A stretch of DNA of 50,883 bases, taken from a virus. Taxonomy: Duplodnaviria; Caudoviricetes. Below are positions 1 to 50,883 of the stretch, piece by piece. The notes below the pieces were generated by a model. It did not search any database. It saw only the letters and a list, made by a program, of their open reading frames with translations, and had not been told where the DNA came from. Made by a program: the position numbers and the translations under genes. The stretch lies in IMG/VR virus record IMGVR_UViG_3300042923_000161, positions 1 to 50,883 of that record. One strand, 5' to 3'. Positions within the stretch are counted from its first letter, which is position 1, and every line of letters starts with the position of its first letter.

Positions 1-127
1 TCCGGTGGGTTGCCACAGGAAGTTATTGACCAAATCATTGCTGAAGTTGCTGATATCCCAGAAGCAACTACCACATCAATGGGTATTGTGCAGCTTACAA
101 ATTCGACTGTATCGCAAAGTGAATATG
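1..127. repeat. 127-bp terminal direct repeat (copy 1), assembly circularisation overlap
   Basis: Identical to 50757-50883 and lies inside a CDS. Confidence 0.95.
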
Positions 128-1467
128 TCGCAGCTACCGCCAAAGCTGTTAGTGATGCGATAGATGTAGCAAAAACAATCGCGCAGTCCATGGATGAAGA
201 GTTCGTAATACCAACAGCTAACACCGCTGCACAGGGGTTTGCGACCACAGCGGAGTCTAACGCTAAGACGTATGCAGATACGAACTTTCGAAAACCTTCC
301 GAGATCGTCAATGCTAATCTTGTTAAAAATTCATCGGCTTTACTTGGGTTTGATTATTGGACCCAAAAAGCCAATGTTCTTTTTGAAAGATTCTTGAATC
401 AAACGATCGGCGGTTTCTTTGGTGTCAACGCCGCAGTACCCGCAGGAGAGTTCGCTATATTAGATAATGAACAAATCGGGGTTTCCCCCGGTGCAAAGTA
501 CTTGTTGCAAGCCGTTTTCCACACATCGGGGTCTTACACAAACACTACAACTCATATCGAGGTCAAAAATGCGGTTACAGGCGATACTATAGATGTCTTA
601 GTGCCTAACCCGCAGGCTTGGTGGCATAGAAAAACAAAGATTATCACCATCCCAGCAGGCGTGGCTAATATCTACCTCAGACTGGTTGTGACAAACGCAC
701 CCGGTGTTGCCACAAAGGGTATCGGGCGTATTAAATTTAGCGAGGTCATGAACAGCTTGAACCAAGATATGCCGTACACAGATGAGCTATCAACACGCGC
801 GTTATACGAAGGCGTAGAAGCGGCAAAGCAATCTGGCGTTGATGCTAAAAATGGTGTCGTGGGTGCCATTAACGCCAAGGGTGGAAGTGCATCCACATCC
901 GATACATGGGCAACACTGGTGACGAAGATTAACGCGATTCAGCAAGGTGCATATTCGGTGCTTACACCCGCTCTAAACACTGGTAATCTAAACCTGTCAT
1001 CTAACCAAACCGGATGGCTTTATGACTTTGCTAGTATACCTGCTAATGTCAAAACCATATCACTGATACCAACTTCCAGTAATGCGTATTGGTCAGTACG
1101 CATATCAGGAAACCTGATGATGTTGAGTTTTGGATTGAAGGATGCAAACGGGCTTGTGTGGCGAGTGTCACCCGCGGCATATGGAGGAGCGCAGACGGAA
1201 TACACTGTCAATATGTACTCACTTCAAGTAGATACAGTTGCAGGGTCGGCGCTTAGTATGTGCCTTGTAGCAAGCCAAATATGGACACTTGGGGATGTGA
1301 CACCCGGAGCTAATATTGGTTCTGTTAGAGCCTATGGTGCTGCCGCCAAACCACAAGGATTCGACACTACACGGCCTATGACTTTGGGGATTTATATCAG
1401 TGCCACAGCACCTAATAACACTACGTGTGCTGCAATAGCAGCTAATATGCGTCTACAAACAACATAA
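1..1467 (+). CDS. Tail fibre / receptor-binding protein, C-terminal part
   Basis: Phage fibre repeat EATTTSMGIVQLTNS..AATAKAV, a CBM-like segment starting NLVKNSS, the linker SASTSDTWATLVTKI and a variable C-terminus. Confidence 0.85.
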   Translation, partial: SGGLPQEVIDQIIAEVADIPEATTTSMGIVQLTNSTVSQSEYVAATAKAVSDAIDVAKTIAQSMDEEFVIPTANTAAQGFATTAESNAKTYADTNFRKPSEIVNANLVKNSSALLGFDYWTQKANVLFERFLNQTIGGFFGVNAAVPAGEFAILDNEQIGVSPGAKYLLQAVFHTSGSYTNTTTHIEVKNAVTGDTIDVLVPNPQAWWHRKTKIITIPAGVANIYLRLVVTNAPGVATKGIGRIKFSEVMNSLNQDMPYTDELSTRALYEGVEAAKQSGVDAKNGVVGAINAKGGSASTSDTWATLVTKINAIQQGAYSVLTPALNTGNLNLSSNQTGWLYDFASIPANVKTISLIPTSSNAYWSVRISGNLMMLSFGLKDANGLVWRVSPAAYGGAQTEYTVNMYSLQVDTVAGSALSMCLVASQIWTLGDVTPGANIGSVRAYGAAAKPQGFDTTRPMTLGIYISATAPNNTTCAAIAANMRLQTT

Positions 1468-1479
1468 AGGAGGTGTCAT

Positions 1480-2031
1480 ATGTATTACGGCGCTAAGATT
1501 TACTACCAAGTTTTAACTGGACAAGTACTCCAAGTAGTGCCGCCTACGGCTGGTGAGTTTGTGGTACCGAACACTAAGGAAGAAGACTTTAAGTTATATG
1601 CCACGTTGAAGGGTCGAATCCCCGGAACTGTGGGTGTGTTGCAGCTTGACTACCCTTATGGCAAGTATGCTGAAGAATTCTCCAGTATGGTACCCGCAAA
1701 GGTGGATATTTATACAGGCAACATCTTGTTCACACGACAACCGGATGAACCTTCATCACCTGTCATCACTCCAGTATCTGACAGGTTGGATCAGGCTGAG
1801 TTTGCTCTTATGGATACATTGATGGAAACAGTGCGTGTGGGTCTGCTTCAGCACCTTGCCGGGTTCCGTGCAGATGGTGTGGATAACGCATTGGTTGATT
1901 TAGTCCTCCAGCATACAACACTACAGTTAGCTTTTGATGAATTGAAGTCAGAGGTTGACATGTACAGAGACATTACCGCAGCTTTGCTCATGGAGGTTAC
2001 AATACTAAAAGGCGGTGGAGAGGTTGGGTAG
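1480..2031 (+). CDS. Tail-fibre assembly/chaperone-like protein
   Basis: AAGGAGG RBS. N-terminus GAKIYY..TGQV with a coiled-coil C-terminus. Lies between the fibre and XkdX. Confidence 0.6.
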   Translation: MYYGAKIYYQVLTGQVLQVVPPTAGEFVVPNTKEEDFKLYATLKGRIPGTVGVLQLDYPYGKYAEEFSSMVPAKVDIYTGNILFTRQPDEPSSPVITPVSDRLDQAEFALMDTLMETVRVGLLQHLAGFRADGVDNALVDLVLQHTTLQLAFDELKSEVDMYRDITAALLMEVTILKGGGEVG

Positions 2032-2038
2032 AAGCTTA

Positions 2039-2167
2039 ATGTATGAGTTCATCAAACGAATGTATACCAACGGCAACCTTACAGATGCAGACCTTGAATT
2101 GCTTGTGACAGGTGGACGTATCACAGCAGAGGAAATGCAGATTATCAAAGATTCTAAGCCCCAATAG
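2039..2167 (+). CDS. XkdX-family small protein
   Basis: Not in the ORF track. Translates MYEFIKRMYTNGNLTDADLELLVTGGRITAEEMQIIKDSKPQ, which has the V..G.IT.EE motif. An in-frame TTG at 2024 is an alternative start. Confidence 0.8.
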   Translation: MYEFIKRMYTNGNLTDADLELLVTGGRITAEEMQIIKDSKPQ

Positions 2168-2176
2168 GGGCTTTTC
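2156..2176 (+). terminator. Rho-independent terminator
   Basis: AAGCCCC-AATA-GGGGCTT followed by T residues. Confidence 0.7.
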
Positions 2177-2241
2177 CTATTTCTACTATACCAAACTAGC
2201 AAATTATGCTAGTATATTTAGCATAAAAGGAGGTATGCGTC

Positions 2242-4707
2242 ATGGCAGTTAATGTCAAGGGCACGGTTGTAACACCTAAAGCCCCTGTCAGTGTTTCGGG
2301 ACAGAATTTAGGCGCTGTTAACAAACCAGCGGCTGGTGCTTCAGCGATTGGAACGCCTGTCCGAACAGGCACAGCAGCACCGACACCATCGTATTCATAC
2401 TCACCGAATATGAACCAAGGTGCAGCGAATCAGATCGTTTACTTAAAGCAGCTTTACGATCAGGCAGCGGCAGCAGGTAAGCCGAAGTCATCTCTAAATT
2501 CGATTGCAAGCAAGGCACAGGATCAGTATGGGCAGCTTGATCCGACCACAGCAACAGCGTTGAAGGGTATGAACGCCCAACAAGCAGCAGCGTGGTACCA
2601 AGGGTACAAGGATCAGAACAAGCAGCCTGTAGTGAACAACAACCCTGCGGTTACAGGAACTACGGCGCAGCCTACAGCACAGCCAGTAGATCCATGGGCT
2701 GACATCATGAACAACCCGATGATGCAGGAAATGATGGGTCGTCTGAATGGTTATGATCAGCAAATGGCAGCGTATGCGCAGCAACAACAAGAGCAACAAG
2801 CATACATGCAGCAGATGCAAGCCCAGAACTATCAGAACTTGATTGGTCAGTACCAGACTGCACAAGAGAATGACTTGTCTGCACTTGACCGTCAGTTTGA
2901 ACAGAGCAAATCTGAACTCTCTGACTCCAGCTTCCAAGACTACTTGCGTGCGCAGCAGCAAATGGCGAACCGTGGACTTGCAGGGTCTGGCTTGGCAAAT
3001 GATCAGGATACACGCTTATTGATGTCCAACAACAAAAACCTGAACAACCTTCAGAATTCTGTGCTGAATCAAAAAGCAGGTATCAAACAGCAGTATAATG
3101 GTCAAATTCAAGGGTTACAACAACAGCTTGCAGCCATCAACTTTCCCTCTGTGGCGGGAGGATCGTTAACCTCCCGTGACACGGGCACAGCGTCAGCGGG
3201 ACGGATGGCAGCGCCAGATGATACGTCCTTGAATATGATGTTTAACATCATGAAAGAAATGAACCCTTACGCTATGGCTACGGTTAAGGATCAAATGGAC
3301 TTTGCACGTATGTCCCAGAAAGATCAGATGGACTTCATGAAGGACATGATGCCATACCAGCAAGCCACCGTGAAGGATCAAATGCAGTATCAGGTTGACA
3401 TGTACAAGCAGCAGTTTGATTACAACAAGCTTGGCAGTGAAGAAAAACGATTCTACGACAAGCTGGATGTGGATTCTAAAATGAAGATTGCAGAACTTGC
3501 ACAGCAATATGATCTGAAAATGACTGATCTTATGGGCTATGACAAGAACGGCAATGCCACCTTTGCGGCTTCTAAATTTGTCAAAGAGTATGACCTTGAC
3601 AAATGGTACAAAGAGCAATCAATCAGCCAAGGATGGAGTAACATCGACATCAAGAAATATGTGGCTGAGAATAACGCCGCTCAAGGTTGGGAGAAGGTGC
3701 GTGTTGCACAGCAGAACGCTGACACACGTATTGCTGAACTTAATGTCAAGGCCCAAGAGATTACCGACAAGAACGCGCGTAACGCCTTTAAGGATCAGCT
3801 TGGGGAAGTAAACAACCTCATGAAACAGTCTTACAAGGAAATGAATGACTCCTTGGCTGTCCTGAACAAGCTTGATCCTAAGAAAGACAAAGAGCGGTAT
3901 GACGCTGCATTCGAACGCTGGCAGAAAGCAAGTAGGCAGTACGAAGTGGCGTACTCTTCAGTTGATGCCTTGGCTCAGATCGGTATTGGTAACGGTACCG
4001 ATAATGTGAATAAAGCTGTCACAGAGTCACAGAAGCAACTGGCTGAAGCTATGGGCACGGATACTTCTGGCTTGCTGAATAAATTCAACGGCGGCGGTGG
4101 ATCGAACTCGGGAAACTCCCTTGGCTCTCTTTCTAGGAAGTATGAATCCGGGGGCGACCCCGGACGAATTGCCCGTAATGCGGGTGATATCGGGGGAGCC
4201 AGTTACGGAACGTATCAGTTAACTACATCTAGCGGCTCAGCCAAAGCGTTTGTCCAATCCCTGAAGAACACAGCACCGGATGCCTATAAGAAACTTGTAG
4301 CACATCCGGTTGGTTCTAAAGCGTTTGATGCGGCTTGGAAACAAGTTGCAGCTACTAACAAAAACTTCGGTGACCTACAACACAGCTATGCCAAGTCTAT
4401 ATACTATGACAATGCAGCAAAATCCATTCTCAAGAATACAGGCTTGGATGTGAACAAACGCTCTAAAGCTGTTCAAGATGCTATTTGGTCTACAGCAGTA
4501 CAGCATGGTTCAGGTGGTGTTCAGAAGGTTGTCAAGGGAGCCGGGATTACTCCAGCTATGTCTGACACTGAGATTCTGAAACGCATCTACGCTGAGCGTG
4601 GAGCCAACAACGGGATGAAGTACTTCAAATCATCTTCAGCAAGTATCCGTCAAGGCGTGGTTAACCGATTCAAAAATGAACTTCAGGATGCACTAAAAAT
4701 GGTTTAA
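2242..4707 (+). CDS. Internal virion (ejection) protein with C-terminal lysozyme-like muramidase domain
   Basis: Q/A-rich coiled coils. C-terminal LGSLSRKYESGG..GDIGGASYGTYQL..WSTAVQHG resembles the VgrG3-like peptidoglycan hydrolase domain. Confidence 0.75.
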   Translation: MAVNVKGTVVTPKAPVSVSGQNLGAVNKPAAGASAIGTPVRTGTAAPTPSYSYSPNMNQGAANQIVYLKQLYDQAAAAGKPKSSLNSIASKAQDQYGQLDPTTATALKGMNAQQAAAWYQGYKDQNKQPVVNNNPAVTGTTAQPTAQPVDPWADIMNNPMMQEMMGRLNGYDQQMAAYAQQQQEQQAYMQQMQAQNYQNLIGQYQTAQENDLSALDRQFEQSKSELSDSSFQDYLRAQQQMANRGLAGSGLANDQDTRLLMSNNKNLNNLQNSVLNQKAGIKQQYNGQIQGLQQQLAAINFPSVAGGSLTSRDTGTASAGRMAAPDDTSLNMMFNIMKEMNPYAMATVKDQMDFARMSQKDQMDFMKDMMPYQQATVKDQMQYQVDMYKQQFDYNKLGSEEKRFYDKLDVDSKMKIAELAQQYDLKMTDLMGYDKNGNATFAASKFVKEYDLDKWYKEQSISQGWSNIDIKKYVAENNAAQGWEKVRVAQQNADTRIAELNVKAQEITDKNARNAFKDQLGEVNNLMKQSYKEMNDSLAVLNKLDPKKDKERYDAAFERWQKASRQYEVAYSSVDALAQIGIGNGTDNVNKAVTESQKQLAEAMGTDTSGLLNKFNGGGGSNSGNSLGSLSRKYESGGDPGRIARNAGDIGGASYGTYQLTTSSGSAKAFVQSLKNTAPDAYKKLVAHPVGSKAFDAAWKQVAATNKNFGDLQHSYAKSIYYDNAAKSILKNTGLDVNKRSKAVQDAIWSTAVQHGSGGVQKVVKGAGITPAMSDTEILKRIYAERGANNGMKYFKSSSASIRQGVVNRFKNELQDALKMV

Positions 4708-4722
4708 GGGAGGATGTAACAC

Positions 4723-7700
4723 ATGGCTTATAAATTCACCGCCATTCCCGGCGTAGGGTCGGGAGTTCGAAGTCAACTCGCGCCGGGTACACCCTACCCG
4801 TTTCAAGCAGTATCCGGTATTGGTGCGAAGGTAGCGCCAACTATCAACTTCAGCCAGACAGACGTGGCCCCTACTTCATCTGTTTCAGGCAGAGCGCCCA
4901 CGGGTGCTGCTGCTGAACCATGGTGGATGACGGGCCTAAACATCTTGTCTGCGCCGGGAAAAATAGTAACAGAGCAGACCGCTAACTGGACAGACGATAA
5001 GTGGGGATGGAATGACCTTCCCGTATGGAACCAAGTGTCTAATTTCGGTAAAGGTGTAGGTACACAGTGGGACAATTGGAATGACGGACAGTTAACATTT
5101 GATGATATTCCAGTCATCAGCGGTCTAGCCAACATGGGCCGGGAGATGCCCGGATTCAGTCAGACCCTTGACAACTTAGGTGTTGAGAATGAACGTGCTA
5201 AGTTTTGGGGCGGTTTAGCGGGTGACATTGCGCTTGACCCATTAACATGGATCACATTCGGTGCAAGTTCTGCTGTTAAATCTGGTGGTAAAGCCATGGC
5301 AGGTGCTGCACGTGATGTGGCGGCTGATTATGGTATCCAGATGGGTAAGGTCACTAAGTCAGCCATCCGTAACCTACCTGATGCCGTTGACCATAAAGTG
5401 TGGAATGACTTGCTGGAGTCCGGTTCATCCTTCCGTGTAGCTGAAAATCAAGCGGACTATGCGAAGCAGCTTGTCAAGCAACGCATTCAGGATGCTGGTA
5501 AAGCAGGACGTGCCAAAGCGCAAAACGCTCTTATCAATATTGATGTGCCCTTCACCAAGACTACATACCAGATCGGGAAAAAGCCTGCAAGTTGGGCAAA
5601 ATCCTCACCAACTATCAAGGGACAGGGTGCTAATGCACTGAACACATTAATGACACGTAGCGGTATTGATCCATCAACTACCGGAGCGGAGTTCATCCAG
5701 AAAGCCCTAGGAAAAACTAATCTGGAAGATATCACCTTCCAAGAGTATAATTGGTTAAAAGGCGAATTGAAGAACTTCGGAGAGTTTGCAGCCAAAGCGC
5801 AGAATGCTGGTGACCCATTCACTTCAGCGAAGAACGGGTTGCAGTTTGGAACCAAGACAATCAGTCCGGGGAATACTCCAGCGCCGGGCAGTGCAGTAGA
5901 CGGCTTCAACTTCTCCAGCCGCTTCGTACCTGATATGGGTGGACGATCTGTGAACGGACAGAAGTTCTTTGACGCTGTTCGTGCAATCAATCCACGTCAA
6001 GTCGGTACCGCTGCTTCAGGTGGTTTGGTGAATGAAGCTGGTGGCCTGATCCAAGACACATTCAACCGGATCAGAAACAATCTGGGTAACCGTTTGCCAC
6101 AGACCGTGCAGGATGTTATGAGACAAGCTGAAGACTTCAGCCCTAACGATCAACGGGCACTGGAATATGTGCTTGAAGGAGAGTTCCCGACAGGATTCGA
6201 CATGAACTCTTTTGATGCTACTAAAGTCTACCGCGCTGCGGAAACCTTGCGTACACACTATGATGACATGGCAAAATCTGAAGGACTCGCTGGTGTTCTG
6301 GACAGTACTCGCGGAGGTTATGCACCGCACGTTGTCAACCGTTCACCTGAGAAGGTCGCAGAGGTGCTTCAGAAGTATGCTGATGATCCTGAGTTGCAGA
6401 ATCTAGCGAAGGTTTCAGCAAGTAACAGCTTCAACCAGTCACGTAAAGGGTTCAAGTCATTCGCTCAGTTGGACAACTATATTGCGGGTATCGGACAGAA
6501 GATTGCAGCAGAGACTGATCCCGCTGAAATTGCCAAGCTTCAAGCGAAGATGGATGATGTTTCAGGCATCTTCGAACGTGATCCATTCAAGGCATTCCAG
6601 AAGCGTCTGTATAAGAGTTACCGGGTTCGTGAATTGGGTGATCTGTACAAGACGATGAAGGATGACGGCTTGCTGATGGAGCCAGACATGGCTACTTATG
6701 ATGAAGCGTTGTATGTTGCGCTGAATGCGTCTGAAGCAAAACGCTTGAATGTTCCGAACGGTACAGTGATGCACCGGGAAGTGAAGGATGCTTTGATGCA
6801 AGCCGATAAGATATTCACGAATGATGGTATGAACAAATTCGTGGAGAAGGTCACGTCCATAACAAACATCTGGAAGGGCTTGACCACTACGATTCGTCCA
6901 GTCCATCACTTGAACAACCTTGTCGGAAACATCTTCAACAACACGCTGGCTGGTGTAGAGGTCGGCAGCTACAAACGGGCCATGCAGACTCTGAACCGTG
7001 TGAGCCGTGGCAAGCCGAAGCAAGAAGACCTTGAACTGATGGAACTGGCTATGAAGAACGGTATCTTTGGACAAGGTCACTCTGATGAGTACCGCAGAAT
7101 CTTCGGTGATACTCCAGCAAAGGGTATCCGTAAAGCAGAGGACTTCGTACAGAACAACCGTGTGACCAGCTTCATGCGTAGATGGTTGGGCGACACCACA
7201 GATAACTGGAGCCGACTTGCACACTTTGAATCCGTTCTGAATAAGACCGGAGACGCGAAGCTTGCTGCTGACTCCACACGCAAGTTCTTGTTCAACTACG
7301 GTGAGCACACAGGTATGGATAGAACCATCCGGTTGGCTATTCCTTTCTGGACGTGGACAAAGAACAACATCCCGCTTCAACTGGAACAGCTTATGAAGCA
7401 GCCGCGCTACTATCAAACGTATCTCAGACTGCAAGACGCTTCTTATGAGTCTCAGGGACTGGATCGTCAAGACCAGCGTGATTTCGTGCGGGACGCATAC
7501 TTTGCAACACCATGGGGAACAGCACGTAACCCACGCGCACCGATCACAGACCTGAATAACCTCAGCAGCTTCCCAGAAGCGCTAAAATTCCTTGTTAACA
7601 GTGCATCACCACTTGTCAAGACTCCATTCGAACAAGTGGCAGGTAAGTCTTTCTTTACAGGAATGCCAATCGATAACCAGTGGGAGTACGCATTACAACA

Positions 7701-7794
7701 AGCGCCTATCTTGAACGACTTCTATAAGATGTTTAAAGGCGATTCATCAGTGCTGGACGTGTTGACAGGTAAAGAACTGGACGTAAACAAATAA
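4723..7794 (+). CDS. Large internal virion (ejection / DNA-transfer) protein
   Basis: 1023 aa. Motifs DIALDPLTW, YAPH, HHLNNLVGN and FLFNYG..AIPFWTW are typical of podovirus ejection proteins. Confidence 0.7.
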   Translation: MAYKFTAIPGVGSGVRSQLAPGTPYPFQAVSGIGAKVAPTINFSQTDVAPTSSVSGRAPTGAAAEPWWMTGLNILSAPGKIVTEQTANWTDDKWGWNDLPVWNQVSNFGKGVGTQWDNWNDGQLTFDDIPVISGLANMGREMPGFSQTLDNLGVENERAKFWGGLAGDIALDPLTWITFGASSAVKSGGKAMAGAARDVAADYGIQMGKVTKSAIRNLPDAVDHKVWNDLLESGSSFRVAENQADYAKQLVKQRIQDAGKAGRAKAQNALINIDVPFTKTTYQIGKKPASWAKSSPTIKGQGANALNTLMTRSGIDPSTTGAEFIQKALGKTNLEDITFQEYNWLKGELKNFGEFAAKAQNAGDPFTSAKNGLQFGTKTISPGNTPAPGSAVDGFNFSSRFVPDMGGRSVNGQKFFDAVRAINPRQVGTAASGGLVNEAGGLIQDTFNRIRNNLGNRLPQTVQDVMRQAEDFSPNDQRALEYVLEGEFPTGFDMNSFDATKVYRAAETLRTHYDDMAKSEGLAGVLDSTRGGYAPHVVNRSPEKVAEVLQKYADDPELQNLAKVSASNSFNQSRKGFKSFAQLDNYIAGIGQKIAAETDPAEIAKLQAKMDDVSGIFERDPFKAFQKRLYKSYRVRELGDLYKTMKDDGLLMEPDMATYDEALYVALNASEAKRLNVPNGTVMHREVKDALMQADKIFTNDGMNKFVEKVTSITNIWKGLTTTIRPVHHLNNLVGNIFNNTLAGVEVGSYKRAMQTLNRVSRGKPKQEDLELMELAMKNGIFGQGHSDEYRRIFGDTPAKGIRKAEDFVQNNRVTSFMRRWLGDTTDNWSRLAHFESVLNKTGDAKLAADSTRKFLFNYGEHTGMDRTIRLAIPFWTWTKNNIPLQLEQLMKQPRYYQTYLRLQDASYESQGLDRQDQRDFVRDAYFATPWGTARNPRAPITDLNNLSSFPEALKFLVNSASPLVKTPFEQVAGKSFFTGMPIDNQWEYALQQAPILNDFYKMFKGDSSVLDVLTGKELDVNK

Positions 7795-7814
7795 AGTCCG
7801 AAGGGGGAATTACC

Positions 7815-8117
7815 TTGATCGTGCAGACACAGCAACAAAACCCGCTGACACCTGAAAACGTGTCAGCTTGGGCTGTGCTGATAGACAAGTACGGTTTTTC
7901 TATGATACTCGCAATCGTAATGACGATTTTGGTAATTTCATTGCTGGCACTGTTCATTTCTGGTAGAATCGTTCCAAGAATCTACTTGGATAGGGCTGAA
8001 GAGGATCGTGACCGAATGCAAAATATTATGGAGACTGAACGTACTCAATATATGGCATCGCTGGCAGAATGGGTTAATACTTTGAAGAAGGATAATTCAG
8101 ATGGTCGGGGAGGATGA
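7815..8117 (+). CDS. Single-TM holin-like protein
   Basis: One hydrophobic helix followed by a coiled coil; first gene of the lysis cluster. Confidence 0.55.
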   Translation: MIVQTQQQNPLTPENVSAWAVLIDKYGFSMILAIVMTILVISLLALFISGRIVPRIYLDRAEEDRDRMQNIMETERTQYMASLAEWVNTLKKDNSDGRGG

Positions 8118-8320
8118 CAGGAATGTTGGACAACTTCTTGAAAAAGCTACTCCCCCGTAGTCATCGTGAACGTATCGAACAAAGCCAAGCCCGTTCTTCG
8201 CGCAGCGTGTCATTAACTATTGACAGGTACGTGAATCTATCACAACAGATGCAGGATGCTATACGGGAGAATGGTTTTGCCGAATACCTTTACATTGACA
8301 AGGGGGATAAGAAGAAATGA
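8114..8320 (+). CDS. Hypothetical protein (lysis cluster)
   Basis: Coupled to both neighbours by ATGA overlaps. Confidence 0.6.
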   Translation: MTGMLDNFLKKLLPRSHRERIEQSQARSSRSVSLTIDRYVNLSQQMQDAIRENGFAEYLYIDKGDKKK

Positions 8321-8769
8321 TCAGCGTGACAGACCTTTTGCTGCTATCAGTATATGTCTTGACATTCATTGTTGCGGCTTACATTTCAGTCAATCGGGTC
8401 AAGTACTTCATTGAACGGTGCCGCAAAGGGAATATATCTGTATTCGTTCTAGGTGCAATCATATTTGTAAACTCATACTCACTAAGCATGATTTCAGCTT
8501 TCAGTACACGCTTGAGGTCATCTCTTGAACTGGTTGATCATGCAGGGTCTGTCATCACCACCTATCTGTGGACTGTATCGCAGATAGGGTGCTTGATTGG
8601 TATCTTACTGGTATGTATCAATGTCGTCACTAATTACTACGATCTGGCTATAGTGCTAGGGAAACGGAGGTACTTAAATGGGAACACTTCAGGGACTGCT
8701 GCACAAGTCATCGGGACAGACAGCGTGGTTGAACCCGGCAGTGAAGTTCGCAACGGAGAAACTGATTGA
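8317..8769 (+). CDS. Three-TM membrane protein (lysis cluster)
   Basis: Three hydrophobic segments; 3' end overlaps the endolysin start. Confidence 0.6.
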   Translation: MISVTDLLLLSVYVLTFIVAAYISVNRVKYFIERCRKGNISVFVLGAIIFVNSYSLSMISAFSTRLRSSLELVDHAGSVITTYLWTVSQIGCLIGILLVCINVVTNYYDLAIVLGKRRYLNGNTSGTAAQVIGTDSVVEPGSEVRNGETD

Positions 8770-9475
8770 ACGCTGCTTTAATCAAGGCATTGAGATTCGG
8801 ATCACACACGGTTACCGCTCTCCAGCCGAACAACAAGCGCTGTACAATCAAGGACGGTACGGAAACCCACCACCTATTGTAACCAACGCACCACCGGGAC
8901 GATCCAACCACAACTATGGACTGGCTATCGACTTCGTACTGCTCAAAGGTGTCTATGATATGAAGATTGACACAGACGGCAATAGCATTGCTGACTGGAT
9001 TGACGTTGTGACACACGCCAAAATGTTAGGTTTCACATGGGGTGGAGACTGGAAGTCCTTCAAAGACTACCCACACTTTGAAATGACATTCGGCTTGACT
9101 GTGGATCAGCTTCAGGCAGGACGTAAGCCAACAGCAGCCCAAGAACAGGCCGTCATTAACAAAATTAAAGCACAGGAGGTCTTACCCGTGGATGATAAAC
9201 GTGTTGAATTGTTAGAAGCCAAAGTTGCCACACTCTCAGACGCAGTGAATGCCCTGAATAAGCGCGTTAACATCGAGTCCAATCAAACGGTACCGAAGAC
9301 ATACGAAAAGGCCGTCATCGCAGCCAAGGCAGCAGGAGCGATCACGACAAGCAATGACAAGTCCAAAGCGGAACTGAACATGATTCAGAAGGATTACAAT
9401 CAAGGCTTCTATCACCCAGATTTTATTAAGTCTATGGAGAAATACAGACCTAAGAAGGAGGAGGATTCCAAATGA
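8678..9475 (+). CDS. Endolysin, M15-family (CwlK-like L-Ala-D-Glu) peptidase
   Basis: GYRS..EQ.ALY.QGR, S.HNYGLAID and WGGDW..FKDYPHFE motifs; GGAGG RBS. Confidence 0.92.
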   Translation: MGTLQGLLHKSSGQTAWLNPAVKFATEKLIERCFNQGIEIRITHGYRSPAEQQALYNQGRYGNPPPIVTNAPPGRSNHNYGLAIDFVLLKGVYDMKIDTDGNSIADWIDVVTHAKMLGFTWGGDWKSFKDYPHFEMTFGLTVDQLQAGRKPTAAQEQAVINKIKAQEVLPVDDKRVELLEAKVATLSDAVNALNKRVNIESNQTVPKTYEKAVIAAKAAGAITTSNDKSKAELNMIQKDYNQGFYHPDFIKSMEKYRPKKEEDSK

Positions 9476-9678
9476 ACTGGAAGCAGAAATTAGGAAGCCG
9501 CAAGTTCTGGAGTCTACTCGCGGCGTTGGCAGTGGCAGTCTTGACAGCGTTTGGAGCCGGGGAGGACAACGCAGTCAAGATTACCGGGATTATTGCAGCA
9601 GTCGGGGCCTGTGTCGTGTACATGCTTGCTGAAGCAGTGGTTGACAAGAACCGCAACGACTCTGATACGGATAATTAA
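9472..9678 (+). CDS. Holin (two TM)
   Basis: MNWKQKLGSRKFW...Y.LAE..VD pattern, directly after the endolysin. Confidence 0.85.
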   Translation: MNWKQKLGSRKFWSLLAALAVAVLTAFGAGEDNAVKITGIIAAVGACVVYMLAEAVVDKNRNDSDTDN

Positions 9679-9681
9679 AGC

Positions 9682-9719
9682 AAAAGACCGGAGCCTAAAC
9701 AACTGGCTTCGGTCTTTTT
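9682..9719. terminator. Bidirectional terminator between the convergent arms
   Basis: AAAAGACCGGAGCC-loop-GGCTTCGGTCTTTTT. Confidence 0.85.
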
Positions 9720-10045
9720 GGTACTTCACCTATAGGGGTTGTTGCAGCTTCCCACGGGGTCCAATTCAACTCTCTGATACGATGTTCCAATCTTTCAGCA
9801 CCTATGCCACGTTGCCAAGCCACGTGATAGGATGCAGGGTTTATGTCTTTGTCAGGCGTATGTTCTACAGATGATGGCATTACGTATGTGTCAGGTGGCC
9901 TTTTCATACTTCTAACTCTCTTCGTTACAGCTTCTTTGATGCTCCAATTTTGATAGTTGACACGTGCGTATACACGGTTACGGCTGATCCCGTTCTCCAG
10001 CGCCTTCTTGTAATCCGACTCTTGGATCTTTTTTCGCTTTTTCAT
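9695..10045 (-). CDS. Putative DNA-binding protein with repeated A.ENGI...Y.R....W...EA.T.P units
   Basis: Two copies of the unit; similar to the N-terminal half of 36098..36718. Confidence 0.65.
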   Translation of the reverse strand: MKKRKKIQESDYKKALENGISRNRVYARVNYQNWSIKEAVTKRVRSMKRPPDTYVMPSSVEHTPDKDINPASYHVAWQRGIGAERLEHRIRELNWTPWEAATTPIGEVPKRPKPVV

Positions 10046-10430
10046 ACAGTCTGATACCCTCCTGTAAGCTGTCAAGTGCTTTCTTCAAGTCCTCCAGCCC
10101 GTTCTTCTTCTCATGCCGGGCTACGTACTTCAGTACATTTCCCAAATGGAACCCAATAGCTTGTTGCGGGTTCATGTTCGCTTCAATGAATTGCCATGGA
10201 TCAATACCGCCGCTGTGATAATGGTTCGGTTTGAAGTTGCGTCTGTACTCTTCAAGGTCTTTTGTAGTAATGCCTAAGCTTGTAGATATAGGCTTCAACT
10301 CTGAACCATGTACAAATTCCCGTGAACCACCCGGATATTCAATTTGATAATCTCCACAACCTGCATCACCCACAACCATGCAAACATGACCTCTGTAGGT
10401 GTGTGTTGGTTTAAATTCCCTAGTTGGCAT
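9978..10430 (-). CDS. DUF3310 / SaV-like domain protein
   Basis: PNHY.SGGID...GF.LGNVLKYV.R...KNG.EDLKKA. Confidence 0.85.
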   Translation of the reverse strand: MPTREFKPTHTYRGHVCMVVGDAGCGDYQIEYPGGSREFVHGSELKPISTSLGITTKDLEEYRRNFKPNHYHSGGIDPWQFIEANMNPQQAIGFHLGNVLKYVARHEKKNGLEDLKKALDSLQEGIRLYEKAKKDPRVGLQEGAGERDQP

Positions 10431-10587
10431 TTGTAACTTCCTCCTTGTACATAATTGCGTAGTATTTGCGTGTTCCCCAATTGCTGAAGTTCCATCCTCG
10501 CCGTTTCAGTGAATATCCTTGCGCCTTACGATCTGCAATAACCTTATCCATTTCCTTTTCAGAGAACGCGGTCACTGTAACGGACAT
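10420..10587 (-). CDS. Hypothetical protein (55 aa)
   Basis: MSVTVTAFSEKEMDKVIADRKAQGY...; fills the gap between its neighbours. Confidence 0.6.
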   Translation of the reverse strand: MSVTVTAFSEKEMDKVIADRKAQGYSLKRRGWNFSNWGTRKYYAIMYKEEVTNAN

Positions 10588-10592
10588 TTCCC

Positions 10593-11078
10593 TCATTTCT
10601 TGGCCCCGTAACGCAGGTAATGCAGACCGTGCCTGATAGCGTCCCTTTCATGGATTACAGACGGCTGACCATTGATTAGGTGGTTGCGGCCTTTCTTTGT
10701 GGCGACTCCCGTATTCACCAGCACTGCATCCGTGAACCGCTGCTTGATGGATGGGTCTTGCAGTACAAATTCAATGCCCTTCTCCCATGCCATCATACGC
10801 AGATAGCCGATCAGTTGTGGAGTTTCCAGACTGCTGTAGCTTTGCGCTCCAGCTTTTGATGGTTGCAGCTTGTACGACTCACAAACGATAACATCCATAG
10901 GAAAGTGATTCACAGTACGCCACACGTTAAACCAGTACGACTCCATAGAAGAGAAGTCTTCAGCTTCAACTCTTCCAAACTGCCACACTTTATCATATTC
11001 AAAGCGTGCAATCCCCGTTGTACCCTTTCCTTCCCGGTCACTGAAGTTCCCGCTTGGGTCAATTGCCAATATCCTCAT
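10593..11078 (-). CDS. RuvC-like Holliday junction resolvase
   Basis: ILAIDPSG...TTGIA, VIVCESY and HERDAIRH (RNase H fold). Confidence 0.8.
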   Translation of the reverse strand: MRILAIDPSGNFSDREGKGTTGIARFEYDKVWQFGRVEAEDFSSMESYWFNVWRTVNHFPMDVIVCESYKLQPSKAGAQSYSSLETPQLIGYLRMMAWEKGIEFVLQDPSIKQRFTDAVLVNTGVATKKGRNHLINGQPSVIHERDAIRHGLHYLRYGAKK

Positions 11079-11103
11079 TGGTAAAACCTCCCTTAATGCT
11101 TGT

Positions 11104-11132
11104 ATCGTATCATGTTAAATATTTAATGTCAA
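11104..11132 (-). promoter_or_regulatory. Sigma-A promoter
   Basis: TTGACA-N17-TACGAT. The spacer holds the palindrome TTAAATATTTAA. Confidence 0.75.
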
Positions 11133-11189
11133 CGGGTAGGTATATCTACGTTCATTCCTGCGTAAGCTGTAGCAAAGGAGTGATGAACA

Positions 11190-12431
11190 ATGTTTATCCT
11201 ATCAGCCGCAGGTGCTGCAATGATTGCTACTTCAGCGATTGGGCTTCACCGTAACATGCCAAACAACCACTTGAAGATTATTGTCCGCAAGTATCTGGAA
11301 GCCAACAAATTGGACGGTGTCCGGGTGACACGGGTCCACCGCAGAAGTACTCACGTCTACAGCATGGAATTGTTGCTGCCTTACAACATGACAGCCGACA
11401 AGATCCAAGACCACGTGCCCGGATTCGAACAGGTCACCAGTTCACACGTTCACTTTGTGTACTCAGGCGGCCCACGTTGCCGTCTGGACTTCGGTTTCAG
11501 TCAGTTCAAGGCTAACATGCCCTTCAACCGTTTGGAGCCGCTACAGCCCCTCAGAGTCCCGCTGTACTCACCGTTCGGTGTTCGGTATATCGACTTCACT
11601 GAGGAAACCAGTTGTCATATGCTGCTTGGCGGTGCAACCCGGATGGGTAAAACAGCATTGTTGCGCTTGATAGCTACCTTGCTTGTAGTCGGCACAGACG
11701 GGAAAATCGTCCTCAAGTTAATAGACAACAAAGTCAATGATGTATACATGTTCCAGAATATCCCACAAGTGGACATTGCTGAAACACAAGATGAAGCCCT
11801 TGACATCCTGATGGAAGCCATTCGTGAATCTGTCATGCGGAAGAACCTGCTGAAGCAGCATAATGACTGCATTGACATGAAGGAGTTCAGACAGAAGCAT
11901 CCCGGTGAAGCTTCAGCATTCCCGCCGTACTTTGTGGTAATTGATGAGTATGGACGCTTTGCAGATAACCCGGACATTCAGAAGTGTGTAGAGCAGTTGG
12001 TCGAAACCGCTGGATACGTGGATATGCATATGATCATTGCCAGCCAGCGTCCAGACGCACAGACAGTGCTGAAAGCACGGATCAAGGCGAATCTGACCAC
12101 CCGTGTATGCTTCACAACAACTGATGAAGCCAATAGCAAGGTTGTACTTGACATTCCAGACGCTTCCCGCCTTGGGAAGATACAAGGCCGGGCCGTATTG
12201 ATGGACGGTTTCCCTGAAGTGGTGCAGGTTCCATTCCTCAGCACCTTGGACGCAAAGGATATGCTTAAATCATACGTTAAGGAGCGTGAGTCAAATGACT
12301 CCAAGAGACGGGATGTTGTTGAAAGTTTTGAACCACTTCAGGGTTTTGAACCGCTGTCAGGTGGAGAAGATGATCTTCCCAAACCTAAAAAGCGCAACAC
12401 AAACGGCAAATCGCGTCCTAAAAAGGCTTGA
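11190..12431 (+). CDS. FtsK/SpoIIIE-family ATPase
   Basis: N-terminal hydrophobic anchor, Walker A GGATRMGKT, Walker B VVIDE, ASQRPDA and GRA motifs. Confidence 0.9.
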   Translation: MFILSAAGAAMIATSAIGLHRNMPNNHLKIIVRKYLEANKLDGVRVTRVHRRSTHVYSMELLLPYNMTADKIQDHVPGFEQVTSSHVHFVYSGGPRCRLDFGFSQFKANMPFNRLEPLQPLRVPLYSPFGVRYIDFTEETSCHMLLGGATRMGKTALLRLIATLLVVGTDGKIVLKLIDNKVNDVYMFQNIPQVDIAETQDEALDILMEAIRESVMRKNLLKQHNDCIDMKEFRQKHPGEASAFPPYFVVIDEYGRFADNPDIQKCVEQLVETAGYVDMHMIIASQRPDAQTVLKARIKANLTTRVCFTTTDEANSKVVLDIPDASRLGKIQGRAVLMDGFPEVVQVPFLSTLDAKDMLKSYVKERESNDSKRRDVVESFEPLQGFEPLSGGEDDLPKPKKRNTNGKSRPKKA

Positions 12432-12843
12432 GCGGGATGGTTATATCCTTCAGATTCCGCAGCGCCGTGATCGTCCGTACCTTTATATGCCTAACCCGGC
12501 GAAAATGCACCACCAGTCATCAAAACTGGAGCATTTCTTGGGGCTCGCGGACATCTACCTTCAGTTTGGAAAACCTGTCACCTTTGAAATTGAACCAGAT
12601 ATCTGTGAAAAGTACAGACCGGATGCCTACATGGTCTTTAGGGATCGGCACATACTCATTGAGTACCAACGATCCATCATCAGTCAAAGAAGAATGCAGG
12701 ACAAAGTAGACCGATTCATGGAGTCCTATACGCAGGGCCATCATAAGTGCCGGGAGATGTGCATTGTCAGCAACTTCAAATACAACGTCAGCCACCCCAA
12801 AGGTTTCGCAGTCCACCAAATAGAAAAAGCCCCCGGCGCTTAA
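12295..12843 (+). CDS. Replication-relaxation (Replic_Relax) family protein
   Basis: wHTH N-terminus (RD..L..L..FRVL..ANRVLKRL..DG), then H.L...D, PDA and IEYQRS; overlaps the end of FtsK. Confidence 0.82.
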   Translation: MTPRDGMLLKVLNHFRVLNRCQVEKMIFPNLKSATQTANRVLKRLERDGYILQIPQRRDRPYLYMPNPAKMHHQSSKLEHFLGLADIYLQFGKPVTFEIEPDICEKYRPDAYMVFRDRHILIEYQRSIISQRRMQDKVDRFMESYTQGHHKCREMCIVSNFKYNVSHPKGFAVHQIEKAPGA

Positions 12844-12853
12844 CCGGGGGTTT
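12824..12853. terminator. Terminator between convergent genes
   Basis: AAAAAGCCCCCGG-loop-CCGGGGGTTT. Confidence 0.75.
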
Positions 12854-12855
12854 AC

Positions 12856-13029
12856 TCATCCAAACATGACGTACAGTCCAGTTCCTCCAAAGAAGAACAA
12901 GAACATAAACGCGATGTACAAAATTGTAGTTGTTCTGCTGTCTTGGTCACTTTCAACCGCTGCCTTGACAACTCCAAAGCAGCTTATGAGCCAAACCACA
13001 ATCAGTATGAATCCGAATACAGTCTTCAC
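12856..13029 (-). CDS. Small two-TM membrane protein (57 aa)
   Basis: GTG start; MKTVFGFILIVVWLISCFGVV...ILYIAFMFLFFFGG. Confidence 0.6.
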   Translation of the reverse strand: MKTVFGFILIVVWLISCFGVVKAAVESDQDSRTTTILYIAFMFLFFFGGTGLYVMFG

Positions 13030-13039
13030 ATGCAGTCAC

Positions 13040-13504
13040 CTACTTTCCAGTGTGACCAAGACCGCCTTCACCACGTACTGTTTCATCCAATGTGTCCGTC
13101 TCTTCCAGTTCTGTAGGTGGCACGTATTTGAAAACGATCTGGCCTATTCTATCACCTTTGCTAAATGCTATGGGCTTGCTGGTGAAATTATACAACAAAA
13201 CTTTGACTGGCCCTCTGAAGTCACTATCAATCGTTCCGCTGAAAGCATCCATACCCTTGTTGAACGCCAGCCCGGAACGACCCTTCACATCACCCACAAT
13301 ATTCTCAGGGATTGCAAAGTGTACCAACGTATTAACTTGGTAACGCCCAACATCCACCGCAGCAGTTCCACGGCCTTGTGTTGCTGGAACAATAAAGTCG
13401 ATTGGGCTGTACAGATCGTACCCCGCTGCTCCTTCAGTTCCCTTCGTTGGCTTTGTGCCACCCTCTTTTACCACGATCTTGATCTTAGTCACCTTTGTTG
13501 ACAT
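13040..13504 (-). CDS. dut: Trimeric dUTPase
   Basis: AAGYDL, GRSGLA, GTIDSDFRG, GDRIGQ and RGEGGLGHTG motifs. Confidence 0.95.
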   Translation of the reverse strand: MSTKVTKIKIVVKEGGTKPTKGTEGAAGYDLYSPIDFIVPATQGRGTAAVDVGRYQVNTLVHFAIPENIVGDVKGRSGLAFNKGMDAFSGTIDSDFRGPVKVLLYNFTSKPIAFSKGDRIGQIVFKYVPPTELEETDTLDETVRGEGGLGHTGK

Positions 13505-13515
13505 GTTAATTCCTC

Positions 13516-15900
13516 CTATGCAGCGATTTTGTAGGCTTTCTTCTCAGCCCATGATGTTTCAGTGTAATCTGGCTCTACTACCAACGGAACCATAAGCTTA
13601 GGCGTGTACATCATCATTTCACAAAGCTTCGGCACGATCCATTGCTCATCATCAAAGATTTTGAAGATCAATTCATCGTGGATCGGACCCATCATGTATG
13701 ACTTCAGCCCATTCTCTTCGAAAAACGCATCAAGTATGAGTGTCTTTTCCTTCAGGTCATCAGCACATGTTCCTTGGATGCAGTAATTCGATCCGGTGTA
13801 GTACTTGCGCGGATTCGTAATATAGTAACGTCTTCCATAAAGGTTGACGATATACCCTTTCTTCTGGAACGCACGTTCAATTCCGTTTTGGTACCCGTCA
13901 CGAATGACAGGGAATGACTGAATAAAACCGTCATCAATGGCGTATGCTTGGTCTAGTGTGATATCTAGGACTTCGGCTGACATTTCAGGTCCGCCGCCGT
14001 ACACCTTCATGAAGTTGTAGCGTTTACCAATGTTACGCCAGAACTTGTAAACATCCTTGGCGACCTTAGCCGGGTCCATTCCCATGATCTTCATGGCTTC
14101 TTCAGCCGTTGCGCTGTGTACGTCTGTAGGAACCCATGGCTTTTTAGTCTCTGGTACAACCCACGCCGACCATCCTTGTTTCAGTTGGTCTTCCCAATAG
14201 ATATCAGGAGCGCCGGGACGCATCTCAGACCAGCGCATCTTGTCCGCTTCAGTCTTGTAGTCATAAATCTCACCAGTTTCAGAGTGCACACACTTGAACG
14301 GCATGTAGGCCCGGCACAGGTTAAGGTCACCACCGAATGGGATCGTGTAGTGGGCCTGTGTCCGAAGTTCTACCTGTGAAAAGTCAAGGAAGAACATCTT
14401 TGACCCGTCATCATCGTTGACGATGGCTTTACGCGGGAAGTACAGTTCTTCAGCAGGGTCACAGCCGTTTTCACCCGGAGTCCATGATCCGCTGTTAGCT
14501 TTACGCTGCTCATCACCCTTCATCGTCAGGAGTGGTTCCCGTGGCATCTGCTGGAAGTCACCTGAGTAGCGTCCGGTTACTGGGTTGAACTGGTTCAGGC
14601 TGGTATAGATACGTCCGTCATAGTCGGACATCTCTATATGCTTCAGCAGGTATGTAGTCAGCCACTTTTCAACTGACCGCAGCTTCATGATGATCGGTGC
14701 CAGCTTGTCTCCAGCAAGTGCGAACTTCTTCAATGCAGCAGCGTCTGTAGCTTCAGGTGTCTTACCAAGCCGCTTTGCGTATATGCGTTTGATCAGTGCG
14801 TGTTGCCCTGTGCTGAACTCAGGGTGTGTGTCTCCAGTCCAGTTAGGTGCTGCTTCTACCCACATCTTGTGGCGTAGTTCGTCCCGGTACGCCGTGACTG
14901 CTTCAGCACATCCGATCAGGTAATCACGGTCAGCCTTGAACCCTACACGTGTCATCTTGAAGGTGACGTTTAGGTTCTTGAACTCTCTGTCAAGCACAGA
15001 TTGTTGCTCTTTGGCCTTGATGACAGGCATACCCATTTCAACAAGCATGTCGGTGATCACTGTATCTGAAGCTACATAAGGTGATATAATCTCATGCGGA
15101 ACGTCTGTGTAGTTCGGTTCCGGGTACTCCTTACGCCAGTGCACGAATACATCCATGACTTCATCAGGGATAGGTTCCCTCCCCTTATTCATAGCGTCCT
15201 CAAAGCGTGTGATTCCCCACCCGTGCGGCTTCAAAAACGATATCAGTATCTTACGATCTGCTGTAGCTTTTGCCTTCAACCAAGACTTGACAGCCTTTTC
15301 ATAACGATCTGCGGTTGGATCAATGTACTTCACGGCAACTGCTTTCAATGCCAGCTTATCGCCGCCGTGTCGTGGTGACAATGACTCAAATGTGGAGCGC
15401 AGAACGCCCATGGTGTCACCCCAGTTCTTAATGGAGTTGACCCAACCATTCCCGGCAACGTTGGCTGACATGTGCATTTCAAACAGTGCGTTGTGTGCGT
15501 AGATCAGTTCGACCATTCCAGCCATGTCCTTCAGGTAGTTCAGATTCTTCAGGTTGACCGGGAATACGAACGCTATGCGCTGCGTAGCAGTGTGCCAAGC
15601 TACCGAAGCGATTGTTGGCATGTCCTTACGTAAGTGCAGCCCCGTGGACTCCACGTCATAGTTGATATACCCCGGCTTGATCGTCAAGCCCTTCAGGTAG
15701 TCCCTCGCAAACTTCAGACTCTCCAGATACTTGACTTCATAGACTGTCTCACCCATACGTACCTTGCCTTGCTCATTGACATCTTCGATGGTGACTTGGT
15801 TAACGTCCGGTAGTTCACGGGGAAAGCACTTGTTACAAGGCTGTCCCCATTCGTTACCTTCGCAGCTACACGACTTTTCAACTTCTTCTCCCCAACTCAT
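13516..15900 (-). CDS. DNA polymerase family A with 3'-5' exonuclease
   Basis: Exo YDVESTG / AHNALFE / YVASD; TGRYS; motif A DFSQVELR; motif B R..GKRYNF..VYGGG; motif C IHDEL. Confidence 0.95.
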   Translation of the reverse strand: MSWGEEVEKSCSCEGNEWGQPCNKCFPRELPDVNQVTIEDVNEQGKVRMGETVYEVKYLESLKFARDYLKGLTIKPGYINYDVESTGLHLRKDMPTIASVAWHTATQRIAFVFPVNLKNLNYLKDMAGMVELIYAHNALFEMHMSANVAGNGWVNSIKNWGDTMGVLRSTFESLSPRHGGDKLALKAVAVKYIDPTADRYEKAVKSWLKAKATADRKILISFLKPHGWGITRFEDAMNKGREPIPDEVMDVFVHWRKEYPEPNYTDVPHEIISPYVASDTVITDMLVEMGMPVIKAKEQQSVLDREFKNLNVTFKMTRVGFKADRDYLIGCAEAVTAYRDELRHKMWVEAAPNWTGDTHPEFSTGQHALIKRIYAKRLGKTPEATDAAALKKFALAGDKLAPIIMKLRSVEKWLTTYLLKHIEMSDYDGRIYTSLNQFNPVTGRYSGDFQQMPREPLLTMKGDEQRKANSGSWTPGENGCDPAEELYFPRKAIVNDDDGSKMFFLDFSQVELRTQAHYTIPFGGDLNLCRAYMPFKCVHSETGEIYDYKTEADKMRWSEMRPGAPDIYWEDQLKQGWSAWVVPETKKPWVPTDVHSATAEEAMKIMGMDPAKVAKDVYKFWRNIGKRYNFMKVYGGGPEMSAEVLDITLDQAYAIDDGFIQSFPVIRDGYQNGIERAFQKKGYIVNLYGRRYYITNPRKYYTGSNYCIQGTCADDLKEKTLILDAFFEENGLKSYMMGPIHDELIFKIFDDEQWIVPKLCEMMMYTPKLMVPLVVEPDYTETSWAEKKAYKIAA

Positions 15901-16091
15901 AACTGCACCTCCAGCTTCGTGCCGCAGAATGGGCAGTACTTTATGTCATACGCTATTGCTGAGTCACATTCAACGGACAGCATCCATTCTTCGCCGCCCC
16001 AATATAGGTAGTTTTCAAGCGCTGTGCCCATACTCTTATTCTCTTCACAATCATGTCTGTCTCCATTTTGCATAACCCTATCCCCTTTCAC
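15897..16091 (-). CDS. Small Zn-ribbon protein
   Basis: C-terminal IKYCPFCGTKL. Confidence 0.65.
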   Translation of the reverse strand: MKGDRVMQNGDRHDCEENKSMGTALENYLYWGGEEWMLSVECDSAIAYDIKYCPFCGTKLEVQL

Positions 16092-18906
16092 TCAACGGTT
16101 TCAATCGTTTCTCAACATAAGAATTTGCACATTTACGCAGCCTTGGTGTTGCAGTTACTCCCCTAGCGCTATTACGTATAAGATGATGGCGGGTGAGTGC
16201 TACCAGTGCGCCGCTGAACTGATCGTCCTTCAGCCCTGATAGTGTTTGTAGGCTTCGTTGCGGTATGACCTCGTTTGAATCCAGCAGTTCACGAATGATC
16301 AGCGCTGAACCTTGATTATCCAGCAGCCCGTGTACGTAATGCTCAACTTCCGGTGTAGTCGTGTTGTACTTCCGGTTCTTCTCCACGTAATCCTTCAAGC
16401 GGAAAACGTCATCGTCATAGCATCTGTTGAGGAAACTTTCAGCCCAGTCAACGTGTTCCATCTTGACAATCAAATCTTCGCCGTGTTCATCAGTGCTGAA
16501 GCAACAAGCAGCGCACGCCACAGCTATACGTGCCAGCTTCACATCAGCTTCAGCCCCTAATAGTTTTACATCAGTTGCGTATGATTCGTTTAGAACCTGT
16601 GCCCGGCTCCATATGTAGTCTGTAACCTTGTTGTCGAATCGTACCTGTTCAGCAGTTCTACTCCATACCCACCGGATAAGGCTGACGTATGCTTCCCGGT
16701 CAAATGGGTCTGCACCGGACGCTTGATAATCTTCACGGCTGATGTAATTACCTTTATCCGTGACCATCATAACAGCGTCAAACCGTGCCACGTCTTCGTC
16801 TGAGCCTACCAAGTCCAATACAGCGTCTACGCCACTCGGATACATGGAAAGCTGCTTAGATCGTCCGTTGACCACTCTGGGGTTACCTATCCACAGTAGA
16901 CGTGTCTTGGCTGGTGCCTTTGCAGCGCTGATTTTGGTGATTGTAGCCACACCTTCAGAACGCATGTCTGTCAGTTTTGATATAATCTCACCTGTGATCC
17001 CTGAAGCTTCATCAAGGATCAGCAGCCCTTTGTGATTCCGTGGTACCGCGCCCCAACTGATTTTCCAGCCACCGGACGGCAGCTTGTCCGCACCACCTAA
17101 AAGCCCGGCTACGGTTGAAGTCTTCAGGGATATGATATTTCCGACCCTGTAGAAGTCCTGAAGCGCTTTAGCTGCTGAAGACTTACCTGTCCTTGACTCA
17201 CCTATGATCATAATCTCAGGGAAGCCTTTAACCTTCCGGTTACCCCAGTAGAACTCAATGGGGCTGTGGTATGTGAGGTCTACAGCACTGATGATCATCT
17301 CCGTAGTGAAACTCATCGTGATACGCTTTGACATAGTGTACCTCATACCCATCATCATCTCTGGACTGCCCTGAAACACCGATAAGGTCTGATGCATCTT
17401 CGGGTTCATTTGGAACATGTTCAGCGCGTTGTCTGACTTCTCTACCTTATCAATGACCAAGTATGCACGGTTGTTCTCACGTGGATGTCCGAATGGCTTA
17501 TAGAACACCCGGTACTTATCACCATCCGTCAAACGTGTATCAATGACATAGGCGTACTGTTCAACGGATCGGAACCCGTCTAACTCATTTTCAGACTCTA
17601 CGTCCGGTACCAATACAACCTTCTGGATGGATGACCGCTCCAGAACCTGAACCCGGACACAATCCTTCATTGCAAAATTGATGAAGCGAAGTTCCTTGTC
17701 AAGATCAGCTTCCTTCATCTCAACCAGCTTCAAGAAGTCCTGCAACGTGTGGTCGTCCAGATACCAAATCTTCTCTTTATCTGGTCCCAAGCAGCAATCT
17801 TCAGCACTGTGGTCACTCTTACAGGTGAACTTGACAACTGAAGGAATGTACGTATCCATATCGTACTTACCCGACATGATGACCCGGCTTGACAACCTCT
17901 TACCATGGTACTGTCCTTCAGAAGCATTCCACAGATCAACCAGCGGATATATGCGGTTCTTCTCTTCCATGTACTCTATTTCAGAAAATTGTGGAGCATC
18001 GTGCATAAGCTTATCCACATTGGCGTATACTGTATCAGAGTCCAAGCCGTGGTTGAGGTAGTAGTCTGAAAGGTCTTTGTCTTCCTTTGTGCCAGCCAAT
18101 GGAAGCCGAAGCATGTAAACAGTCGCTCCAATCTCTCGCAGCTTGAACGCTACAGACTGCATGGACTTCTGGCCCGGTTGATCCATGTCATAGCAGATGT
18201 AGACGGTCTTACCTTTGAACATGTTCAGGAACATTGCTGAAGGAACCGATCCTTCGCCGCCTGTGAAGGTGATAGCGTTGAATCCAAGTTCCCGGCCGAC
18301 AAGTGCGTCATTCTCACCACCGACCAGAAGCGTAGGACGGTCGTCTGTGTACCATGAGTCAAACGGGAATATGAGTGTCGTTGAACCCTTTGTGCCACGC
18401 ATCTTAGGAACCTGATCCGGGCTGTATGTGCGAATGTCAGCCAGTTCACCGAAGATGAATACCGGGTACTGGATGCCATCACCAACTGAGCCTAAACGTG
18501 CTTCTTTGATCGTCTTAATACTCAGTCCACGTCTCTTAGTGAGAACGTCCATGAACACGGGTGATCCGTGAAGGTTCTTCTCCCGGTTCTCCCAAACTTT
18601 AGCATCAGCGCCGCCCACATTCGCAGTACGGTTCATATATAGAATGGCATCCTTGCGTGGGATGCCATAGTACGCACTTATGAAGTCAAGTTCAGTCAGA
18701 CCGCCATTACCAAAACGTTCTTCAGCCCGGCAGGTCTTGCAGTGAAACATACCTTTTTCAAGATTCACGTGTGCTGAAGGATTCTTATCGTAACCCTTGC
18801 TATGCTTAAAAGGGCAGCGTACCGCATACTCACCCTGCGTGTTCGGCTCCCCTAATTCTCCAGCGCGTGTAAAGAAGTGATCTAAAAATTGTCCTTTGTC
18901 AAGCAC
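16078..18906 (-). CDS. Primase (Zn finger + TOPRIM) fused to an MCM-like AAA+ helicase
   Basis: CPF.H..C..C zinc finger; GEND, GGEG and YDMD.PG TOPRIM motifs; GESRTGKS, T.AGL.GG, LILDE and ARFD; C-terminal wHTH-like region. Confidence 0.85.
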   Translation of the reverse strand: MLDKGQFLDHFFTRAGELGEPNTQGEYAVRCPFKHSKGYDKNPSAHVNLEKGMFHCKTCRAEERFGNGGLTELDFISAYYGIPRKDAILYMNRTANVGGADAKVWENREKNLHGSPVFMDVLTKRRGLSIKTIKEARLGSVGDGIQYPVFIFGELADIRTYSPDQVPKMRGTKGSTTLIFPFDSWYTDDRPTLLVGGENDALVGRELGFNAITFTGGEGSVPSAMFLNMFKGKTVYICYDMDQPGQKSMQSVAFKLREIGATVYMLRLPLAGTKEDKDLSDYYLNHGLDSDTVYANVDKLMHDAPQFSEIEYMEEKNRIYPLVDLWNASEGQYHGKRLSSRVIMSGKYDMDTYIPSVVKFTCKSDHSAEDCCLGPDKEKIWYLDDHTLQDFLKLVEMKEADLDKELRFINFAMKDCVRVQVLERSSIQKVVLVPDVESENELDGFRSVEQYAYVIDTRLTDGDKYRVFYKPFGHPRENNRAYLVIDKVEKSDNALNMFQMNPKMHQTLSVFQGSPEMMMGMRYTMSKRITMSFTTEMIISAVDLTYHSPIEFYWGNRKVKGFPEIMIIGESRTGKSSAAKALQDFYRVGNIISLKTSTVAGLLGGADKLPSGGWKISWGAVPRNHKGLLILDEASGITGEIISKLTDMRSEGVATITKISAAKAPAKTRLLWIGNPRVVNGRSKQLSMYPSGVDAVLDLVGSDEDVARFDAVMMVTDKGNYISREDYQASGADPFDREAYVSLIRWVWSRTAEQVRFDNKVTDYIWSRAQVLNESYATDVKLLGAEADVKLARIAVACAACCFSTDEHGEDLIVKMEHVDWAESFLNRCYDDDVFRLKDYVEKNRKYNTTTPEVEHYVHGLLDNQGSALIIRELLDSNEVIPQRSLQTLSGLKDDQFSGALVALTRHHLIRNSARGVTATPRLRKCANSYVEKRLKPLSERG

Positions 18907-19007
18907 GTTGTTTCCCCCTTTAGTTCACCCGCTTGTGTCACGACAGCCAACAAAGAAGTCTTGCTGCTGCCGCCGCACAAGGGGGCGAAGAATCTCGCCC
19001 GATTGTT

Positions 19008-19526
19008 TTAGAATGGAAGGTCGTCATCGCTGATATCAATTGGTTTGCCGTCTTCAGCGAATGGGTCTTGGTTGCTGGAAGCGTACTGTGAAGGGTCGAA
19101 TGCGTTGGAAGCTTGTCCAGCGCCGTGTTCAGACGGCTTAACTGCTGAAACACGCTCTTGTGTAGTACCGTCATCTCTGTCTTCGTGTTTTACACGTACC
19201 TGCAAGGCTTGTCCATTCAGGTACTGACCAAAAGCTTGGATAACTTCTTCAGCAGTGTTAAACACTTGACCGTCTGGCATGTTTGTTGCTTTGGAGATAT
19301 CATTCCAGCGGAACATGGCTTTTGGTGAAGCTACCAAGTTGTCAAACAATTTACGGTTAGCTGCTTCTTGCTCAATGTCGCCACGGATCGTATATACAAG
19401 TGCCAAACCTTCGGAACCTGTTTTAAATGTCTTCTTTTCTACGGATGATATGACCACTTCGTACCAACCTTGTGGTACTGGTGTAAAGTCGCTTGCTTCG
19501 CTGTGATTAGTTGAGAAAAATGTCAT
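19008..19526 (-). CDS. Single-stranded DNA-binding protein (DUF669-like)
   Basis: FTPVPQGWYEVVI, RKLFDNL and the acidic tail IDISDDDLPF. Confidence 0.85.
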   Translation of the reverse strand: MTFFSTNHSEASDFTPVPQGWYEVVISSVEKKTFKTGSEGLALVYTIRGDIEQEAANRKLFDNLVASPKAMFRWNDISKATNMPDGQVFNTAEEVIQAFGQYLNGQALQVRVKHEDRDDGTTQERVSAVKPSEHGAGQASNAFDPSQYASSNQDPFAEDGKPIDISDDDLPF

Positions 19527-19716
19527 TGGAATATTCCACCTTTTCGAATGAGTGTATTTGTATATTAAATGATGTTGATCATGAAGCGCAATAGGTTAAT
19601 CTCTTTTGCCAAAAGGTATAACTATCGTTGTCTTTTGGTGCGACACTACATCTTGTGCGTCAAGGGTCAATCCATGGCCCGGTGCGACCCACACAGCCAA
19701 TATCTGGACACCGTGA

Positions 19717-20601
19717 TCATCCAGAAGTTTTTTGATCTGCTCCTGAATCGGATGGCTTGGATTCATCTGGTTTCACCTTCTCCGGTATAGTTGTAGATCC
19801 CAACTGACGGAAGATGTCGCCCCATTTAGGCCACCAGATCAGTTCAGGGAACTTCATTCGATCACGGGCAGGCATACGTGCGCCAGCTTTGTATGTCACT
19901 GTCCCTTCTTGCAGGTTATCTGTGTGGATACCGTAGTGCATCATTTCAGGCTTGTCCTTCGCAGGACGCATTTTGTGCTTGACCATATAGAAGACACCGT
20001 CCGTTGCTCCCATTACGCCGGGGGCAGCGTGTTTGCCTTGCAGACGAAGCTGGATGACTTTCTTGAAGTCGGTTGATTCTTTGGCTTCCATGTCATGCCC
20101 GATCCACAGAACGTTAACACCGTGGCTTCTGGTGAGTCTCTGCCAGTCTCTGAACTCTTTCACCTCAATGCGCTGAAGATCATCCCAGTCGGTTTGTGCC
20201 CCGAAACGTCCCTTGATTTCACGCGCTCTGGTTGGTGCAAATTCCGCAGACACCACGTAATCCTTCACTGACTCTTCCAGTGTTGTGAATGAGTCCACAG
20301 CGTATAGATCGTACTTCAATTCAATACGGCCTACACCGGGCAGGATTACGAACCCTTGGGGGATACCTTCACGCACCTTTTGAAGTTCAGCCAGTGAACT
20401 AATGCCCAAGATATCAACATTACCCACACTGTCCAGTACACCGCTGTTCTTATCCAAGTCCAGCAGTAGCACCCGGATAGTCGGATCATACTGAAGTGTT
20501 GATGTCTTTCCGCTGAAAGGTGGTCCGTACAGGAGTGCAGAACGCCCCTCCTTTGGTTTCTCTGCAAGCGGGATTCCACCCGGTCTGAATGTAATTGCCA
20601 T
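19717..20601 (-). CDS. AAA_24 / Sak4-like ATPase (recombinase)
   Basis: LLYGPPFSGKTS, LDLD, AVDSFT and WIGH; lies between the nuclease and SSB. Confidence 0.8.
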   Translation of the reverse strand: MAITFRPGGIPLAEKPKEGRSALLYGPPFSGKTSTLQYDPTIRVLLLDLDKNSGVLDSVGNVDILGISSLAELQKVREGIPQGFVILPGVGRIELKYDLYAVDSFTTLEESVKDYVVSAEFAPTRAREIKGRFGAQTDWDDLQRIEVKEFRDWQRLTRSHGVNVLWIGHDMEAKESTDFKKVIQLRLQGKHAAPGVMGATDGVFYMVKHKMRPAKDKPEMMHYGIHTDNLQEGTVTYKAGARMPARDRMKFPELIWWPKWGDIFRQLGSTTIPEKVKPDESKPSDSGADQKTSG

Positions 20602-20603
20602 GA

Positions 20604-21770
20604 TTAGTTTTCCTCCACTTCGATAAAGTCGTCTTCAGGATTCCAGTCCTTCTCAGTCTCATACAACATAGCTTGTACCATCGAAACATTGTCGCCTTTA
20701 ATCTCTGCTTCGATGAGTGGGAAGTAGCTGTTGAAGGTTGGTGTATCCCATGTGATGTTATAGTAAAGTCGTGATTCAGCAGTCACAGGATCGACTTCCA
20801 ACTCATGACGTAAACTCATAATCTCGCGGCAGACTTTTGTGAAGTCTTCCATAGCCGCTTGACATTCCGATTCGCTTCGTTCTACAGAGATACGGCGAAG
20901 GAATTTGTCACCTTGCAATTCAAAGTGTTCCAGAATGTCCAGATAGTCGGCTTCTGCCAGCCCATAATCAGCAATAGCCTGTTTGTAGAGGGCATATGTA
21001 GTATTCTGCGCCTTATTCTTGGACAGACCGCCTTTCTTCAGCAGTTCAGGCTTCTTCGGTGCGTCCTTGCGAATGATGTTGTATACGAACTCTTCAGGGC
21101 CGCTGAACTGGCTCAGAACTTGATACAGGTGTGTGTTTTTCACTGGAACCCATCCAGAAGCAACGCCCTCACCGCTAGTATCCTCCACTTCATGCCACAC
21201 ATACCCATGCCCTTGACACAGTGCTGTGAGTGCCCACCAGTAACGGCTGATCTGACGGTCAAGGATGGAGTTTGCCACGTAGCGGTCAATGCTGGTTGTC
21301 GTCTTGTGATCCATGAACTTCAGCTTACCGTCTTCCAGATACAGAAGGTCAATCGTACCCTCATACGCAAAGTCAAGCGTTCCCTGAAGCAAGTCCAGCG
21401 GATCGTCCTCATACAGTGGAATAGCGAACTTCAATTCCGTTGCCAGTATATCGAACTCATCCACAGGTGCGTAAGTCGTCATGTAGTGCCCGGAAACTTT
21501 GTGGAACAGTTCAATCAGGTCTTGATACACTACCGGGTCCATACCTTCCAAGTTCTTGGTCTGAATCCAGTCATGCACCTTTTCATCCACATCAGTTTCA
21601 AGGCGGTAGTATAACTCAAGGTACTTGTGGAACAAGTCACCGAAGAAAAGCTTGCCGTCAGGTGTCTTTTTGACCAAGTGGTCCACCCAACGGCGTTTCC
21701 AACTCCAGCGATCTGACAAGAATGTTCCTACTTCTGATCCACGAATTAAGCGTAATGATGTCATATTCAT
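20604..21770 (-). CDS. PD-(D/E)XK exonuclease
   Basis: G.LFHKYLE, ATELKF, GTIDLL, MDHKTT and Q...Y. Confidence 0.85.
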   Translation of the reverse strand: MNMTSLRLIRGSEVGTFLSDRWSWKRRWVDHLVKKTPDGKLFFGDLFHKYLELYYRLETDVDEKVHDWIQTKNLEGMDPVVYQDLIELFHKVSGHYMTTYAPVDEFDILATELKFAIPLYEDDPLDLLQGTLDFAYEGTIDLLYLEDGKLKFMDHKTTTSIDRYVANSILDRQISRYWWALTALCQGHGYVWHEVEDTSGEGVASGWVPVKNTHLYQVLSQFSGPEEFVYNIIRKDAPKKPELLKKGGLSKNKAQNTTYALYKQAIADYGLAEADYLDILEHFELQGDKFLRRISVERSESECQAAMEDFTKVCREIMSLRHELEVDPVTAESRLYYNITWDTPTFNSYFPLIEAEIKGDNVSMVQAMLYETEKDWNPEDDFIEVEEN

Positions 21771-21787
21771 TGCTCCCTATAGTCAAT

Positions 21788-21925
21788 TTATTGTGCTGCT
21801 ATAAACCCCTGCCACGCTCCATGTTGTACCATCGTGATGTATTGGTGGAAGGGGATGTTGAACCGTGTGTAGATGTTGTGGTACACAAAGTACGTACCCA
21901 ACCGATCCAGTAATTCGTCCGACAT
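21788..21925 (-). CDS. Hypothetical protein (45 aa)
   Basis: GGGAGG RBS; MSDELLDRLGTYFVYHNIYTRFNIPFHQYITMVQHGAWQGFIAAQ. Confidence 0.65.
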   Translation of the reverse strand: MSDELLDRLGTYFVYHNIYTRFNIPFHQYITMVQHGAWQGFIAAQ

Positions 21926-21938
21926 CCCAAGCCCTCCC

Positions 21939-22226
21939 TTATTCGCCGCGCTGTAACTGCATCAGTGACTTTTGTTCATCAACTTTGACACGAAGACTGA
22001 CCTTCCACCCATCAAGGAATGGTTCCATCTCTGACGTTTCGCCTGTTCTTGGTACGAACCTGCGGATCACGATGTTGTCCACCCGTCCATTACGCTTGCC
22101 TTGCTCCAAGTTCTCAATGTTGTCCAAAACGCTTTGAACCTTGTCATGCATTTTTGCCTTGGCTTCCCATGCATACGCAGTGTGTTCACGTAGTTCCCAA
22201 CTTAAAATATAGTACTCCTTTACCAT
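21939..22226 (-). CDS. Hypothetical protein
   Basis: Adjoins the upstream gene. Confidence 0.65.
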   Translation of the reverse strand: MVKEYYILSWELREHTAYAWEAKAKMHDKVQSVLDNIENLEQGKRNGRVDNIVIRRFVPRTGETSEMEPFLDGWKVSLRVKVDEQKSLMQLQRGE

Positions 22227-22556
22227 TTACAACACATCCCTTACATATTGTTCGTTCTCATGTCTCATTTCAGCTTCTTGCTGAAGCAGTTCGTTGTTGT
22301 ACTGTTCAATGACATTTGCGGCGTAACCGAACGCCATCTCAACACATTTCTGATCCAGCACATCGCTGACCAGCTTACGATACTCATTAATGTCTAAGTC
22401 CATTTGAAGTAAAAAGTCCAGTTCAGCGCTTACAGCTTCCACACAATCAGGTACCGAATCGAAGTCCTTGTTGCGGAATACGTGCGGTGTTGCATCCAAT
22501 TTGCCCACGATACGGTCAGCCACCTGCTGTGCGATTACCTCAACGTTGAATCTCAT
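22227..22556 (-). CDS. Hypothetical protein
   Basis: GGGAGG RBS before ATG 22556; first gene after the promoter. Confidence 0.7.
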   Translation of the reverse strand: MRFNVEVIAQQVADRIVGKLDATPHVFRNKDFDSVPDCVEAVSAELDFLLQMDLDINEYRKLVSDVLDQKCVEMAFGYAANVIEQYNNELLQQEAEMRHENEQYVRDVL

Positions 22557-22589
22557 AGTTAAAACCTCCCAGTGGTGTTTGATGTACAC

Positions 22590-22618
22590 ATCATAACATA
22601 TTGAATATTTAATGTCAA
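22590..22618 (-). promoter_or_regulatory. Sigma-A promoter
   Basis: TTGACA-N17-TATGAT; shares 18 identical bp with the 11104-11132 promoter region. Confidence 0.8.
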
Positions 22619-22626
22619 CGGACAGA

Positions 22627-22869
22627 TTACAGCTTGAAAAGTGTCTCGGCAGCGTTGATGAAGTTGAAGAAGGAATCCATGGTCACTACGCCAGCAGCTA
22701 TCCACAGAAGCTTGTTGATCCCACTCATAATGAAGGTGTGCCCACGACTTTTCAACCAAGCATTAAGCGCTGATGACACCAAAGCGGACGCTGTGATAGC
22801 CAACATTGCAGGAGAAGCTGGAGTACCAAGAAACTCCCGCAAAGTGGACTCAATCAATGGGTTAATCAT
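22627..22869 (-). CDS. Small two-TM membrane protein, SpoIIIAC/AD-like
   Basis: GGGAGGT RBS; helix-LNAWLKSRG-helix pattern. Confidence 0.55.
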   Translation of the reverse strand: MINPLIESTLREFLGTPASPAMLAITASALVSSALNAWLKSRGHTFIMSGINKLLWIAAGVVTMDSFFNFINAAETLFKL

Positions 22870-22873
22870 GTGA

Positions 22874-24502
22874 TTACCTCCCAATCATACGCAGGACAGC
22901 TTCCCGGCCCCCGTTGTTGATGATGTCTGTCATGGACTCCTTACGCTTCAGCACTTCGAACATGTAGTCATCCACAGAATCCATTGTGGCTATGTGGATA
23001 ACATTGTGACCGTGCTCTACTTCTTTGGTTGTTGGCGTGACTCTGTCTTCGGCTTGTTGCTGATCTGCTGGATTCCACGCATTGTCAATAAAGACGACTG
23101 TGTCACCTTGGTCAAGCGTCCATCCTGTCCCCGCCGATATCGTATTACATAAGAGTACATGAGTCTCACCCCGTTGGAATTTGTCGGCTTCTTCCTGCTT
23201 CTTCTTGGCTGTCATCTTGCCGTTGATTTCACCGACAACATAACCTTCCTTTGCCAAGTCATCACGCAGCAGCCGCAAGTAGCTGGTGAACATACTCATG
23301 ACCACCACCGGACGCGAATCTTCGTCACGATCCTTCAGCCATTGGATGAGTGTTGCAGTCTTACAGCCCTTTTCAGGGAACCCAACCAGACGTGGGTCAA
23401 TACATATCTGCCGCAAACGTAGCATTTGAGTCATGACGTTCATTGCATCGACCTCTTTACCTGTATCAAGGCACTCTGCAACGAATGTATCCTGCATCTC
23501 ACGGTAATACTTCGCCTGTTTTACAGTCATATGTGAGTAGATCGTTTTATAGTCCTTCTCAGGCAACCAGTTCATAGCTTCCTTACGCTTCCGGGCTACA
23601 GATACCAGACCTATTTCCTGCTGCATCTCTTCTTGACGCTCTGGAATAGGCGCACCTGCATCAACCCCTCCACTAAATACATTCGAATCTTTGTGGAAGT
23701 ATCGTCCAGCCCATCCCCAAAAGCTTGTGTACTTCTTCGGGAACAGGAACTTCAGGATACCGAAAATGTCTGAAGGATGTTTCACAGTAGGTGTTCCGGT
23801 CAATGCGAAACGGTTTGACCCTTTCAACTTGAACACTGCCTTAGACTGCACCGTGCCGTGGTTGCGCAGGTAGTGTGCTTCATCCACAGCGATCAGGTCA
23901 AACAAGAATCTGTCAAGCTTCAGCCCGTTTAGGCTGTTTTTGGACACGATCAGGACTGTTGGTTTGGCTGACGTTCTTGCTGCTTCGGTCAGTTCCTCAG
24001 CTTTCTTTGTACCCTCAATGACAACTGGCTCATACTCAGGCAACCAATTCTTCACCTGCATGTGCCACGTCCAAAGCAAAGAAGCTGGAGCGACAATAAG
24101 GTTGCGTTTTGTACGTTTACCCTTGATCACTTCCAGCAGCGTTGGTGTCTTACCTGTGCGCGGATCATTGAATATGCCAGCAGCTTCCATGCCGATCAGG
24201 TACTCAGCGTCAGCCCGTTGATACGGACGTAATCTGTCACCCTCAAGTACCATAGTATCTTGACGCTTACTTAGCAGCCAGTTCATCTCTTCACGCAGCT
24301 TCTTACCCTCTTCCATGAAGGCTACTTCACTCTTCAGGTCAGGCAGCTTTTTATGAAGTTCCAGCATTACGCCCATGGTGCGGGGCAGCTTACAGTGCTT
24401 TTTCGCCTTAGAGTAAGTGCCCCCCATGGATTGTTCAATAAAGCGTGCTTGCTTTTCGTCCTTCGGTGTTACATACACGGAATCCCCATCCGTTGCAAAC
24501 AT
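22874..24502 (-). CDS. SNF2-like SF2 helicase
   Basis: LRPYQ, PRTGKT, DEAH, LTGTP, LRQIC, GTGWTL and QAEDR. Confidence 0.92.
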   Translation of the reverse strand: MFATDGDSVYVTPKDEKQARFIEQSMGGTYSKAKKHCKLPRTMGVMLELHKKLPDLKSEVAFMEEGKKLREEMNWLLSKRQDTMVLEGDRLRPYQRADAEYLIGMEAAGIFNDPRTGKTPTLLEVIKGKRTKRNLIVAPASLLWTWHMQVKNWLPEYEPVVIEGTKKAEELTEAARTSAKPTVLIVSKNSLNGLKLDRFLFDLIAVDEAHYLRNHGTVQSKAVFKLKGSNRFALTGTPTVKHPSDIFGILKFLFPKKYTSFWGWAGRYFHKDSNVFSGGVDAGAPIPERQEEMQQEIGLVSVARKRKEAMNWLPEKDYKTIYSHMTVKQAKYYREMQDTFVAECLDTGKEVDAMNVMTQMLRLRQICIDPRLVGFPEKGCKTATLIQWLKDRDEDSRPVVVMSMFTSYLRLLRDDLAKEGYVVGEINGKMTAKKKQEEADKFQRGETHVLLCNTISAGTGWTLDQGDTVVFIDNAWNPADQQQAEDRVTPTTKEVEHGHNVIHIATMDSVDDYMFEVLKRKESMTDIINNGGREAVLRMIGR

Positions 24503-24687
24503 TAAACAGTCTCCTTTCTTTCCTTAATGGCGCGTTGTAGGTAGTTATTAGCGGACATTAAGTTGTTGATAATTGGTCTGAGCGTTTCAGCTTCGTCTGG
24601 GTTGTTCAAACGGTGCGTTTCCAGACGATTGAGTGACCGTCTAAAATCTAAGTTGGTTTTTTCGTAGATGTCCAGTTTAGGCAGCAT
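24502..24687 (-). CDS. Hypothetical protein
   Basis: AAAGGAG RBS; follows a promoter. Confidence 0.65.
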   Translation of the reverse strand: MLPKLDIYEKTNLDFRRSLNRLETHRLNNPDEAETLRPIINNLMSANNYLQRAIKERKETV

Positions 24688-24723
24688 GGTGTTTTCTCCT
24701 TTCAGTCAGATCATTTTATATGC

Positions 24724-24752
24724 AATATAACACATTAAATGATCTGAGTCAA
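24724..24752 (-). promoter_or_regulatory. Sigma-A promoter
   Basis: TTGACT-N17-(TG)TATATT. Confidence 0.7.
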
Positions 24753-24768
24753 AGGAAAAGGCAGATGG

Positions 24769-25497
24769 TTAGTCTGCCTTATACTTGAACCCGGCATTGC
24801 AGTCAGAACATACAGTGTAATCTCCCCACAGATGGAACTCTGGAGACTTGCAAGCCGGGCAACCGTCCTCCAGCGATTCCACTTCGCCACAGTTGAATGC
24901 TCCGATGTCGTCCCAGAACTGACCGACCATCAGGTCGTTTTTGAAGTGCTCTTTCTGGTAACGGAGGGCTGGAATGAAAGGTAACTTCTCCAGATTCTCC
25001 TGTCCAAGAGCCTTATACGCTTCAATCTGATTACTCAGCAGCGCGTGTCCGAACTTCTCAACGTCAATGTACCGGGAGAAGTACAGCAGCTTGCGAATGA
25101 CCTTCTCAATCGACTCTTGGTTCACTTCAGCATCTGGCTCAAGCATGAAATACCTCTGCCATGAAGAGTATGCCCCGCCCCGGTTGATGTTACGCTCACC
25201 AAAATGTGACAACGGATGCAGTGTTGCACCCAAGACGCTGAAGGTGTCTTTGTTGAGTTGGTCAGCCCGGAACACAGCCCGTAGTGTGGCAGACGCAATC
25301 ATCTTCATAGTCATGTTCGGATTCAGCATGGACGGCAGTTCATACCATGGAATCGGCACGCTGTCGTCCGCTGCTTCCTCTGCGATAGCCATGAAGGTCT
25401 TGACAACCTCCAAGAACTTCGCTTTATCCTTCGCACGCAGCCGCTTCAGGTTTGGACGGGTGTCATCTATCATGATCGTTAGCGGTTTATCGCTCAT
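24769..25497 (-). CDS. Hypothetical protein with C-terminal Zn ribbon
   Basis: CPAC...CSDC. Confidence 0.7.
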   Translation of the reverse strand: MSDKPLTIMIDDTRPNLKRLRAKDKAKFLEVVKTFMAIAEEAADDSVPIPWYELPSMLNPNMTMKMIASATLRAVFRADQLNKDTFSVLGATLHPLSHFGERNINRGGAYSSWQRYFMLEPDAEVNQESIEKVIRKLLYFSRYIDVEKFGHALLSNQIEAYKALGQENLEKLPFIPALRYQKEHFKNDLMVGQFWDDIGAFNCGEVESLEDGCPACKSPEFHLWGDYTVCSDCNAGFKYKAD

Positions 25498-26054
25498 TAG
25501 ATCACATCCCCGTCTTCATCATCTGGCGTATACACTGGTTTGTTGATTGCGTTCAGTTCCTCAATCCGTTCCGTCTGCTCTTGCTCCTGCTGCTTGAATG
25601 ACTCTTCGCTCTTTTCAGCGGCTTGACTGACGGCTGCAACCTTACCTGCATCAAGCTTCAGGTTCATGTGATCCTCAATGATGGATAGCAGCGTTAGGTT
25701 CATGGATGTCATCTTGCGTTCTTCCTTCAGATTCACCAGATAAAGGGCCATCTCATATTCCTTGACACGAACAGGTGCGGGTTTATCAAGTAGCCCAAGT
25801 GCAGCAACCACGTCTTCGTCCGCACCTTCCTTCAGTTCTTGACGGAACTTCTCTACAGCTTCGTTGTATGACATCATTGGAACAGTCTTCTGTGTTGCAG
25901 CGAAGTTCTTGTAACTGTTCGGGTGTGAATCTACACACATTGCCATGTTAGCGCAGTACGGTTTCAAATCCTCCGCGCTGTACAGCAGGTCTTCCCTACG
26001 GCGCGTTTGGTTACACGCCGTGCATACTGTTCTAAAATCAGGCTTTGTTCTCAT
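25497..26054 (-). CDS. Hypothetical protein with N-terminal Zn finger (possible regulator)
   Basis: CTAC...C....C and an acidic C-terminus. Confidence 0.65.
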   Translation of the reverse strand: MRTKPDFRTVCTACNQTRRREDLLYSAEDLKPYCANMAMCVDSHPNSYKNFAATQKTVPMMSYNEAVEKFRQELKEGADEDVVAALGLLDKPAPVRVKEYEMALYLVNLKEERKMTSMNLTLLSIIEDHMNLKLDAGKVAAVSQAAEKSEESFKQQEQEQTERIEELNAINKPVYTPDDEDGDVI

Positions 26055-26274
26055 GTTTGTCAATCCCCTCTTGTAATTTTTGGACTAGCAATTTTGCGTG
26101 AGTCAAAGCCATATTCAACACTACCTGCTGCACATGATGACATTCTCCTTGAACCATCGTGTTTGTGATCTTCACAGATACAACCTGCTCACCGTCAAGC
26201 AATGATTGAAAAGTTTCGACTAACGGTTCAAACTGATCTTTCTTGCTGTATGTGTAACGTGATTCAGTATACAT
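26038..26274 (-). CDS. Hypothetical protein
   Basis: AGGGG RBS before ATG 26274. Confidence 0.6.
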   Translation of the reverse strand: MYTESRYTYSKKDQFEPLVETFQSLLDGEQVVSVKITNTMVQGECHHVQQVVLNMALTHAKLLVQKLQEGIDKHENKA

Positions 26275-26318
26275 GTTTTCATCCCCTATCCGTTTCAATA
26301 TAATTGATTATAATTGTA

Positions 26319-26942
26319 TCATTGCGATTTTGCAACATCTTTATTGAACAAAGTTGGATCAACTGACAGCTTGACAACGGCTGGAAGGTTACTTTGCACT
26401 CTCTTGGCTTCCGGTACCTCCATCGTGATGCCCAATCCATCCAGTTGTTCCGCTGCTGCCTTAGCGCTCTTGGCTGAAGTGATGACCGCTAACATTTCAT
26501 TCTCCAGCTTATGCAGATCACGTATTCTGTCATGGTACATCTTCTTGACCTCAGCGCACAGTTCCAAAAATTCCTTCTGGAACGGGCTGGTTCTCAGCCA
26601 GTAGTGGCTTGTTGATTGTAGTGGGTCAGACCCATTTGCAGCCAATTCCAAAGCCCTGTTGATGAGTTCAAAAGTCTTATCCTGTGATTGGTTTATATAG
26701 GACATAGCTGATCTCATTCCATGCATATCTTGCGTAGTACCAAATTCCTGCTTGAAGTTAGCTTCCCATTGCTCCAAGTTTGCCAGTGCCAGATCAGCGA
26801 ACCGTTCAGCCTTCTTCGGCTTATGCTCTTTGAAGAACACCTGTGCCATCTTTCTAATTTCATCCCACTTATTCTTGTTGATAGCCTGTATCTGATTGTA
26901 AATACGATCCTTGACAACCTTCTTCATATCAATTTTGTTCAT
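26319..26942 (-). CDS. Hypothetical alpha-helical protein
   Basis: 207-aa ORF in the early arm. Confidence 0.7.
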   Translation of the reverse strand: MNKIDMKKVVKDRIYNQIQAINKNKWDEIRKMAQVFFKEHKPKKAERFADLALANLEQWEANFKQEFGTTQDMHGMRSAMSYINQSQDKTFELINRALELAANGSDPLQSTSHYWLRTSPFQKEFLELCAEVKKMYHDRIRDLHKLENEMLAVITSAKSAKAAAEQLDGLGITMEVPEAKRVQSNLPAVVKLSVDPTLFNKDVAKSQ

Positions 26943-27456
26943 AGTTCATTCTCTCCCCATCTTTATTGAATATAATCACTTCTGTAGTGTTAGACTGCGT
27001 TATGTCGTTCTCAACTTCGTACACGTACCAATCTGATGAGCTTTTCGTGAAAGATGACTTTTGATCGAATCTGTATTTCAATTTGAATATAGGCATCCCT
27101 TCAACGTCACTTTCGTTAGCATTTTCATATTTCAAACACTCGTATCCGTTACGATAAATGTGGATCTTACCAACATCATCCCAATTGAATTTCTTGGTGG
27201 ACACTTCGACCATCTTGGTACCAAGCTTCAGCGGTTCTTGCTTCTTGGGTGCTACAACCAATGGCACATAACCCGCTAAAGCATATCCATTCAGAAGGTT
27301 TTGCAGATTATCATTGTTAAAGCGTTGTGGTGGGTCTATGGAGTTATCAACCCACCCACCGCTGATGTGTGCTTTCTTGAACTCAATAACCCGTGAATCC
27401 GTAATGATCATAACCTCTGTCGCTTCAGCAAGGTTCCATTTAACGCTGGTTTCCAT
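26929..27456 (-). CDS. Hypothetical protein
   Basis: GGAGG RBS. Confidence 0.7.
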   Translation of the reverse strand: METSVKWNLAEATEVMIITDSRVIEFKKAHISGGWVDNSIDPPQRFNNDNLQNLLNGYALAGYVPLVVAPKKQEPLKLGTKMVEVSTKKFNWDDVGKIHIYRNGYECLKYENANESDVEGMPIFKLKYRFDQKSSFTKSSSDWYVYEVENDITQSNTTEVIIFNKDGERMNYEQN

Positions 27457-27817
27457 GTTCTGATTCCTCCCATTCGATTAACATTTCTTTGAATTTGGTT
27501 ATAGCAAAACTAATACCGTCTGAAAAACCACCGTCATAAGAACCAATTTGATCCATGACGCTGTCAGGCCATCTTTGATCCGCTTCATACTCCAGCGTAT
27601 CTATAAATTTCTTAATGTCAGGGCATTCCGGGTTCAACTTAATCTGAAGGTTTCGCTTCTTCTTGCCAACTGAACCCTCATGAACGTCATACCAACCACC
27701 TGAACATGGAGTGTAACCTTTGACGTGCGCGCCCATCTTTTGATTCAACTCATGCACCGGGAACCCTTTAGCTTCTGTGTGCAGTTTGGCCTGAAGCCAT
27801 GTTTCTCTTGTATTCAC
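27440..27817 (-). CDS. Hypothetical protein
   Basis: GAGGT RBS with probable GTG start at 27817. Confidence 0.65.
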   Translation of the reverse strand: MNTRETWLQAKLHTEAKGFPVHELNQKMGAHVKGYTPCSGGWYDVHEGSVGKKKRNLQIKLNPECPDIKKFIDTLEYEADQRWPDSVMDQIGSYDGGFSDGISFAITKFKEMLIEWEESEHGNQR

Positions 27818-27827
27818 GTCTGCACCT

Positions 27828-27923
27828 CTATTCCACAAAATGTCTTACTGATTGATAGATGACAACGCCCCAGAACACAACACACATAAACACAAGCCCT
27901 ACAAACGTCCGGTTTTGTTTCAT
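27828..27923 (-). CDS. Small single-TM peptide (31 aa)
   Basis: MKQNRTFVGLVFMCVVFWGVVIYQSVRHFVE; ATGA-coupled. Confidence 0.55.
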   Translation of the reverse strand: MKQNRTFVGLVFMCVVFWGVVIYQSVRHFVE

Positions 27924-28303
27924 GGTAACCAACCCCCCGATAACTTGTAATCCCGGTGCACTACAGTTCGTTCATCGTAATCCAGCCCACTAACATCAAT
28001 CTTGTTGTCATGCAATATCTTCTTCAATACCATTTTTATGTTTGTCAACTTTTTGTCAGCCTGTTCTGCACTATGCACATTGAATTCTCTCGTATTTTGA
28101 TAATACACACTGTCTGTCGTCCGTTCCTCATTGTAGCGACTTTTTGACTCACACATTCTAACTTCCAATTGCCCGACATGCCCGTGGTCGTTGACAAAGA
28201 CACACATATCTGTATGTAAGTTGATCAAAGATGCATAGAATGTGATGTCACTAATGATTGTTGCCGTGCGGTGCTTGACACGGTTAATTGACTCTGTTGT
28301 CAT
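27920..28303 (-). CDS. Hypothetical protein
   Basis: AAGGAG RBS; first gene downstream of the hammerhead. Confidence 0.7.
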   Translation of the reverse strand: MTTESINRVKHRTATIISDITFYASLINLHTDMCVFVNDHGHVGQLEVRMCESKSRYNEERTTDSVYYQNTREFNVHSAEQADKKLTNIKMVLKKILHDNKIDVSGLDYDERTVVHRDYKLSGGWLP

Positions 28304-28357
28304 AGTCCCATCTCCTTGTACATATATTGTAATAACTGATCCAGTACACTGTTACAT

Positions 28358-28419
28358 GCGGCATCCCGCTACGCTTCACAGCGTTTCGTTCCCGTGCCGG
28401 GGAACTCATCAGACGGTAC
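28358..28419 (-). ncRNA. Type I hammerhead ribozyme
   Basis: CCGU-CUGAUGA-GUUCCC(CGGCAC)GGGAAC-GAAACGC(UGUGAA)GCGUA^GCGG-GA-UGCCG. Full core, three stems, and loop II can pair with UGCCG. Confidence 0.92.
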
Positions 28420-28733
28420 TATTTCTCTGCGCGCTTGAGCGCATCATCCAACATACCAAGCAGAGCGCGTAATCCTTCAGGTGCGTTAGCTAACATTTCT
28501 TGCTTAACTAATTCTTGCAAGTTTTCAGCTATGGCGTTCATTGCTGGAAGGCTTGCGGCGTTCATAATTTGCAGCTTGCGGCCCTCTTCAACCTCATGCA
28601 CCATAGATAGGATAAAGCTGCTTGACTCTTTGATTTCGTGCACTTCCTCAGTCCCGTCACGTTTTACCAAGATTACCTTCTCGTATGGTTGTACATCAGC
28701 TTTTACAGTTTTGTTGTTTGTCATTTCAATCAA
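28419..28733 (-). CDS. Hypothetical protein
   Basis: Its stop codon abuts the hammerhead. Confidence 0.7.
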   Translation of the reverse strand: MIEMTNNKTVKADVQPYEKVILVKRDGTEEVHEIKESSSFILSMVHEVEEGRKLQIMNAASLPAMNAIAENLQELVKQEMLANAPEGLRALLGMLDDALKRAEK

Positions 28734-29116
28734 TCTCCCTTGGTTTGTTTTTGGTTTTTCCTTAGACTCAATAAATGGCGGTACTCATTATGTCCGAATG
28801 ATTTCATTCTTGACTTACGCATACTTAGGATTGCGGATATCATCTTGAAGAACTCTGATGGATTGTAATAGAAGCGAACAGCGTCACCGTTATGTCTGCG
28901 TTTATGTACATACGGACATGTCAGCATGTTGTATCTGTACCTGTGTTGGAACTTTCCTTCATGGTCACTTATTCTGATACTGAAAGCCAGTCCAGCATCC
29001 AGCCACATATACACGCTGCCTGTAGGTGAATCGAACCGTTCAACTCTTACACCTGCACGCTTCAGCCTGCGTTCTATCTTTTCAGCCAGCATTTTGACTT
29101 CCTCTTTGCTGTCCAC
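28730..29116 (-). CDS. Hypothetical protein (S.Y...IRISDH motif)
   Basis: TGSVY...IRISDH; GGAGGGAG RBS. Confidence 0.7.
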   Translation of the reverse strand: MDSKEEVKMLAEKIERRLKRAGVRVERFDSPTGSVYMWLDAGLAFSIRISDHEGKFQHRYRYNMLTCPYVHKRRHNGDAVRFYYNPSEFFKMISAILSMRKSRMKSFGHNEYRHLLSLRKNQKQTKGD

Positions 29117-29122
29117 ATCGGC

Positions 29123-29368
29123 TCAACTCCCTCCGATGGTTTTACTGACATCCATCACTGCTTCATTCAGCTTGTCGTACAGTGCACGTTCCTCAAAATC
29201 ACCGTTAAGTGTTCTAATGTTACGTGCATCCCTTGCGATCAATGCTCTTTTGCGCTGATCATGTGAAGCTGAACCGAACGCTGCTGCGACTGCAAGCAGT
29301 TCTTCTGGTGTAAGCCTAATCTCAACGCTCTCCACCATTGTTCTCTTGACAATCCCCATAACTTCCAT
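29123..29368 (-). CDS. Hypothetical protein
   Basis: GAGAGG RBS 9 nt before ATG 29368. Confidence 0.65.
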   Translation of the reverse strand: MEVMGIVKRTMVESVEIRLTPEELLAVAAAFGSASHDQRKRALIARDARNIRTLNGDFEERALYDKLNEAVMDVSKTIGGS

Positions 29369-29405
29369 TTCATTACACCTCTCTCTGGTTTTATTTTGGC
29401 GATGT

Positions 29406-29470
29406 GCCAACCCCTACCCCTTGCGGGGTGGACGCTCTGAGCCTAATGGCCTTGATCCCGCTCAGACGGG
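29406..29470 (-). ncRNA. Pistol ribozyme
   Basis: P1 CCCG/CGGG with loop UCUGAG; P2 GCCA/UGGC; UUAGG; pseudoknot partner CUCAGA; GCG; P3 capped by GCAA; G^U junction. Confidence 0.85.
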
Positions 29471-30169
29471 TTATCTATCTTCTTTCTTCAGGAACGGATT
29501 CTGCCAGATGTTCGCTTGGTACGTTGTGATTGCTGCTTCTCTATGTAGCTGATCTTTGAAGTCGTTCCAAGCTTGGCGCAGCATCGGTTTATCTTGTTTC
29601 TTTCCTTGTGTCCCAAGTTCCGGGTATACCTGTCTAAACAACCTTGTCGCCTGTGATTTATTCAACTTGTCAACCTCCCATTTTGGTCTGAGCCGTTTAT
29701 ACACATGCTCCACAGCATCTGCAATTTGTGAAGCCATGTCATACACCAGTGACAGCCGTGTATTCTGAAGCACGAAGTATTCCATGAAGCCGCCCACATT
29801 GACAATTGCCTTAATGTGTGCATCACCTACGGCTGGAAGAGTCTTGCCCACACCTGCGCCGGGCTTCAACGGCCCAATCTCACATATCGCTTTACCTACA
29901 CTAGATGACTGACCAAGACAAGCATCAATTGCCAGTGTGTAGCGCTTTGGCAATGTGTTCAAGATACCCTCTTCCATACTCACCGCATGGACTGGCTTGT
30001 GCAGTGTTCCATACACATTCCTAATCCCTCTTTGCTGAAGCATAAGCCCAACCATCGGGCCTAAGCTGTCTCCCGTGCTGCGATCTGTGCCGATACATAC
30101 GATGTTCATTTCAGATATGTGACGTGGGACGATTGCATCCAGTTCTTTAGTCAGTGACATGTCAGTCAA
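29471..30169 (-). CDS. yyaC: YyaC-family spore protease with a C-terminal extra domain
   Basis: CIGTDRSTGDSLGPMVG, YGTL..PVHA, AIDACLG, PGAGVGK.LPAVGD and LQNTRLSLV. Confidence 0.92.
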   Translation of the reverse strand: MTDMSLTKELDAIVPRHISEMNIVCIGTDRSTGDSLGPMVGLMLQQRGIRNVYGTLHKPVHAVSMEEGILNTLPKRYTLAIDACLGQSSSVGKAICEIGPLKPGAGVGKTLPAVGDAHIKAIVNVGGFMEYFVLQNTRLSLVYDMASQIADAVEHVYKRLRPKWEVDKLNKSQATRLFRQVYPELGTQGKKQDKPMLRQAWNDFKDQLHREAAITTYQANIWQNPFLKKEDR

Positions 30170-30545
30170 CCCCTTCCGGTTTATTGAAGTCTACATAGTG
30201 TGTGACATCTTCCAAGAAAGCACCTGTTGATAGTTTGGTGAAGCTTCCCGTGTTGTCGATATACCCAGCGATTGGGATACTGTATTCTTCAGACCACAGC
30301 AGGTAATCCTTGTACGGTTCCAACTCATCCTTGTTGATCGGCTTCCAGTCAATGGCTGGTGTTGGTTTGTTTGTACGTACAGTGTCATTGAATGCATTTC
30401 GAATGGCTGACTCAGCAATATCAGGTCGTACACCCTCATCCATCAACCTGCGCATTGCAGTAGCCTTTGCTATAACTGGGTTGGGCACGTTGAATGCTCC
30501 AGCTTCAATCAGGTAACGGTAGGCACGTGTCATAATTTGGCTCAT
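30162..30545 (-). CDS. Hypothetical protein, DUF551-like C-terminal domain
   Basis: DWKPIN...VTHY...NKPE. Confidence 0.65.
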   Translation of the reverse strand: MSQIMTRAYRYLIEAGAFNVPNPVIAKATAMRRLMDEGVRPDIAESAIRNAFNDTVRTNKPTPAIDWKPINKDELEPYKDYLLWSEEYSIPIAGYIDNTGSFTKLSTGAFLEDVTHYVDFNKPEGVD

Positions 30546-30547
30546 TT

Positions 30548-30895
30548 TTATTCCATCCCTTCCGGTTTATTGAACTCAGCGTAGTGTGTGAGTTCAGCTT
30601 CACGGTACGTCACACGTTCGTCATCATAGACTTCTGTGCGTTCGCTGATGAAGTAACCCGCACCTGTCAGATACGCAACGTCTGGGGCACTCCATTTGTG
30701 ACCCCACACTAGATAGTCCTTGTCTGGTTGCATTTGCGTAATGTTGATCGGCTTCCAGTCAAGTGCGGGTGTTGGCTCATCTCGGAAATGATCTACATCA
30801 ATGATTGCATGTGCATACCCTCTTTTAAAGTGGGTATCAGGTGCCAGATTGTCAAGTTCCTTACGCAGTTGCTGAAGCAATTTATCTTTATTCAT
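30548..30895 (-). CDS. Hypothetical protein, DUF551-like C-terminal domain (paralogue of 30162..30545)
   Basis: DWKPIN...LTHY...NKPE. Confidence 0.65.
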   Translation of the reverse strand: MNKDKLLQQLRKELDNLAPDTHFKRGYAHAIIDVDHFRDEPTPALDWKPINITQMQPDKDYLVWGHKWSAPDVAYLTGAGYFISERTEVYDDERVTYREAELTHYAEFNKPEGME

Positions 30896-31218
30896 TCGGG
30901 GTCCCTCGTTTCTGGGTAATATATATTCACATATTCGTGCCAAGAATCTAAAATCTTCTTATCATTGAAGCTTCTTGCAAGCCATTTATCTTGGCGGGTT
31001 ATATATGTCATACCGTCTGAAGAGTCAGCCACCAAATACAGCACACCATAATCCCTGAGCGGAACAGGCTCTTTGATGTCGGCCGGGAATGTTGCGTCTG
31101 TGATACAGGTGAGTTGTTCCACAAGGTCGATTGCTGCATTAATGCCATGGTCGTAATCTGTGCTAGTATCGTCTGTTATCAAAGCCGTTAATTGCTCCAG
31201 CAACTTCGCTTTATTCAT
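30892..31218 (-). CDS. Hypothetical protein
   Basis: AAGGAG RBS; N-terminus MNKAKLLEQL resembles that of 30548..30895. Confidence 0.65.
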   Translation of the reverse strand: MNKAKLLEQLTALITDDTSTDYDHGINAAIDLVEQLTCITDATFPADIKEPVPLRDYGVLYLVADSSDGMTYITRQDKWLARSFNDKKILDSWHEYVNIYYPETRDPE

Positions 31219-31633
31219 AACGGTCACGCTCCTTGTATGGTCTTCCGCGCTTTCTCAGTGGTTTCGGCTTGAATGGCTTCTTAACCCAAACCAATGGTAA
31301 GTTGCTGAAGCCTTGGTGTGTGTAAAACCCAGTCTCACCCAACACCCGGATGACAACGTTCTGTCCTTCAGCCGTGTGCATGTCTGCCCAGTCTTCAATG
31401 AATGAGCGGTGTTCGTAGGTGGCCTGATTCGTTCTGCCATCTTCCAAACGTCCTTGCAAGATCACATCGTCTGGATTGGCTGAAGGATGAACCGTTATCT
31501 GTTCAGGTGCTGAAGCAATGATCAGCGCATCTTCCAACGTGCAGCGAATGATCTCCGGGTGATCCGGGTTGTTTGTGTATTGCCGTCCATACATCAAGTA
31601 CATTGGGCCAAGCTTGACCGCGAAGTTTCTCAT
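31211..31633 (-). CDS. Hypothetical protein
   Basis: ATGA-coupled ORF. Confidence 0.6.
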   Translation of the reverse strand: MRNFAVKLGPMYLMYGRQYTNNPDHPEIIRCTLEDALIIASAPEQITVHPSANPDDVILQGRLEDGRTNQATYEHRSFIEDWADMHTAEGQNVVIRVLGETGFYTHQGFSNLPLVWVKKPFKPKPLRKRGRPYKERDRYE

Positions 31634-31947
31634 AATGTCACCGCACATCTGTGGTCATCCCAAGCCCAGTTGCGGATGTAGATTAGATTCCGTTCAACTC
31701 TGGCAAAGTCCGTCACGGTTGAATCTGCTGGCATAACGTAGGTTACCCTGATGTCCCGATCTTCTGTGATGACTTCAATTACTGTTTCGTACTCTGGGAA
31801 CGGCGCACCCTTCAGCGCTTCAGCTACTGGAGCAATCAACGCTTGCTTTGTGGCTTTCAGGTTGATGAACTGCTTGCCTGTCTTCTTGCTGTCTTGACTT
31901 CTGAACAGATTGTCAAAGTGCTGCCTACAACTAATTATGGCTCTCAT
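31630..31947 (-). CDS. Hypothetical protein
   Basis: AGGAGG RBS. Confidence 0.7.
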   Translation of the reverse strand: MRAIISCRQHFDNLFRSQDSKKTGKQFINLKATKQALIAPVAEALKGAPFPEYETVIEVITEDRDIRVTYVMPADSTVTDFARVERNLIYIRNWAWDDHRCAVTL

Positions 31948-31959
31948 TGTCTATTCCTC

Positions 31960-32136
31960 CTATTTGAATGGGTTTGTCCAAGTGGTCCATTGCTTATGTG
32001 AGATAGCGTTGTTTGCGTACAGGTGGTTCGTGTGTTCGTTCCAATATCTGCGGCGTGTTGTTTTGGTGAGTCCCTTTGTATCATAAATAGCTTTGAACTC
32101 CTTCATCGCTTGCGCCTTGGTTATGAATGCTTTCAT
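31960..32136 (-). CDS. Hypothetical protein (58 aa), similar to the C-terminal domain of the YyaC fusion
   Basis: MKAFITKAQAMKEFKAIY...RRYWNEHTNHLYANNAISHKQWTTWTNPFK. Confidence 0.7.
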   Translation of the reverse strand: MKAFITKAQAMKEFKAIYDTKGLTKTTRRRYWNEHTNHLYANNAISHKQWTTWTNPFK

Positions 32137-32339
32137 TGTTCATTCCCCCCTCTGGTGGCGCGGATAGTTTCGTTGATGACTTTAAGTTCACTTTCCAGCT
32201 TGATGATTACGGTCACTACGGACAGCAGATCATCTCCAGTAATATCTGACATGGTGGTAAAGGACTGGAGTATCAACCGTTGTGTATGGATTTGTTTCTC
32301 GCGGTTGGCTTTCTTCTCCAGCAGTTGATCAAGTGTCAT
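32133..32339 (-). CDS. Hypothetical coiled-coil protein
   Basis: AGGAGG RBS before ATG 32339. Confidence 0.65.
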   Translation of the reverse strand: MTLDQLLEKKANREKQIHTQRLILQSFTTMSDITGDDLLSVVTVIIKLESELKVINETIRATRGGNEQ

Positions 32340-32369
32340 TTTGCATTCCTCCTGTGTTTTCTTGCATTT

Positions 32370-32398
32370 AATATAACACGAACCGTGCATGTCTGCAA
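32370..32398 (-). promoter_or_regulatory. Sigma-A promoter
   Basis: TTGCAG-N17-(TG)TATATT. Confidence 0.65.
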
Positions 32399-32399
32399 C

Positions 32400-33000
32400 C
32401 GTTACTTTGCGAATGTTTCAGGTTAACGGGTTCAAAGCTGACATGACTGTAAAAACTGGATACTGATGGCAATTTCTGCAACACTAATAGTGTTTCATGT
32501 TGCTGTAGGGTGTAACTTGTTTCCGAATTCATGTAAGCCAAGCGGGAATCCTGTAACATTTGGCGTGTTCACGTGTGTTGTTACGTTGTGGTGCTTTGTA
32601 AAATTAATAATGTTGCATTGAAAGTTGGAACGACTTATTACGGAAAAGATGAAAATTGGAAATTAGTTTCGGTTAAGCCAATCACCAAATCGCGGATGGC
32701 TCTCTCTAAAACCATAATGCATTGAAAACGAAAACCGTTATTTTCATTACTTTCATAGTGTTTTCATTGAATTTAGGTCTGTAGACCCCTTGTTTTCATG
32801 AAATGAGTTGATCCTTTCATTTCGTTTGCAATGAATTAGCTTTTTCAAAATTTGAAAATGAAAATCGGAAAATCGCTTACCTGTACCAAACTAACCGTTG
32901 TAACATAACTTAACCTAATAATAACCAATACTAATAATAATATACATAATAATAATAATAATAATAATAATAATCTTGATAATGTTCTATATAATGCTTT
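32400..33000. other. Putative replication origin (non-coding, iterated motifs, AT-rich tract)
   Basis: No credible ORF; many TGAAA/TTTCA and TGTAAC/TGTTGCA/TGTTTCA motifs; (TAA)9 tract. Confidence 0.5.
32947..32973. repeat. (TAA)9 microsatellite
   Basis: Read directly from the sequence. Confidence 0.9.
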
Positions 33001-33021
33001 AGTGACTTACAGTATGAAGCG

Positions 33022-33057
33022 AAAAAGAAGGGATTTTGTGATTCAAATCCCCTCTTT
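33022..33057 (-). terminator. Rho-independent terminator
   Basis: AAAGAGGGGATTT-loop-AAATCCCTTCTTTTT on the minus strand. Confidence 0.75.
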
Positions 33058-33069
33058 GCATTATTTGCA

Positions 33070-33399
33070 CTATTCTTCTTCGACCCACATACGCGCCGCT
33101 GCTTTGAGTAGGCACACGCCATCAGCCAAGCTTGTGGATGTGATGCCGATGTATGACAAGTGCTGTCTAGCTGCACCCGTTCTGCTGTCCCAATACTTCA
33201 ATGGGATGCTGTTCAAGTGCTCATCCGCAGCCAGTGCTGCTGTCATTGCATCTTTGCTTGCTGGCATGAGCGGTACAAGGTTGTGCAGCCCGATGTCATT
33301 GACCAGTGTTTCGTACTTCTCTTTATGCGTTATGTCCGTACCGTCAGCCTTGCGACCATATCCGTCCAAGTTCAGGTATTGCGCGATTGTTTTTCCCAT
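33070..33399 (-). CDS. Hypothetical early protein
   Basis: GGAGG RBS; DEHLNSIPLKYWD...SLADGVCLLKAAAR. Confidence 0.75.
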   Translation of the reverse strand: MGKTIAQYLNLDGYGRKADGTDITHKEKYETLVNDIGLHNLVPLMPASKDAMTAALAADEHLNSIPLKYWDSRTGAARQHLSYIGITSTSLADGVCLLKAAARMWVEEE

Positions 33400-33563
33400 T
33401 AGTTGTTACCTCCAGTGTATTTGAGTTTGGATGTCTTGAACGACTTAGTGTACTTGCCTGTGAACATTGGCTCATGTTCCTTCATTACCTTGCGATCCAC
33501 GCTGATGATCATTGCAGCAGCTATTGCGCCAAGCAGCACGATGATTCCGATGTTAATTAACAT
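33399..33563 (-). CDS. Small single-TM protein (54 aa), first early ORF
   Basis: AGGAGG RBS; MLINIGIIVLLGAIAAAMIISVDRK... Confidence 0.65.
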   Translation of the reverse strand: MLINIGIIVLLGAIAAAMIISVDRKVMKEHEPMFTGKYTKSFKTSKLKYTGGNN

Positions 33564-33587
33564 TGTTTATTCCTCCTATTAGGTTAT

Positions 33588-33833
33588 GTACTGGGCTTGA
33601 AGCCCATTCCAACCGCTGATGCTTCAGCAGATCGAATGGAATTCAAATCCGTTAGCCCCAACGCGCCCTCTGTACCAGATGCCTAATCCGGTAACCTCAT
33701 GTAGCGCGTCACGCTTACCATCTGATAACGGGGTTTGGTCATGTCCCGGCTGATATCTACTCCAGCTTATTGATGTCTTGCACGTTTACAGTAATGTTGC
33801 TGTGGGATTCACGCTTCACCCACGTTCCAGTAC
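33588..33833 (-). ncRNA. Candidate ~250-nt structured RNA (class not recognised)
   Basis: ORF-free leader closed by GUACUGG/CCAGUAC, with several internal helices and a possible pseudoknot. Confidence 0.6.
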
Positions 33834-33864
33834 GTTGTTTCTGCGTTCCTTACTTGATGTACTT

Positions 33865-33894
33865 AGTATAGCACATCCGGCTTACCTGTGTCAA
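33865..33894 (-). promoter_or_regulatory. Early sigma-A promoter (proximal copy)
   Basis: TTGACA-N18-TATACT with extended -10 TG. Confidence 0.8.
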
Positions 33895-33949
33895 CACTTT
33901 GTTTGAAACATTTTTGTGTGTGTTTCGTGTTGCTCTTGTTTCTATAACT

Positions 33950-33979
33950 AATATAGCACATGGCGCTTATGTGTGTCAA
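33950..33979 (-). promoter_or_regulatory. Early sigma-A promoter (distal copy)
   Basis: TTGACA-N18-TATATT; near-duplicate of the proximal copy (AAAGTGTTGACACA...TAAGC...ATGTGCTATA). Confidence 0.8.
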
Positions 33980-34014
33980 CACTTTTGTTTCATCAATAAT
34001 AGGATATCCCATAA

Positions 34015-34300
34015 GGCATGTATGTATGCATGTGTGCAGTGCGTGCGCGCGTTAGTGTGGTGGTGTGTGGCAGCGTGTAGACAGGGCACAGGCAGGGGGT
34101 GGGGTGGTGCCGCGTCAACGCGTCAGTGCGGTGCAGCATGGGTGTAGGGACAAGAATCGGTGTGCTGCGGTTACGTGCGGGTCAGGGCGGGGCGGGGAAG
34201 TTCTGGCAAACACACCCCCGTGTACCCCTGAAAAAGTTAGACCAGTAACATCCACTCTGTTCCACCCAAGCCCCCAACAACCCAGAATAAATTCCCAAAT
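34015..34300. other. Putative packaging / genome-end region
   Basis: Non-coding region between the divergent promoters; G-rich up to ~34200, then C/A-rich. Confidence 0.45.
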
Positions 34301-34305
34301 AATCG

Positions 34306-34335
34306 TGGACAACCCCTCCATGTACATGCTATACT
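34306..34335 (+). promoter_or_regulatory. Rightward promoter
   Basis: TGGACA-N18-TATACT with extended -10 (ACATGCTATACT). Confidence 0.7.
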
Positions 34336-34373
34336 ATGTTTAATAAGACGTACATCAATAAAGGAGGTGCCGA

Positions 34374-34622
34374 ATGAGTAGCTTATTACCAAGGAACTTG
34401 AATTTTGGGGAAGCACTTCAGCAATTGAAAGACGGGAAGAAACTGACCCGTGAAGGCTGGAATGGAAAGCATCTGTTTGTCGAACTGACAGGTGGAACTA
34501 CATGGGACTTTCTGACCGTTGAACCGTTCTTTGTAATCAACAACCATAAAGGGACGCTAAACACTTGGGTTCCATCTAACACTGACATTCTCGCAGCAGA
34601 CTGGATGGTGGTATCCAAATGA
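34374..34622 (+). CDS. DUF2829 / Tad2-like (Thoeris anti-defence) protein
   Basis: NFGEAL..LKDGKK..REGWNGK..F...W.PS.TD.LA.DW. Confidence 0.85.
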   Translation: MSSLLPRNLNFGEALQQLKDGKKLTREGWNGKHLFVELTGGTTWDFLTVEPFFVINNHKGTLNTWVPSNTDILAADWMVVSK

Positions 34623-34795
34623 TTGGAAAGTTCATAGTAGGCCCGGACGACTTCCTAATTACCATCAACCACCCTAATGGGAAACACGCTAGAATGAGTG
34701 TTCCAGCAAGTTACATGAGAGAAATACCACCGGAAGAAATCGGTCTGGATGTTTTGCAAACCATCGAAGCGTTGGAAAGAGAGGAATCAAAATGA
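34619..34795 (+). CDS. Hypothetical protein (58 aa)
   Basis: ATGA-coupled; MIGKFIVGPDDFLITINHP... Confidence 0.6.
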   Translation: MIGKFIVGPDDFLITINHPNGKHARMSVPASYMREIPPEEIGLDVLQTIEALEREESK

Positions 34796-34953
34796 TTGAG
34801 GTCGTCATCCGTGACTCAAGGCTAATCAAAGGCGTAGCCATGCAGGTTCATGAACACTTGATCCTAGACAACCCGGAAATAGCCATCAAGAATCTTCAGG
34901 CGTGGGTAGCCAGAGAAGTACGCAAGATGCTGGAAGAGAGGAACGCCGAATGA
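34792..34953 (+). CDS. Hypothetical protein (53 aa)
   Basis: ATGA-coupled; MIEVVIRDSRLIKGVAM... Confidence 0.6.
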   Translation: MIEVVIRDSRLIKGVAMQVHEHLILDNPEIAIKNLQAWVAREVRKMLEERNAE

Positions 34954-35495
34954 GATGGTTCAAACGCAAGCCCAAAACCAGCTACGCCGACATCCTGAAC
35001 CCTATATCACTATCTGAAATGCTGAAGGAGGAATCACCCATGACAGAGAAAACAGAAGAAAAGAATCCGTTCAACCCGTATGATTACGGAGGGAGTTTCA
35101 TCAATTGGCTTGCAACGCCAGAAGAAATAGAACAACTCAGGGTCACGAAGAGTGAACGAGAGTATGACGAAACCATGGGTAAGATCAAGCACCTCAGAAA
35201 CGTCAAGATTGAAGCGGAAGCCGCAAGAGAAGCAGCCATCGCAGCGGAAAAGGCCAAGACTCATTGGGCGACAGTCGAACTGTACAATGGGCGTAGGTTC
35301 GAAGCAGAAGCTGAAAAGCTGGACGCTTTCATGAACGCCATGAACCAAACGCACAGCTTCCATGATTTAAAGATGGTACCGCTGCACACGTTTCAGGACG
35401 GTGTAATGTTAGTTAGACTGAAAGAGATTTTCACCATCAACTTCACAGTAGAATACATGGAAGCGAGGGAAGCAGCCAATGAAGACAAGTTCTAA
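34950..35495 (+). CDS. Hypothetical protein
   Basis: ATGA-coupled start at 34950; a strong alternative in-frame start (AAGGAGG, ATG 35040) also exists. Confidence 0.65.
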   Translation: MRWFKRKPKTSYADILNPISLSEMLKEESPMTEKTEEKNPFNPYDYGGSFINWLATPEEIEQLRVTKSEREYDETMGKIKHLRNVKIEAEAAREAAIAAEKAKTHWATVELYNGRRFEAEAEKLDAFMNAMNQTHSFHDLKMVPLHTFQDGVMLVRLKEIFTINFTVEYMEAREAANEDKF

Positions 35496-35727
35496 CCAAA
35501 CACGAATTAAGGTAACCATTGAGATCGGACTGGGACAAGCTGCCATAGCGTATCTTCCAGCCGATACCACGCACCTGAGCCGCAACAACGTGGAGACGAT
35601 AGAGGACACAATCGCCCAAGCACGCCGCAGACCCGAACCCATTCCAGAAGGTTTGCGCTACTCAGAGCACTGGAGAAGTCTTGCGAGTTCCATACCCCAC
35701 ACACCCAAGGAGGATGAAAGCGAATGA
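35479..35727 (+). CDS. Hypothetical protein
   Basis: Overlapping operon gene. Confidence 0.55.
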   Translation: MKTSSNQTRIKVTIEIGLGQAAIAYLPADTTHLSRNNVETIEDTIAQARRRPEPIPEGLRYSEHWRSLASSIPHTPKEDESE

Positions 35728-36101
35728 GCCAAACACCATCAATCGGACGTGTCGTTCACTACCAACGCTACGGAACACCGGGAGGGGAACACAAAGCAGA
35801 GCCAAGCCCGGCGATCATCACACGCATTGTTGACGCTGAAGCCGGGATCGTTGACGCAGTCGTGTTCAACCCAACCGGACAGTACTTCAGCCAAAACCTA
35901 CAGCACTCTTCAGAACCTAAACCGGGTTGCTGGAACTGGCCCCCGTTCGTACCGCCAATCGGCAAGAAGCCCGATCCGAAACCCGTTCCAACTAGGGGTG
36001 ACGTGATATTGACTCTAAACAGATACTTTTATTCAACGCAGTTGGATGTGCATCTTGCCACAGACGCAATCATGGAACTGTTTGAGGACTTCCTAAAGTG
36101 A
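35724..36101 (+). CDS. Hypothetical phage protein
   Basis: PSIGRVVHY...PAIITR...W.WPP; GGAGG RBS. Confidence 0.7.
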   Translation: MSQTPSIGRVVHYQRYGTPGGEHKAEPSPAIITRIVDAEAGIVDAVVFNPTGQYFSQNLQHSSEPKPGCWNWPPFVPPIGKKPDPKPVPTRGDVILTLNRYFYSTQLDVHLATDAIMELFEDFLK

Positions 36102-36718
36102 CCGCATACATTACACCAGAACAATACGCTCAGGCCCTTGAAAACGGAGTGTCTGAGCGTATGCTATACGCACGGGTAAATTACCACGGATGGGATATAG
36201 AACAGGCCATACAGCAAGAACCCGGCAAGCCAAGGAAGGGTGTAAAGTACGGCGCAAGGACAAGTACCGATGATATGTGGTATTATGTGGCAAAGGAACG
36301 TGGGATCAGCCCACAAACGTACCATAAGCGCCGCAAGCGCGGGTGGACACCAGAAATGGCAGCTACCGAACCACTCATTACGAAGTTTCACAAGAAAGAT
36401 GACAAATGGAGGTATTTAGACCCTATGGGAGACAACATTCAGCGTGGAGATATCGTCAGATTCCGGTCAACAGGACCAAACCCAACGTACTTGGAGGGAG
36501 AAGCACTCCTTTTCATTCCAGCAGGTAAAGACGTTTATGACGACATAACAACCATGGCAGAGATAGCCGAACTTCCGGTACGCCGCCGCAGATTCCAGCC
36601 CATCAACACCCGGTCCAACCGCTACATCGTAGGCGTTCACCGTACAGGCAAGGACGGCAGCAAGATCAACACCATCGACTACTACGCACCAGTCGCAGAA
36701 AGGGTGGAAAAGGCATGA
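36098..36718 (+). CDS. Repeat-containing putative DNA-binding protein fused to a second domain
   Basis: YITPEQY..ALENGV...YARV...GW....A units followed by a GDIVRF domain. Confidence 0.7.
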   Translation: MTAYITPEQYAQALENGVSERMLYARVNYHGWDIEQAIQQEPGKPRKGVKYGARTSTDDMWYYVAKERGISPQTYHKRRKRGWTPEMAATEPLITKFHKKDDKWRYLDPMGDNIQRGDIVRFRSTGPNPTYLEGEALLFIPAGKDVYDDITTMAEIAELPVRRRRFQPINTRSNRYIVGVHRTGKDGSKINTIDYYAPVAERVEKA

Positions 36719-37143
36719 AATACGTTATCAGCATTCAACGAATGCATGACGGTGAAAAGGTAGCGCACATGTTTGACGATTACGAAGTTTCTGAATCCAA
36801 CATTGACGTAATCGCAATGCGCGCCAACGAACTTTGGAAAGCGGTCAACTTGCTGCCTGAGAAGAAGCTAGAAACCATGGAAGACTGGCTGACTAAACAA
36901 GGCCGGGAATCTATGGAACGCCACCGTGCCAAGCAAATTCTATACCCATCGAATCCAGTCGAAGATACACCGTTCATGAAGAGACTTCGGGAAATGGCTA
37001 AAATGACACCGTACCAGCGAGAAGCACACCAGAAAATGGAACGTTTGCAGCGGGAAGGTTTTGAATTTAAATTTACCCAACAAACCCTAAATACCTTCGA
37101 AGAAAGCGGTGATAACAATGGCAACGATCCCCAAACTGACTGA
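36715..37143 (+). CDS. Hypothetical protein
   Basis: ATGA-coupled. Confidence 0.6.
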   Translation: MKYVISIQRMHDGEKVAHMFDDYEVSESNIDVIAMRANELWKAVNLLPEKKLETMEDWLTKQGRESMERHRAKQILYPSNPVEDTPFMKRLREMAKMTPYQREAHQKMERLQREGFEFKFTQQTLNTFEESGDNNGNDPQTD

Positions 37144-37546
37144 GATGTTACAGAACTCACCAATCTACACAGACCCAACACATGACGATTACGTGCCGCT
37201 GGACAAGCAGCACGTTTTCTTGCGCTTGGCAGAACAGTTCCAATCAAAGCAAAGTTCCATGTACATGGACGCAGAGGAATTGGAACAAGAATTTGCAATC
37301 GGAGACGCTAACTTGTGGGAAGAGTTCCTGAACCTTGACCCGGTGCTGCTGTACTCCACAGCGAGAACAAAACGTATGGCGGCTGTCAAGTCCAGAAAGT
37401 CCATGAAGAACCTGCAACGCGCAGCCGATAGTGGCGATGTCCGGGCGATCCAGTACCTGAACGAAGTGTCCGGTATCCTTCAGGCCCAAGACGGCGCGAA
37501 ACTGATCGTGCTGACCACAGTACCCAGACCGGGGCTGAAACCATGA
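37109..37546 (+). CDS. Putative terminase small subunit
   Basis: Helical protein with A.SGDV.AI.YL; located upstream of TerL. Start may be ATG 37118. Confidence 0.45.
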   Translation: MITMATIPKLTEMLQNSPIYTDPTHDDYVPLDKQHVFLRLAEQFQSKQSSMYMDAEELEQEFAIGDANLWEEFLNLDPVLLYSTARTKRMAAVKSRKSMKNLQRAADSGDVRAIQYLNEVSGILQAQDGAKLIVLTTVPRPGLKP

Positions 37547-37632
37547 TCGAACTTATTGGTTCTATTTTCATCTTTTTCATATTCGTTATATTATTGGTTG
37601 GACCAAACGACAAAGGGGATGGCAGAAGATGA
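37543..37632 (+). CDS. Small TM peptide (29 aa)
   Basis: ATGA-coupled at both ends; hydrophobic. Confidence 0.5.
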   Translation: MIELIGSIFIFFIFVILLVGPNDKGDGRR

Positions 37633-37856
37633 AGGAAACACTGCGCTACACATACGTATATTCGGTTTTGTCCACAGGTGAAACGTCCGAATTTAGCCAG
37701 ATGGCAACAAGCAAGGAAGAAGCCGCTGAGTTGATTGTCCCACGTATCGCTGATCTGGAATTCACGGACGAATCAGATATCAAGTTGGGTGATCTGATCA
37801 ACATTGACAAGAAGATCGGGGACAACTACATCACGTGCGAAGGTTGCGCTTCATGA
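37629..37856 (+). CDS. Hypothetical acidic protein ending in CEGCAS
   Basis: Terminal CxxC pair. Confidence 0.65.
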   Translation: MKETLRYTYVYSVLSTGETSEFSQMATSKEEAAELIVPRIADLEFTDESDIKLGDLINIDKKIGDNYITCEGCAS

Positions 37857-38005
37857 TAGCCACAATACTGGTTATCGGGTTGATGGGATCAGTATACATG
37901 TACTGGTTCCTTAGCATGTTGGAAACGGATCGTAAAAACGCTGAATGGTTGCGTGACGAAATGAAAAAGACATGCTATGATGAGGGAAAAGGGGATGAGA
38001 AATAA
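37853..38005 (+). CDS. Small single-TM protein (50 aa)
   Basis: MIATILVIGLMGSVYMYWFLSML...; coupled at both ends. Confidence 0.5.
   Translation: MIATILVIGLMGSVYMYWFLSMLETDRKNAEWLRDEMKKTCYDEGKGDEK
37953..37981 (+). promoter_or_regulatory. Putative promoter
   Basis: GTGACG-N17-TATGAT with ACATGC before the -10. Confidence 0.5.
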
Positions 38006-38844
38006 TGGCAATGGACCCGCAGGACATGGCTATGCAAGCGCAGGACTTGCGCGCAATGCAGGAAGACCCTTCACTGGAGACAAGCCAGCAGTTCGATCCG
38101 ACCCAACCCGTAATGGACCCGCAGATGGTTCCACCGGGAGCGCCACCGGGAATGGACATGGGTGGAATGCCACCTGAGATTGCTCAATTGATGCAAGACC
38201 CGGCAATGATGGAACAAGCTATGCAAGACCCACAGCTTGGGCCAATGCTCCAGCAAATGATGCAAGGTGGCGGCGGTCAACCTATGGCTGGACAACCTCC
38301 TAACCCTATCCAGCAAATCCAAGACCTTCATCTTCAGGCTTCGATGGCACTCCTTCAGGAAATGCTTCGGATCATTGCAGACATAGGTCAAGGCAAGACG
38401 TACAACCTTGACATGGCTTCAAAAGCGGTGTCTGAAATGGCTGGATCGTACAAGACCCTGATGGAAGCTAATAACCAAAAAGAGGAAATTCCACCGGAAC
38501 TGGCCTTTGAGATGGAACAAGCTAAATTGAAGAATCAACTGGATATTGAAAACGCCAGATTGCAGATTGAACTGGAACGGGCCAACATGGAAATGCAGTT
38601 CAAGCAGCGAGAAGCGGACCTGAAACTCCAGATGATGCAACAGCAGATGGAAATGAAGTGGGAAGAAGGGCAAGCAAAATTGCAGCTTGAATCCCAAAAA
38701 GCACAGCTTCAGACGCAGCAAAAAGACGAAGCACATTTCCAACAACTCAGCCAACAACAGGAGCAGCACAGCCAACAATTGTCTATGCAAGAAGAACAGC
38801 AAGAAATGCAGAAGCAGCAAGAGAAGAACGGCTCTAGTGAATAG
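38005..38844 (+). CDS. Q/M/P-rich coiled-coil protein
   Basis: Low-complexity composition; directly upstream of TerL. Confidence 0.7.
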   Translation: MAMDPQDMAMQAQDLRAMQEDPSLETSQQFDPTQPVMDPQMVPPGAPPGMDMGGMPPEIAQLMQDPAMMEQAMQDPQLGPMLQQMMQGGGGQPMAGQPPNPIQQIQDLHLQASMALLQEMLRIIADIGQGKTYNLDMASKAVSEMAGSYKTLMEANNQKEEIPPELAFEMEQAKLKNQLDIENARLQIELERANMEMQFKQREADLKLQMMQQQMEMKWEEGQAKLQLESQKAQLQTQQKDEAHFQQLSQQQEQHSQQLSMQEEQQEMQKQQEKNGSSE

Positions 38845-38889
38845 AGCCGTTAAACTATATCTGCTACTATATCAAGGAGGGCAAGCCCT

Positions 38890-40428
38890 ATGAATGACGC
38901 ACATGTCCCATTCGTGGGGCTTACGTGTTCACATTGCAGGTCGGGTAAATATATCGTCCCACCGGATGAACATCCAAGTTACTGCCTGTGCGAAGCCTGC
39001 GGTGCGATGCAGCTTACCTACATACCCCAAGACTACCAAGCTGAGTTCCACGCAACGCCGCACAAGTTCGAAAAGGATAAAGAGGGTAACGACCATATTA
39101 GAATGCAGATCATTGGCGTGTTCGGTGGTTACGGTTCAGCCAAGTCCACAGCTAGTCTCCATGAGGTGTTTTTGCGGTGCTTGGAGAACCCCCGGTCGGT
39201 GACACTCATCACCGCACCAACGCTGCAACTCCTAAAACGGACAAGCATCAAGACGCTGCTGGATGAGATCATCCCACCGCCACTTTTGGAAAGCTTCAAC
39301 AAGTCCGACATGGAGTTCAAATTGGTCAACGGTCACTCCATTTATGCGATCCCATCCGATGATGAAGGTAAACTTCGTTCCATCAACGCCGGGCAGGTCC
39401 ATATGGAGGAATCGTCAGAGATCAAGCGGACAATCTATGACCAGCTTCTGACCCGTCTTCGGAATAAGAACATGACAAACCGTGCATTATTCGCATGTTC
39501 TAACCCGGAATTAACGTGGATCAAGACGGTCATCGTGGACAATGAGAAGAGGTCCAACCCTAAACATCCTGAACACGCTGACTATGCGGACAACATGATA
39601 TGCTACATCTGGAAGACGGAATTGAACAAGTACCTGCCGCATGACTTTATTGCAACGAACAGCAAGGGTAAGCCAGAGTGGTGGGTACGGAAGTACATGT
39701 ATGGATCGTTCGAAGCTACGGACGGTGCAGTGTATCCAGAGTTCGGCTCCACAGTCATTCCAGACATTCCTGAGTTCGATAAAGTGTCCAAGGGGTGGAC
39801 GAAAATGTTCTCTCTTGACCACGGTCTGCGGAACCCTACGGTTTTGCTTGGTGCTGCGCTAAATCCGAACGATGGTTGTCTCTATATTTACCACGAATAC
39901 TACAAGGCCAACACGCTTGTTCCCAAGCATGCCGAAGCGATGAAGCCTGTCATCAATGCGGTACCTTCAGGACTTATCTGGTTCATGGTTGCCGATCCAT
40001 CTATACGGAATAAGACTGACCCAATTAACGGTAAGTCGGTTTTGGGTCTGTATCAGGAGTACAACTTATACTTCAGCCCCGGAAACAACGATATTGAAAC
40101 AGGACTCCTTCGTGTCAACTCATACATTGAACGTGGTAAGCTGAAGGTTTTTGAGAGTTGTTTCAACCTGATCCGTGAAATGTCGGGGTACAGGTTCCCA
40201 GAAGTGTCCATGGACGATGACAAGAATCTGGACGAAAAGCCGCTGAAGAAGGACGACCATGCCCCGGATGCCTTGCGTTACATGCTCATGCGTTTACCGG
40301 AAGACCCGGATGATCTAAAGCAGCTATCGTTTTCACAACCGGACAGGTATAGTGTGGCCCGGCCTGTGGATTATGACCCAGACTTCGATGACGATGAAGT
40401 CAGCGATGACTATCTAAGCTATGTATAG
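38890..40428 (+). CDS. Terminase large subunit
   Basis: YQAEFH, GGYGSAKS, APTLQ, HMEES, SNP, DHG..NP, ADPS and DDHAPDALRY; N-terminal CxxC..CxxC. Confidence 0.93.
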   Translation: MNDAHVPFVGLTCSHCRSGKYIVPPDEHPSYCLCEACGAMQLTYIPQDYQAEFHATPHKFEKDKEGNDHIRMQIIGVFGGYGSAKSTASLHEVFLRCLENPRSVTLITAPTLQLLKRTSIKTLLDEIIPPPLLESFNKSDMEFKLVNGHSIYAIPSDDEGKLRSINAGQVHMEESSEIKRTIYDQLLTRLRNKNMTNRALFACSNPELTWIKTVIVDNEKRSNPKHPEHADYADNMICYIWKTELNKYLPHDFIATNSKGKPEWWVRKYMYGSFEATDGAVYPEFGSTVIPDIPEFDKVSKGWTKMFSLDHGLRNPTVLLGAALNPNDGCLYIYHEYYKANTLVPKHAEAMKPVINAVPSGLIWFMVADPSIRNKTDPINGKSVLGLYQEYNLYFSPGNNDIETGLLRVNSYIERGKLKVFESCFNLIREMSGYRFPEVSMDDDKNLDEKPLKKDDHAPDALRYMLMRLPEDPDDLKQLSFSQPDRYSVARPVDYDPDFDDDEVSDDYLSYV

Positions 40429-40439
40429 GGAGGTGCCAA

Positions 40440-40769
40440 ATGGATAATTACGTGTTCAACTACAATGATGGTACGTCTATGATGCTGGAGTTGACAGAGG
40501 ATCAGTGGCGTGTTGTGTCAGAAAGCTACTTTGACAGAACGCCCCGGATTCTTCTTGAAGGGATCGGTGTACTTGACATTCAGGACGTGCGATCTATCAT
40601 CAAGCAGAAGCCTGTACTCAATGAGAATCCATCATACAGTACGGAAATGACGCAAGAAGAGAAGGACTACATTGCACAGCAGCAGCAGTTCGAACAGTAC
40701 CTGAAAGAGAAGCGTGATTCTGATCTTGATGACCTTGACGATTCTGATTTTGACGGGAGTGATTTCTAA
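40440..40769 (+). CDS. Hypothetical protein
   Basis: GGGAGG RBS; lies between TerL and portal. Confidence 0.7.
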   Translation: MDNYVFNYNDGTSMMLELTEDQWRVVSESYFDRTPRILLEGIGVLDIQDVRSIIKQKPVLNENPSYSTEMTQEEKDYIAQQQQFEQYLKEKRDSDLDDLDDSDFDGSDF

Positions 40770-42715
40770 TGAACCAAGAACAACGCGCTGAAGAAATGGA
40801 CAAGGCAAAGGCCAACCCAAAGATTGATCAATCCGTGGTGAAGAAAATCAAGACGTTCATGCAGCGACATAACAACTCAGCCACAAATTCAGGCGACCGC
40901 CGCGAAGAGTGGAGAGTCATGGACATCTTTGACCGGGGCAAGCAGTGGGAAAATGCGTCTCTGCCACCATGGGTTCCAAAGCCGATTCACAACATGATCC
41001 GGTATACCCGGACATGGAAACGTGCCAACTTAGCGGGTAACATTCCAGCAGCCCACTACGCTCCAATGCTCACCAACCAAAAGGACGCAGTGCTCATGCT
41101 TCAGCGTGCGTACAAGCATGTGTGGGATACCCAGAATGTGGCTTACACTGTGCGTAGATGTATTGACCGTATGTTCCTGCAAGGTACATCCATCGCCTAC
41201 GTTTATGCTACAGATAAGGTGGACGGTGTGTACAAAGAGGGTGACAAGAAGAATAACCGCTTGTACCAAGGTGACATTAAGATCAAGCGCTTTAGCAACC
41301 TGAACTTCTTCCCAGACCCGGATGCCTACACCATTGAAGAGTGCCGATACATTGACATTACCATGCCTATGACCGTGGGTGAGATTCGAAACAACCCACG
41401 CTTTATAGCATACGCAGGTAAGGACAAACTTAGTACAATGATTGCAGGTACAGGTAATGACCCGGATGAAACAGGTCTGATCCTTGACCGGGAACATGAT
41501 TATGACGATGGGGGACAACCTGTAGACGATGATGAACGTACTGTGGTACATGTTCACTTCGAAAAGGCGTTCAAGGAAGGTAAAGAGGTTATCAACCAGT
41601 ACTTCTATGCTTCGGGCAACTTCTTCTTCCTTGACGTGATCGAAGACATCAAGCCGTCTGTATTCCCATTCGTTGTGCTGCGTGATGAAGAAGAGGAAAA
41701 CGACTTCTGGGGCAGTGCTACAGCTTCAGACTTCTTGGAGAAACAAAAAGTCTTGAACAAAACGGAACAAACAGCAAGTATCATTGCAACGTTGTTCCAG
41801 AATCCACAGAAAATTGTGGCGCGTGAATCTGGTATCAACGGACAACAGATGGCCCGTAACGGTACGGAGCCGGGTAAGGTGTGGGTTTCCAACATCGAAC
41901 CGTCCCGTTCTGTGGTTGAACTTCGACCTACAGACATTCCGCAAGGACTGTTCGATATGAAAGACCGGGCAATCGCTGACATCAAGGACTACTCCGGTAT
42001 GAACGAAGCTTACACAGGGGATTCAGTCGGATCACTGACGACATCCACCGGGGTTAACTCCCTGATTGAGCGTTCGACCATCCGTGACCGGGACAAGATG
42101 AAGCAGATTGACCTGTTCGTGGAGCAGCTTTCTGACCTGATTGTGTTGTTCATCATTGAGAGTTGGAAGGAAAAGCGTCCAATCATCAACGTGGGACAGG
42201 CAAATAAGGTCACACCGTATGAGTATGATCCGAAGAAGATCAAGGATATCGGACCGGAGAACCTGAAATGGTTTGTCAAGTCGGATGTTTATGCTTCAGC
42301 ACCTATCACCCAAGCCCTGAAGAAGCAGCAAGCCGACCAAATCCTTCAGGTGCAGCAGCAGTTCCAGCCAGCCGTTCCTATCATCACGTTGGAAGAGTGG
42401 CTTCATGCCCAAGACTTCGACAATAAAGATGAGATTTTGGAGCGTATGCGTGCGGATCAGGAAGCCCTTGACCAGAAGGAAGCAACGGACTTCGCTACCA
42501 TCGCTATGCAGCTTGCAGACACGATCCGTCAGCAAATTTCCGCAGGTCTGCCGCATGAACAGGTTATGAATCAGGCTACAGAGATGGCAAAAGAGTTGCT
42601 TCAGCAGAACGACCAGAAGCAAGCATTCACCAGACCACGTGACGCTGCGAAAAAGCCATCAACGCAAGGCGATACTGGACAAATGGCAATGAATGCAATG
42701 ACAAAAGGTTCCTGA
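40769..42715 (+). CDS. Portal protein (podovirus-like)
   Basis: 648 aa; G.QW, FFPDP.A, FPFV, Q..LNK and SG.....G..GV..L; position after TerL. Confidence 0.88.
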   Translation: MNQEQRAEEMDKAKANPKIDQSVVKKIKTFMQRHNNSATNSGDRREEWRVMDIFDRGKQWENASLPPWVPKPIHNMIRYTRTWKRANLAGNIPAAHYAPMLTNQKDAVLMLQRAYKHVWDTQNVAYTVRRCIDRMFLQGTSIAYVYATDKVDGVYKEGDKKNNRLYQGDIKIKRFSNLNFFPDPDAYTIEECRYIDITMPMTVGEIRNNPRFIAYAGKDKLSTMIAGTGNDPDETGLILDREHDYDDGGQPVDDDERTVVHVHFEKAFKEGKEVINQYFYASGNFFFLDVIEDIKPSVFPFVVLRDEEEENDFWGSATASDFLEKQKVLNKTEQTASIIATLFQNPQKIVARESGINGQQMARNGTEPGKVWVSNIEPSRSVVELRPTDIPQGLFDMKDRAIADIKDYSGMNEAYTGDSVGSLTTSTGVNSLIERSTIRDRDKMKQIDLFVEQLSDLIVLFIIESWKEKRPIINVGQANKVTPYEYDPKKIKDIGPENLKWFVKSDVYASAPITQALKKQQADQILQVQQQFQPAVPIITLEEWLHAQDFDNKDEILERMRADQEALDQKEATDFATIAMQLADTIRQQISAGLPHEQVMNQATEMAKELLQQNDQKQAFTRPRDAAKKPSTQGDTGQMAMNAMTKGS

Positions 42716-42726
42716 CATGCTATAAT
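42698..42726 (+). promoter_or_regulatory. Promoter
   Basis: ATGACA-N17-TATAAT with extended -10 (ACATGCTATAAT). Confidence 0.7.
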
Positions 42727-42743
42727 AAGTTAACCCTATCCCA

Positions 42744-42785
42744 AGCACTCACCGACCCTTTCCTCGGTGGGTGTTTTTCTTTTTG
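42744..42785 (+). terminator. Rho-independent terminator
   Basis: AGCACTCACCGA-CCCTTTCC-TCGGTGGGTGTT followed by a T tract. Confidence 0.8.
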
Positions 42786-42918
42786 TAAACTTATTCTTGC
42801 AAATTTTAGTAGTTGCGTTTAATATATTGGTAGAAATTGCACGGGTGGTTCCGCAAAAGACCGTTGATCGAATGGAAACTACGCAGCCAACGCGCAAAAA
42901 TGGATGGAGGAATGAAAG

Positions 42919-43806
42919 ATGGCAAAGATTGATGCTGATGGTCTGGAAGACTTCGAAGATGAAGAGCGCGAACAAGGTACAGCGGATGACATCGTAGACT
43001 TCGATTTTGGAGATGATCCAGACGGTGGCTATGACGGTGACGATATCGACTTCAAATCCATTCTCAAAGGTGACGATGAGTTGGATGAAGAAGACTATGA
43101 GGATGAAGACGAAGACAAGCCCGATGAGGAAGTAAATTCGGAAGAGGACGAATCTACTTCAGCACAGGACGAATCTTTCAAAAATGAGGAAAACGCTAGA
43201 AACGCAGAGCGTAGACGGTTGGAAGAAGCCCAACGCCTTGAGCAGATTCGACAGGCTTCACCAGAATTCCAGATGGTACAGCGCTTGTCCCAATTATCGG
43301 GCAAATCCCCTGAGCAGATGATGGCTGAACTTGAAGAAGCCAACATCCAGCGACAAGCTGTACAAGCTGGTGTTCCGTTGGAACTCTATCGAAGAACGTA
43401 TCAGGCTGAGCAAACCGCCCAACAAGCGAATCAACGTCTTCAGCAACTGGAATTTGATGCTTGGAACAGTAGAGTGGACCAAGAATCAGCCCGTTTGCAG
43501 ACTGAGTTCCCGATGTTGGATGAAAACGATCTGTTTCAAGCGAAGACCTACATACTTCAGACCTTGCAGAATACGGACGTCTCCCTTGAACAAGCTGTAC
43601 ACGCCTTGCATTACAAGAAAATCTCTGAAGGACTTCAAGACCAAGCCAGAACAGAAGCACTTGCTGACATTTCTGGACGCAAAAAGTCATCTGGAGTTCC
43701 TCTATCTACGAAACCAGCAAGTCAGCCAGAAGGGTTGTCCGATGAGGAACGCGCTATGGCACGCAGACTTGGTATGAGTTATAAAGACTACGTGAAGTAC
43801 AAATAA
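42919..43806 (+). CDS. Capsid scaffolding protein
   Basis: Acidic N-terminus, coiled coil, C-terminal LSDEERAMARRLGMSYKDY.K.K. Confidence 0.85.
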   Translation: MAKIDADGLEDFEDEEREQGTADDIVDFDFGDDPDGGYDGDDIDFKSILKGDDELDEEDYEDEDEDKPDEEVNSEEDESTSAQDESFKNEENARNAERRRLEEAQRLEQIRQASPEFQMVQRLSQLSGKSPEQMMAELEEANIQRQAVQAGVPLELYRRTYQAEQTAQQANQRLQQLEFDAWNSRVDQESARLQTEFPMLDENDLFQAKTYILQTLQNTDVSLEQAVHALHYKKISEGLQDQARTEALADISGRKKSSGVPLSTKPASQPEGLSDEERAMARRLGMSYKDYVKYK

Positions 43807-43818
43807 GGAGGAATTGTC

Positions 43819-44244
43819 ATGCCTTTGGAGTTTAGAGGAAACGACAGCGGACAGGTTCCAGTTCCTGCACCAGACGTTGTAGCTGACACAGCGTACTTTG
43901 GTACAGCTAAGCCGAATGACCCGGTAGTTCTTAACGGTTCTGGTCAAGTCGTTCGTGCGTCTGCTACGAGTGCAAAACTGTATGGGGTTCTGGCAGCACG
44001 TGAATACATGCGTGGTACTGAACTTCCTAAGATTGTAAAAGTACGGACAAGCCGTTCAGCACTGTACGAAGTGCCTATTGACGCTGGTACTCCAGTCGTT
44101 GGTACAGCATACAACTTGAACGCTGCTGGTAACTTGGACGCTACGAAAACAGATGCTGCATCTGTATATGTTGTCAAGATTCTTACAAAAATCACACCAC
44201 CACGCGGCGGCTCTGCTACAACAGCGCTTGTCAAACTGGTTTAA
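43819..44244 (+). CDS. Capsid decoration / cement protein
   Basis: Small beta-rich protein between scaffold and major capsid genes. Confidence 0.65.
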   Translation: MPLEFRGNDSGQVPVPAPDVVADTAYFGTAKPNDPVVLNGSGQVVRASATSAKLYGVLAAREYMRGTELPKIVKVRTSRSALYEVPIDAGTPVVGTAYNLNAAGNLDATKTDAASVYVVKILTKITPPRGGSATTALVKLV

Positions 44245-44265
44245 TAGGAGAGGGGGGAACAGATC

Positions 44266-45189
44266 ATGCCAAACGGACAAGCTGTATCACGCGATAATTA
44301 CGGCAAGTTAATGGAACCGGGCTTGCGTAAAATCTTCATGGACAACCTGACTTACACTCCATGGCAGTTTACGCAAATCTTTAATGTCAACAAGTCCACA
44401 AAAGCAATTGAGACTGACCTTCGTATGGGGGATTTCGGTCTGTGGGTTGAAAAAGGTACATTGGATAACACCATGTATGAAGACCCAGTTGGTACCGACC
44501 TCGTTCAGTATCGTCACAGAACATTCTCCAAAGGTTTCACAGTGGAGAAAGAGTCCATTGACGATGACCAGTACGGGAAAATCAAAAAGTTCGCCAAGAA
44601 ATTGGGTGTACGTGCTAACCAGACAGTTGACATTGATGCTACAGGGCTGCTAAATCGTGCGTGGACTCCAGATGCTAACGCCTATAAAGGTGAAGCATTG
44701 ATTGGTAACCACACACGTTTGGATGGTGGTACTCGTACCAACTCCCTCGGCGCTTTGGCACTGAATGAACCTAACTTGGAGATTGCACACAAGCTGGCAG
44801 CAGAGCAAACGGATGAGAACGGATTCTTGGTTCGTATGAACCCTGATACACTCGTTATCCCACGTGCGCTTGAAATGACAGCCCGTAAAATCTTCGGTTC
44901 GGTTTACATGCCAGATGCTGGTACAGACGGCAACACTTACGCGAAGAACGATATCAACCCGTTCAAATCGCGCTATAAAATCGTGGTGCTTGACTACCTG
45001 ACAGACCCGAATGCGTGGTTCTTGATGGACAGCAAGCTGCATGAGTTGAACTTCTTCTGGCGTGAAAAGCCAAACTTCAAGAACACTCAGGACTTTGACT
45101 CTGATATCGCCAAGTTCAAAGGCCGTATGCGTTATTCCTACGGTTGGACAAGCGACATCGGTATCTTGGGATCGAAGCCAACGCCTTAA
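44266..45189 (+). CDS. Major capsid protein (Mu gpT-like, HK97 fold)
   Basis: L.EPGLRKIF, F..GF.V..E.IDDD.Y, P..LVIP..LE, LTD..AWFL and R.RYS.GW. Confidence 0.9.
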   Translation: MPNGQAVSRDNYGKLMEPGLRKIFMDNLTYTPWQFTQIFNVNKSTKAIETDLRMGDFGLWVEKGTLDNTMYEDPVGTDLVQYRHRTFSKGFTVEKESIDDDQYGKIKKFAKKLGVRANQTVDIDATGLLNRAWTPDANAYKGEALIGNHTRLDGGTRTNSLGALALNEPNLEIAHKLAAEQTDENGFLVRMNPDTLVIPRALEMTARKIFGSVYMPDAGTDGNTYAKNDINPFKSRYKIVVLDYLTDPNAWFLMDSKLHELNFFWREKPNFKNTQDFDSDIAKFKGRMRYSYGWTSDIGILGSKPTP

Positions 45190-45226
45190 TACATTCAATA
45201 TAACACAGGTTGTACATCTTGACAAT

Positions 45227-45256
45227 AAGCCCTCACAGGAAACTGCGGGGGCTTTT
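45227..45256 (+). terminator. Rho-independent terminator
   Basis: AAGCCCTCACAG-GAAA-CTGCGGGGGCTTTT. Confidence 0.75.
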
Positions 45257-45280
45257 GTTAAATAAAAGGAGGAATTACCC

Positions 45281-45508
45281 GTGGCGAAGAAGCATGAGTA
45301 TGAGCAAAAGCCTAGTCAGTACGATCAAATGTTGTACTTGGAACGTATGGAGCGTCAAAATGAACTGTTAGAGGAAACAAACTCACTGCTTAAACAACTG
45401 ATCAAAGCACAAGAGCCAGCACAGGAAGAAGCCAAGCCAGCAGCTAAGAAAACCACAACACAGAAAAAGGATGAAGCTGAACCCGCTGAAGATAAAAAGG
45501 GGGAATAA
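45281..45508 (+). CDS. Hypothetical protein
   Basis: AAGGAGG RBS, GTG start. Confidence 0.7.
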   Translation: MAKKHEYEQKPSQYDQMLYLERMERQNELLEETNSLLKQLIKAQEPAQEEAKPAAKKTTTQKKDEAEPAEDKKGE

Positions 45509-45511
45509 GCT

Positions 45512-45820
45512 ATGCAAGAGTACTTGCTTTTCGATAAGGCCACTAGCACCGGGACAAAGCGTCTCGGTGTTCGTGGGTTTAATACAGCAGAGGTGGAAGT
45601 CTACGGGACAGCCACTTCAGCAACTGTGAAGTTCAAAGGTGCCAGTAAGTCTGGTATTGACCGTGATCGAATGGCAGTCAATGCGGCAGACCTCAGCACA
45701 GGGCTGTCATCCAGCATGGGCCAAGTGTGGATCGTAAATATCGGTGGTCTGGATTCACTGCTGCTTGATCTTTCAGCACTGTCCGGGGGTAACGTCAGTG
45801 TAAATGTGAGGTGCTTCTAA
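45512..45820 (+). CDS. Putative small virion protein
   Basis: Beta-rich (V.GTATSATVKF.G, G.VSV). Confidence 0.6.
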   Translation: MQEYLLFDKATSTGTKRLGVRGFNTAEVEVYGTATSATVKFKGASKSGIDRDRMAVNAADLSTGLSSSMGQVWIVNIGGLDSLLLDLSALSGGNVSVNVRCF

Positions 45821-46815
45821 TGGACATTTTTGCAGCCGCTGCGCTTAGTAAAGCCAACAAAGCTAATGCAGGTCTTGCACCTTACGGATTCGCAGAAACG
45901 AAGTCACGTGATGCATACACCCCCAAGTTTGTCAAGCTTGAGGGTGATCCTGTATACACTGCATCAAAGGCCGGGCTTGTCAGCATATACTGGTTCCGTC
46001 CTATTGAGGTGGGTCACATTATCCCGAATGCAAAGGGACGTTACTACGCTACATACTCCACGAACCATAATAACCGTGGTGGTATCGGACTTGCTTACGC
46101 TAATGATCCCAAAGGACCATGGACTAAGCACGGCGAAGTGTACGTTGACACAGTAGTCGGCAATTCCACGGAGACACCATTCGTAATCTACAATGAGGAT
46201 GTCGGCCTGTTCTACATGTACTACCAGCAATCCGGGGCAGGGGTTAACCAGTCTACGATGCTTGCAACGTCACCTGATATGTTGACATGGACCCGCGTGT
46301 CACGGATTATCCTTGACAAGCCATTCGGATTCCCCGGAGACGGTCACACAGGTTACTTCGCTGCGGCACGTTTTGCGGGTAAGTGGGTAGGATGGTCTGT
46401 TATGGGTGGCGGTGACTTTGGTCGTAAAGCCATATGGTACTCAAATGACGGCCTGTACTGGCTGGCTCATCCGGGTACGATGCTTGGTGGTAACGATGCG
46501 ACCTTGAACTCTGTAGAGAACTTCTCCAGATCGAACGCCGGGCTATTCGAATACAAGGGTAACCTGTGGTGGGTTGGAATGCTGTCTGCGTATGCTTCAG
46601 GTGGTGAAACTACCGTAGCCCGTCCAGCATTAGCACAGATCAGCAGAGACTTACGTCAACTTCTAGGTAAACCGAAGCTGATTATGGACCTACCTACATT
46701 GCCGTGGGAGACTACCAACATGCAGTCCATGTCAGTGGTCGTGTTCGATGGAGTTGTCTATATATATTACAATACTGATACCAATGTGGGCCTAGCCTAC
46801 TCTGTGGAGGTGTAA
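45820..46815 (+). CDS. Five-bladed beta-propeller glycoside-hydrolase-like virion protein
   Basis: GIGLAYA..P.GPW, ETP.V, LATSPD..TW, GDGHTGY and WYSNDG..W. Confidence 0.65.
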   Translation: MDIFAAAALSKANKANAGLAPYGFAETKSRDAYTPKFVKLEGDPVYTASKAGLVSIYWFRPIEVGHIIPNAKGRYYATYSTNHNNRGGIGLAYANDPKGPWTKHGEVYVDTVVGNSTETPFVIYNEDVGLFYMYYQQSGAGVNQSTMLATSPDMLTWTRVSRIILDKPFGFPGDGHTGYFAAARFAGKWVGWSVMGGGDFGRKAIWYSNDGLYWLAHPGTMLGGNDATLNSVENFSRSNAGLFEYKGNLWWVGMLSAYASGGETTVARPALAQISRDLRQLLGKPKLIMDLPTLPWETTNMQSMSVVVFDGVVYIYYNTDTNVGLAYSVEV

Positions 46816-46817
46816 CC

Positions 46818-47546
46818 ATGCATATCTTGGACTTAAACGGTGAAGTCGTACCTTACGGAAAGGTGCACAAACAACTATACGCCAACTTCTTGGATGGTAC
46901 ACTTCCGACATGGTTGGAAACAGCCATCAGAGATGCTACAGCCCAAGCCGAGGTTGTTGGAGGGGGAACGACATACGAACCCCTTCCAGATCGGGGTACG
47001 GTGCAGGTAACGTCACCTATCACCAACAACTCATACGCTGAACTGCGGACCAAGGTACTGTTCGATTCAACGAAGGTATCTGCGATCAAGTTCACGTTGG
47101 AAGCTTTCCAACTGGCGGGTAACACATGGCAGACGGCACAGATCGGGATCAAATCGCCAGACGGCCTGTCCGGTGTAACCTTCTTTCAAAACGCTGTCAG
47201 TGGTAGTAGTGGTACGATCAGGATTTACAGACCGGGTGGTAATGTTGACAGACCTGTAAAGATGGCACTGTTCACATTGGGAATGGCAGGGGATGAGGGC
47301 CAGAACCGGAAGAACTTCTCCATTTTGTTGTTGACAGGGAAGCAGTATCCAGCCGATGCAGAGCGTCAGTTCGTATTGCTGATGAACGGTGATCAAGTGG
47401 GGGCTTACGAAGAGATTACAGGATTGTTAAATCACGGACAGCTTCAGTGCGTGGCGCGGACAGGGACGAATGCTTCAGGTATGCCTACAGACCAGCCAAG
47501 GTTTGTCAAAGCTGCTGCGGTTCGTGTGGAGTTGTGGAGCAACTAG
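46818..47546 (+). CDS. Putative lectin/ConA-like beta-sandwich protein
   Basis: Beta-rich; GGAGG RBS; follows the propeller gene. Confidence 0.45.
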   Translation: MHILDLNGEVVPYGKVHKQLYANFLDGTLPTWLETAIRDATAQAEVVGGGTTYEPLPDRGTVQVTSPITNNSYAELRTKVLFDSTKVSAIKFTLEAFQLAGNTWQTAQIGIKSPDGLSGVTFFQNAVSGSSGTIRIYRPGGNVDRPVKMALFTLGMAGDEGQNRKNFSILLLTGKQYPADAERQFVLLMNGDQVGAYEEITGLLNHGQLQCVARTGTNASGMPTDQPRFVKAAAVRVELWSN

Positions 47547-47561
47547 AAAGGTGGTTTCAAT

Positions 47562-48131
47562 ATGAACTACGCTGAAATGAAGGTAATGTTGGAATATTAC
47601 GTAGACGATGAGGTAGACAACCCCATCGCTCTACGTCTTCTCAATGAAGGGAAGAACCGCATGGCGCTTGCCGTCCATGCGAAGTTCCCTGATATTACAC
47701 AATTAACAGGCTCTGACGAATTCGTATTTGATGACAGGTTCCACAATACAGCAGTGCTGTACGCTGCTGCAATGGTTAAGACCTATGACTCATCCATTGC
47801 GGAAGCACGGGAATTTGAGAACAAGTTCGAACTGGGTCTGCGTGAATTTGTAGAGAATTATGACACGCCGATACAGTACACTACGGAGCCAAACATACAG
47901 AACTTCACAGTCACTGCGGAAACGGCAGTTACTCCAGTGTTCCGGGTTACAGATCGGGATTACAATATGTACGGTGACATTACTGTTTACTTGAACGGGA
48001 ATCCAGTAAGACATCAGAAGTACGGTTCAGAGATCAGATTGTATGATACTCCAGCAGTTGACGATATTGTAACCATTCAGTGGGATCAAAATATATACGG
48101 TGGGGTTCAGCCGTGGTCAAGGGGGTTTTAA
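47562..48131 (+). CDS. Head-tail adaptor
   Basis: MNY.E.K...LNEG...FH...VLYAAA helical adaptor pattern, plus a C-terminal VYLNG domain. Confidence 0.7.
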   Translation: MNYAEMKVMLEYYVDDEVDNPIALRLLNEGKNRMALAVHAKFPDITQLTGSDEFVFDDRFHNTAVLYAAAMVKTYDSSIAEAREFENKFELGLREFVENYDTPIQYTTEPNIQNFTVTAETAVTPVFRVTDRDYNMYGDITVYLNGNPVRHQKYGSEIRLYDTPAVDDIVTIQWDQNIYGGVQPWSRGF

Positions 48132-48134
48132 ACT

Positions 48135-50135
48135 ATGGCACGTCAGCAAACTAATTTCAATCCAGCCGTCAAAGAGTTTGAAGCCTACCTTGACTTCAGC
48201 GGTGGTCAGAACTCTGCGGTATCCAATGAGCGGTTGAACGATAACGAATTCCCACTCATGGTCAACGTAGATAATACAGGCCGTGGTTCTGCAAAGACCC
48301 GGTATGGTCGGGTGGACCGTGGTGGTCCGAAGCGGCTCTTGTTGTCTACAGTGTCTAAGGGTCAAGGGCTGTTTAACTTTTACCGGGCAAACGTGTCAGA
48401 ACCTGTACTTATCGGTGCAGCGCACGGGCAATTGTACCTCATGCGCAGACCTGTAGACATGGGAACTATTGAGAAGATCAACATAGTGGATGGTACCAAT
48501 ACAGACTTCAGGTTCCAAACACAGCTTCCTATCGAAGCTGCTCAGTACAGAGACACGCTGTATATTGCCACAGGCACAAAGCTAGTTCAGTTGACCTACG
48601 CCAGCAACATCTATACGGCAAAGACAGTCGACCCATACCAGCCTACAGTTCAAGAAGCCATCTACATTGGTACAAATGGTCTTGCACCGGACCCGGATGC
48701 CTATATTCAAGACGGTACAGGCACTTTGGACGTTACTGGCATCAAACCTGCGAGTCGTAACGGTTCTGTAAACCAAGATATTAACATGACCGCATACATA
48801 AACAGACCCGCAGGGGATTCAGGTACCATTGATTACAAATGGGAGTACAAACGTTCTTCAGAGACTACGTTCCCGACCACGCCGTTCAAGGATTTTACAG
48901 CAGGTGCGAAGACACAGGCGATCAAATTCGACCAGCCTACGAAGTATGACATAAAAGTAACCGTTCGGAAGACAGGAACAACTTCTCCGCTCAAAGAGTA
49001 CTTGCTTACGAACTTCCAAGTCAATGCTACCGAAAATCCACCGAATATGTCTGTGGCAGGTATTCAAAGATGTCGGAAGATCATCCTGCACTGGGACAGG
49101 CTCCTGATGAGTGGTGATGACACCAATCCATTCCAGATGTATATCAGTCACCTTCAGAATCCCCGATACTTCCCGGTGTCGAACACAATCAACTTCGACT
49201 TTGGTAAGCAGGAACCTATCACAGCGGTTGTACGGTTTCAAGACTTGCTGGTGATCTTCACACGGTCTACAATCCAGACCCTAATAGGTAAGTCGGTAGA
49301 TGACTATGAGCGCTACTTGATTCATGACGGTTTGGGGTGCGTGGCTGGACGCTCAGCCGTGGTTGTAGGTAACAACGTACTATTTCTGTCACATGACGGT
49401 GTGTACGCTCTCAGACCAAATCCTTACCGTATAGAGACGATGAACGTTGCCCGGATAGATGCCAACATCCAACGGGAGATTGACCCCACTCAGACGGATG
49501 CTTGCGCGGTTGTACATGACTCTCAATACTGGTTATGTTTCCCAAGCAAGAAGGCGATTTACAGGTACTACTTCGAACGCAAAGTCTGGACAAAGGATAC
49601 TTCAGACAAATTGGATGTAGCACAGTTCCTATTGTCAGCCGATGATGTGTTTAATCTCACGTCTGAAGGTCGGGTGTACCAGCATGACCGGGACGTATTC
49701 ACGGATGCAGGTGTGCCGTATGACATGGTTATCGAATCCAAGTTCTATGACTTGTCAGCGTCATTCAACAACAAGAAACTGAAGCGGCTGTACATTCTGG
49801 CCCGGCATGAAAAAGAGTATGATGTCAACATGTTTGTTACTGTTAAAGCAGATTCAGCGTTGGCAATCACTCCAGATACTGGTACAATCAACAGAGACGA
49901 TGAGAACGGTTGGTCTTGGCAAATCGTGACCGCGCCGAACTTCGAATTTCTTCGTGGGACAACCTTCGGGTCGTGGATCATGGGAGACAGTCCATTCGGT
50001 GATGTTGAACTATCAGTACAACGTGCTTCAGTACGTGGTAAGTGTCGCCGGGTGAAGTTCTCAGTACGAACCTCTTCCACAGAACCCTGCGAGATGTACG
50101 GCTTTGCTTTCCAATTCAAACTCAAGAAGATTTAG
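48135..50135 (+). CDS. Tail nozzle / stabilisation protein with an Ig/PKD-like insertion
   Basis: DFSGG.N, H.DRL, ITA...FQD.LVIF, G.GCVA..S and FLS.DGVY; ends KLKKI. Confidence 0.8.
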   Translation: MARQQTNFNPAVKEFEAYLDFSGGQNSAVSNERLNDNEFPLMVNVDNTGRGSAKTRYGRVDRGGPKRLLLSTVSKGQGLFNFYRANVSEPVLIGAAHGQLYLMRRPVDMGTIEKINIVDGTNTDFRFQTQLPIEAAQYRDTLYIATGTKLVQLTYASNIYTAKTVDPYQPTVQEAIYIGTNGLAPDPDAYIQDGTGTLDVTGIKPASRNGSVNQDINMTAYINRPAGDSGTIDYKWEYKRSSETTFPTTPFKDFTAGAKTQAIKFDQPTKYDIKVTVRKTGTTSPLKEYLLTNFQVNATENPPNMSVAGIQRCRKIILHWDRLLMSGDDTNPFQMYISHLQNPRYFPVSNTINFDFGKQEPITAVVRFQDLLVIFTRSTIQTLIGKSVDDYERYLIHDGLGCVAGRSAVVVGNNVLFLSHDGVYALRPNPYRIETMNVARIDANIQREIDPTQTDACAVVHDSQYWLCFPSKKAIYRYYFERKVWTKDTSDKLDVAQFLLSADDVFNLTSEGRVYQHDRDVFTDAGVPYDMVIESKFYDLSASFNNKKLKRLYILARHEKEYDVNMFVTVKADSALAITPDTGTINRDDENGWSWQIVTAPNFEFLRGTTFGSWIMGDSPFGDVELSVQRASVRGKCRRVKFSVRTSSTEPCEMYGFAFQFKLKKI

Positions 50136-50147
50136 GAGGTGTTCGTT

Positions 50148-50883
50148 ATGGCAAAGGTCAACCAGTCCAGCATGAAACAATGGCAGGATGGTCAAACAAT
50201 ACATGGGCCTGAGTACAGTCAAGAGCGTGACTTGCTGGTTGCAGCTTATAATGATACACAAGATCAGGTTACACTTCTAAAGGGTGCTAACAGTATTGGA
50301 CCCACTCAAATCCAAGGAGGTGCCGTCACTAGGGACAAGATCAGTGACGGTGCTGTAGACCTAACCAAAATAGCACCACAATCTGTAGATACGTTGAGAC
50401 TTACGGATGCTGCTGTAACAACCACTAAGTTGGCAGACAGTGCTGTCACTACAGCAAAACTTGCTACAGACTCTGTGTTAGAGTCAAAAATTGCAGACAA
50501 CGCTGTGACAACACCCAAGATTAACAACGGTGCTATTACACAGCCAAAGATCGGCACTAACGCCGTCACTACTTCAGCAATTGCCGATGGTACTGTAACT
50601 AATCCGAAAATTGCTGACCTTGCTGTCAACACAGGTAAGATTGCAGACTTAACAGTTACATCCGGTAAGATTGCAGATGGTGCGATTACTCCAGAAAAAT
50701 TATCGCAAACATACTATACCGCTACACAGACGGACCAACAAATAAACACAGCGCTTTCCGGTGGGTTGCCACAGGAAGTTATTGACCAAATCATTGCTGA
50801 AGTTGCTGATATCCCAGAAGCAACTACCACATCAATGGGTATTGTGCAGCTTACAAATTCGACTGTATCGCAAAGTGAATATG
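50148..50883 (+). CDS. Tail fibre, N-terminal part (continues across the circular junction into 1..1467; ~691 aa in total)
   Basis: AGGAGGT then ATG at 50148. 50757-50148=609, so the frame matches ORF 10..1467. Contains tandem 10-aa repeats of the type DxAVTTxKIA. Confidence 0.85.
   Translation, partial: MAKVNQSSMKQWQDGQTIHGPEYSQERDLLVAAYNDTQDQVTLLKGANSIGPTQIQGGAVTRDKISDGAVDLTKIAPQSVDTLRLTDAAVTTTKLADSAVTTAKLATDSVLESKIADNAVTTPKINNGAITQPKIGTNAVTTSAIADGTVTNPKIADLAVNTGKIADLTVTSGKIADGAITPEKLSQTYYTATQTDQQINTALSGGLPQEVIDQIIAEVADIPEATTTSMGIVQLTNSTVSQSEY
50757..50883. repeat. 127-bp terminal direct repeat (copy 2)
   Basis: Identical to 1-127. Confidence 0.95.

Follow-up and report, generated by a model that had tools for sequence, protein, structure and literature searches.

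Gene content and layout of the locus

The window analyzed here is the complete 50,883-bp record of a virus from IMG/VR (IMGVR_UViG_3300042923_000161; Duplodnaviria, Caudoviricetes). Its replication arm is encoded on the minus strand, with the sole exception of two genes which are encoded on the plus strand. The upstream gene (11190–12431) codes for an FtsK/TcpA-like ATPase of 413 aa, and the downstream gene (12295–12843) for a Replic_Relax protein of 182 aa, here referred to as the nuclease. The pair is located between a RuvC-like gene (10593–11078, minus strand) on one side and the genes for a dUTPase and a DNA polymerase on the other. An earlier note on this sequence had described these genes as the only plus-strand genes of a minus-strand arm. 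This is confirmed by the ORF map, in which every other long plus-strand ORF between ~9.7 and 32 kb covers either a minus-strand operon or a minus-strand ORF of greater length, and by the AT skew, which is positive over 11–13 kb only.

The ORF of the nuclease gene had been called as 12286–12843. Because the homologues begin with MTPRD, MTTARD, or MTDRD and an AAGGAG is found at 12280–12285, we assign the start to the ATG at 12295. With this refined start, the overlap between the two genes, which had also been recognized before, amounts to 137 nt in different reading frames. The ATPase gene has its own Shine-Dalgarno sequence (AAAGGAG, 11174–11180). The pair is an autonomous, counter-oriented operon.

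According to the sequence and the alignments, the overlap (12295–12431) is dual-coding: one frame specifies the conserved motif in the ATPase tail (EPLQGFEPLSGGEDDLP followed by a basic end), and the other the initial helices of the winged helix in the nuclease. A repeat search detected an 18-nt tandem repeat with two copies within the overlap (12325–12361, plus strand), and an inverted repeat (12212–12226 with 12329–12343) flanks the start codon of the nuclease. These repeats may serve as a cis-acting site, may form an RNA structure, or may simply result from the repetition of the FEP/VLN peptide.

Domain architecture of the ATPase and the nuclease

The ATPase matches PF01580 (FtsK_SpoIIIE) with 28.6 bits (cut-off 24) and phrog_1358 with an E-value of 8.9e-44. 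The nuclease ORF matches PF13814 (Replic_Relax) with 41.7 bits (cut-off 25.3) and also CoiA_nuc and phrog_2190, the latter carrying the label "replication initiation protein". Both family assignments of the earlier note are thus upheld by profile searches.

Profiles, alignment, and structure model agree on the architecture of the ATPase: a membrane helix is followed by an alpha-like domain, a RecA-type motor, and a disordered tail (residues 367–413 in the model). Hydropathy and model reveal a single hydrophobic helix (aa 2–21, encoded by 11193–11252), which is the presumed membrane anchor; a multi-span membrane domain is absent. The mean Kyte-Doolittle hydropathy of the first 19 residues is 1.86. 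In relatives with a helix-less ATPase, a gene for a small membrane protein abuts upstream (50 aa in L012; 106 aa in the plasmid locus L063). The motor carries a Walker A motif (GGATRMGKT, aa 147–155, encoded by 11628–11654), a Walker B motif (D252–E253), and a QRPD motif (286–289), and the residues G147–T155, D252–E253, and Q286–D289 are invariant among the 27 sequences of alignment A1. No further Pfam match was found in the ATPase at E ≤0.01, and thus none to a gamma domain, the winged helix which reads KOPS/SRS sequences. The best structural matches are to TcpA, the coupling protein of plasmid pCW3 (6o1x, E 1.3e-21; 6o1z, TM 0.68/0.77, rmsd 3.4), and the motors of FtsK proteins are matched with TM 0.65–0.69.

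The Replic_Relax protein (12295–12843) consists of a winged helix (aa 1–66) and a PD-(D/E)XK core, as indicated by profiles, alignment, and a structure model with a mean pLDDT of 93.7. The same order of domains has been assigned to the family in PMC3424549. Foldseek matches include NucS/EndoMS, the XPB partner Bax1, and MarR-type winged helices. The nuclease motif P109-D110 ... E123-x-Q125 (encoded by 12619–12669) is invariant among the 20 sequences of alignment A3, as are H80, D86, E100, and K137. A complex prediction for the nuclease and ATPase residues 25–413 (score 0.00, mark 0.32) is uninformative in either direction.

A promoter-like element conserved among relatives

A two-box promoter-like element is found upstream of the ATPase gene (11140–11168, plus strand). 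It consists of GTATATC (11140–11146), a 14-nt spacer, and CGTAAGCT (11161–11168), and terminates 5 nt 5' of the Shine-Dalgarno sequence. A promoter scan of 9400–13700 did not detect any sigma-A-like site on the plus strand, all six sites being on the minus strand, which bears out that a plus-strand sigma-A consensus is missing upstream of the pair.

The earlier note had guessed at a sporulation promoter, based on a GTATA-N16 arrangement. We scored candidates (maximum 15) against the sigma-E consensus, which we take to be ZHATAXX and CATACAHT, 14 nt apart; this consensus was checked against five orthologues in a single genome only. These orthologues from the sigma-E regulon (SpoIID, SpoIVA, SpoIIP, SpoIIIAA, and SpoIIM, from one Bacillaceae genome) all show the same pattern (5/5, with 11–13/15). 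The element in the window scores 10/15, and a random 70-nt window is as good at p ~0.5. Sites with a score of at least 11/15 occur 472 times in the window versus a shuffle mean of 486, and the -10-like box is weak (CGTA versus CATA in relatives). By itself, the motif in the window is thus at chance level and is meaningful only by comparison with relatives.

In the 92% relative L056, both boxes are identical to those in the window, whereas the spacer differs. Among 17 distinct relatives, 13 have a best sigma-E-type match of 11–14/15 with a spacer of 14 or 15, located 19–31 nt before the start codon, and each of these matches has p<0.05 versus random windows. Clear ATATT-N14-CATA forms occur in relatives at the homologous position, and more distant relatives have TCATxTT-N13/14-CATATAGT ahead of a small first gene. 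The late-gene gaps have sigma-A-type boxes instead. A positioned sigma-E-like element was found in none of four plasmid cassettes examined, which adjoin a divergent XRE-type regulator, and Geobacillus phage PK5.1 is likewise devoid of it.

The original guess of a sporulation type gains comparative support from two boxes which are conserved at a fixed place among relatives; the spacing fits sigma-E rather than the sigma-F/G class implied by GTATA-N16. On the basis of this box spacing, the conserved element points to a mother-cell factor of the sigma-E type rather than to a forespore factor. Recognition by sigma-K or by a phage factor may be an alternative; a sigma factor gene (PF04542) was not found in the phage. 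Several other readings of the element were rejected. An ECF-type reading of CGTA as the -10 box lacks an AAC-type -35 box 16–17 nt upstream (by eye), and a sigma-A reading of CATATAGT as TATAGT has a poor -35 box (2/6 in L021, by eye). Sigma-G promoters have 18 nt from ATA to CATA, and the distance is 16 nt here.

Probable insulation from the surrounding transcription

A G+C-rich hairpin (12830–12850) spans the stop codon of the nuclease gene (fold energy -22.5, z -4.0). Scan and folding indicate a shared terminator of the convergent transcripts. The terminator originally proposed for the pair is thus present, although it is shared and has the better T-run on the minus strand, on which it was called; on the plus strand, the hairpin is followed by TTT only. 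Of the 18 loci examined, 11 have a hairpin with z ≤ -3 at the corresponding position. At the other end of the unit, a minus-strand sigma-A-like promoter (11104–11132; TTGACA, 17 nt, TG-TACGAT; 10/12 matches, with TG) restarts transcription for the RuvC-like gene. An 88%-alike copy of this promoter is found at 22590–22621. We read the unit as insulated, with a predicted terminator on one side, the restart promoter of its neighbor on the other, and without a vegetative promoter of its own.

Conservation and host range of the relatives

The nuclease gene directly follows the ATPase gene in 21/21 related loci. The overlap is present with the same frame offset in all 17 other loci, with a length of 89–293 nt. 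Flanking by the RuvC-like and DNA polymerase genes and the counter-orientation are found in most of the IMG/VR loci (L005–L022). To judge from these loci, the ATPase and nuclease genes are inseparable. Near-identical DNA was not found in the phage collection. A single-protein scan of viral contigs returned no relatives, whereas an alignment-based scan did find loci.

Two doubtful host labels aside, relatives of the nuclease were detected solely in phages and plasmids of endospore-forming Bacillales. Three nuclease queries retrieved 345, 347, and 125 plasmids, respectively; the named genera are all endospore-forming Bacillales, with one further genus outside the named list in each of the tallies of 345 and 347. 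Among the phage records, 23/26 are from Bacillus, Geobacillus, or Cytobacillus. The record which contains relative L056 is titled as an uncultured Prevotella bin. Prevotella is a non-spore-former, and we take this title to reflect a probable mis-binning. The restriction to spore-formers could simply mirror how far tblastn reaches, namely within a single order of bacteria.

The phage itself codes for a homologue of the spore protease YyaC (170 bits, cut-off 84.9). Because this homologue matches 158 of the 201 genomes of a class sample (43–63% identity), it is uninformative for host assignment. The host of the phage is probably a spore-former. Searches of the whole record (50,883 bp) for integrases (PF00589, PF00239) were negative, so that the description of the phage as integrase-less is retained.

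Interpretation of the two-gene unit

We consider it most likely, with a probability of about 0.35, that the unit is an insulated DNA-transfer module which serves spore entry. The ATPase would be a membrane-anchored, hexameric translocase for double-stranded DNA of the FtsK/TcpA type, itself lacking a gamma domain for DNA recognition. Recognition and processing would be contributed by its partner, a predicted nuclease with a winged helix and an intact PD-(D/E)XK center, belonging to a class which is called MOBC relaxases by conjugation software. This protein would bind to the phage genome at a particular site, where it would introduce a nick or a cut. The unit would be mostly silent during ordinary lytic growth and would become active in the mother cell when the host sporulates. 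What the analysis shows directly are the domains, the conserved pairing, overlap, promoter boxes, and terminator, and the host range of the relatives; we infer that a sigma-E-type factor sets the time of expression, that the phage genome is the substrate, and that transport is directed toward the forespore. Export of its genome into the forespore would allow an integrase-less phage to survive inside the spore.

Further points count against spore entry. SpoIIIE has several membrane helices, while the phage pump has one, and a route across the closed septum is not evident. Furthermore, a review (PMC4113786) reports delayed-early expression, in vegetative infection, for the FtsK/SpoIIIE gene which phage Fah carries. 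Spore entry has already been put forward for phage FtsK/SpoIIIE homologues as a speculation (PMC4113786, PMC10294663, PMC3853047).

A further-reaching version, which we regard as a long shot, would make the cassette a dedicated spore-entry module of phages and plasmids, equivalent to conjugation within one cell. Its expression would be sigma-E-timed together with the mother-cell spoIIIA genes, and after septum closure the relaxase-like nuclease and the coupling-protein-like pump would pass an extrachromosomal genome to a channel in the forespore membrane, formed either by the pump itself or by SpoIIIA-SpoIIQ. The SpoIIIA-SpoIIQ channel is of secretion-system ancestry.

Among the alternatives to spore entry, a role in replication or maintenance comes first, although we consider it unlikely. 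The nuclease would then act as a resolvase or as an initiator which binds or nicks the origin, the ATPase would serve in the segregation or decatenation of daughter genomes, and the pair would be a plasmid-type inheritance device kept by the phage. This would fit the location within the replication arm and the label of phrog_2190. On the plasmid side, iteron-like TACCAAAGTA repeats occur upstream of the cassettes, and the 15-kb plasmid pBH-BAT-15 has the cassette without an annotated Rep gene, although the PLSDB gene table is incomplete. In phage genome papers (PMC9658697, PMC7685451, PMC11526630), both proteins are grouped with plasmid replication and segregation. However, the supporting labels are annotations and not tests, and a polymerase, primase-helicase, helicase, SSB, annealing protein, and exonuclease are already encoded by the phage itself. 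Anchoring in the membrane would be superfluous for a cytosolic initiator, yet the anchor is retained, either fused or encoded by a separate small gene. A replication gene would also be expected to follow the transcription program of its neighbors, whereas the unit is counter-oriented and lacks a sigma-A promoter.

The structural similarity of the ATPase to TcpA, its top match, raises the alternative of a mobilization module, which we judge to be quite unlikely. A coupling protein of the TcpA type and a relaxase of the MOBC type would nick the phage or plasmid DNA at a site resembling an oriT and pass it to the type IV secretion system which a co-resident conjugative element provides, resulting in cell-to-cell transfer independent of the phage receptor. 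PF13814 proteins have been scored as MobC relaxases in streptococcal mobilizable elements, where they are paired with a coupling protein in the same gene order, coupling protein before relaxase (PMC5357655). Plasmid pE81-53, which has a homologous pair, is typed as "mobilizable; relaxase MOBC" in PLSDB. The typing of homologue-bearing plasmids is divided: 120/345 are mobilizable or conjugative, but 225/345 are non-mobilizable. In addition, a wide clade of integrase-less phages has the pair as a constant core component, whereas conjugative helpers would be encountered only occasionally. Secretion-system genes are not apparent among the annotated genes of the record (gene map), the type of promoter does not fit conjugation, and no oriT was identified, the only candidate being the repeat in the overlap.

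A membrane role in the lytic cycle (pulling in the genome once injection has started, superinfection exclusion, or action on host DNA) would agree with the membrane anchor of the ATPase, with its filing under host takeover by PHROG, with its matches to the PADLOC defense-ATPase models SspH and mad8, and with the DNA-injection function proposed in the announcement of phage Pony (PMC3853050), but is very unlikely, given that entry requires very early expression yet a sigma-A promoter is absent upstream, that the PADLOC matches are limited to the generic motor domain with no defense model matching the nuclease, and that the same cassette on plasmids would be left unexplained.

To our knowledge, genome papers from 2013 or earlier onward have mentioned FtsK/SpoIIIE homologues of phages, in every case with "role unknown" or with a guess. 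The means by which low-copy plasmids and phages without an integrase ensure that they reach the small forespore are poorly understood. For the reading as a sporulation promoter, the current analysis provides a defined element of 30 bp. Because the genes overlap, the two-gene unit must be deleted as one. Cultured relatives which carry the cassette exist, among them the B. subtilis phages 268TH007 and phi18-2 and Cytobacillus phage Bfsp1. If spore entry applies, mobile DNA in spore-formers would possess an inheritance device of a new class, relevant to how phages persist in soil, compost, and food plants and to the carriage of phages by spores.

Comparison with known systems

SpoIIIE, FtsK, and SftA of the Bacillota belong to the same ATPase family (PF01580, with Walker A/B and QRPD motifs) and share the motor fold. 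SpoIIIE pumps DNA out of the mother cell and into the forespore (PMC3853047). With 413 aa, the phage ATPase differs from these proteins in having one N-terminal helix and not a multi-span membrane domain, in the lack of a match to the gamma domain for sequence-directed pumping, and in its obligate partner gene, which codes for the nuclease.

TcpA from Clostridium perfringens plasmid pCW3 (PDB 6o1w–6o1z), which is FtsK-like and devoid of a gamma domain, is membrane-anchored and can be aligned over ~360 columns including the pre-motor domain. Sequence identity is only 18–19%, and TcpA acts together with a full conjugation locus, none being apparent in the phage.

In CloDF13 (MobB/MobC), a MOBC-type relaxase has its own coupling protein. 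In the streptococcal IMEs of class 8, a PF13814 gene is found right after the coupling-protein gene as a compact pair (PMC5357655), and MOB-suite types the plasmid homologue as MOBC. The partner in these IMEs is of the VirD4 type and the element has a serine integrase, whereas here the partner is of the FtsK/TcpA type and the carrier is a phage.

In the TraB-clt system of Streptomyces plasmids, a single FtsK-like membrane pump moves the double-stranded DNA of its own replicon between compartments. TraB recognizes a short locus of repeats located at its gene or close by; the winged helix is part of TraB itself, and a nuclease is not needed. The phage ATPase resembles it as an FtsK-like membrane pump, but recognition would reside on a separate protein. 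In parallel to clt, the 18-nt repeat in the overlap is a candidate site only.

The virulent phage phi29 is entrapped in spores by way of Spo0A and Spo0J/parS of the host, relying on host proteins and on binding sites in its own genome. The proposed ecological end is the same, a lytic phage persisting as DNA in the spore. Whereas host proteins are used by phi29, the phage studied here would bring its own machine. In its genome, Spo0A boxes are not enriched (7 found versus ~8 expected) and a parS-like site was not found.

Operons with both genes, arranged in the order seen here, have already been annotated in Bacillus phages and phage-plasmids (RBClin15, 268TH007, phiCM3, BtCS33, and Geobacillus phages; PMC11526630, PMC9476937). 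These carriers are mostly temperate or plasmid-like, and in many of them the overlap is short and an XRE regulator is divergently oriented, whereas the clade represented by the window is integrase-less and combines a long dual-coding overlap with a fused anchor and a putative sigma-E-like promoter.

Organization of the cassette and its genomic setting

At 50,883 bp, the window represents a complete virus record and has end repeats. Structural and lysis genes occupy the plus strand from ~34 kb onwards, across the end of the record and up to 9.5 kb (terminase at 38890; portal at 40769; a putative endolysin ORF at 8678-9475 in the ORF map), and replication genes lie on a minus-strand arm (9.7 to ~32 kb) which codes for a RuvC-like protein, a dUTPase, a family A DNA polymerase, a primase-helicase, a second helicase, an SSB, a Sak4-like annealing protein, and an exonuclease. 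Profile searches of the complete record found no tyrosine or serine recombinase, consistent with the earlier note's description of a phage without integrase, and no sigma-70 region 2. Near the strand switch, an AT-rich non-coding stretch (32726-33001; G+C 0.37 over 32-33 kb) contains a TAA microsatellite (~19 copies, 32916-32974) and short GAAAATCG and TTACTTTCA repeats; it is possibly an origin, a control region, or a genome end.

The 413-aa product of the plus-strand gene 11190-12431 exceeds the PF01580 cut-off (28.6 versus 24 bits) and matches phrog_1358 (8.9e-44). For the subsequent ORF, PF13814 gives 41.7 bits, above its cut-off of 25.3, and there is also a match to the CoiA nuclease model. 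The FtsK/SpoIIIE and Replic_Relax annotations of the earlier note were thus borne out, as were its overlapping gene pair, its terminator, and its lack of a plus-strand sigma-A consensus. Because full-length nuclease homologues begin with MTPRD, MTTARD, or MTDRD and AAGGAG is found 9 nt before the ATG at 12295, the nuclease gene was assigned to 12295-12843. It overlaps the ATPase gene by 137 nt in a different frame. An 18-nt tandem repeat (12325-12361) lies inside this overlap, and a 15-nt inverted repeat (12212-12226 with 12329-12343) brackets the nuclease start codon. Possible explanations for both are a target in cis for the nuclease, an RNA structure involved in translational coupling, or a by-product of the repeated peptide.

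The nuclease stop codon lies within a hairpin (12830-12850) with a good T-run on the minus strand and a poor one on the plus strand, which should thus serve both convergent transcripts. The C-terminal (E)KAPGA (12828-12843) recurs in the five close homologues P0002, P0004, P0005, P0008, and P0010 (KDPGA in P0001); as its codons form the G+C-rich terminator stem, peptide end and hairpin appear mutually constrained. A promoter scan of 9400-13700 detected six sigma-A-like sites, all on the minus strand, and none on the plus strand. The minus-strand promoter TTGACA-17-TG-TACGAT (11132 to 11104) is predicted to restart transcription for the RuvC-like gene. Flanked by a terminator and by a restart promoter, and itself devoid of a vegetative promoter, the pair is considered an island. 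The 32-nt stretch 11104-11135, which includes this promoter (TTGACATTAAATATT...), has an 88% identical copy at 22590-22621, upstream of gene 22227-22589 (minus strand), and seems to represent a type of promoter that recurs in the replication arm.

Conservation and predicted structure of the pair

A nuclease profile search placed the nuclease gene directly downstream of the ATPase gene in all 21 loci (19 viral contigs, Cytobacillus phage Bfsp1, and Geobacillus phage PK5.1). In 17/17 loci with starts set by profile, the two genes share 89-293 nt at an identical frame offset; plasmid versions share 0-11 nt. Most of the IMG/VR loci L005-L022 resemble the window in having the pair on the opposite strand between a minus-strand gene for a ~160-aa protein and the polymerase gene. 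This indicates an old and stable arrangement rather than a recent insertion. In Bfsp1 (L003), the deposited annotation starts the gene following the ATPase at locus position 6908 and calls its product hypothetical; by profile alignment, the gene starts at 6833 (6833-7390) and codes for a Replic_Relax protein, so that a phi29-like podovirus also carries the cassette. L056, a relative with 92% identity across the cassette and its neighbours, resides on a 24-kb contig in a metagenome bin titled uncultured Prevotella; in all likelihood this is a misbinned phage contig, unfit as host evidence.

The ATPase model consists of a hydrophobic helix (aa 2-21, hydropathy 1.86), a short helix, an alpha/beta domain (aa 45-135), a RecA-type motor, and a disordered tail from aa 367. 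Its best structural match is TcpA, the coupling protein of pCW3 conjugation (E 1.3e-21; 6o1z, TM 0.68/0.77), with FtsK motors nearly as good, followed by type VII secretion ATPases and HerA. A Pfam profile search found no gamma domain in the ATPase. The tail carries a conserved motif, E-P-L-Q-G-F-E-P...G-E-D-D-L-P, recognisable to 33% identity. Relatives devoid of the N-terminal helix have an abutting upstream gene for a small hydrophobic protein (in the ORF listing, 50 aa at L012 4791-4943 and 106 aa at plasmid L063 2015-2335); small upstream genes also occur in L003, L014, L016, L017, L021, and L062-L066. Judged from these sequences, the membrane link appears to be kept in cis or in trans. 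The anchor is fused in the window's clade and separate elsewhere, which implies gene fusion or fission within the cassette.

The nuclease model (pLDDT 93.7) joins a winged helix to a PD-(D/E)XK core, in agreement with the published fold assignment for PF13814 (PMC3424549). P109-D110, E123, and Q125 are invariant among 20 aligned sequences, and structural matches include NucS/EndoMS, the XPB partner Bax1, CARF-nucleases, and MarR-type regulators. The molecular side is well supported: a pump of the FtsK/TcpA type, tethered to the membrane, is locked at the level of translation to a winged-helix nuclease, which would supply DNA recognition and a nick or cut.

A promoter-like element upstream of the pair

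The earlier note had suggested a sporulation-type promoter upstream of the ATPase gene. Against ZHATAXX-14-CATACAHT, which we take to be the consensus of the mother-cell factor sigma-E, the two-box element at 11140-11168 (GTATATC at 11140-11146, a 14-nt spacer, and CGTAAGCT at 11161-11168) scores 10/15, which a random 70-nt window matches half the time. Hits of at least 11/15 number 472 in the window versus 486 in shuffles. The window copy alone is therefore at chance level, but the element gains weight from relatives. In L056, both boxes are identical to those of the window and the spacer differs at many positions with its length kept. Relatives at 60-63% identity show GAATAT(C/T)-N14-CATAGG(A/C/T)(A/T) or CATAGTCT at the same place. 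For 13 of 17 distinct records, which are mutually related and thus non-independent, the best sigma-E-type match is located 19-31 nt before the start codon (11-14/15, spacer 14 or 15; p = 0.001-0.044 each). As L034 and L035 duplicate the contigs of L005 and L009, each contig entered the tally a single time. The four records without a significant positioned match are the window, L011 (TCATCTT-N14-CATATAGT before a small upstream ORF), L026 (GAATATC-N14-CATAGGTA at the homologous place, by eye), and L033. Sequence reading without p-values revealed CATATAGT, CATATATT, CATATCAT, or CATACATT just 5' of the ribosome site of the small first gene in L012, L014, L016, L017, L019, and L021.

The genes for SpoIID, SpoIVA, SpoIIP, SpoIIIAA, and SpoIIM are textbook sigma-E targets in B. 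subtilis. As a check independent of this consensus, the upstream DNA of their orthologues from one Bacillaceae genome was inspected. The -35 and -10 boxes are TCATAAT and CATATGAT (SpoIID), GCATATT and CATAGATA (SpoIVA), GCATATC and CATAAGCA (SpoIIP), TCATACG and CATACATT (SpoIIIAA), and TCATGAA and CATACATT (SpoIIM), with a 14-nt spacer except for SpoIVA (15 nt). Gaps upstream of late genes show sigma-A-type boxes (by eye), and the two-box element is thus not the general late promoter of the phage. Sigma-K or another factor is possibly behind it.

Distribution among phages and plasmids

A tblastn search with the window nuclease retrieved 26 phage records: 20 from Bacillus, two from Geobacillus, one from Cytobacillus, two labelled 'Staphylococcus' (SpaA1), and one labelled 'Stenotrophomonas'. 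The SpaA1 records match with identity and coordinates equal to those of Bacillus phage BceA1. Among plasmids, 345 matches were obtained (Bacillus 204, Priestia 123; also Geobacillus, Parageobacillus, Brevibacillus, Sutcliffiella, Paenibacillus, Mangrovibacillus, Cytobacillus, and Anoxybacillus among the genera listed, plus one further genus). A plasmid-type nuclease query retrieved 347 plasmids and a Geobacillus-phage nuclease query 125, from the same genera.

In the four plasmid modules read, genes for a small membrane protein, the ATPase, and the nuclease follow one another in this order, and a regulator gene of HTH/XRE type lies upstream on the opposite strand; a positioned sigma-E-like element was found in none of the four. 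The region separating the cassette from the divergent XRE-type gene contains iteron-like repeats (TACCAAAGTA, TACCACGGTA, and variants) in L063 (1639-2014), L065 (1718-2008), and L066 (upstream of 128, with one copy of TACCAAAGTA), to which the nuclease or the regulator may bind.

Possible role of the pair

We favour, at a probability of roughly 35%, that the pair would export the phage genome from the mother cell to the forespore. This is based on a layout that is insulated and has no vegetative promoter, on the conserved putative promoter of mother-cell type, on the finding that relatives are confined to replicons of endospore-formers, on the phage's lack of an integrase, and on a second gene related to sporulation. 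The latter, at 29471-30169 (minus strand), codes for a homologue of the spore protease YyaC (TIGR02841, 170 bits, cut-off 84.9; phrog_8268), with an extra C-terminal part matching phrog_336. Several points speak against forespore export: the phage's own promoter copy is weak, the sigma assignment is tentative, the plasmid cassettes are regulated differently, no obvious route leads across a closed septum, and a review describes the FtsK/SpoIIIE gene of phage Fah as delayed-early in vegetative infection (PMC4113786).

A role in replication or maintenance, akin to the plasmid replication or segregation suggested in PMC9658697, is unlikely, though it fares best among the alternatives. Mobilisation via the conjugation system of a helper is somewhat less probable still. 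PF13814 has been equated with MobC relaxases (PMC5357655). By MOB-suite typing, 225 of the 345 plasmids are non-mobilisable, 68 are mobilisable, and 52 are conjugative. A membrane function in the lytic cycle is improbable.

In the accessible parts of the literature on Replic_Relax or replication-relaxation with FtsK and Bacillus, a joint annotation of the two genes recurs in Bacillus phages and phage-plasmids (PMC11526630, PMC9476937, PMC9658697, PMC7685451, PMC3853050), and we found neither a functional experiment on the pair nor mention of a sporulation-type promoter for it. Suggested roles include forespore translocation or sporulation control (PMC4113786, PMC10294663, PMC3853047) and DNA injection (PMC3853050). 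The central idea, a spore role of a phage pump, is thus already in print as speculation. As far as our searches show, three findings are new and make the spore idea testable: the promoter evidence from relatives, the overlap coding in two frames, and the membrane anchor in cis or in trans.

What the first reader, a model, noticed from the sequence alone, without database searches (positions are those of the whole stretch)
28358..29470. Two different self-cleaving ribozymes bracket a three-gene block, and each leaves a hairpin-capped 5' end
Seen: on the minus (early) strand a pistol (cut at 29411/29410) and a hammerhead (cut at 28370/28369) each begin immediately after a stop codon and end a few tens of nt before the next RBS. 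Both downstream products begin with a perfect hairpin at base 1: UUGGC-ACAUC-GCCAA for the pistol and GCGG-GAUG-CCGC for the hammerhead. Each hairpin reuses bases that were part of the ribozyme (P2, or stem I and the pseudoknot). Known: both classes produce 5'-OH and 2',3'-cyclic phosphate ends; in Bacillus, RNase J1 degrades the unstructured 5'-OH glmS product, and 5'-terminal stems impede it. Inference: this is a protein-free mRNA processing and stabilisation system, a ribozyme analogue of T7 RNase III sites, in which refolding also prevents religation. It would release a 1041-nt RNA (29410 to 28370) encoding three unknown proteins, with ends that are chemically compatible with circularisation.
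Basis: partly seen in the sequence, partly recalled or inferred. Interest (0 to 1): 0.9.

Follow-up and report, generated by a model that had tools for sequence, protein, structure and literature searches.

The report
Phage ribozyme pair with snap-back hairpins
A soil phage carries two different self-cutting RNAs (a pistol and a hammerhead) around three small unknown genes, and the RNA left downstream of each cut can fold its new end into a small hairpin, a feature that recurs in many related ribozymes and may protect the message.

Summary
Rfam finds a pistol ribozyme at 29406-29471(-), 42.1 bits against a cut-off of 34.5, cutting G29411|U29410. A complete type-I hammerhead sits at 28359-28416(-): full core, three stems, a 5-bp loop II-tail pseudoknot, cut A28370|G28369. 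Rfam does not report it, but Rfam also missed 21 of 21 comparable phage hammerheads. My descriptor hits once in the window against 0.0033 per shuffle. Both 3' products begin with the perfect hairpins described, and the released RNA is 1041 nt.

Ribozymes flanking short gene blocks in phages are already known (PMC3088659). The possibly new part is the snap-back hairpin, which recurs beyond chance. For pistols, 31 of 110 clusters have it against about 12 expected, but one of three samples showed no excess. For hammerheads of the window's type, 20 of 53 have it against 5% background, with head/arm covariation.

The hairpin most likely caps the 5'-OH end and makes cleavage irreversible. That step is inferred, because no RNA data exist. 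Circularisation is unsupported. Verdict: real ribozymes of a known kind with a possibly new recurrent feature.

The parts
33865..33979 (-). Two tandem near-consensus sigma-70-type promoters (TTGACA, 18-nt spacer, TG-extended -10; 11 of 12 matches each). They are the likely start of the leftward early operon that contains both ribozymes.
   Evidence: consensus scan only; the number of promoter-like sites in the region is no higher than in shuffles
29471..30169 (-). Upstream gene: a DUF1256 / YyaC-like 'spore protease' family protein, 232 aa. Its TAA stop overlaps the first base of the pistol model.
   Evidence: (PF06866, E 1.8e-49)
29406..29471 (-). Pistol self-cleaving ribozyme. The predicted cut is between G29411 and U29410.
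   Evidence: RF02679, 42.1 bits against 34.5; stems and pseudoknot read
29396..29410 (-). Snap-back hairpin of the pistol 3' product, UUGGC-ACAUC-GCCAA. The 5' arm is U+1 plus the P2 3' strand.
   Evidence: present in the MFE fold; family-level enrichment
29123..29368 (-). Gene 1, 81 aa from the ATG at 29368, with Shine-Dalgarno GAGAGGUG about 7 nt upstream. No family match. In relatives the similarity stops at 29390-29392 and resumes at 29089-29134.
28730..29116 (-). Gene 2, 128 aa from GTG (or 120 aa from the ATG at 29092). No family match.
28419..28724 (-). Gene 3, 101 aa. No family match; the Atlas gives only unnamed viral clusters.
28359..28416 (-). Type-I hammerhead with a loop II-tail pseudoknot. 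The catalytic part is 28370-28416. The stem I 3' strand is 28366-28369 and the pseudoknot partner is 28359-28363. The predicted cut is between A28370 and G28369.
   Evidence: no Rfam match
28358..28369 (-). Snap-back hairpin of the hammerhead 3' product, GCGG-GAUG-CCGC. It cannot coexist with stem I or with the pseudoknot, because it shares CCG at 28361-28359 with the pseudoknot partner.
   Evidence: subfamily enrichment and covariation; relative L388
27920..28303 (-). Gene 4, 127 aa, the first gene of the hammerhead 3' product, with Shine-Dalgarno AAGGAGA at 28311-28317. It is absent from one relative's contig: a joint 27923|28321 with 17 other letters between.
24758..24780 (-). Terminator-like hairpin (8-bp stem plus a T run), the likely end of the early operon.

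Best explanation
A leftward early operon of about 9 kb in a phage of a probable spore-forming Bacillota host is cut by two unrelated self-cleaving ribozymes. The pieces are a 5' piece ending in the pistol fold, a 1041-nt three-gene RNA ending in the hammerhead fold, and a 3' piece. In both ribozymes the open helix (pistol P2; hammerhead stem I plus the tail pseudoknot) holds the 3' product by only 4-5 bp. A copy of that helix's 5' strand lies 4-5 nt downstream. Once the backbone is cut, the freed strand snaps back on this copy and forms a blunt 5'-terminal hairpin. The inferred effects are that cleavage becomes irreversible and the 5'-OH end is occluded from 5'-to-3' exonuclease (RNase J-type), while the ribozyme folds left on the upstream pieces act as 3' caps.

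Shown: the sequence anatomy, family membership of the pistol, and statistical recurrence and covariation of the hairpins.

Inferred: cleavage in vivo, refolding, protection, and the host.
For: Ribozymes:
- Pistol: Rfam match above the cut-off.
- Hammerhead: full core, three stems and a 5-bp pseudoknot. The descriptor gives 1 hit against 0.0033 per shuffle and 0 hits in 176 kb of control DNA.
- A ~90%-identical relative's contig changes U2.1 to C, turning the stem I U-G pair into C-G.

Hairpins in pistols:
- At least 5 bp from product base 1 or 2: 19 of 64 viral clusters. Expectations are 5.4 (swap), 5.5 (own-tail shuffle) and 7.0 (all T positions of the same loci).
- 7 of 22 genome clusters, against 2.4-3.1 expected.
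- All three samples together: 31 of 110 against about 12; Watson-Crick only, 12 of 110 against 2.5.
- The positives have 15 different head sequences among 19.
- U+1, which is not part of P2, faces A in 15 of 19 (background 0.42, p 0.001). This gives a blunt end.

Hairpins in hammerheads of the window's type (product starts GYGG):
- Watson-Crick hairpin from base 1 in 20 of 53 clusters, against 5.0% (388 of 7764) at other GYGG sites of the same loci.
- Head and arm covary: GCGG-CCGC 13, GCGG-CCAC 3, GUGG-CCGC 0, GUGG-CCAC 4; Fisher p 0.007.
- The nearest relative, L388, has GUGG-GAAA-CCAC followed by the same 17-nt stretch as the window. That is a double compensatory change.

Context:
- Strong promoters at 33.9 kb and a terminator at 24.76 kb, with nothing strong between.
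- RNase J1 degrades the 5'-OH glmS product, and occlusion of the 5' end stabilises Bacillus mRNAs (PMC3997798 passages).
- The synthetic RiboJ (ribozyme plus hairpin) raises mRNA level, and its authors suggest the terminal hairpin as the cause (PMC6206723 passages).
Against: - No RNA data exist, so cleavage and ends are unobserved.
- Rfam finds no hammerhead even at E<=10.
- The pistol's 42.1 bits is the lowest of the 15 Rfam-confirmed pistols I saw (the others score 55.4-70.8). Its P1-P2 linker is AUCAAG where the consensus is AUAAAUA, so its activity could be weak.
- The third pistol sample showed no excess: 5 of 24 against 2.6-3.5 expected, and 0 of 24 Watson-Crick only.
- In a general type-I hammerhead sample, hairpins of at least 5 bp were not enriched (7 of 59 against 4.9-6.1). 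Only the 4-bp count (24 against 14.6-15.5) and the MFE measure (15 against 4.1) were.
- With G-U pairs allowed, the GYGG background is high (31.8%) and the excess is modest (27 of 53, p 0.003).
- About two thirds of pistols have no such hairpin, so it is not required.
- Nested-structure folding of the uncut RNAs already prefers the hairpins to P2 and stem I. They could therefore act before cleavage.
- The host is inferred only from a DUF1256 gene and a 35%-identical Paenibacillus-phage terminase.
- Clusters at 80% identity are not fully independent.
Confidence: 0.5

Rival explanations
1. The downstream complements act before cleavage. They compete with P2 or stem I for the same strand, so only a fraction of transcripts cleave, or cleavage depends on folding kinetics or on the ribosome terminating just upstream. 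They would be tuning or OFF-state elements rather than end caps.
For: MFE folds of the uncut RNAs contain the hairpins in place of P2 and stem I. Hammerhead stem I begins 2 nt after the stop codon, and in L388 the stop UGA lies inside the CUGAUGA core, so a terminating ribosome would mask stem I. The enrichment and covariation fit this reading as well as they fit the cap reading.
Against: In pistols the hairpin usually also pairs U+1, which is outside P2 (A opposite in 15 of 19). A competitor does not need that pair; a blunt end does. For the hammerhead, the active fold has 4 + 5 bp (stem I plus pseudoknot) against 4 bp for the hairpin, so the hairpin should win only after the cut. Pseudoknots are not counted.
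Confidence: 0.2
2. Both ribozymes cut, but the hairpins in this window are chance or a historical by-product, for example short direct repeats left when ribozyme modules were moved. Under this reading they have no function of their own.
For: About 8-11% of control sites give a pistol-type hairpin, and 32% of GYGG sites give a 4-bp hairpin when G-U pairs are allowed. The third pistol sample shows no excess. The hammerhead's stem I 5' strand and the hairpin 3' arm form a 4-nt direct repeat flanking the ribozyme. Relatives' similarity breaks close to both modules.
Against: Both window hairpins are perfect Watson-Crick, for which the backgrounds are 2.3% (pistol type, 5 bp) and 5.0% (GYGG, 4 bp). 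Covariation is seen across divergent members and in L388.
Confidence: 0.2
3. Only the pistol is active, and the hammerhead-like element is a decayed or non-catalytic look-alike. The operon would then be cut once, and no 1041-nt RNA would be released.
For: No Rfam hammerhead match at any threshold tried. Stem I is only 4 bp and includes a U-G pair.
Against: Every core position fits the consensus. Stems II and III are strong and the pseudoknot is 5 bp. Rfam missed 21 of 21 descriptor hammerheads in 18 other phage loci. Short stem I with a pseudoknot is the common architecture of the 53-cluster subfamily. Pseudoknotted hammerheads are active (PMC3088659 passages).
Confidence: 0.12
4. The 1041-nt RNA is circularised through its 5'-OH and 2',3'-cyclic phosphate ends.
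For: The end chemistry is that of RtcB substrates (general knowledge; both ribozyme classes give these ends, PMC4604425 passages).
Against: The two ends belong to different ribozyme folds, so neither fold can bring them together for self-ligation. No RtcB gene is in the phage. Of the 14 control genomes in that call, Bacillus subtilis was not among the 10 with RtcB. The 5' end is predicted to be buried in a hairpin.
Confidence: 0.03

Closest known systems
Multiple hammerhead ribozymes flanking single genes or short gene blocks in prophages (Perreault et al. 2011, PMC3088659; passages read)
   Same: Self-cleaving ribozymes in the intergenic spaces of a polycistronic phage transcript. Type-I hammerhead with a pseudoknot tertiary contact. 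Small genes of unknown function lie between them. Those examples cleaved in vitro, and in E. coli for one locus.
   Different: Here the two ribozymes belong to different classes. The paper's passages that I read do not mention a product hairpin or refolding. Its supplementary figures were not available to me.
Clustering of different self-cleaving ribozyme classes near each other and near phage genes. This clustering was the basis on which pistol was discovered (Weinberg et al. 2015, as described in PMC4604425 and PMC6765202; passages and section 13 read).
   Same: A pistol and a hammerhead about 1 kb apart on one strand. I saw the same in L040, L085/L117, L097 (two pistols and two hammerheads in 3 kb), L118/L126 and L061 (pistol, twister, pistol).
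   Different: The original 2015 paper is not held, so I could not check whether downstream hairpins were noted there.
glmS ribozyme and RNase J1 (PMC3997798; passages read)
   Same: Ribozyme cleavage leaves a 5'-OH mRNA in a Gram-positive cell.
   Different: In glmS the 5'-OH end is the entry site for RNase J1 and the mRNA is destroyed. Here the product is proposed to hide that end in a hairpin, giving the opposite outcome. This was not tested.
RiboJ synthetic insulator: the sTRSV hammerhead-type ribozyme followed by a 23-nt hairpin (PMC6206723; passages read)
   Same: A ribozyme upstream of an RBS, a cleaved mRNA that starts with a hairpin-containing leader, and higher mRNA and protein levels that the authors tentatively ascribe to the terminal hairpin.
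   Different: RiboJ's hairpin is a separate added element. Here the hairpin's 5' arm is the very strand that formed the ribozyme's open helix, so it can form fully only after, or instead of, the active fold. This one is natural, not engineered.
5'-terminal stem-loop stabilisers of bacterial mRNAs and phage T7 RNase III processing sites
   Same: Processing of a polycistronic phage mRNA into pieces with structured ends. Occlusion of the 5' end stabilises mRNA (PMC3997798 passages and its references 93-95).
   Different: No protein nuclease is needed, and the ends are 5'-OH and 2',3'-cyclic phosphate. The T7 comparison is recalled and comes from no call.

Membership tests
Pistol ribozyme (RF02679) | Covariance-model score at or above Rfam's gathering score over the full model | tested here: met
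   42.1 bits against 34.5, model positions 1-68.
Pistol ribozyme (RF02679) | P1, P2 and P3 stems, plus the pseudoknot between the P1 loop and the segment before GAGCG | tested here: met
   P1 is CCCG/CGGG and P2 is GCCA/UGGC. P3 is 8 pairs with one bulge. The pseudoknot is UCUGAG/CUCAGA. The same variable triplets are complementary in 64 of 64 sampled clusters.
Pistol ribozyme (RF02679) | G-U cleavage dinucleotide between P3 and the P2 3' strand | tested here: met
   G29411-U29410 aligns to model positions 63-64.
Pistol ribozyme (RF02679) | Conserved A-rich linker between P1 and P2 (consensus AUAAAUA) | tested here: inconclusive
   The window has AUCAAG, with two model positions deleted and lower posterior probabilities.
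Pistol ribozyme (RF02679) | Site-specific self-cleavage giving 2',3'-cyclic phosphate and 5'-OH ends | not testable with these tools
   No RNA run holds the sequence.
Hammerhead ribozyme, type I | Catalytic core C3 U4 G5 A6 N7 G8 A9, G12 A13 A14, the A15.1-U16.1 pair, and H17 before the cut (consensus recalled, encoded in my descriptor) | tested here: met
   CUGAUGA, GAAA, A...U closing stem III, and A17. The descriptor gives 1 hit in the window against 0.0033 per shuffle.
Hammerhead ribozyme, type I | Three helices around the core, with stem I open | tested here: met
   Stem I is 4 bp (U-G at its base; C-G in a relative). Stem II is 6 bp. Stem III is 5 bp with a GUGA loop.
Hammerhead ribozyme, type I | [quoted passage not shown] | tested here: met
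   CGGCA pairs with UGCCG, 5 bp, 2 nt after stem I.
Hammerhead ribozyme, type I | Match to an Rfam hammerhead model | tested here: not met
   There was no match at E<=10. The test has little power here, because 0 of 21 descriptor hammerheads in 18 other phage loci reached gathering.
Hammerhead ribozyme, type I | Self-cleavage after H17 | not testable with these tools
   No RNA data exist.
5'-terminal stem-loop mRNA stabiliser | A hairpin at or within a very few nucleotides of the mature 5' end | tested here: met
   If the cuts occur as predicted, both hairpins start at base 1.
5'-terminal stem-loop mRNA stabiliser | A longer mRNA half-life that depends on the hairpin | not testable with these tools
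   This needs half-life measurements of hairpin mutants.
Ribozyme-derived circular RNA | A means to join the two ends: the same ribozyme at both ends, or an RtcB-type ligase | tested here: not met
   The two ends come from different ribozyme classes. No RtcB is in the phage. The host is unknown.

The most novel reading that the evidence does not exclude
Snap-back 5' capping is a selected design principle of phage ribozymes whose open helix would otherwise leave a single-stranded 5'-OH end (pistol, type-I hammerhead). A downstream copy of the helix's 5' strand turns the released strand into a blunt terminal hairpin. This makes the cut irreversible and protects the downstream mRNA, so that ribozyme plus hairpin is a natural, portable counterpart of the RiboJ insulator, sitting at the boundaries of exchangeable gene cassettes.
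Probability: 0.4. Interest if true: 0.75.

Novelty: new variant of a known kind. Interest (0 to 1): 0.6.

Why it matters
The biological role of the thousands of self-cleaving ribozymes in bacteria and phages is still described as largely elusive (PMC6765202, section 13). A recurrent, covarying structure in the cleavage product would be the first sequence-level sign of what happens to the RNA after the cut. It also gives a simple, falsifiable experiment: hairpin-arm mutants and compensatory mutants, with and without RNase J. If the hairpin protects 5'-OH mRNAs, it explains how ribozyme cleavage can raise expression where glmS cleavage lowers it. It would also provide compact natural insulator parts for Gram-positive hosts.

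Tried and rejected
Searches that found nothing or added little:
- Rfam at E<=10 on the hammerhead region and on the whole window, and RF00163 on the record: no hammerhead. I judge this uninformative, because Rfam also reported none of 21 descriptor hammerheads in 18 loci.
- Close relatives. blastn against phages gave no match. The gene 4 protein in viral contigs and the gene 2 protein in metagenome contigs found no relatives. The 17 DUF1256 loci (46-73% identity) carry no Rfam ribozyme and no descriptor hammerhead. A pattern built on the window's stem II found 4 unrelated hammerheads. Paenibacillus phage API480, the nearest named phage at 35% terminase identity, has no ribozyme by Rfam or by the descriptor.
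- RNA evidence: no RNA holder is listed among the 4 runs. The runs laid were DNA contigs only. A part without cover, or the truncated table of differences (126 rows not shown), shows nothing about conservation.
- Distance from the cut to the Shine-Dalgarno site in hairpin-positive against hairpin-negative products: no significant difference (pistol p 0.29, hammerhead p 0.28).
- The head/tail swap control is invalid for the GYGG subfamily because all heads are alike (49%). I replaced it with natural backgrounds.
- Function of the three genes: no Pfam or PHROG family. The Atlas gave only unnamed viral clusters for gene 3 and could not read gene 2. Gene 3 against the L388 downstream ORF scored E 0.073, which is not significant.
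- Literature: searches (listings), plus passages of PMC4604425, PMC6765202, PMC3088659, PMC3997798 and PMC6206723, gave no description of a product hairpin built from the ribozyme's open helix.
- I considered building my own covariance model for hammerheads and dropped the idea. A model trained on descriptor hits would only restate the descriptor.
Full report
WHAT THE WINDOW IS. The window is a complete 50,883-bp virus record with direct terminal repeats. It has no near relative among deposited phages. Its large terminase is 35% identical to that of the Paenibacillus larvae phages SV21 and API480, which have a similar layout. The gene just upstream of the pistol is a DUF1256/YyaC-like 'spore protease'. 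A spore-forming Bacillota host is therefore likely, but this is inferred. Genes from about 34 kb down to 13.5 kb lie on the minus strand. Two near-consensus extended -10 promoters lie at 33979-33865(-), and a terminator-like hairpin lies at 24780-24758(-). No comparably strong signal lies between them. The two elements therefore most likely sit in the middle of one early transcript of about 9 kb. These are consensus matches only.

THE OBSERVATION. Rfam places a full-length pistol ribozyme at 29406-29471(-), 42.1 bits against a gathering score of 34.5. The cleavage dinucleotide is G29411|U29410. P1, P2 (GCCA/UGGC), P3 and a 6-bp pseudoknot are all present. Two cautions apply. The score is the lowest of the 15 pistols Rfam confirmed for me; the others score 55.4-70.8. 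The A-rich P1-P2 linker is also shortened and carries a C.

The hammerhead gets no Rfam match, even at E<=10 on 271 bases, on the whole window, or with RF00163 alone. Read directly, it nevertheless has every core nucleotide. It has a 4-bp stem I, a 6-bp stem II, a 5-bp stem III with a GNRA loop, and A17 before the cut at A28370|G28369. Five bases of loop II are complementary to the tail at 28363-28359. That is the pseudoknot type of tertiary contact shown to be needed for fast cleavage in such hammerheads (PMC3088659 passages).

A descriptor encoding only the consensus finds this one site in both strands of the window. Dinucleotide shuffles give 0.0033 hits on average, and 1 of 300 had any. 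The descriptor finds nothing in 131 kb of DUF1256 loci or 45 kb of API480. Rfam at gathering reported none of the 21 descriptor hammerheads in 18 other phage loci, although it reported the pistols and tRNAs there. The Rfam negative therefore carries little weight.

In DNA contigs of a ~90%-identical relative, the only listed change inside the hammerhead is U2.1 to C, which turns the stem I U-G pair into C-G. That table is truncated, so this is only suggestive.

IS THE ARRANGEMENT NEW? No. Multiple hammerheads flanking single genes or short gene blocks in prophages, active on ~2-kb polycistronic transcripts in vitro and in E. coli, were described in 2011 (PMC3088659). Pistol itself was found by searching near other ribozymes and phage genes (PMC4604425; PMC6765202 section 13). 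I saw the same clustering in my own samples. Type-I hammerheads lie on the same strand as pistols in 6 of 118 pistol loci. L097 has two pistols and two hammerheads within 3 kb, and L061 has pistol, twister, pistol. A role in processing polycistronic RNAs into pieces of different stability has been suggested before, without a mechanism.

ARE THE PRODUCT HAIRPINS MORE THAN CHANCE? This is the part that could be new, so I tested it on other ribozymes.

Pistols. I took three samples with the same core pattern. I parsed each with a rule that looks only at P3, the N-U step and P2, and I clustered the results at 80% identity. The parsed cut sites agreed with the Rfam model ends in the 9 cases I checked by hand.
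- Viral contigs: 124 matches, 98 parsed, 96 with at least 40 nt of product, 64 clusters. Nineteen have a hairpin of at least 5 bp starting at product base 1 or 2. Expected numbers are 5.4 (heads and tails swapped), 5.5 (own tail shuffled) and 7.0 (all T positions in the same loci). Windows shifted 10-40 nt downstream give 3-8.
- Genome contigs: 123 matches, 45 parsed, 5 dropped as duplicates of the first set, 22 new clusters. Seven are positive against 2.4-3.1 expected.
- Metagenome contigs: 122 matches, 81 parsed, 51 of 78 dropped as duplicates, 24 new clusters. Five are positive against 2.6-3.5 expected, so there is no excess. None are positive with Watson-Crick pairs only.
- Together: 31 of 110 against about 12; Watson-Crick only, 12 of 110 against 2.5.

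The 19 clusters with a hairpin of at least 4 bp built on the P2 strand, starting at product base 2, carry 15 different head sequences, so the downstream arm tracks P2 as P2 varies. The base facing U+1, which is not part of P2, is A in 15 of the 19 (background 0.42, p 0.001). This makes the end blunt.

Hammerheads. In a general sample of type-I hammerheads (76 hits, 59 clusters) the signal is weak.
- At least 5 bp: 7 against 4.9-6.1 expected.
- At least 4 bp: 24 against 14.6-15.5 expected.
- MFE measure: 15 against 4.1 expected.

In the subfamily to which the window's ribozyme belongs (short stem I, product starting GYGG; 83 hits, 53 clusters including the window) the signal is strong once G-U pairs are excluded. 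Twenty of 53 have a Watson-Crick hairpin from base 1, against 5.0% (388 of 7764) of other GYGG sites in the same loci. With G-U pairs allowed the background is 31.8% and the excess is modest (27 of 53, p 0.003).

Head and arm covary: GCGG with CCGC 13, GCGG with CCAC 3, GUGG with CCGC 0, GUGG with CCAC 4; Fisher p 0.007.

The nearest relative I found, L388, has GUGG-GAAA-CCAC followed by the same 17 nucleotides as the window. That is a compensatory C-G to U-A change, with stem I's 5' strand changed to match. L398 has the identical GCGG-GAUG-CCGC behind a quite different stem II. The recurrence is therefore real in many lineages but is neither universal nor uniform.

HOW IT MOST LIKELY WORKS. 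In both ribozymes the 3' product is held only by a short open helix. After the cut, that intermolecular helix (4 bp for P2; 4 bp plus a 5-bp pseudoknot for the hammerhead) competes with an intramolecular hairpin made from the same strand and a nearby copy of its former partner.

For the hammerhead, the hairpin's 3' arm (28361-28358) overlaps the pseudoknot partner (28363-28359). Active fold and hairpin therefore exclude each other: nine pairs favour the active fold before the cut, and only the hairpin survives after it.

The consequences are inferred. The cut becomes irreversible and the product is released. The 5'-OH end, which RNase J1 can attack as it does on the glmS product, is occluded, as in known 5' stabilisers (PMC3997798). 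The synthetic RiboJ part behaves this way according to its users (PMC6206723). The hammerhead and pistol folds left on the upstream pieces would act as structured 3' ends.

From the topology of the motif (established knowledge, not a call), type II and type III hammerheads leave a 3' product that begins with the closed stem I hairpin. The snap-back would give type I and pistol products what those types have by construction.

RIVALS.
- The complements may act before cleavage as competitors that tune or gate it. The uncut RNAs' nested MFE folds already contain the hairpins. Stem I lies within reach of a terminating ribosome.
- The window's hairpins may be chance or a by-product of module transfer.
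- The hammerhead may be inactive.
- Circularisation is very unlikely: the two ends come from different folds, and no RtcB is in the phage.

WHAT WAS NOT POSSIBLE. No RNA run holds the sequence. The claim that the snap-back hairpin is undescribed rests on the searches and on the passages read.

VERDICT. The ribozyme pair is a new member of a known arrangement. The product hairpins are a plausible, statistically supported and possibly undescribed feature whose function remains inferred. Interest 0.6.

Noticed in passing
window 29089-29392 and 27923-28321: In DNA contigs of ~90%-identical relatives (coded runs X2, X4) the similarity breaks close to both ribozyme modules. At the pistol it stops at 29390-29392, 4-6 nt after the product hairpin, and resumes at 29089-29134, so gene 1 is replaced or diverged beyond 80%. 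After the hammerhead, one contig joins 28321 to 27923 with 17 other letters between, so gene 4 with its Shine-Dalgarno site is missing. The ribozyme-hairpin modules look like boundaries of exchangeable gene cassettes.
   Followed up: partly
window 33564-33862 (-): A 299-nt non-coding stretch directly downstream of the two strong early promoters folds much better than shuffles (-91.9 kcal/mol, z -3.13, 0 of 200 shuffles as good). It has no Rfam match at E<=10. It may be a structured leader or a small RNA.
   Followed up: partly
window 32560-33069 (-), repeat at 32916-32974: A 510-nt AT-rich non-coding gap inside the early region contains about 19 copies of TAA/ATT. It may be an origin or a regulatory region.
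   Followed up: no
window 24694-24759: A long inverted repeat (CAGAUCAUUU...AAAUGAUCUG) lies just downstream of the minus-strand terminator. It gave weak 'mir-1245' hits on both strands and folds at -31 kcal/mol within an 81-nt gap. It may be a bidirectional terminator or an operator.
   Followed up: no
L388 3872-3880 (-): In the closest hammerhead relative, the upstream ORF's stop codon UGA is U4-G5-A6 of the CUGAUGA core, and stem I's 5' strand is coding sequence. Translation termination and ribozyme folding must therefore interfere there.
   Followed up: no
L097 (3.9 kb) and L061: There are dense ribozyme arrays on one strand. L097 has pistol, hammerhead, pistol, hammerhead within about 3 kb. 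L061 has pistol, type-P5 twister, pistol within about 4 kb.
   Followed up: partly
window 28326-28355 (-); L388 3780-3815 (-): The 17 nt after the hammerhead product hairpin (CAUGUAACAnUGUAnUG) are shared between the window and L388, although the flanking genes differ. In the window they overlap a weak promoter-like match (GTAACA, 18-nt spacer, TACAAT; 9 of 12). The meaning is unknown.
   Followed up: no
window 29471-30169 (-): The DUF1256/YyaC-like protein carries a C-terminal extension (residues ~170-226) that matches separate small PHROG families of unknown function (phrog_336, phrog_10097). It may be a fusion.
   Followed up: no

Follow-up and report, generated by a model that had tools for sequence, protein, structure and literature searches.

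Type I hammerhead ribozymes carry a conserved core within a three-stem layout in which stem I is open (Perreault et al. 2011, PLoS Comput Biol 7:e1002031). In the sections of that paper cited here, a pseudoknot between stems I and II is described for all three hammerhead types and for about 40% of cases; when it was shortened or mutated, rates fell by factors of 20 to more than 100 and were recovered through compensatory changes. Ribozymes flanking short blocks of phage genes were reported in the same paper. A second self-cleaving ribozyme of different fold and class, Pistol (RF02679), was presented by Harris et al. (2015, RNA 21:1852), and its clustering with hammerheads near phage genes is also in the literature. 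The purpose generally proposed for such ribozymes, for phages as a whole, is the processing of polycistronic RNA into pieces that differ in stability or translation. Here, we analyze a phage locus that holds one ribozyme of each class. Hammerheads of this type, their pseudoknot and their occurrence in phages entered the literature between 2011 and 2015, and the locus adds one more example. By its sequence features the hammerhead belongs to a subgroup common in tailed-phage genomes, and the element at 28420-28355 on the minus strand is very probably a functional, self-cleaving type I hammerhead.

The stretch of DNA analyzed, referred to below as the window, is the complete IMG/VR virus record IMGVR_UViG_3300042923_000161 with a length of 50,883 bases. 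Its ends are direct terminal repeats and its source is an uncultured soil phage. Pfam searches over the window outline a tailed phage, with a rightward block encoding the large terminase and tail proteins and a leftward block, running from about 32559 to 13516, in which many small unknown genes precede those for an SNF2 helicase, a PD-(D/E)XK nuclease, a primase-helicase and a family A DNA polymerase. An 821-aa protein of the structural module (2242-4707, plus strand) carries a C-terminal domain similar to T6SS VgrG3 (PF21277, E 5e-44), presumably a tail-spike or lysin domain.

The hammerhead is intergenic. It falls in a gap of 115 nt between two minus-strand open reading frames, within the small-gene part of the leftward block. 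The upstream frame of 104 aa ends in a UAG codon at 28421-28419, 6 nt before the CUGAUGA motif of the ribozyme core, and the downstream frame of 127 aa starts at 28303 behind a ribosome-binding site AAGGAG at 28317-28312, which leaves a 66-nt leader counted from the predicted cut. Codon usage was scored with statistics trained on the long genes of the window. The five minus-strand frames of this region all scored positive, between +0.09 and +0.39 bits per codon. Two plus-strand frames (28435-28848 and 28926-29258) were rejected as shadow frames; their codon usage is negative and the minus-strand frames tile perfectly. Based on this difference in score between minus-strand frames and overlapping plus-strand frames, the ribozyme strand is the sense strand of the operon. 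Pfam and PHROG searches named only one of the neighboring products, the 232-aa protein upstream of the Pistol ribozyme, and gave no name for nine other neighbors; the 104-aa product matched neither collection. The spore-protease-like character of the 232-aa protein may hint at a spore-forming Firmicute as the host. A reading of the hammerhead hairpins as a transcription terminator was discarded, neither hairpin being followed by a U run. Scans of positions 24000-34000 for terminators and promoters remained at the level of shuffled sequence (9 terminators vs 8.7 and 19 promoters vs 16.0).

Table 1 Features of the hammerhead locus and their positions in the window.
Feature	Position	Strand	Details
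Whole type I hammerhead	28355..28420	-	Extent of covariance-model match, R1 41.3 bits, E 3.6e-9
Stem I 5' strand CCGU, positions 2.4-2.1	28413..28416	-	Pairs with GCGG 28369-28366
Core C3-A9, CUGAUGA	28406..28412	-	Fits the core criteria of Perreault et al. 2011
Stem II hairpin, 6 bp	28388..28405	-	GUUCCC 28405-28400 / GGGAAC 28393-28388, loop CGGCAC 28399-28394
Core G12-A13-A14-A15.1, GAAA	28384..28387	-	
Stem III hairpin	28371..28384	-	A28384-C-G-C28381 with G28374-C-G-U28371
Predicted scissile bond, after A28370	28369..28370	-	H17 position in hammerhead consensus; 3' product from G28369
Stem I 3' strand GCGG, positions 1.1-1.4	28366..28369	-	
Pseudoknot strand UGCCG	28359..28363	-	Perfect complement of loop II CGGCA 28399-28395
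Alternative hairpin GCGG-GAUG-CCGC	28358..28369	-	In the minimum-free-energy fold; excludes stem I, overlaps the pseudoknot strand
Downstream ORF, 127 aa, no known family	27920..28303	-	Codon usage +0.18
Upstream ORF, 104 aa, no known family	28419..28733	-	Codon usage +0.39 bits/codon
Three-gene block, 95 + 128 + 104 aa, flanked by Pistol and hammerhead	28419..29410	-	
Pistol ribozyme RF02679	29406..29471	-	Full-length match (model positions 1-68 of 68), 42.1 bits; gathering score 34.5
232-aa protein, directly upstream of Pistol	29471-30169	-	DUF1256 E 1.8e-49; PHROG 'spore protease' E 7e-29

A preliminary description of this DNA had reported a type I hammerhead with a complete core, a 6-bp stem II, a stem III of ACGC and GCGU with a GUA cleavage triplet, a stem I of CCGU and GCGG, and a loop II CGGCA complementary to UGCCG just 3' of stem I. 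On the minus strand, all of these elements are found where that description places them, correct to the base, and the loop II complement is a perfect match of 5 nt (Table 1). Along the strand, the 5' half of stem I and the CUGAUGA core come before stem II with its loop; GAAA, stem III with its loop, H and the 3' half of stem I come next. Stem I is thus open while stems II and III are closed by loops, which makes this a type I hammerhead. Stem I consists of 4 bp, of which the core-adjacent one is a G.U pair. In stem III, U28380 and A28375 can form a fifth pair beyond those previously noted, leaving a GUGA tetraloop of the GNRA type. The cleavage triplet is G28372-U28371-A28370 with A28370 as H17, and the linker between stem I and the pseudoknot strand comprises only the 2 nt GA at 28365-28364.

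Each of the 13 positions of the core, and each of the three pairs that border it, agrees with the hammerhead criteria published by Perreault et al. (2011), as given in the sections cited here. C3, U4, G5, A6, N7, G8 and A9, G12, A13, A14 and A15.1, U16.1 and H17 are unmutated. The positions at which mispairs are disallowed, 10.1-11.1, 1.1-2.1 and 15.1-16.1, hold G28405-C28388, the wobble pair G28369.U28413 and A28384-U28371, respectively. Multiple mispairs or bulges are likewise excluded by these criteria, and stems I, II and III form 4, 6 and 5 contiguous pairs. Membership in the pseudoknot subgroup calls for a helix of no fewer than 4 contiguous pairs joining loop II to the tail; here, 5 Watson-Crick pairs are found 2 nt past stem I. 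Together with the sense orientation in an intergenic gap and the model score discussed below, these features bear out the assignment to type I.

Like the bacterial and phage type I hammerheads of Perreault et al. (2011), the one at this locus has the same core, the three-stem layout with open stem I and a pseudoknot that joins loop II to a strand 3' of stem I. It likewise lies between genes of a phage operon and flanks a short gene block together with another ribozyme. Relative to the features given in the cited sections of that paper nothing qualitative differs. In quantitative terms, the pseudoknot has 5 bp, compared with 3-4 bp as the most common length in our sample, H17 is A instead of the usual C, the linker has 2 nt and stem I, with 4 bp, is among the shorter ones. 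Among the matches listed, the hammerhead most similar to that of the window is found in an IMG/VR contig (L138:113-183). Its 3' strand and tail, GCGGGAUGCCGCA, are identical, its stem II is GC-rich with 6-7 bp, and a ribosome-binding site and start follow shortly downstream. It differs in its loop II, GCGGU, which pairs with GCCGC one base further 3', in a stem I of 5 bp and in having C at position 7. The flanking genes of this contig and of the window showed no similarity beyond two weak tblastx matches (E 7.7e-4).

The motif is rare in sequence of this kind. A single copy of the core pattern CTGATGAG-N10-30-CGAAAC is present in the window where 0.01 would be expected, and a parser calling for the core and three stems of at least 3 bp returned this site only on either strand of the window. 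Among 1000 simulated first-order Markov windows, the full motif was present in 3, and none had stems as good as the 4/6/5 pairs observed here. A chance origin of the motif is excluded.

As the preliminary description had anticipated, annotation based on open reading frames does not show the hammerhead, and it is also missed at the Rfam gathering threshold, where a scan of the window returned only Pistol. Permissive Rfam scans did not report a hammerhead in a 601-nt segment or in the whole window. In a 96-nt scan, Rfam Hammerhead_1 (RF00163) aligned over its full length of 45 positions with every core letter matching, but at a sub-threshold 13.6 bits, far under the gathering score of 34. The scan with hammerhead covariance models that had been proposed as a check had a split outcome, failing with RF00163 and succeeding with a model built from phage sequences, here called R1. 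To build R1, 56 phage type I hammerheads were taken from loci found with a search pattern (pattern 2, see below) that fixes neither loop II nor tail. They were filtered for stems of at least 4 bp and moderate loops, and a sequence was dropped if it exceeded 85% ungapped identity to one chosen before it. Their alignment (A1) gave a model of 67 positions with 14 pairs. Applied to the whole window with filters off, R1 matched 28355-28420 on the minus strand with the score given in Table 1, and the runner-up reached 11.6 bits, so that R1 found no second hammerhead in the window. Identical matches of 11.6 bits lie in both terminal repeats, at 47-87 and 50803-50843 on the minus strand. They contain a stem-I-like pair, ACCC/GGGA, around UUGAUG but no core, and were rejected as hammerheads; their occurrence as a pair probably just reflects the direct terminal repeat.

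Over the window and 99 of 104 loci obtained with a third pattern, R1 gave at least 147 matches of 34-69 bits, and among the matches listed the score of the window lies in the lower third of this range. The Rfam 15 gathering scan was also run on 12 IMG/VR loci (L012, L018, L029, L035, L043, L056, L075, L084, L086, L138, L144 and L205) and recovered 0 of the 29 R1 hammerhead matches in them, of which 11 are in L086 alone. The sole Rfam hit in these 12 loci was an abiF RNA in L144. With 29 of 29 R1 matches below the Rfam threshold, RF00163 is a poor yardstick for the phage subgroup, and its silence probably reflects a shortcoming of the model rather than of the candidate.

No close relative of the flanking genes turned up in the sequence collections searched. 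No match was obtained with blastn against phage records, no IMG/VR relative of the 104-aa and 127-aa proteins was found and a search of JGI metagenomes gave no relative of the 128-aa protein. The wider family was therefore sampled with DNA patterns. Pattern 1, in which the loop CGGCA is fixed, gave 38 stretches; pattern 2, fixing only GTCNGGGA after stem III, gave 88 stretches with 75 unique sequences; and pattern 3, fixing only a GCC/GGC stem III, gave at least 120 stretches. A DNA pattern search of JGI metagenomes returned a single record, apparently the same contig as L029. Nearly all pattern matches represent type I hammerheads of phage contigs, and one contig often holds several. Many of the family ribozymes are placed exactly between stop and start. 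Among 127 distinct hammerheads from the matches listed, the stop of a same-strand frame of at least 50 aa falls at most 12 nt before the core in 62, in line with the 6 nt found in the window, and the next same-strand start follows at a median of 25 nt past the model. In family loci L041-L229, many tails run directly into a ribosome-binding site of the GGAG type.

An alignment of 127 distinct rows from the R1 matches listed (A2) was used to analyze pairing. Stem I is 99.0% paired with double-sided changes at 4 of 4 pairs, stem II is 97.8% paired with double-sided changes at 4 of 5 pairs and stem III is 99.8% paired, the last value being partly fixed by the search pattern. This alignment was fitted to the model and thus leans towards the nested stems, while the pseudoknot is outside the model, which makes it the fairer test of covariation. 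The best loop/tail column pair contains U-A 26, A-U 13 and G-C 4 times (87% paired, mutual information 1.09). Over the 4-pair pseudoknot helix, 63.9% of positions are paired, compared with 48.5 ± 1.5% in shuffled alignments (0/500) and 26-51% in controls in which the helix was slid, and the covariation score is 0.179 vs 0.087 shuffled (0/500). An alignment-free comparison gave the same picture, with a mean longest complement between loop II and tail of 3.43 vs 2.81 for permuted partners (61 distinct loops, 0/5000). In the matches listed from the pattern-3 sample the corresponding means were 3.23 and 2.79 ± 0.09 (66 distinct, 0/5000). The loop II/tail pseudoknot, a documented tertiary contact of hammerheads and interpreted as such in the preliminary description, covaries across the sampled family of phage type I hammerheads.

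This effect is of modest size. A run of 4 bp or longer is present in 25 of 66 tails and in 17 of 66 sequences taken 30 nt further downstream, and part of the family has other loops, such as UGAAAAUU, without a pseudoknot. Individual members do match the pseudoknot of this copy. A hammerhead in L029 has the same loop CGGCAC and a 2-nt linker followed by UGC, and in L086 the strand GCGG-AU-AGCC pairs with a loop UGGCU. Due to its 2-nt linker, the pseudoknot of the window is one column off the commonest pseudoknot columns of the family. Covariation is seen at the level of the family. For this copy, searches of IMG/VR and JGI metagenomes yielded no close relative with an altered loop or tail, and the diverged relative discussed below has no loop or tail change among the differences listed. 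From its sequence and the behavior of the family, the pseudoknot is probably used in this copy as well.

The Pistol ribozyme shares strand and operon with the hammerhead, 1 kb upstream of it in the transcript, and is likewise a self-cleaving RNA in an intergenic gap. It occupies the gap between the 232-aa DUF1256 gene and a 95-aa frame. The TTG listed as the start of this frame (29410) falls within the 3' end of Pistol, and the true start is for this reason probably further down. The Pistol cut is predicted between G29411 and U29410, which we take to be the conserved G-U of this class.

A search of sequencing runs yielded 4, none of them listed as RNA. A diverged relative of the locus was found in contigs from another study (run X2, depth about 6), which cover 28321-28741 at about 90% identity. 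The upstream frame shows at least 22 differences over 187 nt (about 12%). Inside the ribozyme, the only change among the differences listed is plus-strand A28413 to G, equivalent to U2.1 to C, which converts the core-adjacent G.U pair to G-C; the rest of the hammerhead is likely conserved in this relative. The contig joins position 27923 to 28321 through 17 other letters, which means that the 127-aa gene is missing. Further, both in X2 and in a second run, X3, the segment 29134-29392 with the 95-aa gene directly after Pistol is replaced by 261 other letters. Both ribozymes were consequently kept while the gene after each was exchanged, and the 128-aa and 104-aa genes between the ribozymes were kept in the X2 and X3 relatives. 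The exchange junctions lie 14-34 nt beyond the ribozyme 3' ends. This agrees with the remark by Perreault et al. (2011), in the sections cited here, that the flanked genes are not constant.

The tail of the hammerhead has a second potential partner besides loop II. Folding of a 76-nt region gave an unremarkable stability (z = -1.21), and the minimum-free-energy nested fold, at -22.9 kcal/mol compared with -19.1 kcal/mol for the fold with stem I, contains a hairpin of GCGG and CCGC instead of stem I. As a duplex, the 5-bp pseudoknot is estimated at about -6.6 kcal/mol. Since the hairpin fold is favored over the nested stem I fold, the active fold would need the pseudoknot. By sequence, the tail is able to serve either as pseudoknot strand or as partner of the stem I 3' strand, which we regard as a new if mild observation. 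In the family, a repeat of the stem I 5' strand is often found 3' of the pseudoknot, for example in L086:9926-9999, L138:459-529, L074 and L051. One could picture a real hammerhead in which the tail serves the hairpin GCGG-GAUG-CCGC and not a tertiary contact, leaving the ribozyme off or its product trapped and cleavage slow or regulated. Besides the nested fold, this would be in line with the overlap between the hairpin strand CCGC (28361-28358) and the pseudoknot strand, with the share of only about 40% of hammerheads said by Perreault et al. (2011) to use a pseudoknot and with an enrichment of tail hairpins in the family. In 28 of 138 members the tail is able to pair with the 3' strand of stem I in a hairpin of 4 bp or more, compared with 12.8 ± 3.0 for permuted tails (0/5000) and 9 of 138 for sequence far downstream. 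However, reversed tails reach 22 of 138, so that much of this signal reflects base composition. In addition, the 5-bp match 2 nt past stem I is perfect, a Watson-Crick complement of at least 5 nt to loop II being present in just 0.66% of the 9-mers in the window, and its geometry matches that of family members with covarying pseudoknots. The two pairings are not mutually exclusive either; the tail could serve the pseudoknot in the uncut RNA and the hairpin once cleavage has occurred. A tail devoted to the hairpin in place of the tertiary contact is in our judgment unlikely.

Two further explanations carry far less weight. The sequence could be a chance or decayed hammerhead look-alike whose GC-rich hairpins are plain intercistronic structure, such as an RNase or stability element, as might be argued from the score under the Rfam threshold, the fold z-score of -1.21 and a short stem I with a G.U pair. 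Such decay is hard to reconcile with a core unmutated at every position, with the 0 of 1000 simulated windows that were as good and an R1 E-value of 3.6e-9, with retention in a diverged relative that carries a pair-improving change, with a Pistol ribozyme 1 kb away and with hairpins that both lack a U run, and we regard it as highly improbable. The third explanation accepts an active ribozyme and holds that the RNA between Pistol and hammerhead is ligated, by the reverse ribozyme reaction or a host ligase of the RtcB type, into circular or spliced RNA. Two same-strand ribozymes do bracket a three-gene block, and the 5'-OH and 2',3'-cyclic-phosphate ends fit ligation, with which the end chemistry of these ribozyme classes is compatible. 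Spliced or circular products were raised as a possibility by Perreault et al. (2011). On the other hand, the flanked frames resemble ordinary tiled operon genes and the alternative 5' hairpin, if formed, would oppose re-ligation, and we regard ligation as a highly improbable role of this pair.

We favor an active hammerhead that acts as an RNA processing site. Judged from gene order and coding strand, it would be transcribed within a long leftward early polycistronic RNA. Stems II and III would form, stem I alone being weak, and pairing of the 3' tail UGCCG with loop II CGGCA would tip the balance to the active fold. The pseudoknot would set stems I and II side by side and allow fast cleavage at physiological Mg2+. 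The RNA is predicted to cut itself after A28370, leaving an upstream fragment whose 3' end, shortly beyond the 104-aa stop codon, would carry a 2',3'-cyclic phosphate, and a downstream mRNA with a 5'-OH and the 66-nt leader before the 127-aa gene, in which the first 12 nt can form the GCGG/CCGC hairpin. Pistol and hammerhead cuts together would set free an RNA of about 1.04 kb with three genes, and neighboring cistrons would thereby be uncoupled in stability and translation.

A more far-reaching version of this model is doubtful in our view. It holds that in a subset of phage type I hammerheads the tail is a two-state device, and that conserved ribozymes mark gene-swap junctions. Before the cut, pairing of UGCCG with loop II may switch the ribozyme on; after the cut, the first 12 nt of the 3' product (GCGG-GAUG-CCGC) may refold to a 5'-terminal hairpin. 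If this were true, the product hairpin would block re-ligation and shield the 5'-OH of the downstream mRNA.

Knowledge of hammerhead structure and catalysis is unchanged by this locus. What it adds, to phage ribozymes whose role is still unsettled in the cited sections of the literature, is one well-supported hammerhead and a hammerhead-Pistol pair. Given that neither this copy nor any of the 29 R1 matches in the 12 loci reached the gathering scores of Rfam 15, routine annotation probably under-reports the phage subgroup, members of which are recovered by a dedicated model such as R1. With two ribozyme classes, three small genes between them and a variable gene after each, the locus is a compact natural test case for ribozyme-bracketed gene blocks.

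Follow-up and report, generated by a model that had tools for sequence, protein, structure and literature searches.

A predicted divergent pistol-class ribozyme abuts the stop codon of a YyaC-like gene in a soil phage

The pistol class of self-cleaving ribozymes was reportedly introduced by Weinberg et al. in 2015. Its consensus consists of three stems, a pseudoknot that joins the P1 loop to the P2-P3 junction, ten nucleotides of high conservation, and a GU junction, strictly conserved in length, in which cleavage takes place (Harris et al. 2015, PMC4604425). The active site contains the purine '32', the general-base guanine 'G40' and the scissile G53-U54 step (PMC6154101 section 2.3; PMC6101554), and the roles of the core loop, including its closing G-C pair, are also described in PMC11300833. 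In the cleavage reaction the 2'-OH of the G attacks the neighbouring phosphate, which generates a 2',3'-cyclic phosphate and a 5'-OH end; a canonical pistol reacts at about 10 per minute (PMC4604425). In the J1/2 linker, three adenines of high conservation (A19-A20-A21) dock in the minor groove of P1 as A-minor triples (PMC6101554). Disruption of P1 in a tested pistol resulted in a substantial loss of activity (PMC4604425 section 6). PMC6795133 contains no passage on the J1/2 linker, and the pairwise-mutagenesis paper PMC9901934 contains a single mention of pistol. Pistols are frequent near phage genes, in Firmicutes and in environmental DNA (PMC4604425).

Two further groups of self-cleaving RNAs are relevant for comparison. 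The pseudoknot-containing hammerhead (Zhan et al. 2024, PMC11300833) resembles pistol in its fold, its connectivity and its 6-pair pseudoknot and, like pistol, docks an A-rich strand in the minor groove of the pseudoknot-loop stem; its core loop is longer, and in it G8, paired with C3, is the general acid, whereas the element described below has the short pistol loop. The bacterial hammerhead and twister ribozymes and glmS likewise cleave in cis within an mRNA, leave a 2',3'-cyclic phosphate and a 5'-OH, and alter the flanking cistrons; their folds differ from that of pistol, and glmS, in addition, is metabolite-dependent and is situated in the 5' UTR (PMC6765202). Bacterial self-cleaving ribozymes have been suggested to process polycistronic transcripts into parts that differ in stability or translation (PMC6765202 section 13), and the biological role of those found in bacteria and phages is described as largely elusive (PMC6765202).

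The stretch of DNA analysed here (50,883 nucleotides, hereafter the window) is a complete virus record of 50.9 kb with direct terminal repeats, derived from an uncultured soil phage. The phage encodes a family-A-type DNA polymerase, a primase, helicases, a large terminase and a portal protein. The best phage matches of the DNA polymerase are in Bacillus and Paenibacillus phages (~35% identity), and the host is probably a spore-forming member of the Bacillota. All genes from ~33,000 to ~9,700 lie on the minus strand, and the features of this leftward block that concern the present work, in the order of transcription, are the following:

33979-33950 and 33894-33865, minus strand: two sigma-70-type promoter-like sites with an extended -10 TG, each with 11/12 consensus matches
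29471-30169, minus strand: upstream gene encoding a YyaC-like spore protease (DUF1256) of 232 amino acids, TAA stop codon at 29473-29471
29406-29471, minus strand: pistol-class ribozyme predicted by a covariance-model match (RF02679)
29376-29383, minus strand: Shine-Dalgarno-like GAGAGGUG as read from the sequence, 7 nt before the probable ATG at 29368
29123-29368, minus strand: downstream gene encoding 81 amino acids, with a putative start picked by its Shine-Dalgarno spacing

The two promoter-like sites stand 85 nt apart at the head of the gene block; they are consensus matches only, and the total of 18 such sites against a shuffle mean of 15.6 is no excess. A simple scan found no terminator-like site on the minus strand between them and the ribozyme. 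The orientation of the genes, the promoter-like sites and this lack of a terminator-like site together make it likely that the flanking genes are co-transcribed with the ribozyme.

The upstream gene product matches TIGR02841 ('spore protease YyaC') with 170 bits, where the cut-off is 84.9, and also PF06866, with an E value of 1.8e-49; the yyaC label which a first, sequence-only reading had given to this gene is thereby supported. The protein carries a C-terminal extension of ~75 amino acids (residues ~155-232) beyond the DUF1256 domain (residues 10-153); two families of unknown function, phrog_336 (E 1.3e-7) and phrog_10097, match residues 170-226, and viral YyaC homologues align only to residues ~150-185. 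At 17 viral YyaC/DUF1256 loci, no Rfam match reached the gathering score and no pistol was found, which argues that there is no specific link between yyaC and pistol. No family match was obtained for the 81-amino-acid downstream gene product, some of these searches having used the fragment from 29362.

The minus strand from 29471 to 29406 matches the Rfam Pistol family (RF02679) with 42.1 bits, the gathering score being 34.5, and with an E value of 2e-4 for a search of the whole window on both strands with 4227 families. The alignment spans the full model (positions 1-68), and a single-family search of the phage record with RF02679 returned the same place with an E value of 4.8e-8. Pistol is the sole match: none of the other families among the 4227 scanned has a match in the window at E<=1. 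The sequence-only reading had placed a pistol ribozyme at 29406-29470, directly after the yyaC stop codon, and had named a search with the Rfam model as the check. That search gave a match above the curated threshold at the same bases and with the same cleavage site; place and strand stand, while the extent was one base short, since the model match begins at 29471, on the last A of the TAA at 29473-29471. This last base of the stop codon is thus also position 1 of the model. Common descent with the known pistols is very probable. On the strength of the model match, the element at 29471-29406 is a divergent pistol-class element, a new representative of a known class in the usual setting of that class. 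The parts of the element (all on the minus strand, and assigned by the model alignment unless otherwise indicated) are as follows, from 5' to 3':

29467-29470, minus strand: P1 5' strand CCCG (C29470-C29468 and G29467)
29461-29466, minus strand: P1 loop UCUGAG, the 5' strand of the pseudoknot, with 6/6 Watson-Crick pairs to 29441-29436
29457-29460, minus strand: P1 3' strand CGGG (C29460 and G29459-G29457)
29451-29456, minus strand: J1/2 linker AUCAAG, short and without the conserved AAA
29447-29450, minus strand: P2 5' strand GCCA
29442-29446, minus strand: core loop UUAGG, including purine '32' and a G that pairs with C29434
29436-29441, minus strand: pseudoknot 3' strand CUCAGA
29433-29435, minus strand: GCG, in which G29435 is the equivalent of the general-base guanine 'G40'
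29412-29432, minus strand: P3 hairpin of 8 pairs with a bulged A29415 and a GCAA loop, also present in nested minimum-free-energy (MFE) folds
29410-29411, minus strand: two-base GU junction, predicted cleavage between G29411 and U29410
29406-29409, minus strand: P2 3' strand UGGC, P2 having 4 pairs
29396-29410, minus strand: hairpin of 5 pairs that may form where the 3' cleavage product begins and would reuse the P2 3' strand (the first 30 nt of the product fold with an MFE of -5.8 kcal/mol)

The element shares with the pistol class (RF02679; PMC4604425) the three helices, the 6-pair pseudoknot and the UUAGG and GCG core, as well as the two-base GU junction with the scissile bond and the neighbourhood of phage genes. 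The pairing of the P1 loop UCUGAG with CUCAGA, which had been proposed as a 6-bp pseudoknot, is Watson-Crick at all six positions, and the UUAGG and GCG junctions and the GU cleavage site, also named in the sequence-only reading, were aligned to the consensus without a mismatch. The positions of the catalytic centre agree with the consensus, G29443 corresponding to '32', G29435 to 'G40' and G29411/U29410 to G53-U54; the start of P3 (U.G-C-G-C-G) likewise agrees with it, and P2 and P3 each pair with sequences of their own in the window. The element departs from the class in P1, which has 4 pairs and an outer A29471/A29456 mismatch, flagged as non-canonical in the model alignment, against the 5 pairs of the class P1 (PMC4604425). 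Within this P1 a C-G pair replaces a consensus U-A pair, with both sides changed.

To place the element among its relatives, a comparison set was assembled in three steps: (i) an exact search with a 19-mer of the core, which yielded 6 viral contigs with 11 pistol matches; (ii) a degenerate core pattern with P1 and J1/2 left free, which yielded at least 118 further stretches; and (iii) a whole-record Rfam search of 50 records among the 123 pattern loci listed, 36 of them with a prior descriptor or Rfam match and 14 pattern-only, the remaining 73 listed loci being left out. Pistol matches (59, with scores of 39.8-77.4 bits for the 57 that reached the gathering score) were found in 38 of the 50 records searched, and 58 of them were parsed for the linker, one partial match being omitted. 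Most of the phage pistols in the sample score 63-77 bits; of the 58 matches at or above the gathering score, the window included, only two score lower than the 42.1 bits of the window element.

The distance from the pseudoknot loop to UUARG is 15-18 nt, with AAA, in 56 of the 58 other matches parsed; in the window it is 14 nt (CGGG, AUCAAG, GCCA), AAA is missing and two model positions are deleted. The compact variant that had been suspected from the 4-bp P1 and the short J1/2 is thereby confirmed, in a stronger form than had been stated, the conserved AAA being absent as well. The two exceptions among the other matches are an element of 39.8 bits with 10 nt between the pseudoknot loop and UUAGG and no AAA (G026:19414-19473), and a sub-threshold element of 32.9 bits with 24 nt and an inserted hairpin (G033:143576-143652). 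The window element and the former are the only above-threshold matches in the sample without AAA. Consequently, the window element is a natural test of the linker. Pistols were found with the model, under stricter filters, in 3 of 136 genomes of the Paenibacillus family, and all three have AAA. Judged from these alignments, the AAA of J1/2 is highly conserved rather than universal.

Two canonical phage pistols of IMG/VR contigs may be compared in detail (L020 1102-1167, 76.5 bits; L019 2278-2340, 70.4 bits). Their pseudoknot strands and 19-nt core are identical to those of the window element, the second has the same P2 3' strand as well, and both are likewise intergenic; they differ in having a 5-pair P1, a linker with AUAAAUA and flanking genes unrelated to those of the window. 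Compared with the 15-nt class of linkers, the simplest account of the window linker would be two changes, that is, loss of the outermost base of the P1 3' strand and replacement of the first A of the triplet by C. The loss of the outer pair and the loss of adenine docking near that pair would form a coherent pairing; other short-P1 pistols in the comparison set retain AAA. With a P1 of 4 pairs and AA instead of AAA in J1/2, weaker folding than that of canonical pistols is to be expected.

Among the unusual elements seen in the survey, the more compact one just mentioned (L060 4856-4915, the same as G026:C1:19414-19473) has a canonical pistol 418 nt downstream on its contig. Pistol-like elements with an extra hairpin in J1/2 were seen in L082 (G033:C1:143576-143652 and 142174-142223) and in L252 (1501-1607); one of these reaches 37.9 bits, and the other two, with 32.9 and 28.2 bits, fall short of the gathering score.

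Contigs of a second study cover the region at about 97-98% identity. One of them (X4 record 27) spans 29426-29910 and differs at 10 positions, none of them below 29510, which leaves J1/2, P1, the pseudoknot and the core identical; another (X2 record 12) spans 29402-30165 and differs at 21 positions, of which 20 or 21 lie at or beyond 29510. The presence of the same linker in contigs of the second study rules out an assembly error as the source of its odd sequence. Such conservation across the relative would be compatible with purifying selection, zero changes in ~85 nt at 2-3% divergence not being significant. The variant-specific 17-mer (end of P1, J1/2, P2 and UUAGG) did not occur in viral contigs; it occurred in 32 stretches of genome contigs and 46 of metagenome contigs, and since none of these 78 continues as a ribozyme, all are rated as chance occurrences. 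The three genomes reached through such chance loci contain no pistol. A Megablast search with 28700-30700 against 50,697 phage records found no match, nor did a search of viral contigs for relatives based on the DNA polymerase. Comparative support for the variant, as far as these sequences go, would be limited to near-identical relatives.

Three further observations were made on the environmental data. In the relative (contigs from X2 and X4, ~97% identical in yyaC), 29134 is joined to 29392 and 29089 to 29390; the region of the downstream 81-amino-acid gene (29135-29391) is not alignable at 80% likeness and is seemingly replaced by a segment of about the same length, and similarity resumes ~4 nt beyond the hairpin that follows the ribozyme. 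In run X1, the depth over 29405-29449 rises to 99.5, with loose ends that start at 29405 and 29449; as other contigs share only the ~45-nt pistol core, other pistol-bearing phages are probably present in the same soil sample. Within the yyaC-like gene, all four runs (X1-X4) have a depth spike at 29754-29819 together with several diverged contigs of short length, as would fit a conserved protein motif common to genes of other organisms.

The element and the stop codon of the upstream gene have 1 nt in common (a gap of -1 nt), and 37 nt separate the end of the element from the next ATG. We compared this layout with that of the 58 comparison matches, with open frames called mechanically and the upstream gap counted from the stop codon of the closest frame that has 50 codons or more; the upstream stop is within 3 nt in 24 of them and within 10 nt in 32. 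Collapse of near-duplicates yielded 48 clusters, 46 of which have enough flanking sequence, and among these 46 distinct phage pistols the distance to the upstream stop is at most 0 nt in 11, at most 3 nt in 20, at most 10 nt in 27 and at most 30 nt in 31, in a sample that was gathered by pattern and from compact phage genomes, whose compactness alone pushes intergenic elements against genes. Both neighbours are no more than 100 nt away in 16 clusters, for which the gap has a median of 1.5 nt on the upstream side and 36 nt on the downstream side, an asymmetry explained in part by the need for a ribosome-binding site downstream. In the three Paenibacillaceae pistols, inspection by eye, without consideration of frame, showed a TAA triplet that overlaps the 5' end of the ribozyme or is a few bases from it. 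The layout in the window is typical of phage pistols. The literature searched, from which the discovery paper of the class and all supplements are excluded, contains nothing on a stop-adjacent layout in nature, which may nevertheless be in print. Tandem arrays of 3 to 5 pistols per phage contig were also seen (L023 813-1576; L024 4604-6659; G024:C1:13516-15910; G013:C1:2492-4938; G017:C1:2399-4650), in which neighbouring pistols are separated by ~340-560 nt (in some arrays by up to ~1,100 nt); a small open frame typically ends just ahead of each pistol.

We propose that the element still self-cleaves and serves the processing of a polycistronic mRNA, a reading that is moderately probable. In this process, a long leftward minus-strand transcript would carry the ribozyme in an intercistronic gap. 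Pairing of the P1 loop with the P2-P3 junction would form the pseudoknot, P2 and P3 would position the GU junction, and the 2'-OH of G29411 would attack its own 3' phosphate, cutting between G29411 and U29410. The YyaC-like cistron would retain its stop codon intact and end in the compact ribozyme fold with a 2',3'-cyclic phosphate, and the compact stack of P1, pseudoknot and P3 at this 3' end should hinder 3' exonucleases. The downstream cistron would begin with a 5'-OH end 42 nt before its ATG, and the two halves of the operon may then differ in stability or in the rate of translation. In Bacillus, the 5'-OH end that results from glmS cleavage is degraded by RNase J1. Cleaved glmS mRNA is, in general terms, degraded by cellular RNases (PMC6765202); in contrast to glmS, no ligand or regulator is indicated at the window pistol.

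The possible hairpin at 29410-29396 is a lead only: before cleavage it could be a competitor of P2, or, once the RNA is cut, a shield for its new 5' end. As a feature of the class, such a hairpin at the 5' end of the product (at least 3 of the 4 bases of the P2 3' strand paired) was predicted for 23 of the 52 distinct products examined, where shuffles would give 19.0, which is no enrichment.

It is possible, albeit unlikely, that the element is instead a decaying or inactive pistol relic, in which the loss of a P1 pair and of the A-minor triplet disabled folding and left local hairpins only. Drift of this kind should have eroded some of the catalytic core, the perfect 6-pair pseudoknot, P2 and P3, yet all of these are intact, and the arrangement of stop codon, ribozyme, 37-nt gap and start codon is kept as well. 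In favour of a relic, the A triplet is highly conserved and structural (PMC6101554) and disruption of P1 strongly reduces activity (PMC4604425); both the absence of AAA, which 56 of the 58 other matches retain, and the score of 42.1 bits against 63-77 for most phage pistols are in line with a relic. The altered J1/2 and P1 are, however, identical, along with the pseudoknot and the core, in a relative with 10-21 differences in the flanking gene. By analogy, natural twisters are reported to be broadly tolerant of structural imperfections (PMC11662667), which speaks against a relic. The other above-threshold element without AAA (G026:19414-19473, 39.8 bits) stands beside two canonical copies, a position that would suit a degenerate copy and is in line with a relic.

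A chance resemblance to the pistol model, with neither common descent nor function, is very improbable: the E value of 2e-4 is already corrected for 4227 families and both strands, the score exceeds the curated threshold, a search of 14 control genomes with RF02679 gave 0 matches, and the intergenic, co-oriented and stop-adjacent site is that of other pistols, in a phage, the usual home of the class (PMC4604425). What could be said for chance is that this is a single short element with a lower-tail score whose nested MFE folding, over 76 nt and 181 nt, is no better than that of shuffles (z -1.28 and -0.45, respectively), but nested folding cannot score the pseudoknot. Least probable of all is another RNA of similar shape, since a pseudoknot-containing hammerhead, which barely differs from pistol in secondary structure and connectivity (PMC11300833), is contradicted by the 5-nt UUAGG loop in place of the longer C-U-G-A-U-G-A type and by the absence of any hammerhead match at E<=1, and an intrinsic terminator, for which P3 would provide a stable GC-rich hairpin, by the GUUGGCACAUCG that follows P3 with no U run and by a minus-strand terminator scan that lists nothing here.

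The preferred reading, that of an active ribozyme that processes the mRNA, may be extended to translation. A ribosome paused at a stop codon covers roughly the next dozen nucleotides. It is geometrically reasonable that a ribosome terminating on the UAA at 29473-29471 masks P1; as it would cover the P1 5' strand and the pseudoknot loop, the ribozyme would not be foldable during termination. That the element is, in full, a naturally minimised active pistol, with one layer of the P1/J1-2 triplex lost and with its folding gated by the terminating ribosome, is a doubtful proposition that we consider improbable as a whole. If it were true, the level of upstream translation would set how much RNA is cleaved and, through cleavage, how stable the downstream cistron is, and the stop adjacency seen in ~43% of distinct phage pistols (20/46) would represent a general coupling. 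As one of the two above-threshold matches without the A triplet, the element also offers a natural test of the need for the P1/J1-2 triplex. The locus itself is mostly ordinary; its layout is shared by many phage pistols and, if linked to translation, would make one hypothesis on the role of these ribozymes testable.

Follow-up and report, generated by a model that had tools for sequence, protein, structure and literature searches.

The stretch of about 280 nt which separates the proximal early promoter from the first ribosome-binding site (RBS) in the leftward arm of this phage is, judging from comparison with its relatives, a genuine and previously unclassified structured RNA, forming the 5' leader of an immediate-early transcription unit. 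It is read from the minus strand of the window, as we call the whole DNA analysed, a complete virus record of 50,883 bp with direct terminal repeats. The initial annotation had proposed that the early transcript begins with a structured RNA not recognised as any known kind, and this reading is upheld by the absence of Rfam matches, by a fold better than that of shuffled sequences and by compensatory changes in one helix. As to its role, we favour, with slightly less than even confidence, a cis-acting, specifically recognised RNA which sets the stability or the translation of the immediate-early cargo.

Genes for a large terminase, a Mu-gpT-like capsid protein and the tail lie in the rightward arm of the phage, and the leftward arm carries genes for an SNF2 helicase, a primase-helicase and DNA polymerase A, along with many small genes. 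A DUF1256/YyaC-like gene (29471-30169, minus strand; match at E 1.8e-49) has its closest relatives in Bacillales genomes, mostly of Paenibacillus or Paenibacillaceae, with 43-61% identity among the best 80 of 552 loci. With about 35% identity, the terminase and the DNA polymerase come closest to those of API480 and SV21, two podophages of Paenibacillus larvae. Taken together, these relationships point to a spore-forming member of the Bacillales as host, probably one of the Paenibacillaceae. An FtsK/SpoIIIE-like gene is also present (11190-12431, plus strand), and its combination with the sporulation-associated YyaC-like gene suggests an interplay with host sporulation. Directly downstream of the latter gene lies a Pistol self-cleaving ribozyme (29406-29471, minus strand), scoring 42.1 bits against a gathering score of 34.5. 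Two ribozymes had initially been counted in this arm; Pistol is the only one found by Rfam at E<=1 between 9500 and 34400, where nothing else matched.

The features of the immediate-early unit are listed in Table 1. RNA positions (i) are obtained from window coordinates (c) as i = 33866 - c, and are thus counted from the base after the -10 hexamer of promoter P2. The two early promoters, both near-consensus and of sigma-A type, are 37-nt direct repeats, 85 nt apart, and transcription would start near 33858, as predicted from promoter P2. No ORF of at least 30 aa is found on the minus strand between a 49-aa ORF ending at 33863 and the first gene (33399-33563), and the ORF-free interval described initially between proximal promoter and first RBS is thus confirmed. 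The product of the 109-aa gene corresponds to phrog_25437, of unknown function.

Table 1. Features of the immediate-early unit and elements of the leader RNA, predicted from sequence. Positions are window coordinates, with RNA numbering (i) in brackets.
Feature	Position	Strand	Description
Distal early promoter P1	33950-33979	-	TTGACA, 18 nt, TATATT, TG extension; 11/12 matches
Proximal early promoter P2	33865-33894	-	TTGACA, 18 nt, TATACT, TG extension; 11/12 matches
ORF-free 5' leader RNA, ~280 nt	33578-33858	-	no ORF; no Rfam, tRNA or tmRNA match; fold compared with shuffles
Stem P1 (closing), 5' strand	33827-33833 (i33-39)	-	GUACUGG; pair probabilities 0.90-0.98; no covariation
Variable 5' region	33771-33826 (i40-95)	-	includes GUGGG/CCCAC hairpin 33802-33823
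Hairpin P2	33749-33766 (i100-117)	-	GCUGG, 8-nt loop, UCAGC
Ultra-conserved core	33634-33747 (i119-232)	-	113/114 letters identical to L010
Helix H_A, 4 bp + 15-nt loop	33717-33739	-	ACCA 33739-33736 with UGGU 33720-33717
Predicted long helix P4	33654-33715 (i151-212)	-	MFE and two-sequence consensus prediction
Long bulged 3' hairpin P5	33594-33650 (i216-272)	-	predicted in window and L010
Stem P1 (closing), 3' strand	33588-33594 (i272-278)	-	CCAGUAC
Ribosome-binding site and first-gene ATG	33561-33577	-	AGGAGG 33576-33571, ATG 33563; end of conserved cassette
Variable cargo	33070-33563	-	54-aa membrane peptide gene 33399-33563 and 109-aa gene 33070-33399
Intrinsic terminator ending the unit	33021-33058	-	strong hairpin and U-run, read from sequence

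Relatives of the leader were found in metagenomes. Searching the JGI metagenomes with a degenerate loop pattern returned four stretches, one of which is a true homologue, the 2,007-nt contig L010; the other three were set aside as chance matches, being read by eye as coding sequence (K-P-R-Y-Q codons). In L010 a C-rich upstream stretch, two promoters, the leader and the same RBS are followed by a differing cargo, made of a different first gene, a homologue of the membrane peptide and another unrelated gene, and then by a terminator, a conserved 30-nt sequence and (ATT)n repeats. The hexamers of promoter P2 are kept, and an equivalent of promoter P1 is present. Around the terminator (33020-33069) 35 of 50 columns are identical, and in L010 as well a hairpin precedes a T-run. 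The leader is also covered, at 83-97% identity, by contigs of all four metagenome runs examined, and promoter P2 by a goat-gut metagenome contig (X11), identical in 147 of 151 letters. Twenty further runs with small word shares do not enter the evidence on habitat and range.

In the metagenome contigs X2, X3 and X4 the genes flanking the leader are skipped or replaced, and in these, as in L010, the cargo genes are replaced or rearranged. In X2 the RBS is separated from the membrane peptide gene by a 402-nt insert placed exactly between the two; L010 has an extra gene there. Since the same promoters, leader and RBS stand next to replaced flanking genes in the relatives, the conserved unit is best described as a portable cassette of these three elements with interchangeable cargo.

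Further features were noted around the cassette. A cargo hotspot is apparent at 33565-33569 (600-992 in L010), where X2 and L010 hold an extra gene of about 400 nt between RBS and membrane peptide gene, and the position of the 109-aa gene is occupied by unrelated sequence in X2, X4 and L010. Between the divergent early promoters an ORF-free stretch of about 300 nt (33990-34300) shows an extreme strand asymmetry, the minus strand being C/A-rich with C runs and the plus strand G/T-rich. This stretch would be outside the reach of both flanking promoters, is kept in X2 and is 62% identical in L010; it is possibly a regulatory or structural DNA element. Downstream of the terminator, a non-coding region of 650 nt (32370-33020; 1480-1900 in L010) contains, in this order, a 30-nt sequence 91% identical to L010, (ATT)n repeats and several ATGAAAA-type repeats, and may represent an origin of replication or an array of regulator-binding sites. 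The motif ACAGGTAAGC (minus strand) lies in the spacer of promoter P2 (33880-33894), recurs after the ATT repeats (32875-32889) and is found near position 1615 of L010. Another motif, AAAATGTTTCA, precedes promoter P2 in the window and both early promoters of L010, a different sequence being present upstream of promoter P1 of the window. Both motifs may be operator sites.

Conservation along the leader is very uneven. Apart from the core (Table 1), identity to L010 is 56-63% in the promoter region, 60% in the unpaired 5' tail, 33% at i40-95 (19 of 57 alignment columns), where a hairpin is deleted in L010, 65% in the small hairpin at i96-118, 75% at the tip of the long 3' hairpin and 96% at i257-281. 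The small variable patches correspond to the tips of predicted stem-loops, set in invariant sequence, which argues for selection on a folded RNA and not for one recent recombination block. The pattern does not reflect a small protein-coding gene. In the only small minus-strand ORF, of 19 codons, all six changes in helix H_A alter the amino acid, and a plus-strand ORF of 44 aa has lost its ATG in L010 and contains length-changing indels in X3.

The ability of the leader to fold was evaluated against shuffled sequences. The sense strand has a minimum folding energy (MFE) of -90.1 kcal/mol (z -3.17), equalled by 1 of 200 shuffles; for the antisense strand z is -1.91, with 9 of 200 shuffles as good, and for the L010 leader it is -2.70. 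Folding is stronger on the transcribed strand. An energy no better than that of shuffled sequence, which the initial annotation had named as evidence against a structured RNA, was thus not observed.

The architecture was predicted from two full leader sequences, those of the window and L010, and the overall fold is under-determined because of this small number; variation in X2, X3 and X4 was read from 40 of 151 differences listed. A two-sequence consensus with H_A enforced is composed of a stem (i33-38/i273-278), the hairpin at i100-117, H_A, a helix at i151-212 and the hairpin at i216-272. Covariation, proposed initially as a check, is present as compensatory changes in H_A, whereas RNAalifold on the window and L010 finds none of 61 pairs changed on both sides, because the two sequences are nearly identical in the core. 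For the helices other than H_A these two sequences offer no informative variation, and the architecture beyond H_A remains a model.

Several elements of this model coincide with pairings that had been read by eye. In the closing stem six of seven pairs are kept in L010, the altered one being the innermost; the 5'-terminal GUAC, which takes part in a rival pairing in the MFE structure of the 281-nt sequence, is absent from L010, which favours GUACUGG/CCAGUAC. In hairpin P2 all five pairs are kept in L010, one of them changing from G-U to G-C, and the loop is changed. Hairpin P5, predicted with 21 pairs and small internal loops directly upstream of the RBS, agrees with the long bulged hairpin drawn initially; its tip differs in L010 by six changes, including two in the loop, one C-G to U-G, one U.U to G-C and one U-G to U.U. 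About 25-32 nt are left unpaired as a 5' tail, and this speaks against the RNA simply shielding its 5' end.

Other pairings fared less well. In the variable 5' region, where the changes of X2, X3 and X4 cluster at 33777-33785 (among the 40 of 151 differences listed), the GUGGG/CCCAC hairpin is deleted in L010 and hence dispensable. In X2, changes in one strand, with the partner positions unaltered among the differences listed, disrupt both CAGAUG/CAUCUG and GGUAA/UUACC, which also compete with H_A. GACGCGC/GCGCGUU, suggested as a pseudoknot, is an ordinary nested helix in the MFE structure; its 3' strand is changed at five of seven positions in X3 and at one in an X4 contig, its 5' strand having no listed change. 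CCGUUA/UAACGG shows no informative variation, a 1-nt deletion in X3 falling inside it. In the same contig the tip of helix P4 (i166-206) is replaced through 21 substitutions and two deletions (among the 40 of 151 differences listed), and an X4 contig of depth 2.99 holds one disruptive one-sided change; the predicted helix P4 is thus not supported by the sequences of either contig. Of the secondary structure as drawn, the closing stem, the GCUGG hairpin and the 3' hairpin stand, while several pairings are contradicted and the best-supported helix, H_A, had been missed.

H_A pairs i127-130 with i146-149 and closes the loop AACCCCGUUAUCAGA (33735-33721). Four haplotypes were observed: ACCA/UGGU in the window and L010, AUCA/UGAU in one X4 contig, AUCG/CGAU in the other, and GUCG/CGAC in X2 and X3. 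They differ by three fully compensatory pair changes (six positions), and all are Watson-Crick; the 15-nt loop shows no change among the 40 of 151 differences listed. When random substitutions were simulated, at least three compensatory pairs in one helix were obtained in 0 of 200,000 trials with 13 substitutions and in 0.12% of 50,000 trials with 43. H_A is nonetheless missing from the MFE and RNAalifold structures, its ensemble probability is about zero and its forced formation costs 10 kcal/mol. That the helix covaries although it is thermodynamically unfavourable suggests that its loop probably makes a tertiary or pseudoknot contact or binds a factor. A search for partners of the loop within the leader gave, as best duplex in the window, i36-47 (-12.3 kcal/mol), a segment altered in L010 (-7.1). 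The candidates i253-264, i207-218 and i111-122 were rejected as weak or as competing with predicted helices, and no conserved, conflict-free partner was found among the candidate duplexes in the leader.

The same data bear on whether selection acts on RNA at all. It is very improbable, in our view, that the sequence is conserved at the DNA level, as an array of operators, as part of an origin or as a linker for recombination at the cargo hotspot, with H_A as a symmetric protein site. H_A, being an inverted repeat, could bind a dimeric protein, and since all its haplotypes are Watson-Crick a DNA palindrome fits equally well; moreover, the entire intergenic block 33406-34359 is conserved in X2, untranscribed parts included, and its borders are exactly where cargo has been exchanged. 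The core, however, is 99% identical where promoters and upstream sequence reach 56-63%, folding is biased to the transcribed strand, hairpin P2 exchanges a G-U for a G-C pair in L010 and the variable patches sit at the tips of predicted stem-loops. The strand bias, the G-U to G-C change and the contrast between 99% and about 60% make a purely DNA-level reading the least likely.

Invariant unpaired nucleotides beside a covarying stem, with variable peripheral stem-loops, are a pattern typical of ribozymes and aptamers, and the phage already carries Pistol. That the leader is a new self-cleaving ribozyme or riboswitch aptamer, with the conserved core as catalytic or ligand pocket, is nevertheless distinctly unlikely: the core exceeds most small self-cleaving ribozymes in size, a cleavage site or ligand is not identifiable from the sequence, and a riboswitch would here be devoid of an expression platform, with neither a U-tract after the 3' hairpin nor a CCUCC-type anti-RBS in the leader. 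The RBS is unpaired in both the MFE and the constrained folds, and no alternative structure hiding it was recognised by eye. A broader proposal, to which we would give limited credence, is that a new functional RNA class, carried by phages of spore-forming Bacillales, begins with this leader, which would be a compact sensor or machine with a pseudoknot, gating immediate-early expression. It would operate either as a self-cleaving ribozyme, as an RNA-only modifier of the polymerase or as a riboswitch responding to a host-state signal, and interchangeable host-takeover or anti-defence genes would all share it as their universal front end.

The leader was compared with known RNA families and sequence collections. 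Rfam 15, at gathering scores over the window, gives nothing in the leader, the sole match being Pistol. Relaxing the threshold to E<=10 for 33300-34300 adds only a chance snoRNA match outside the leader, and the six matches obtained for L010 at E<=10 all fall outside its RNA region (336-590). ARAGORN reports no tRNA or tmRNA gene over the window, and the RNA is as unrecognised as first described. A tRNA-like element was considered and rejected: the hairpin beside the closing stem, inspected by eye, is not compatible with a T-loop, and the first base of its loop differs in L010.

In GenBank phages, blastn under 'distant' settings with 33400-34100 as query produced no match, and the core as query only chance matches of 19-38 nt in 16 records (E<=10). 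Exact patterns for a 24-mer of the leader, for the H_A loop in degenerate form and for the conserved sequence after the terminator had no match in IMG/VR, while a gapped promoter pattern returned 44 stretches, none of which was a relative by BLAST. Protein searches of IMG/VR gave three loci for the terminase (58-59% identity), in contigs of 4.9-7.2 kb ending short of the leader region, none for the primase-helicase and two for the 109-aa protein (32-33% identity), in much larger phages. In GTDB genomes a 26-nt pattern had no match; BLAST of the leader found it in 0 of 136 genomes, all from one family of Paenibacillus relatives, and three GTDB genomes searched singly had nothing beyond exact matches of 10-19 nt in common with it. 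Judged by the Rfam test and the searches of GenBank phages, IMG/VR, JGI metagenomes and GTDB, the leader qualifies as a new RNA family, and a narrow one, so far made of the window, L010 and the contigs of four metagenome runs. In titles and the openings of abstracts we found no description of this leader RNA, which does not prove that it is unpublished, and the public sequencing runs listed for this region include no RNA run.

Under the cis-acting reading that we favour, the closing stem would gather the variable 5' region, the small hairpin, H_A with its invariant loop, a further helix and the long 3' hairpin. The folded core would act in cis as a specific recognition platform on its own transcript; through it, a protein, a small ligand or the transcription or translation machinery would determine how stable the message of the gene behind the RBS is or how it is translated. 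The sequences themselves show the conservation, one covarying helix, the strand bias of folding and the absence from known families; the transcript ends, the action in cis and the nature of the partner are what we infer. Action in cis is favoured by the absence of a U-tract terminator or recognisable processing signal between RNA and RBS, and by conservation of the RBS together with the RNA while the gene behind it varies.

These two observations also weigh against a stable non-coding RNA acting in trans as decoy, sponge or anti-defence element, freed by a host RNase, e.g. RNase III at the long 3' hairpin: such an RNA would have to leave a transcript with neither terminator nor recognised processing signal before the RBS, the RBS itself belongs to the conserved module, and no partner or target was identified. 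Action in trans is improbable on balance, although it would suit the two tandem promoters with 11 of 12 matches, the closing stem, through which the two ends of the RNA meet as they do in many stable RNAs, the hairpin of about 20 pairs just before the RBS and a variable cargo typical of early host-takeover genes.

To our knowledge, few structured leaders from the start of phage infection have been characterised except in lambda, HK022 and T7, and phages of Gram-positive spore-formers have provided hardly any. The leader described here is much more constrained than the surrounding promoters and proteins, and resembles a plug-in front end for variable early genes. Should its fold turn out to be that of a sensor, antiterminator or ribozyme, it would reveal how the first transcripts of such phages are timed or protected, and would constitute a compact, portable expression element for Bacillales. 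Read cautiously, it still makes a clean candidate for a new RNA family, and its helix H_A lends itself to direct testing.

Among known systems, HK022 put and the Bacillus EAR are RNA elements acting in processive antitermination; put, from a lambdoid phage of E. coli, is about 70 nt long and has two stem-loops. Like putL and putR, the leader is a non-coding RNA just downstream of early promoters and upstream of a terminator (promoters 33865-33979, RNA, terminator 33021-33058, the order being the same in L010), and no co-conserved phage protein is adjacent. Unlike put, it is about 280 nt long, multi-branched and from a Bacillales phage. We consider it rather unlikely that the leader is an RNA-only processive antiterminator, in which the nascent RNA would modify its own polymerase and let transcripts from promoters P1 and P2 pass the terminator into the 650-nt non-coding region and the delayed-early genes. 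The succession of promoter, RNA, small genes, strong terminator and same-direction genes in the window and L010, the location of the RNA within 300 nt of the transcript start and the highly conserved unpaired bases, which fit recognition by a conserved host machine, are in its favour. The downstream leftward units, however, have promoter-like sites of their own (32400 region, 24752, 22618), which makes read-through unnecessary; the arm has no excess of terminator-like sites (15 against a shuffle mean of 16.0), the region has no Rfam match at E<=10, and the leader is three to four times the size of put.

The early leader of T7, with the RNase III site R0.3, and the early-RNA processing sites of Bacillus phage SP82 share with our unit tandem strong early promoters, a long untranslated leader and a long hairpin directly before the first RBS. 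An RNase III-type duplex of about 20 bp or more before the first RBS would be provided by the 21 predicted pairs of hairpin P5. We know of no near-invariant cores above 100 nt or multi-helix junctions in the T7 and SP82 early leaders. Riboswitch aptamers and ribosomal-protein leaders of Bacillales resemble the leader in their 5' position, closing stem, covarying stem with invariant loop and variable hairpins; unlike them, it has no Rfam match at E<=10, no terminator/antiterminator pair and no RBS-sequestering platform. The genes downstream of it vary, so that gene context gives no clue to a ligand.

The structured RNA with paired ends recalls the pRNA of phi29, also linked to an early promoter in a Bacillales phage, but the leader does not match it in Rfam, and a packaging RNA is not expected, since this phage packages its DNA with a classical large terminase. 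API480 and SV21 share the genome plan and also the layout of the first early unit, where a promoter, a leader of about 220 nt, one small gene, a terminator, AT-rich repeats and the next promoter follow each other. In that leader (44677-44900, minus strand, in API480; 20300-20530 in SV21) a hairpin is followed by UUUUCUGUU, resembling a terminator or attenuator within the leader. With 95% identity between the two phages there, no covariation can be read. Unlike the leader described here, theirs is unrelated in sequence and does not fold significantly (z -0.28, with 76 of 200 shuffles folding as well); it was accordingly rejected as a homologue and is analogous in position only.
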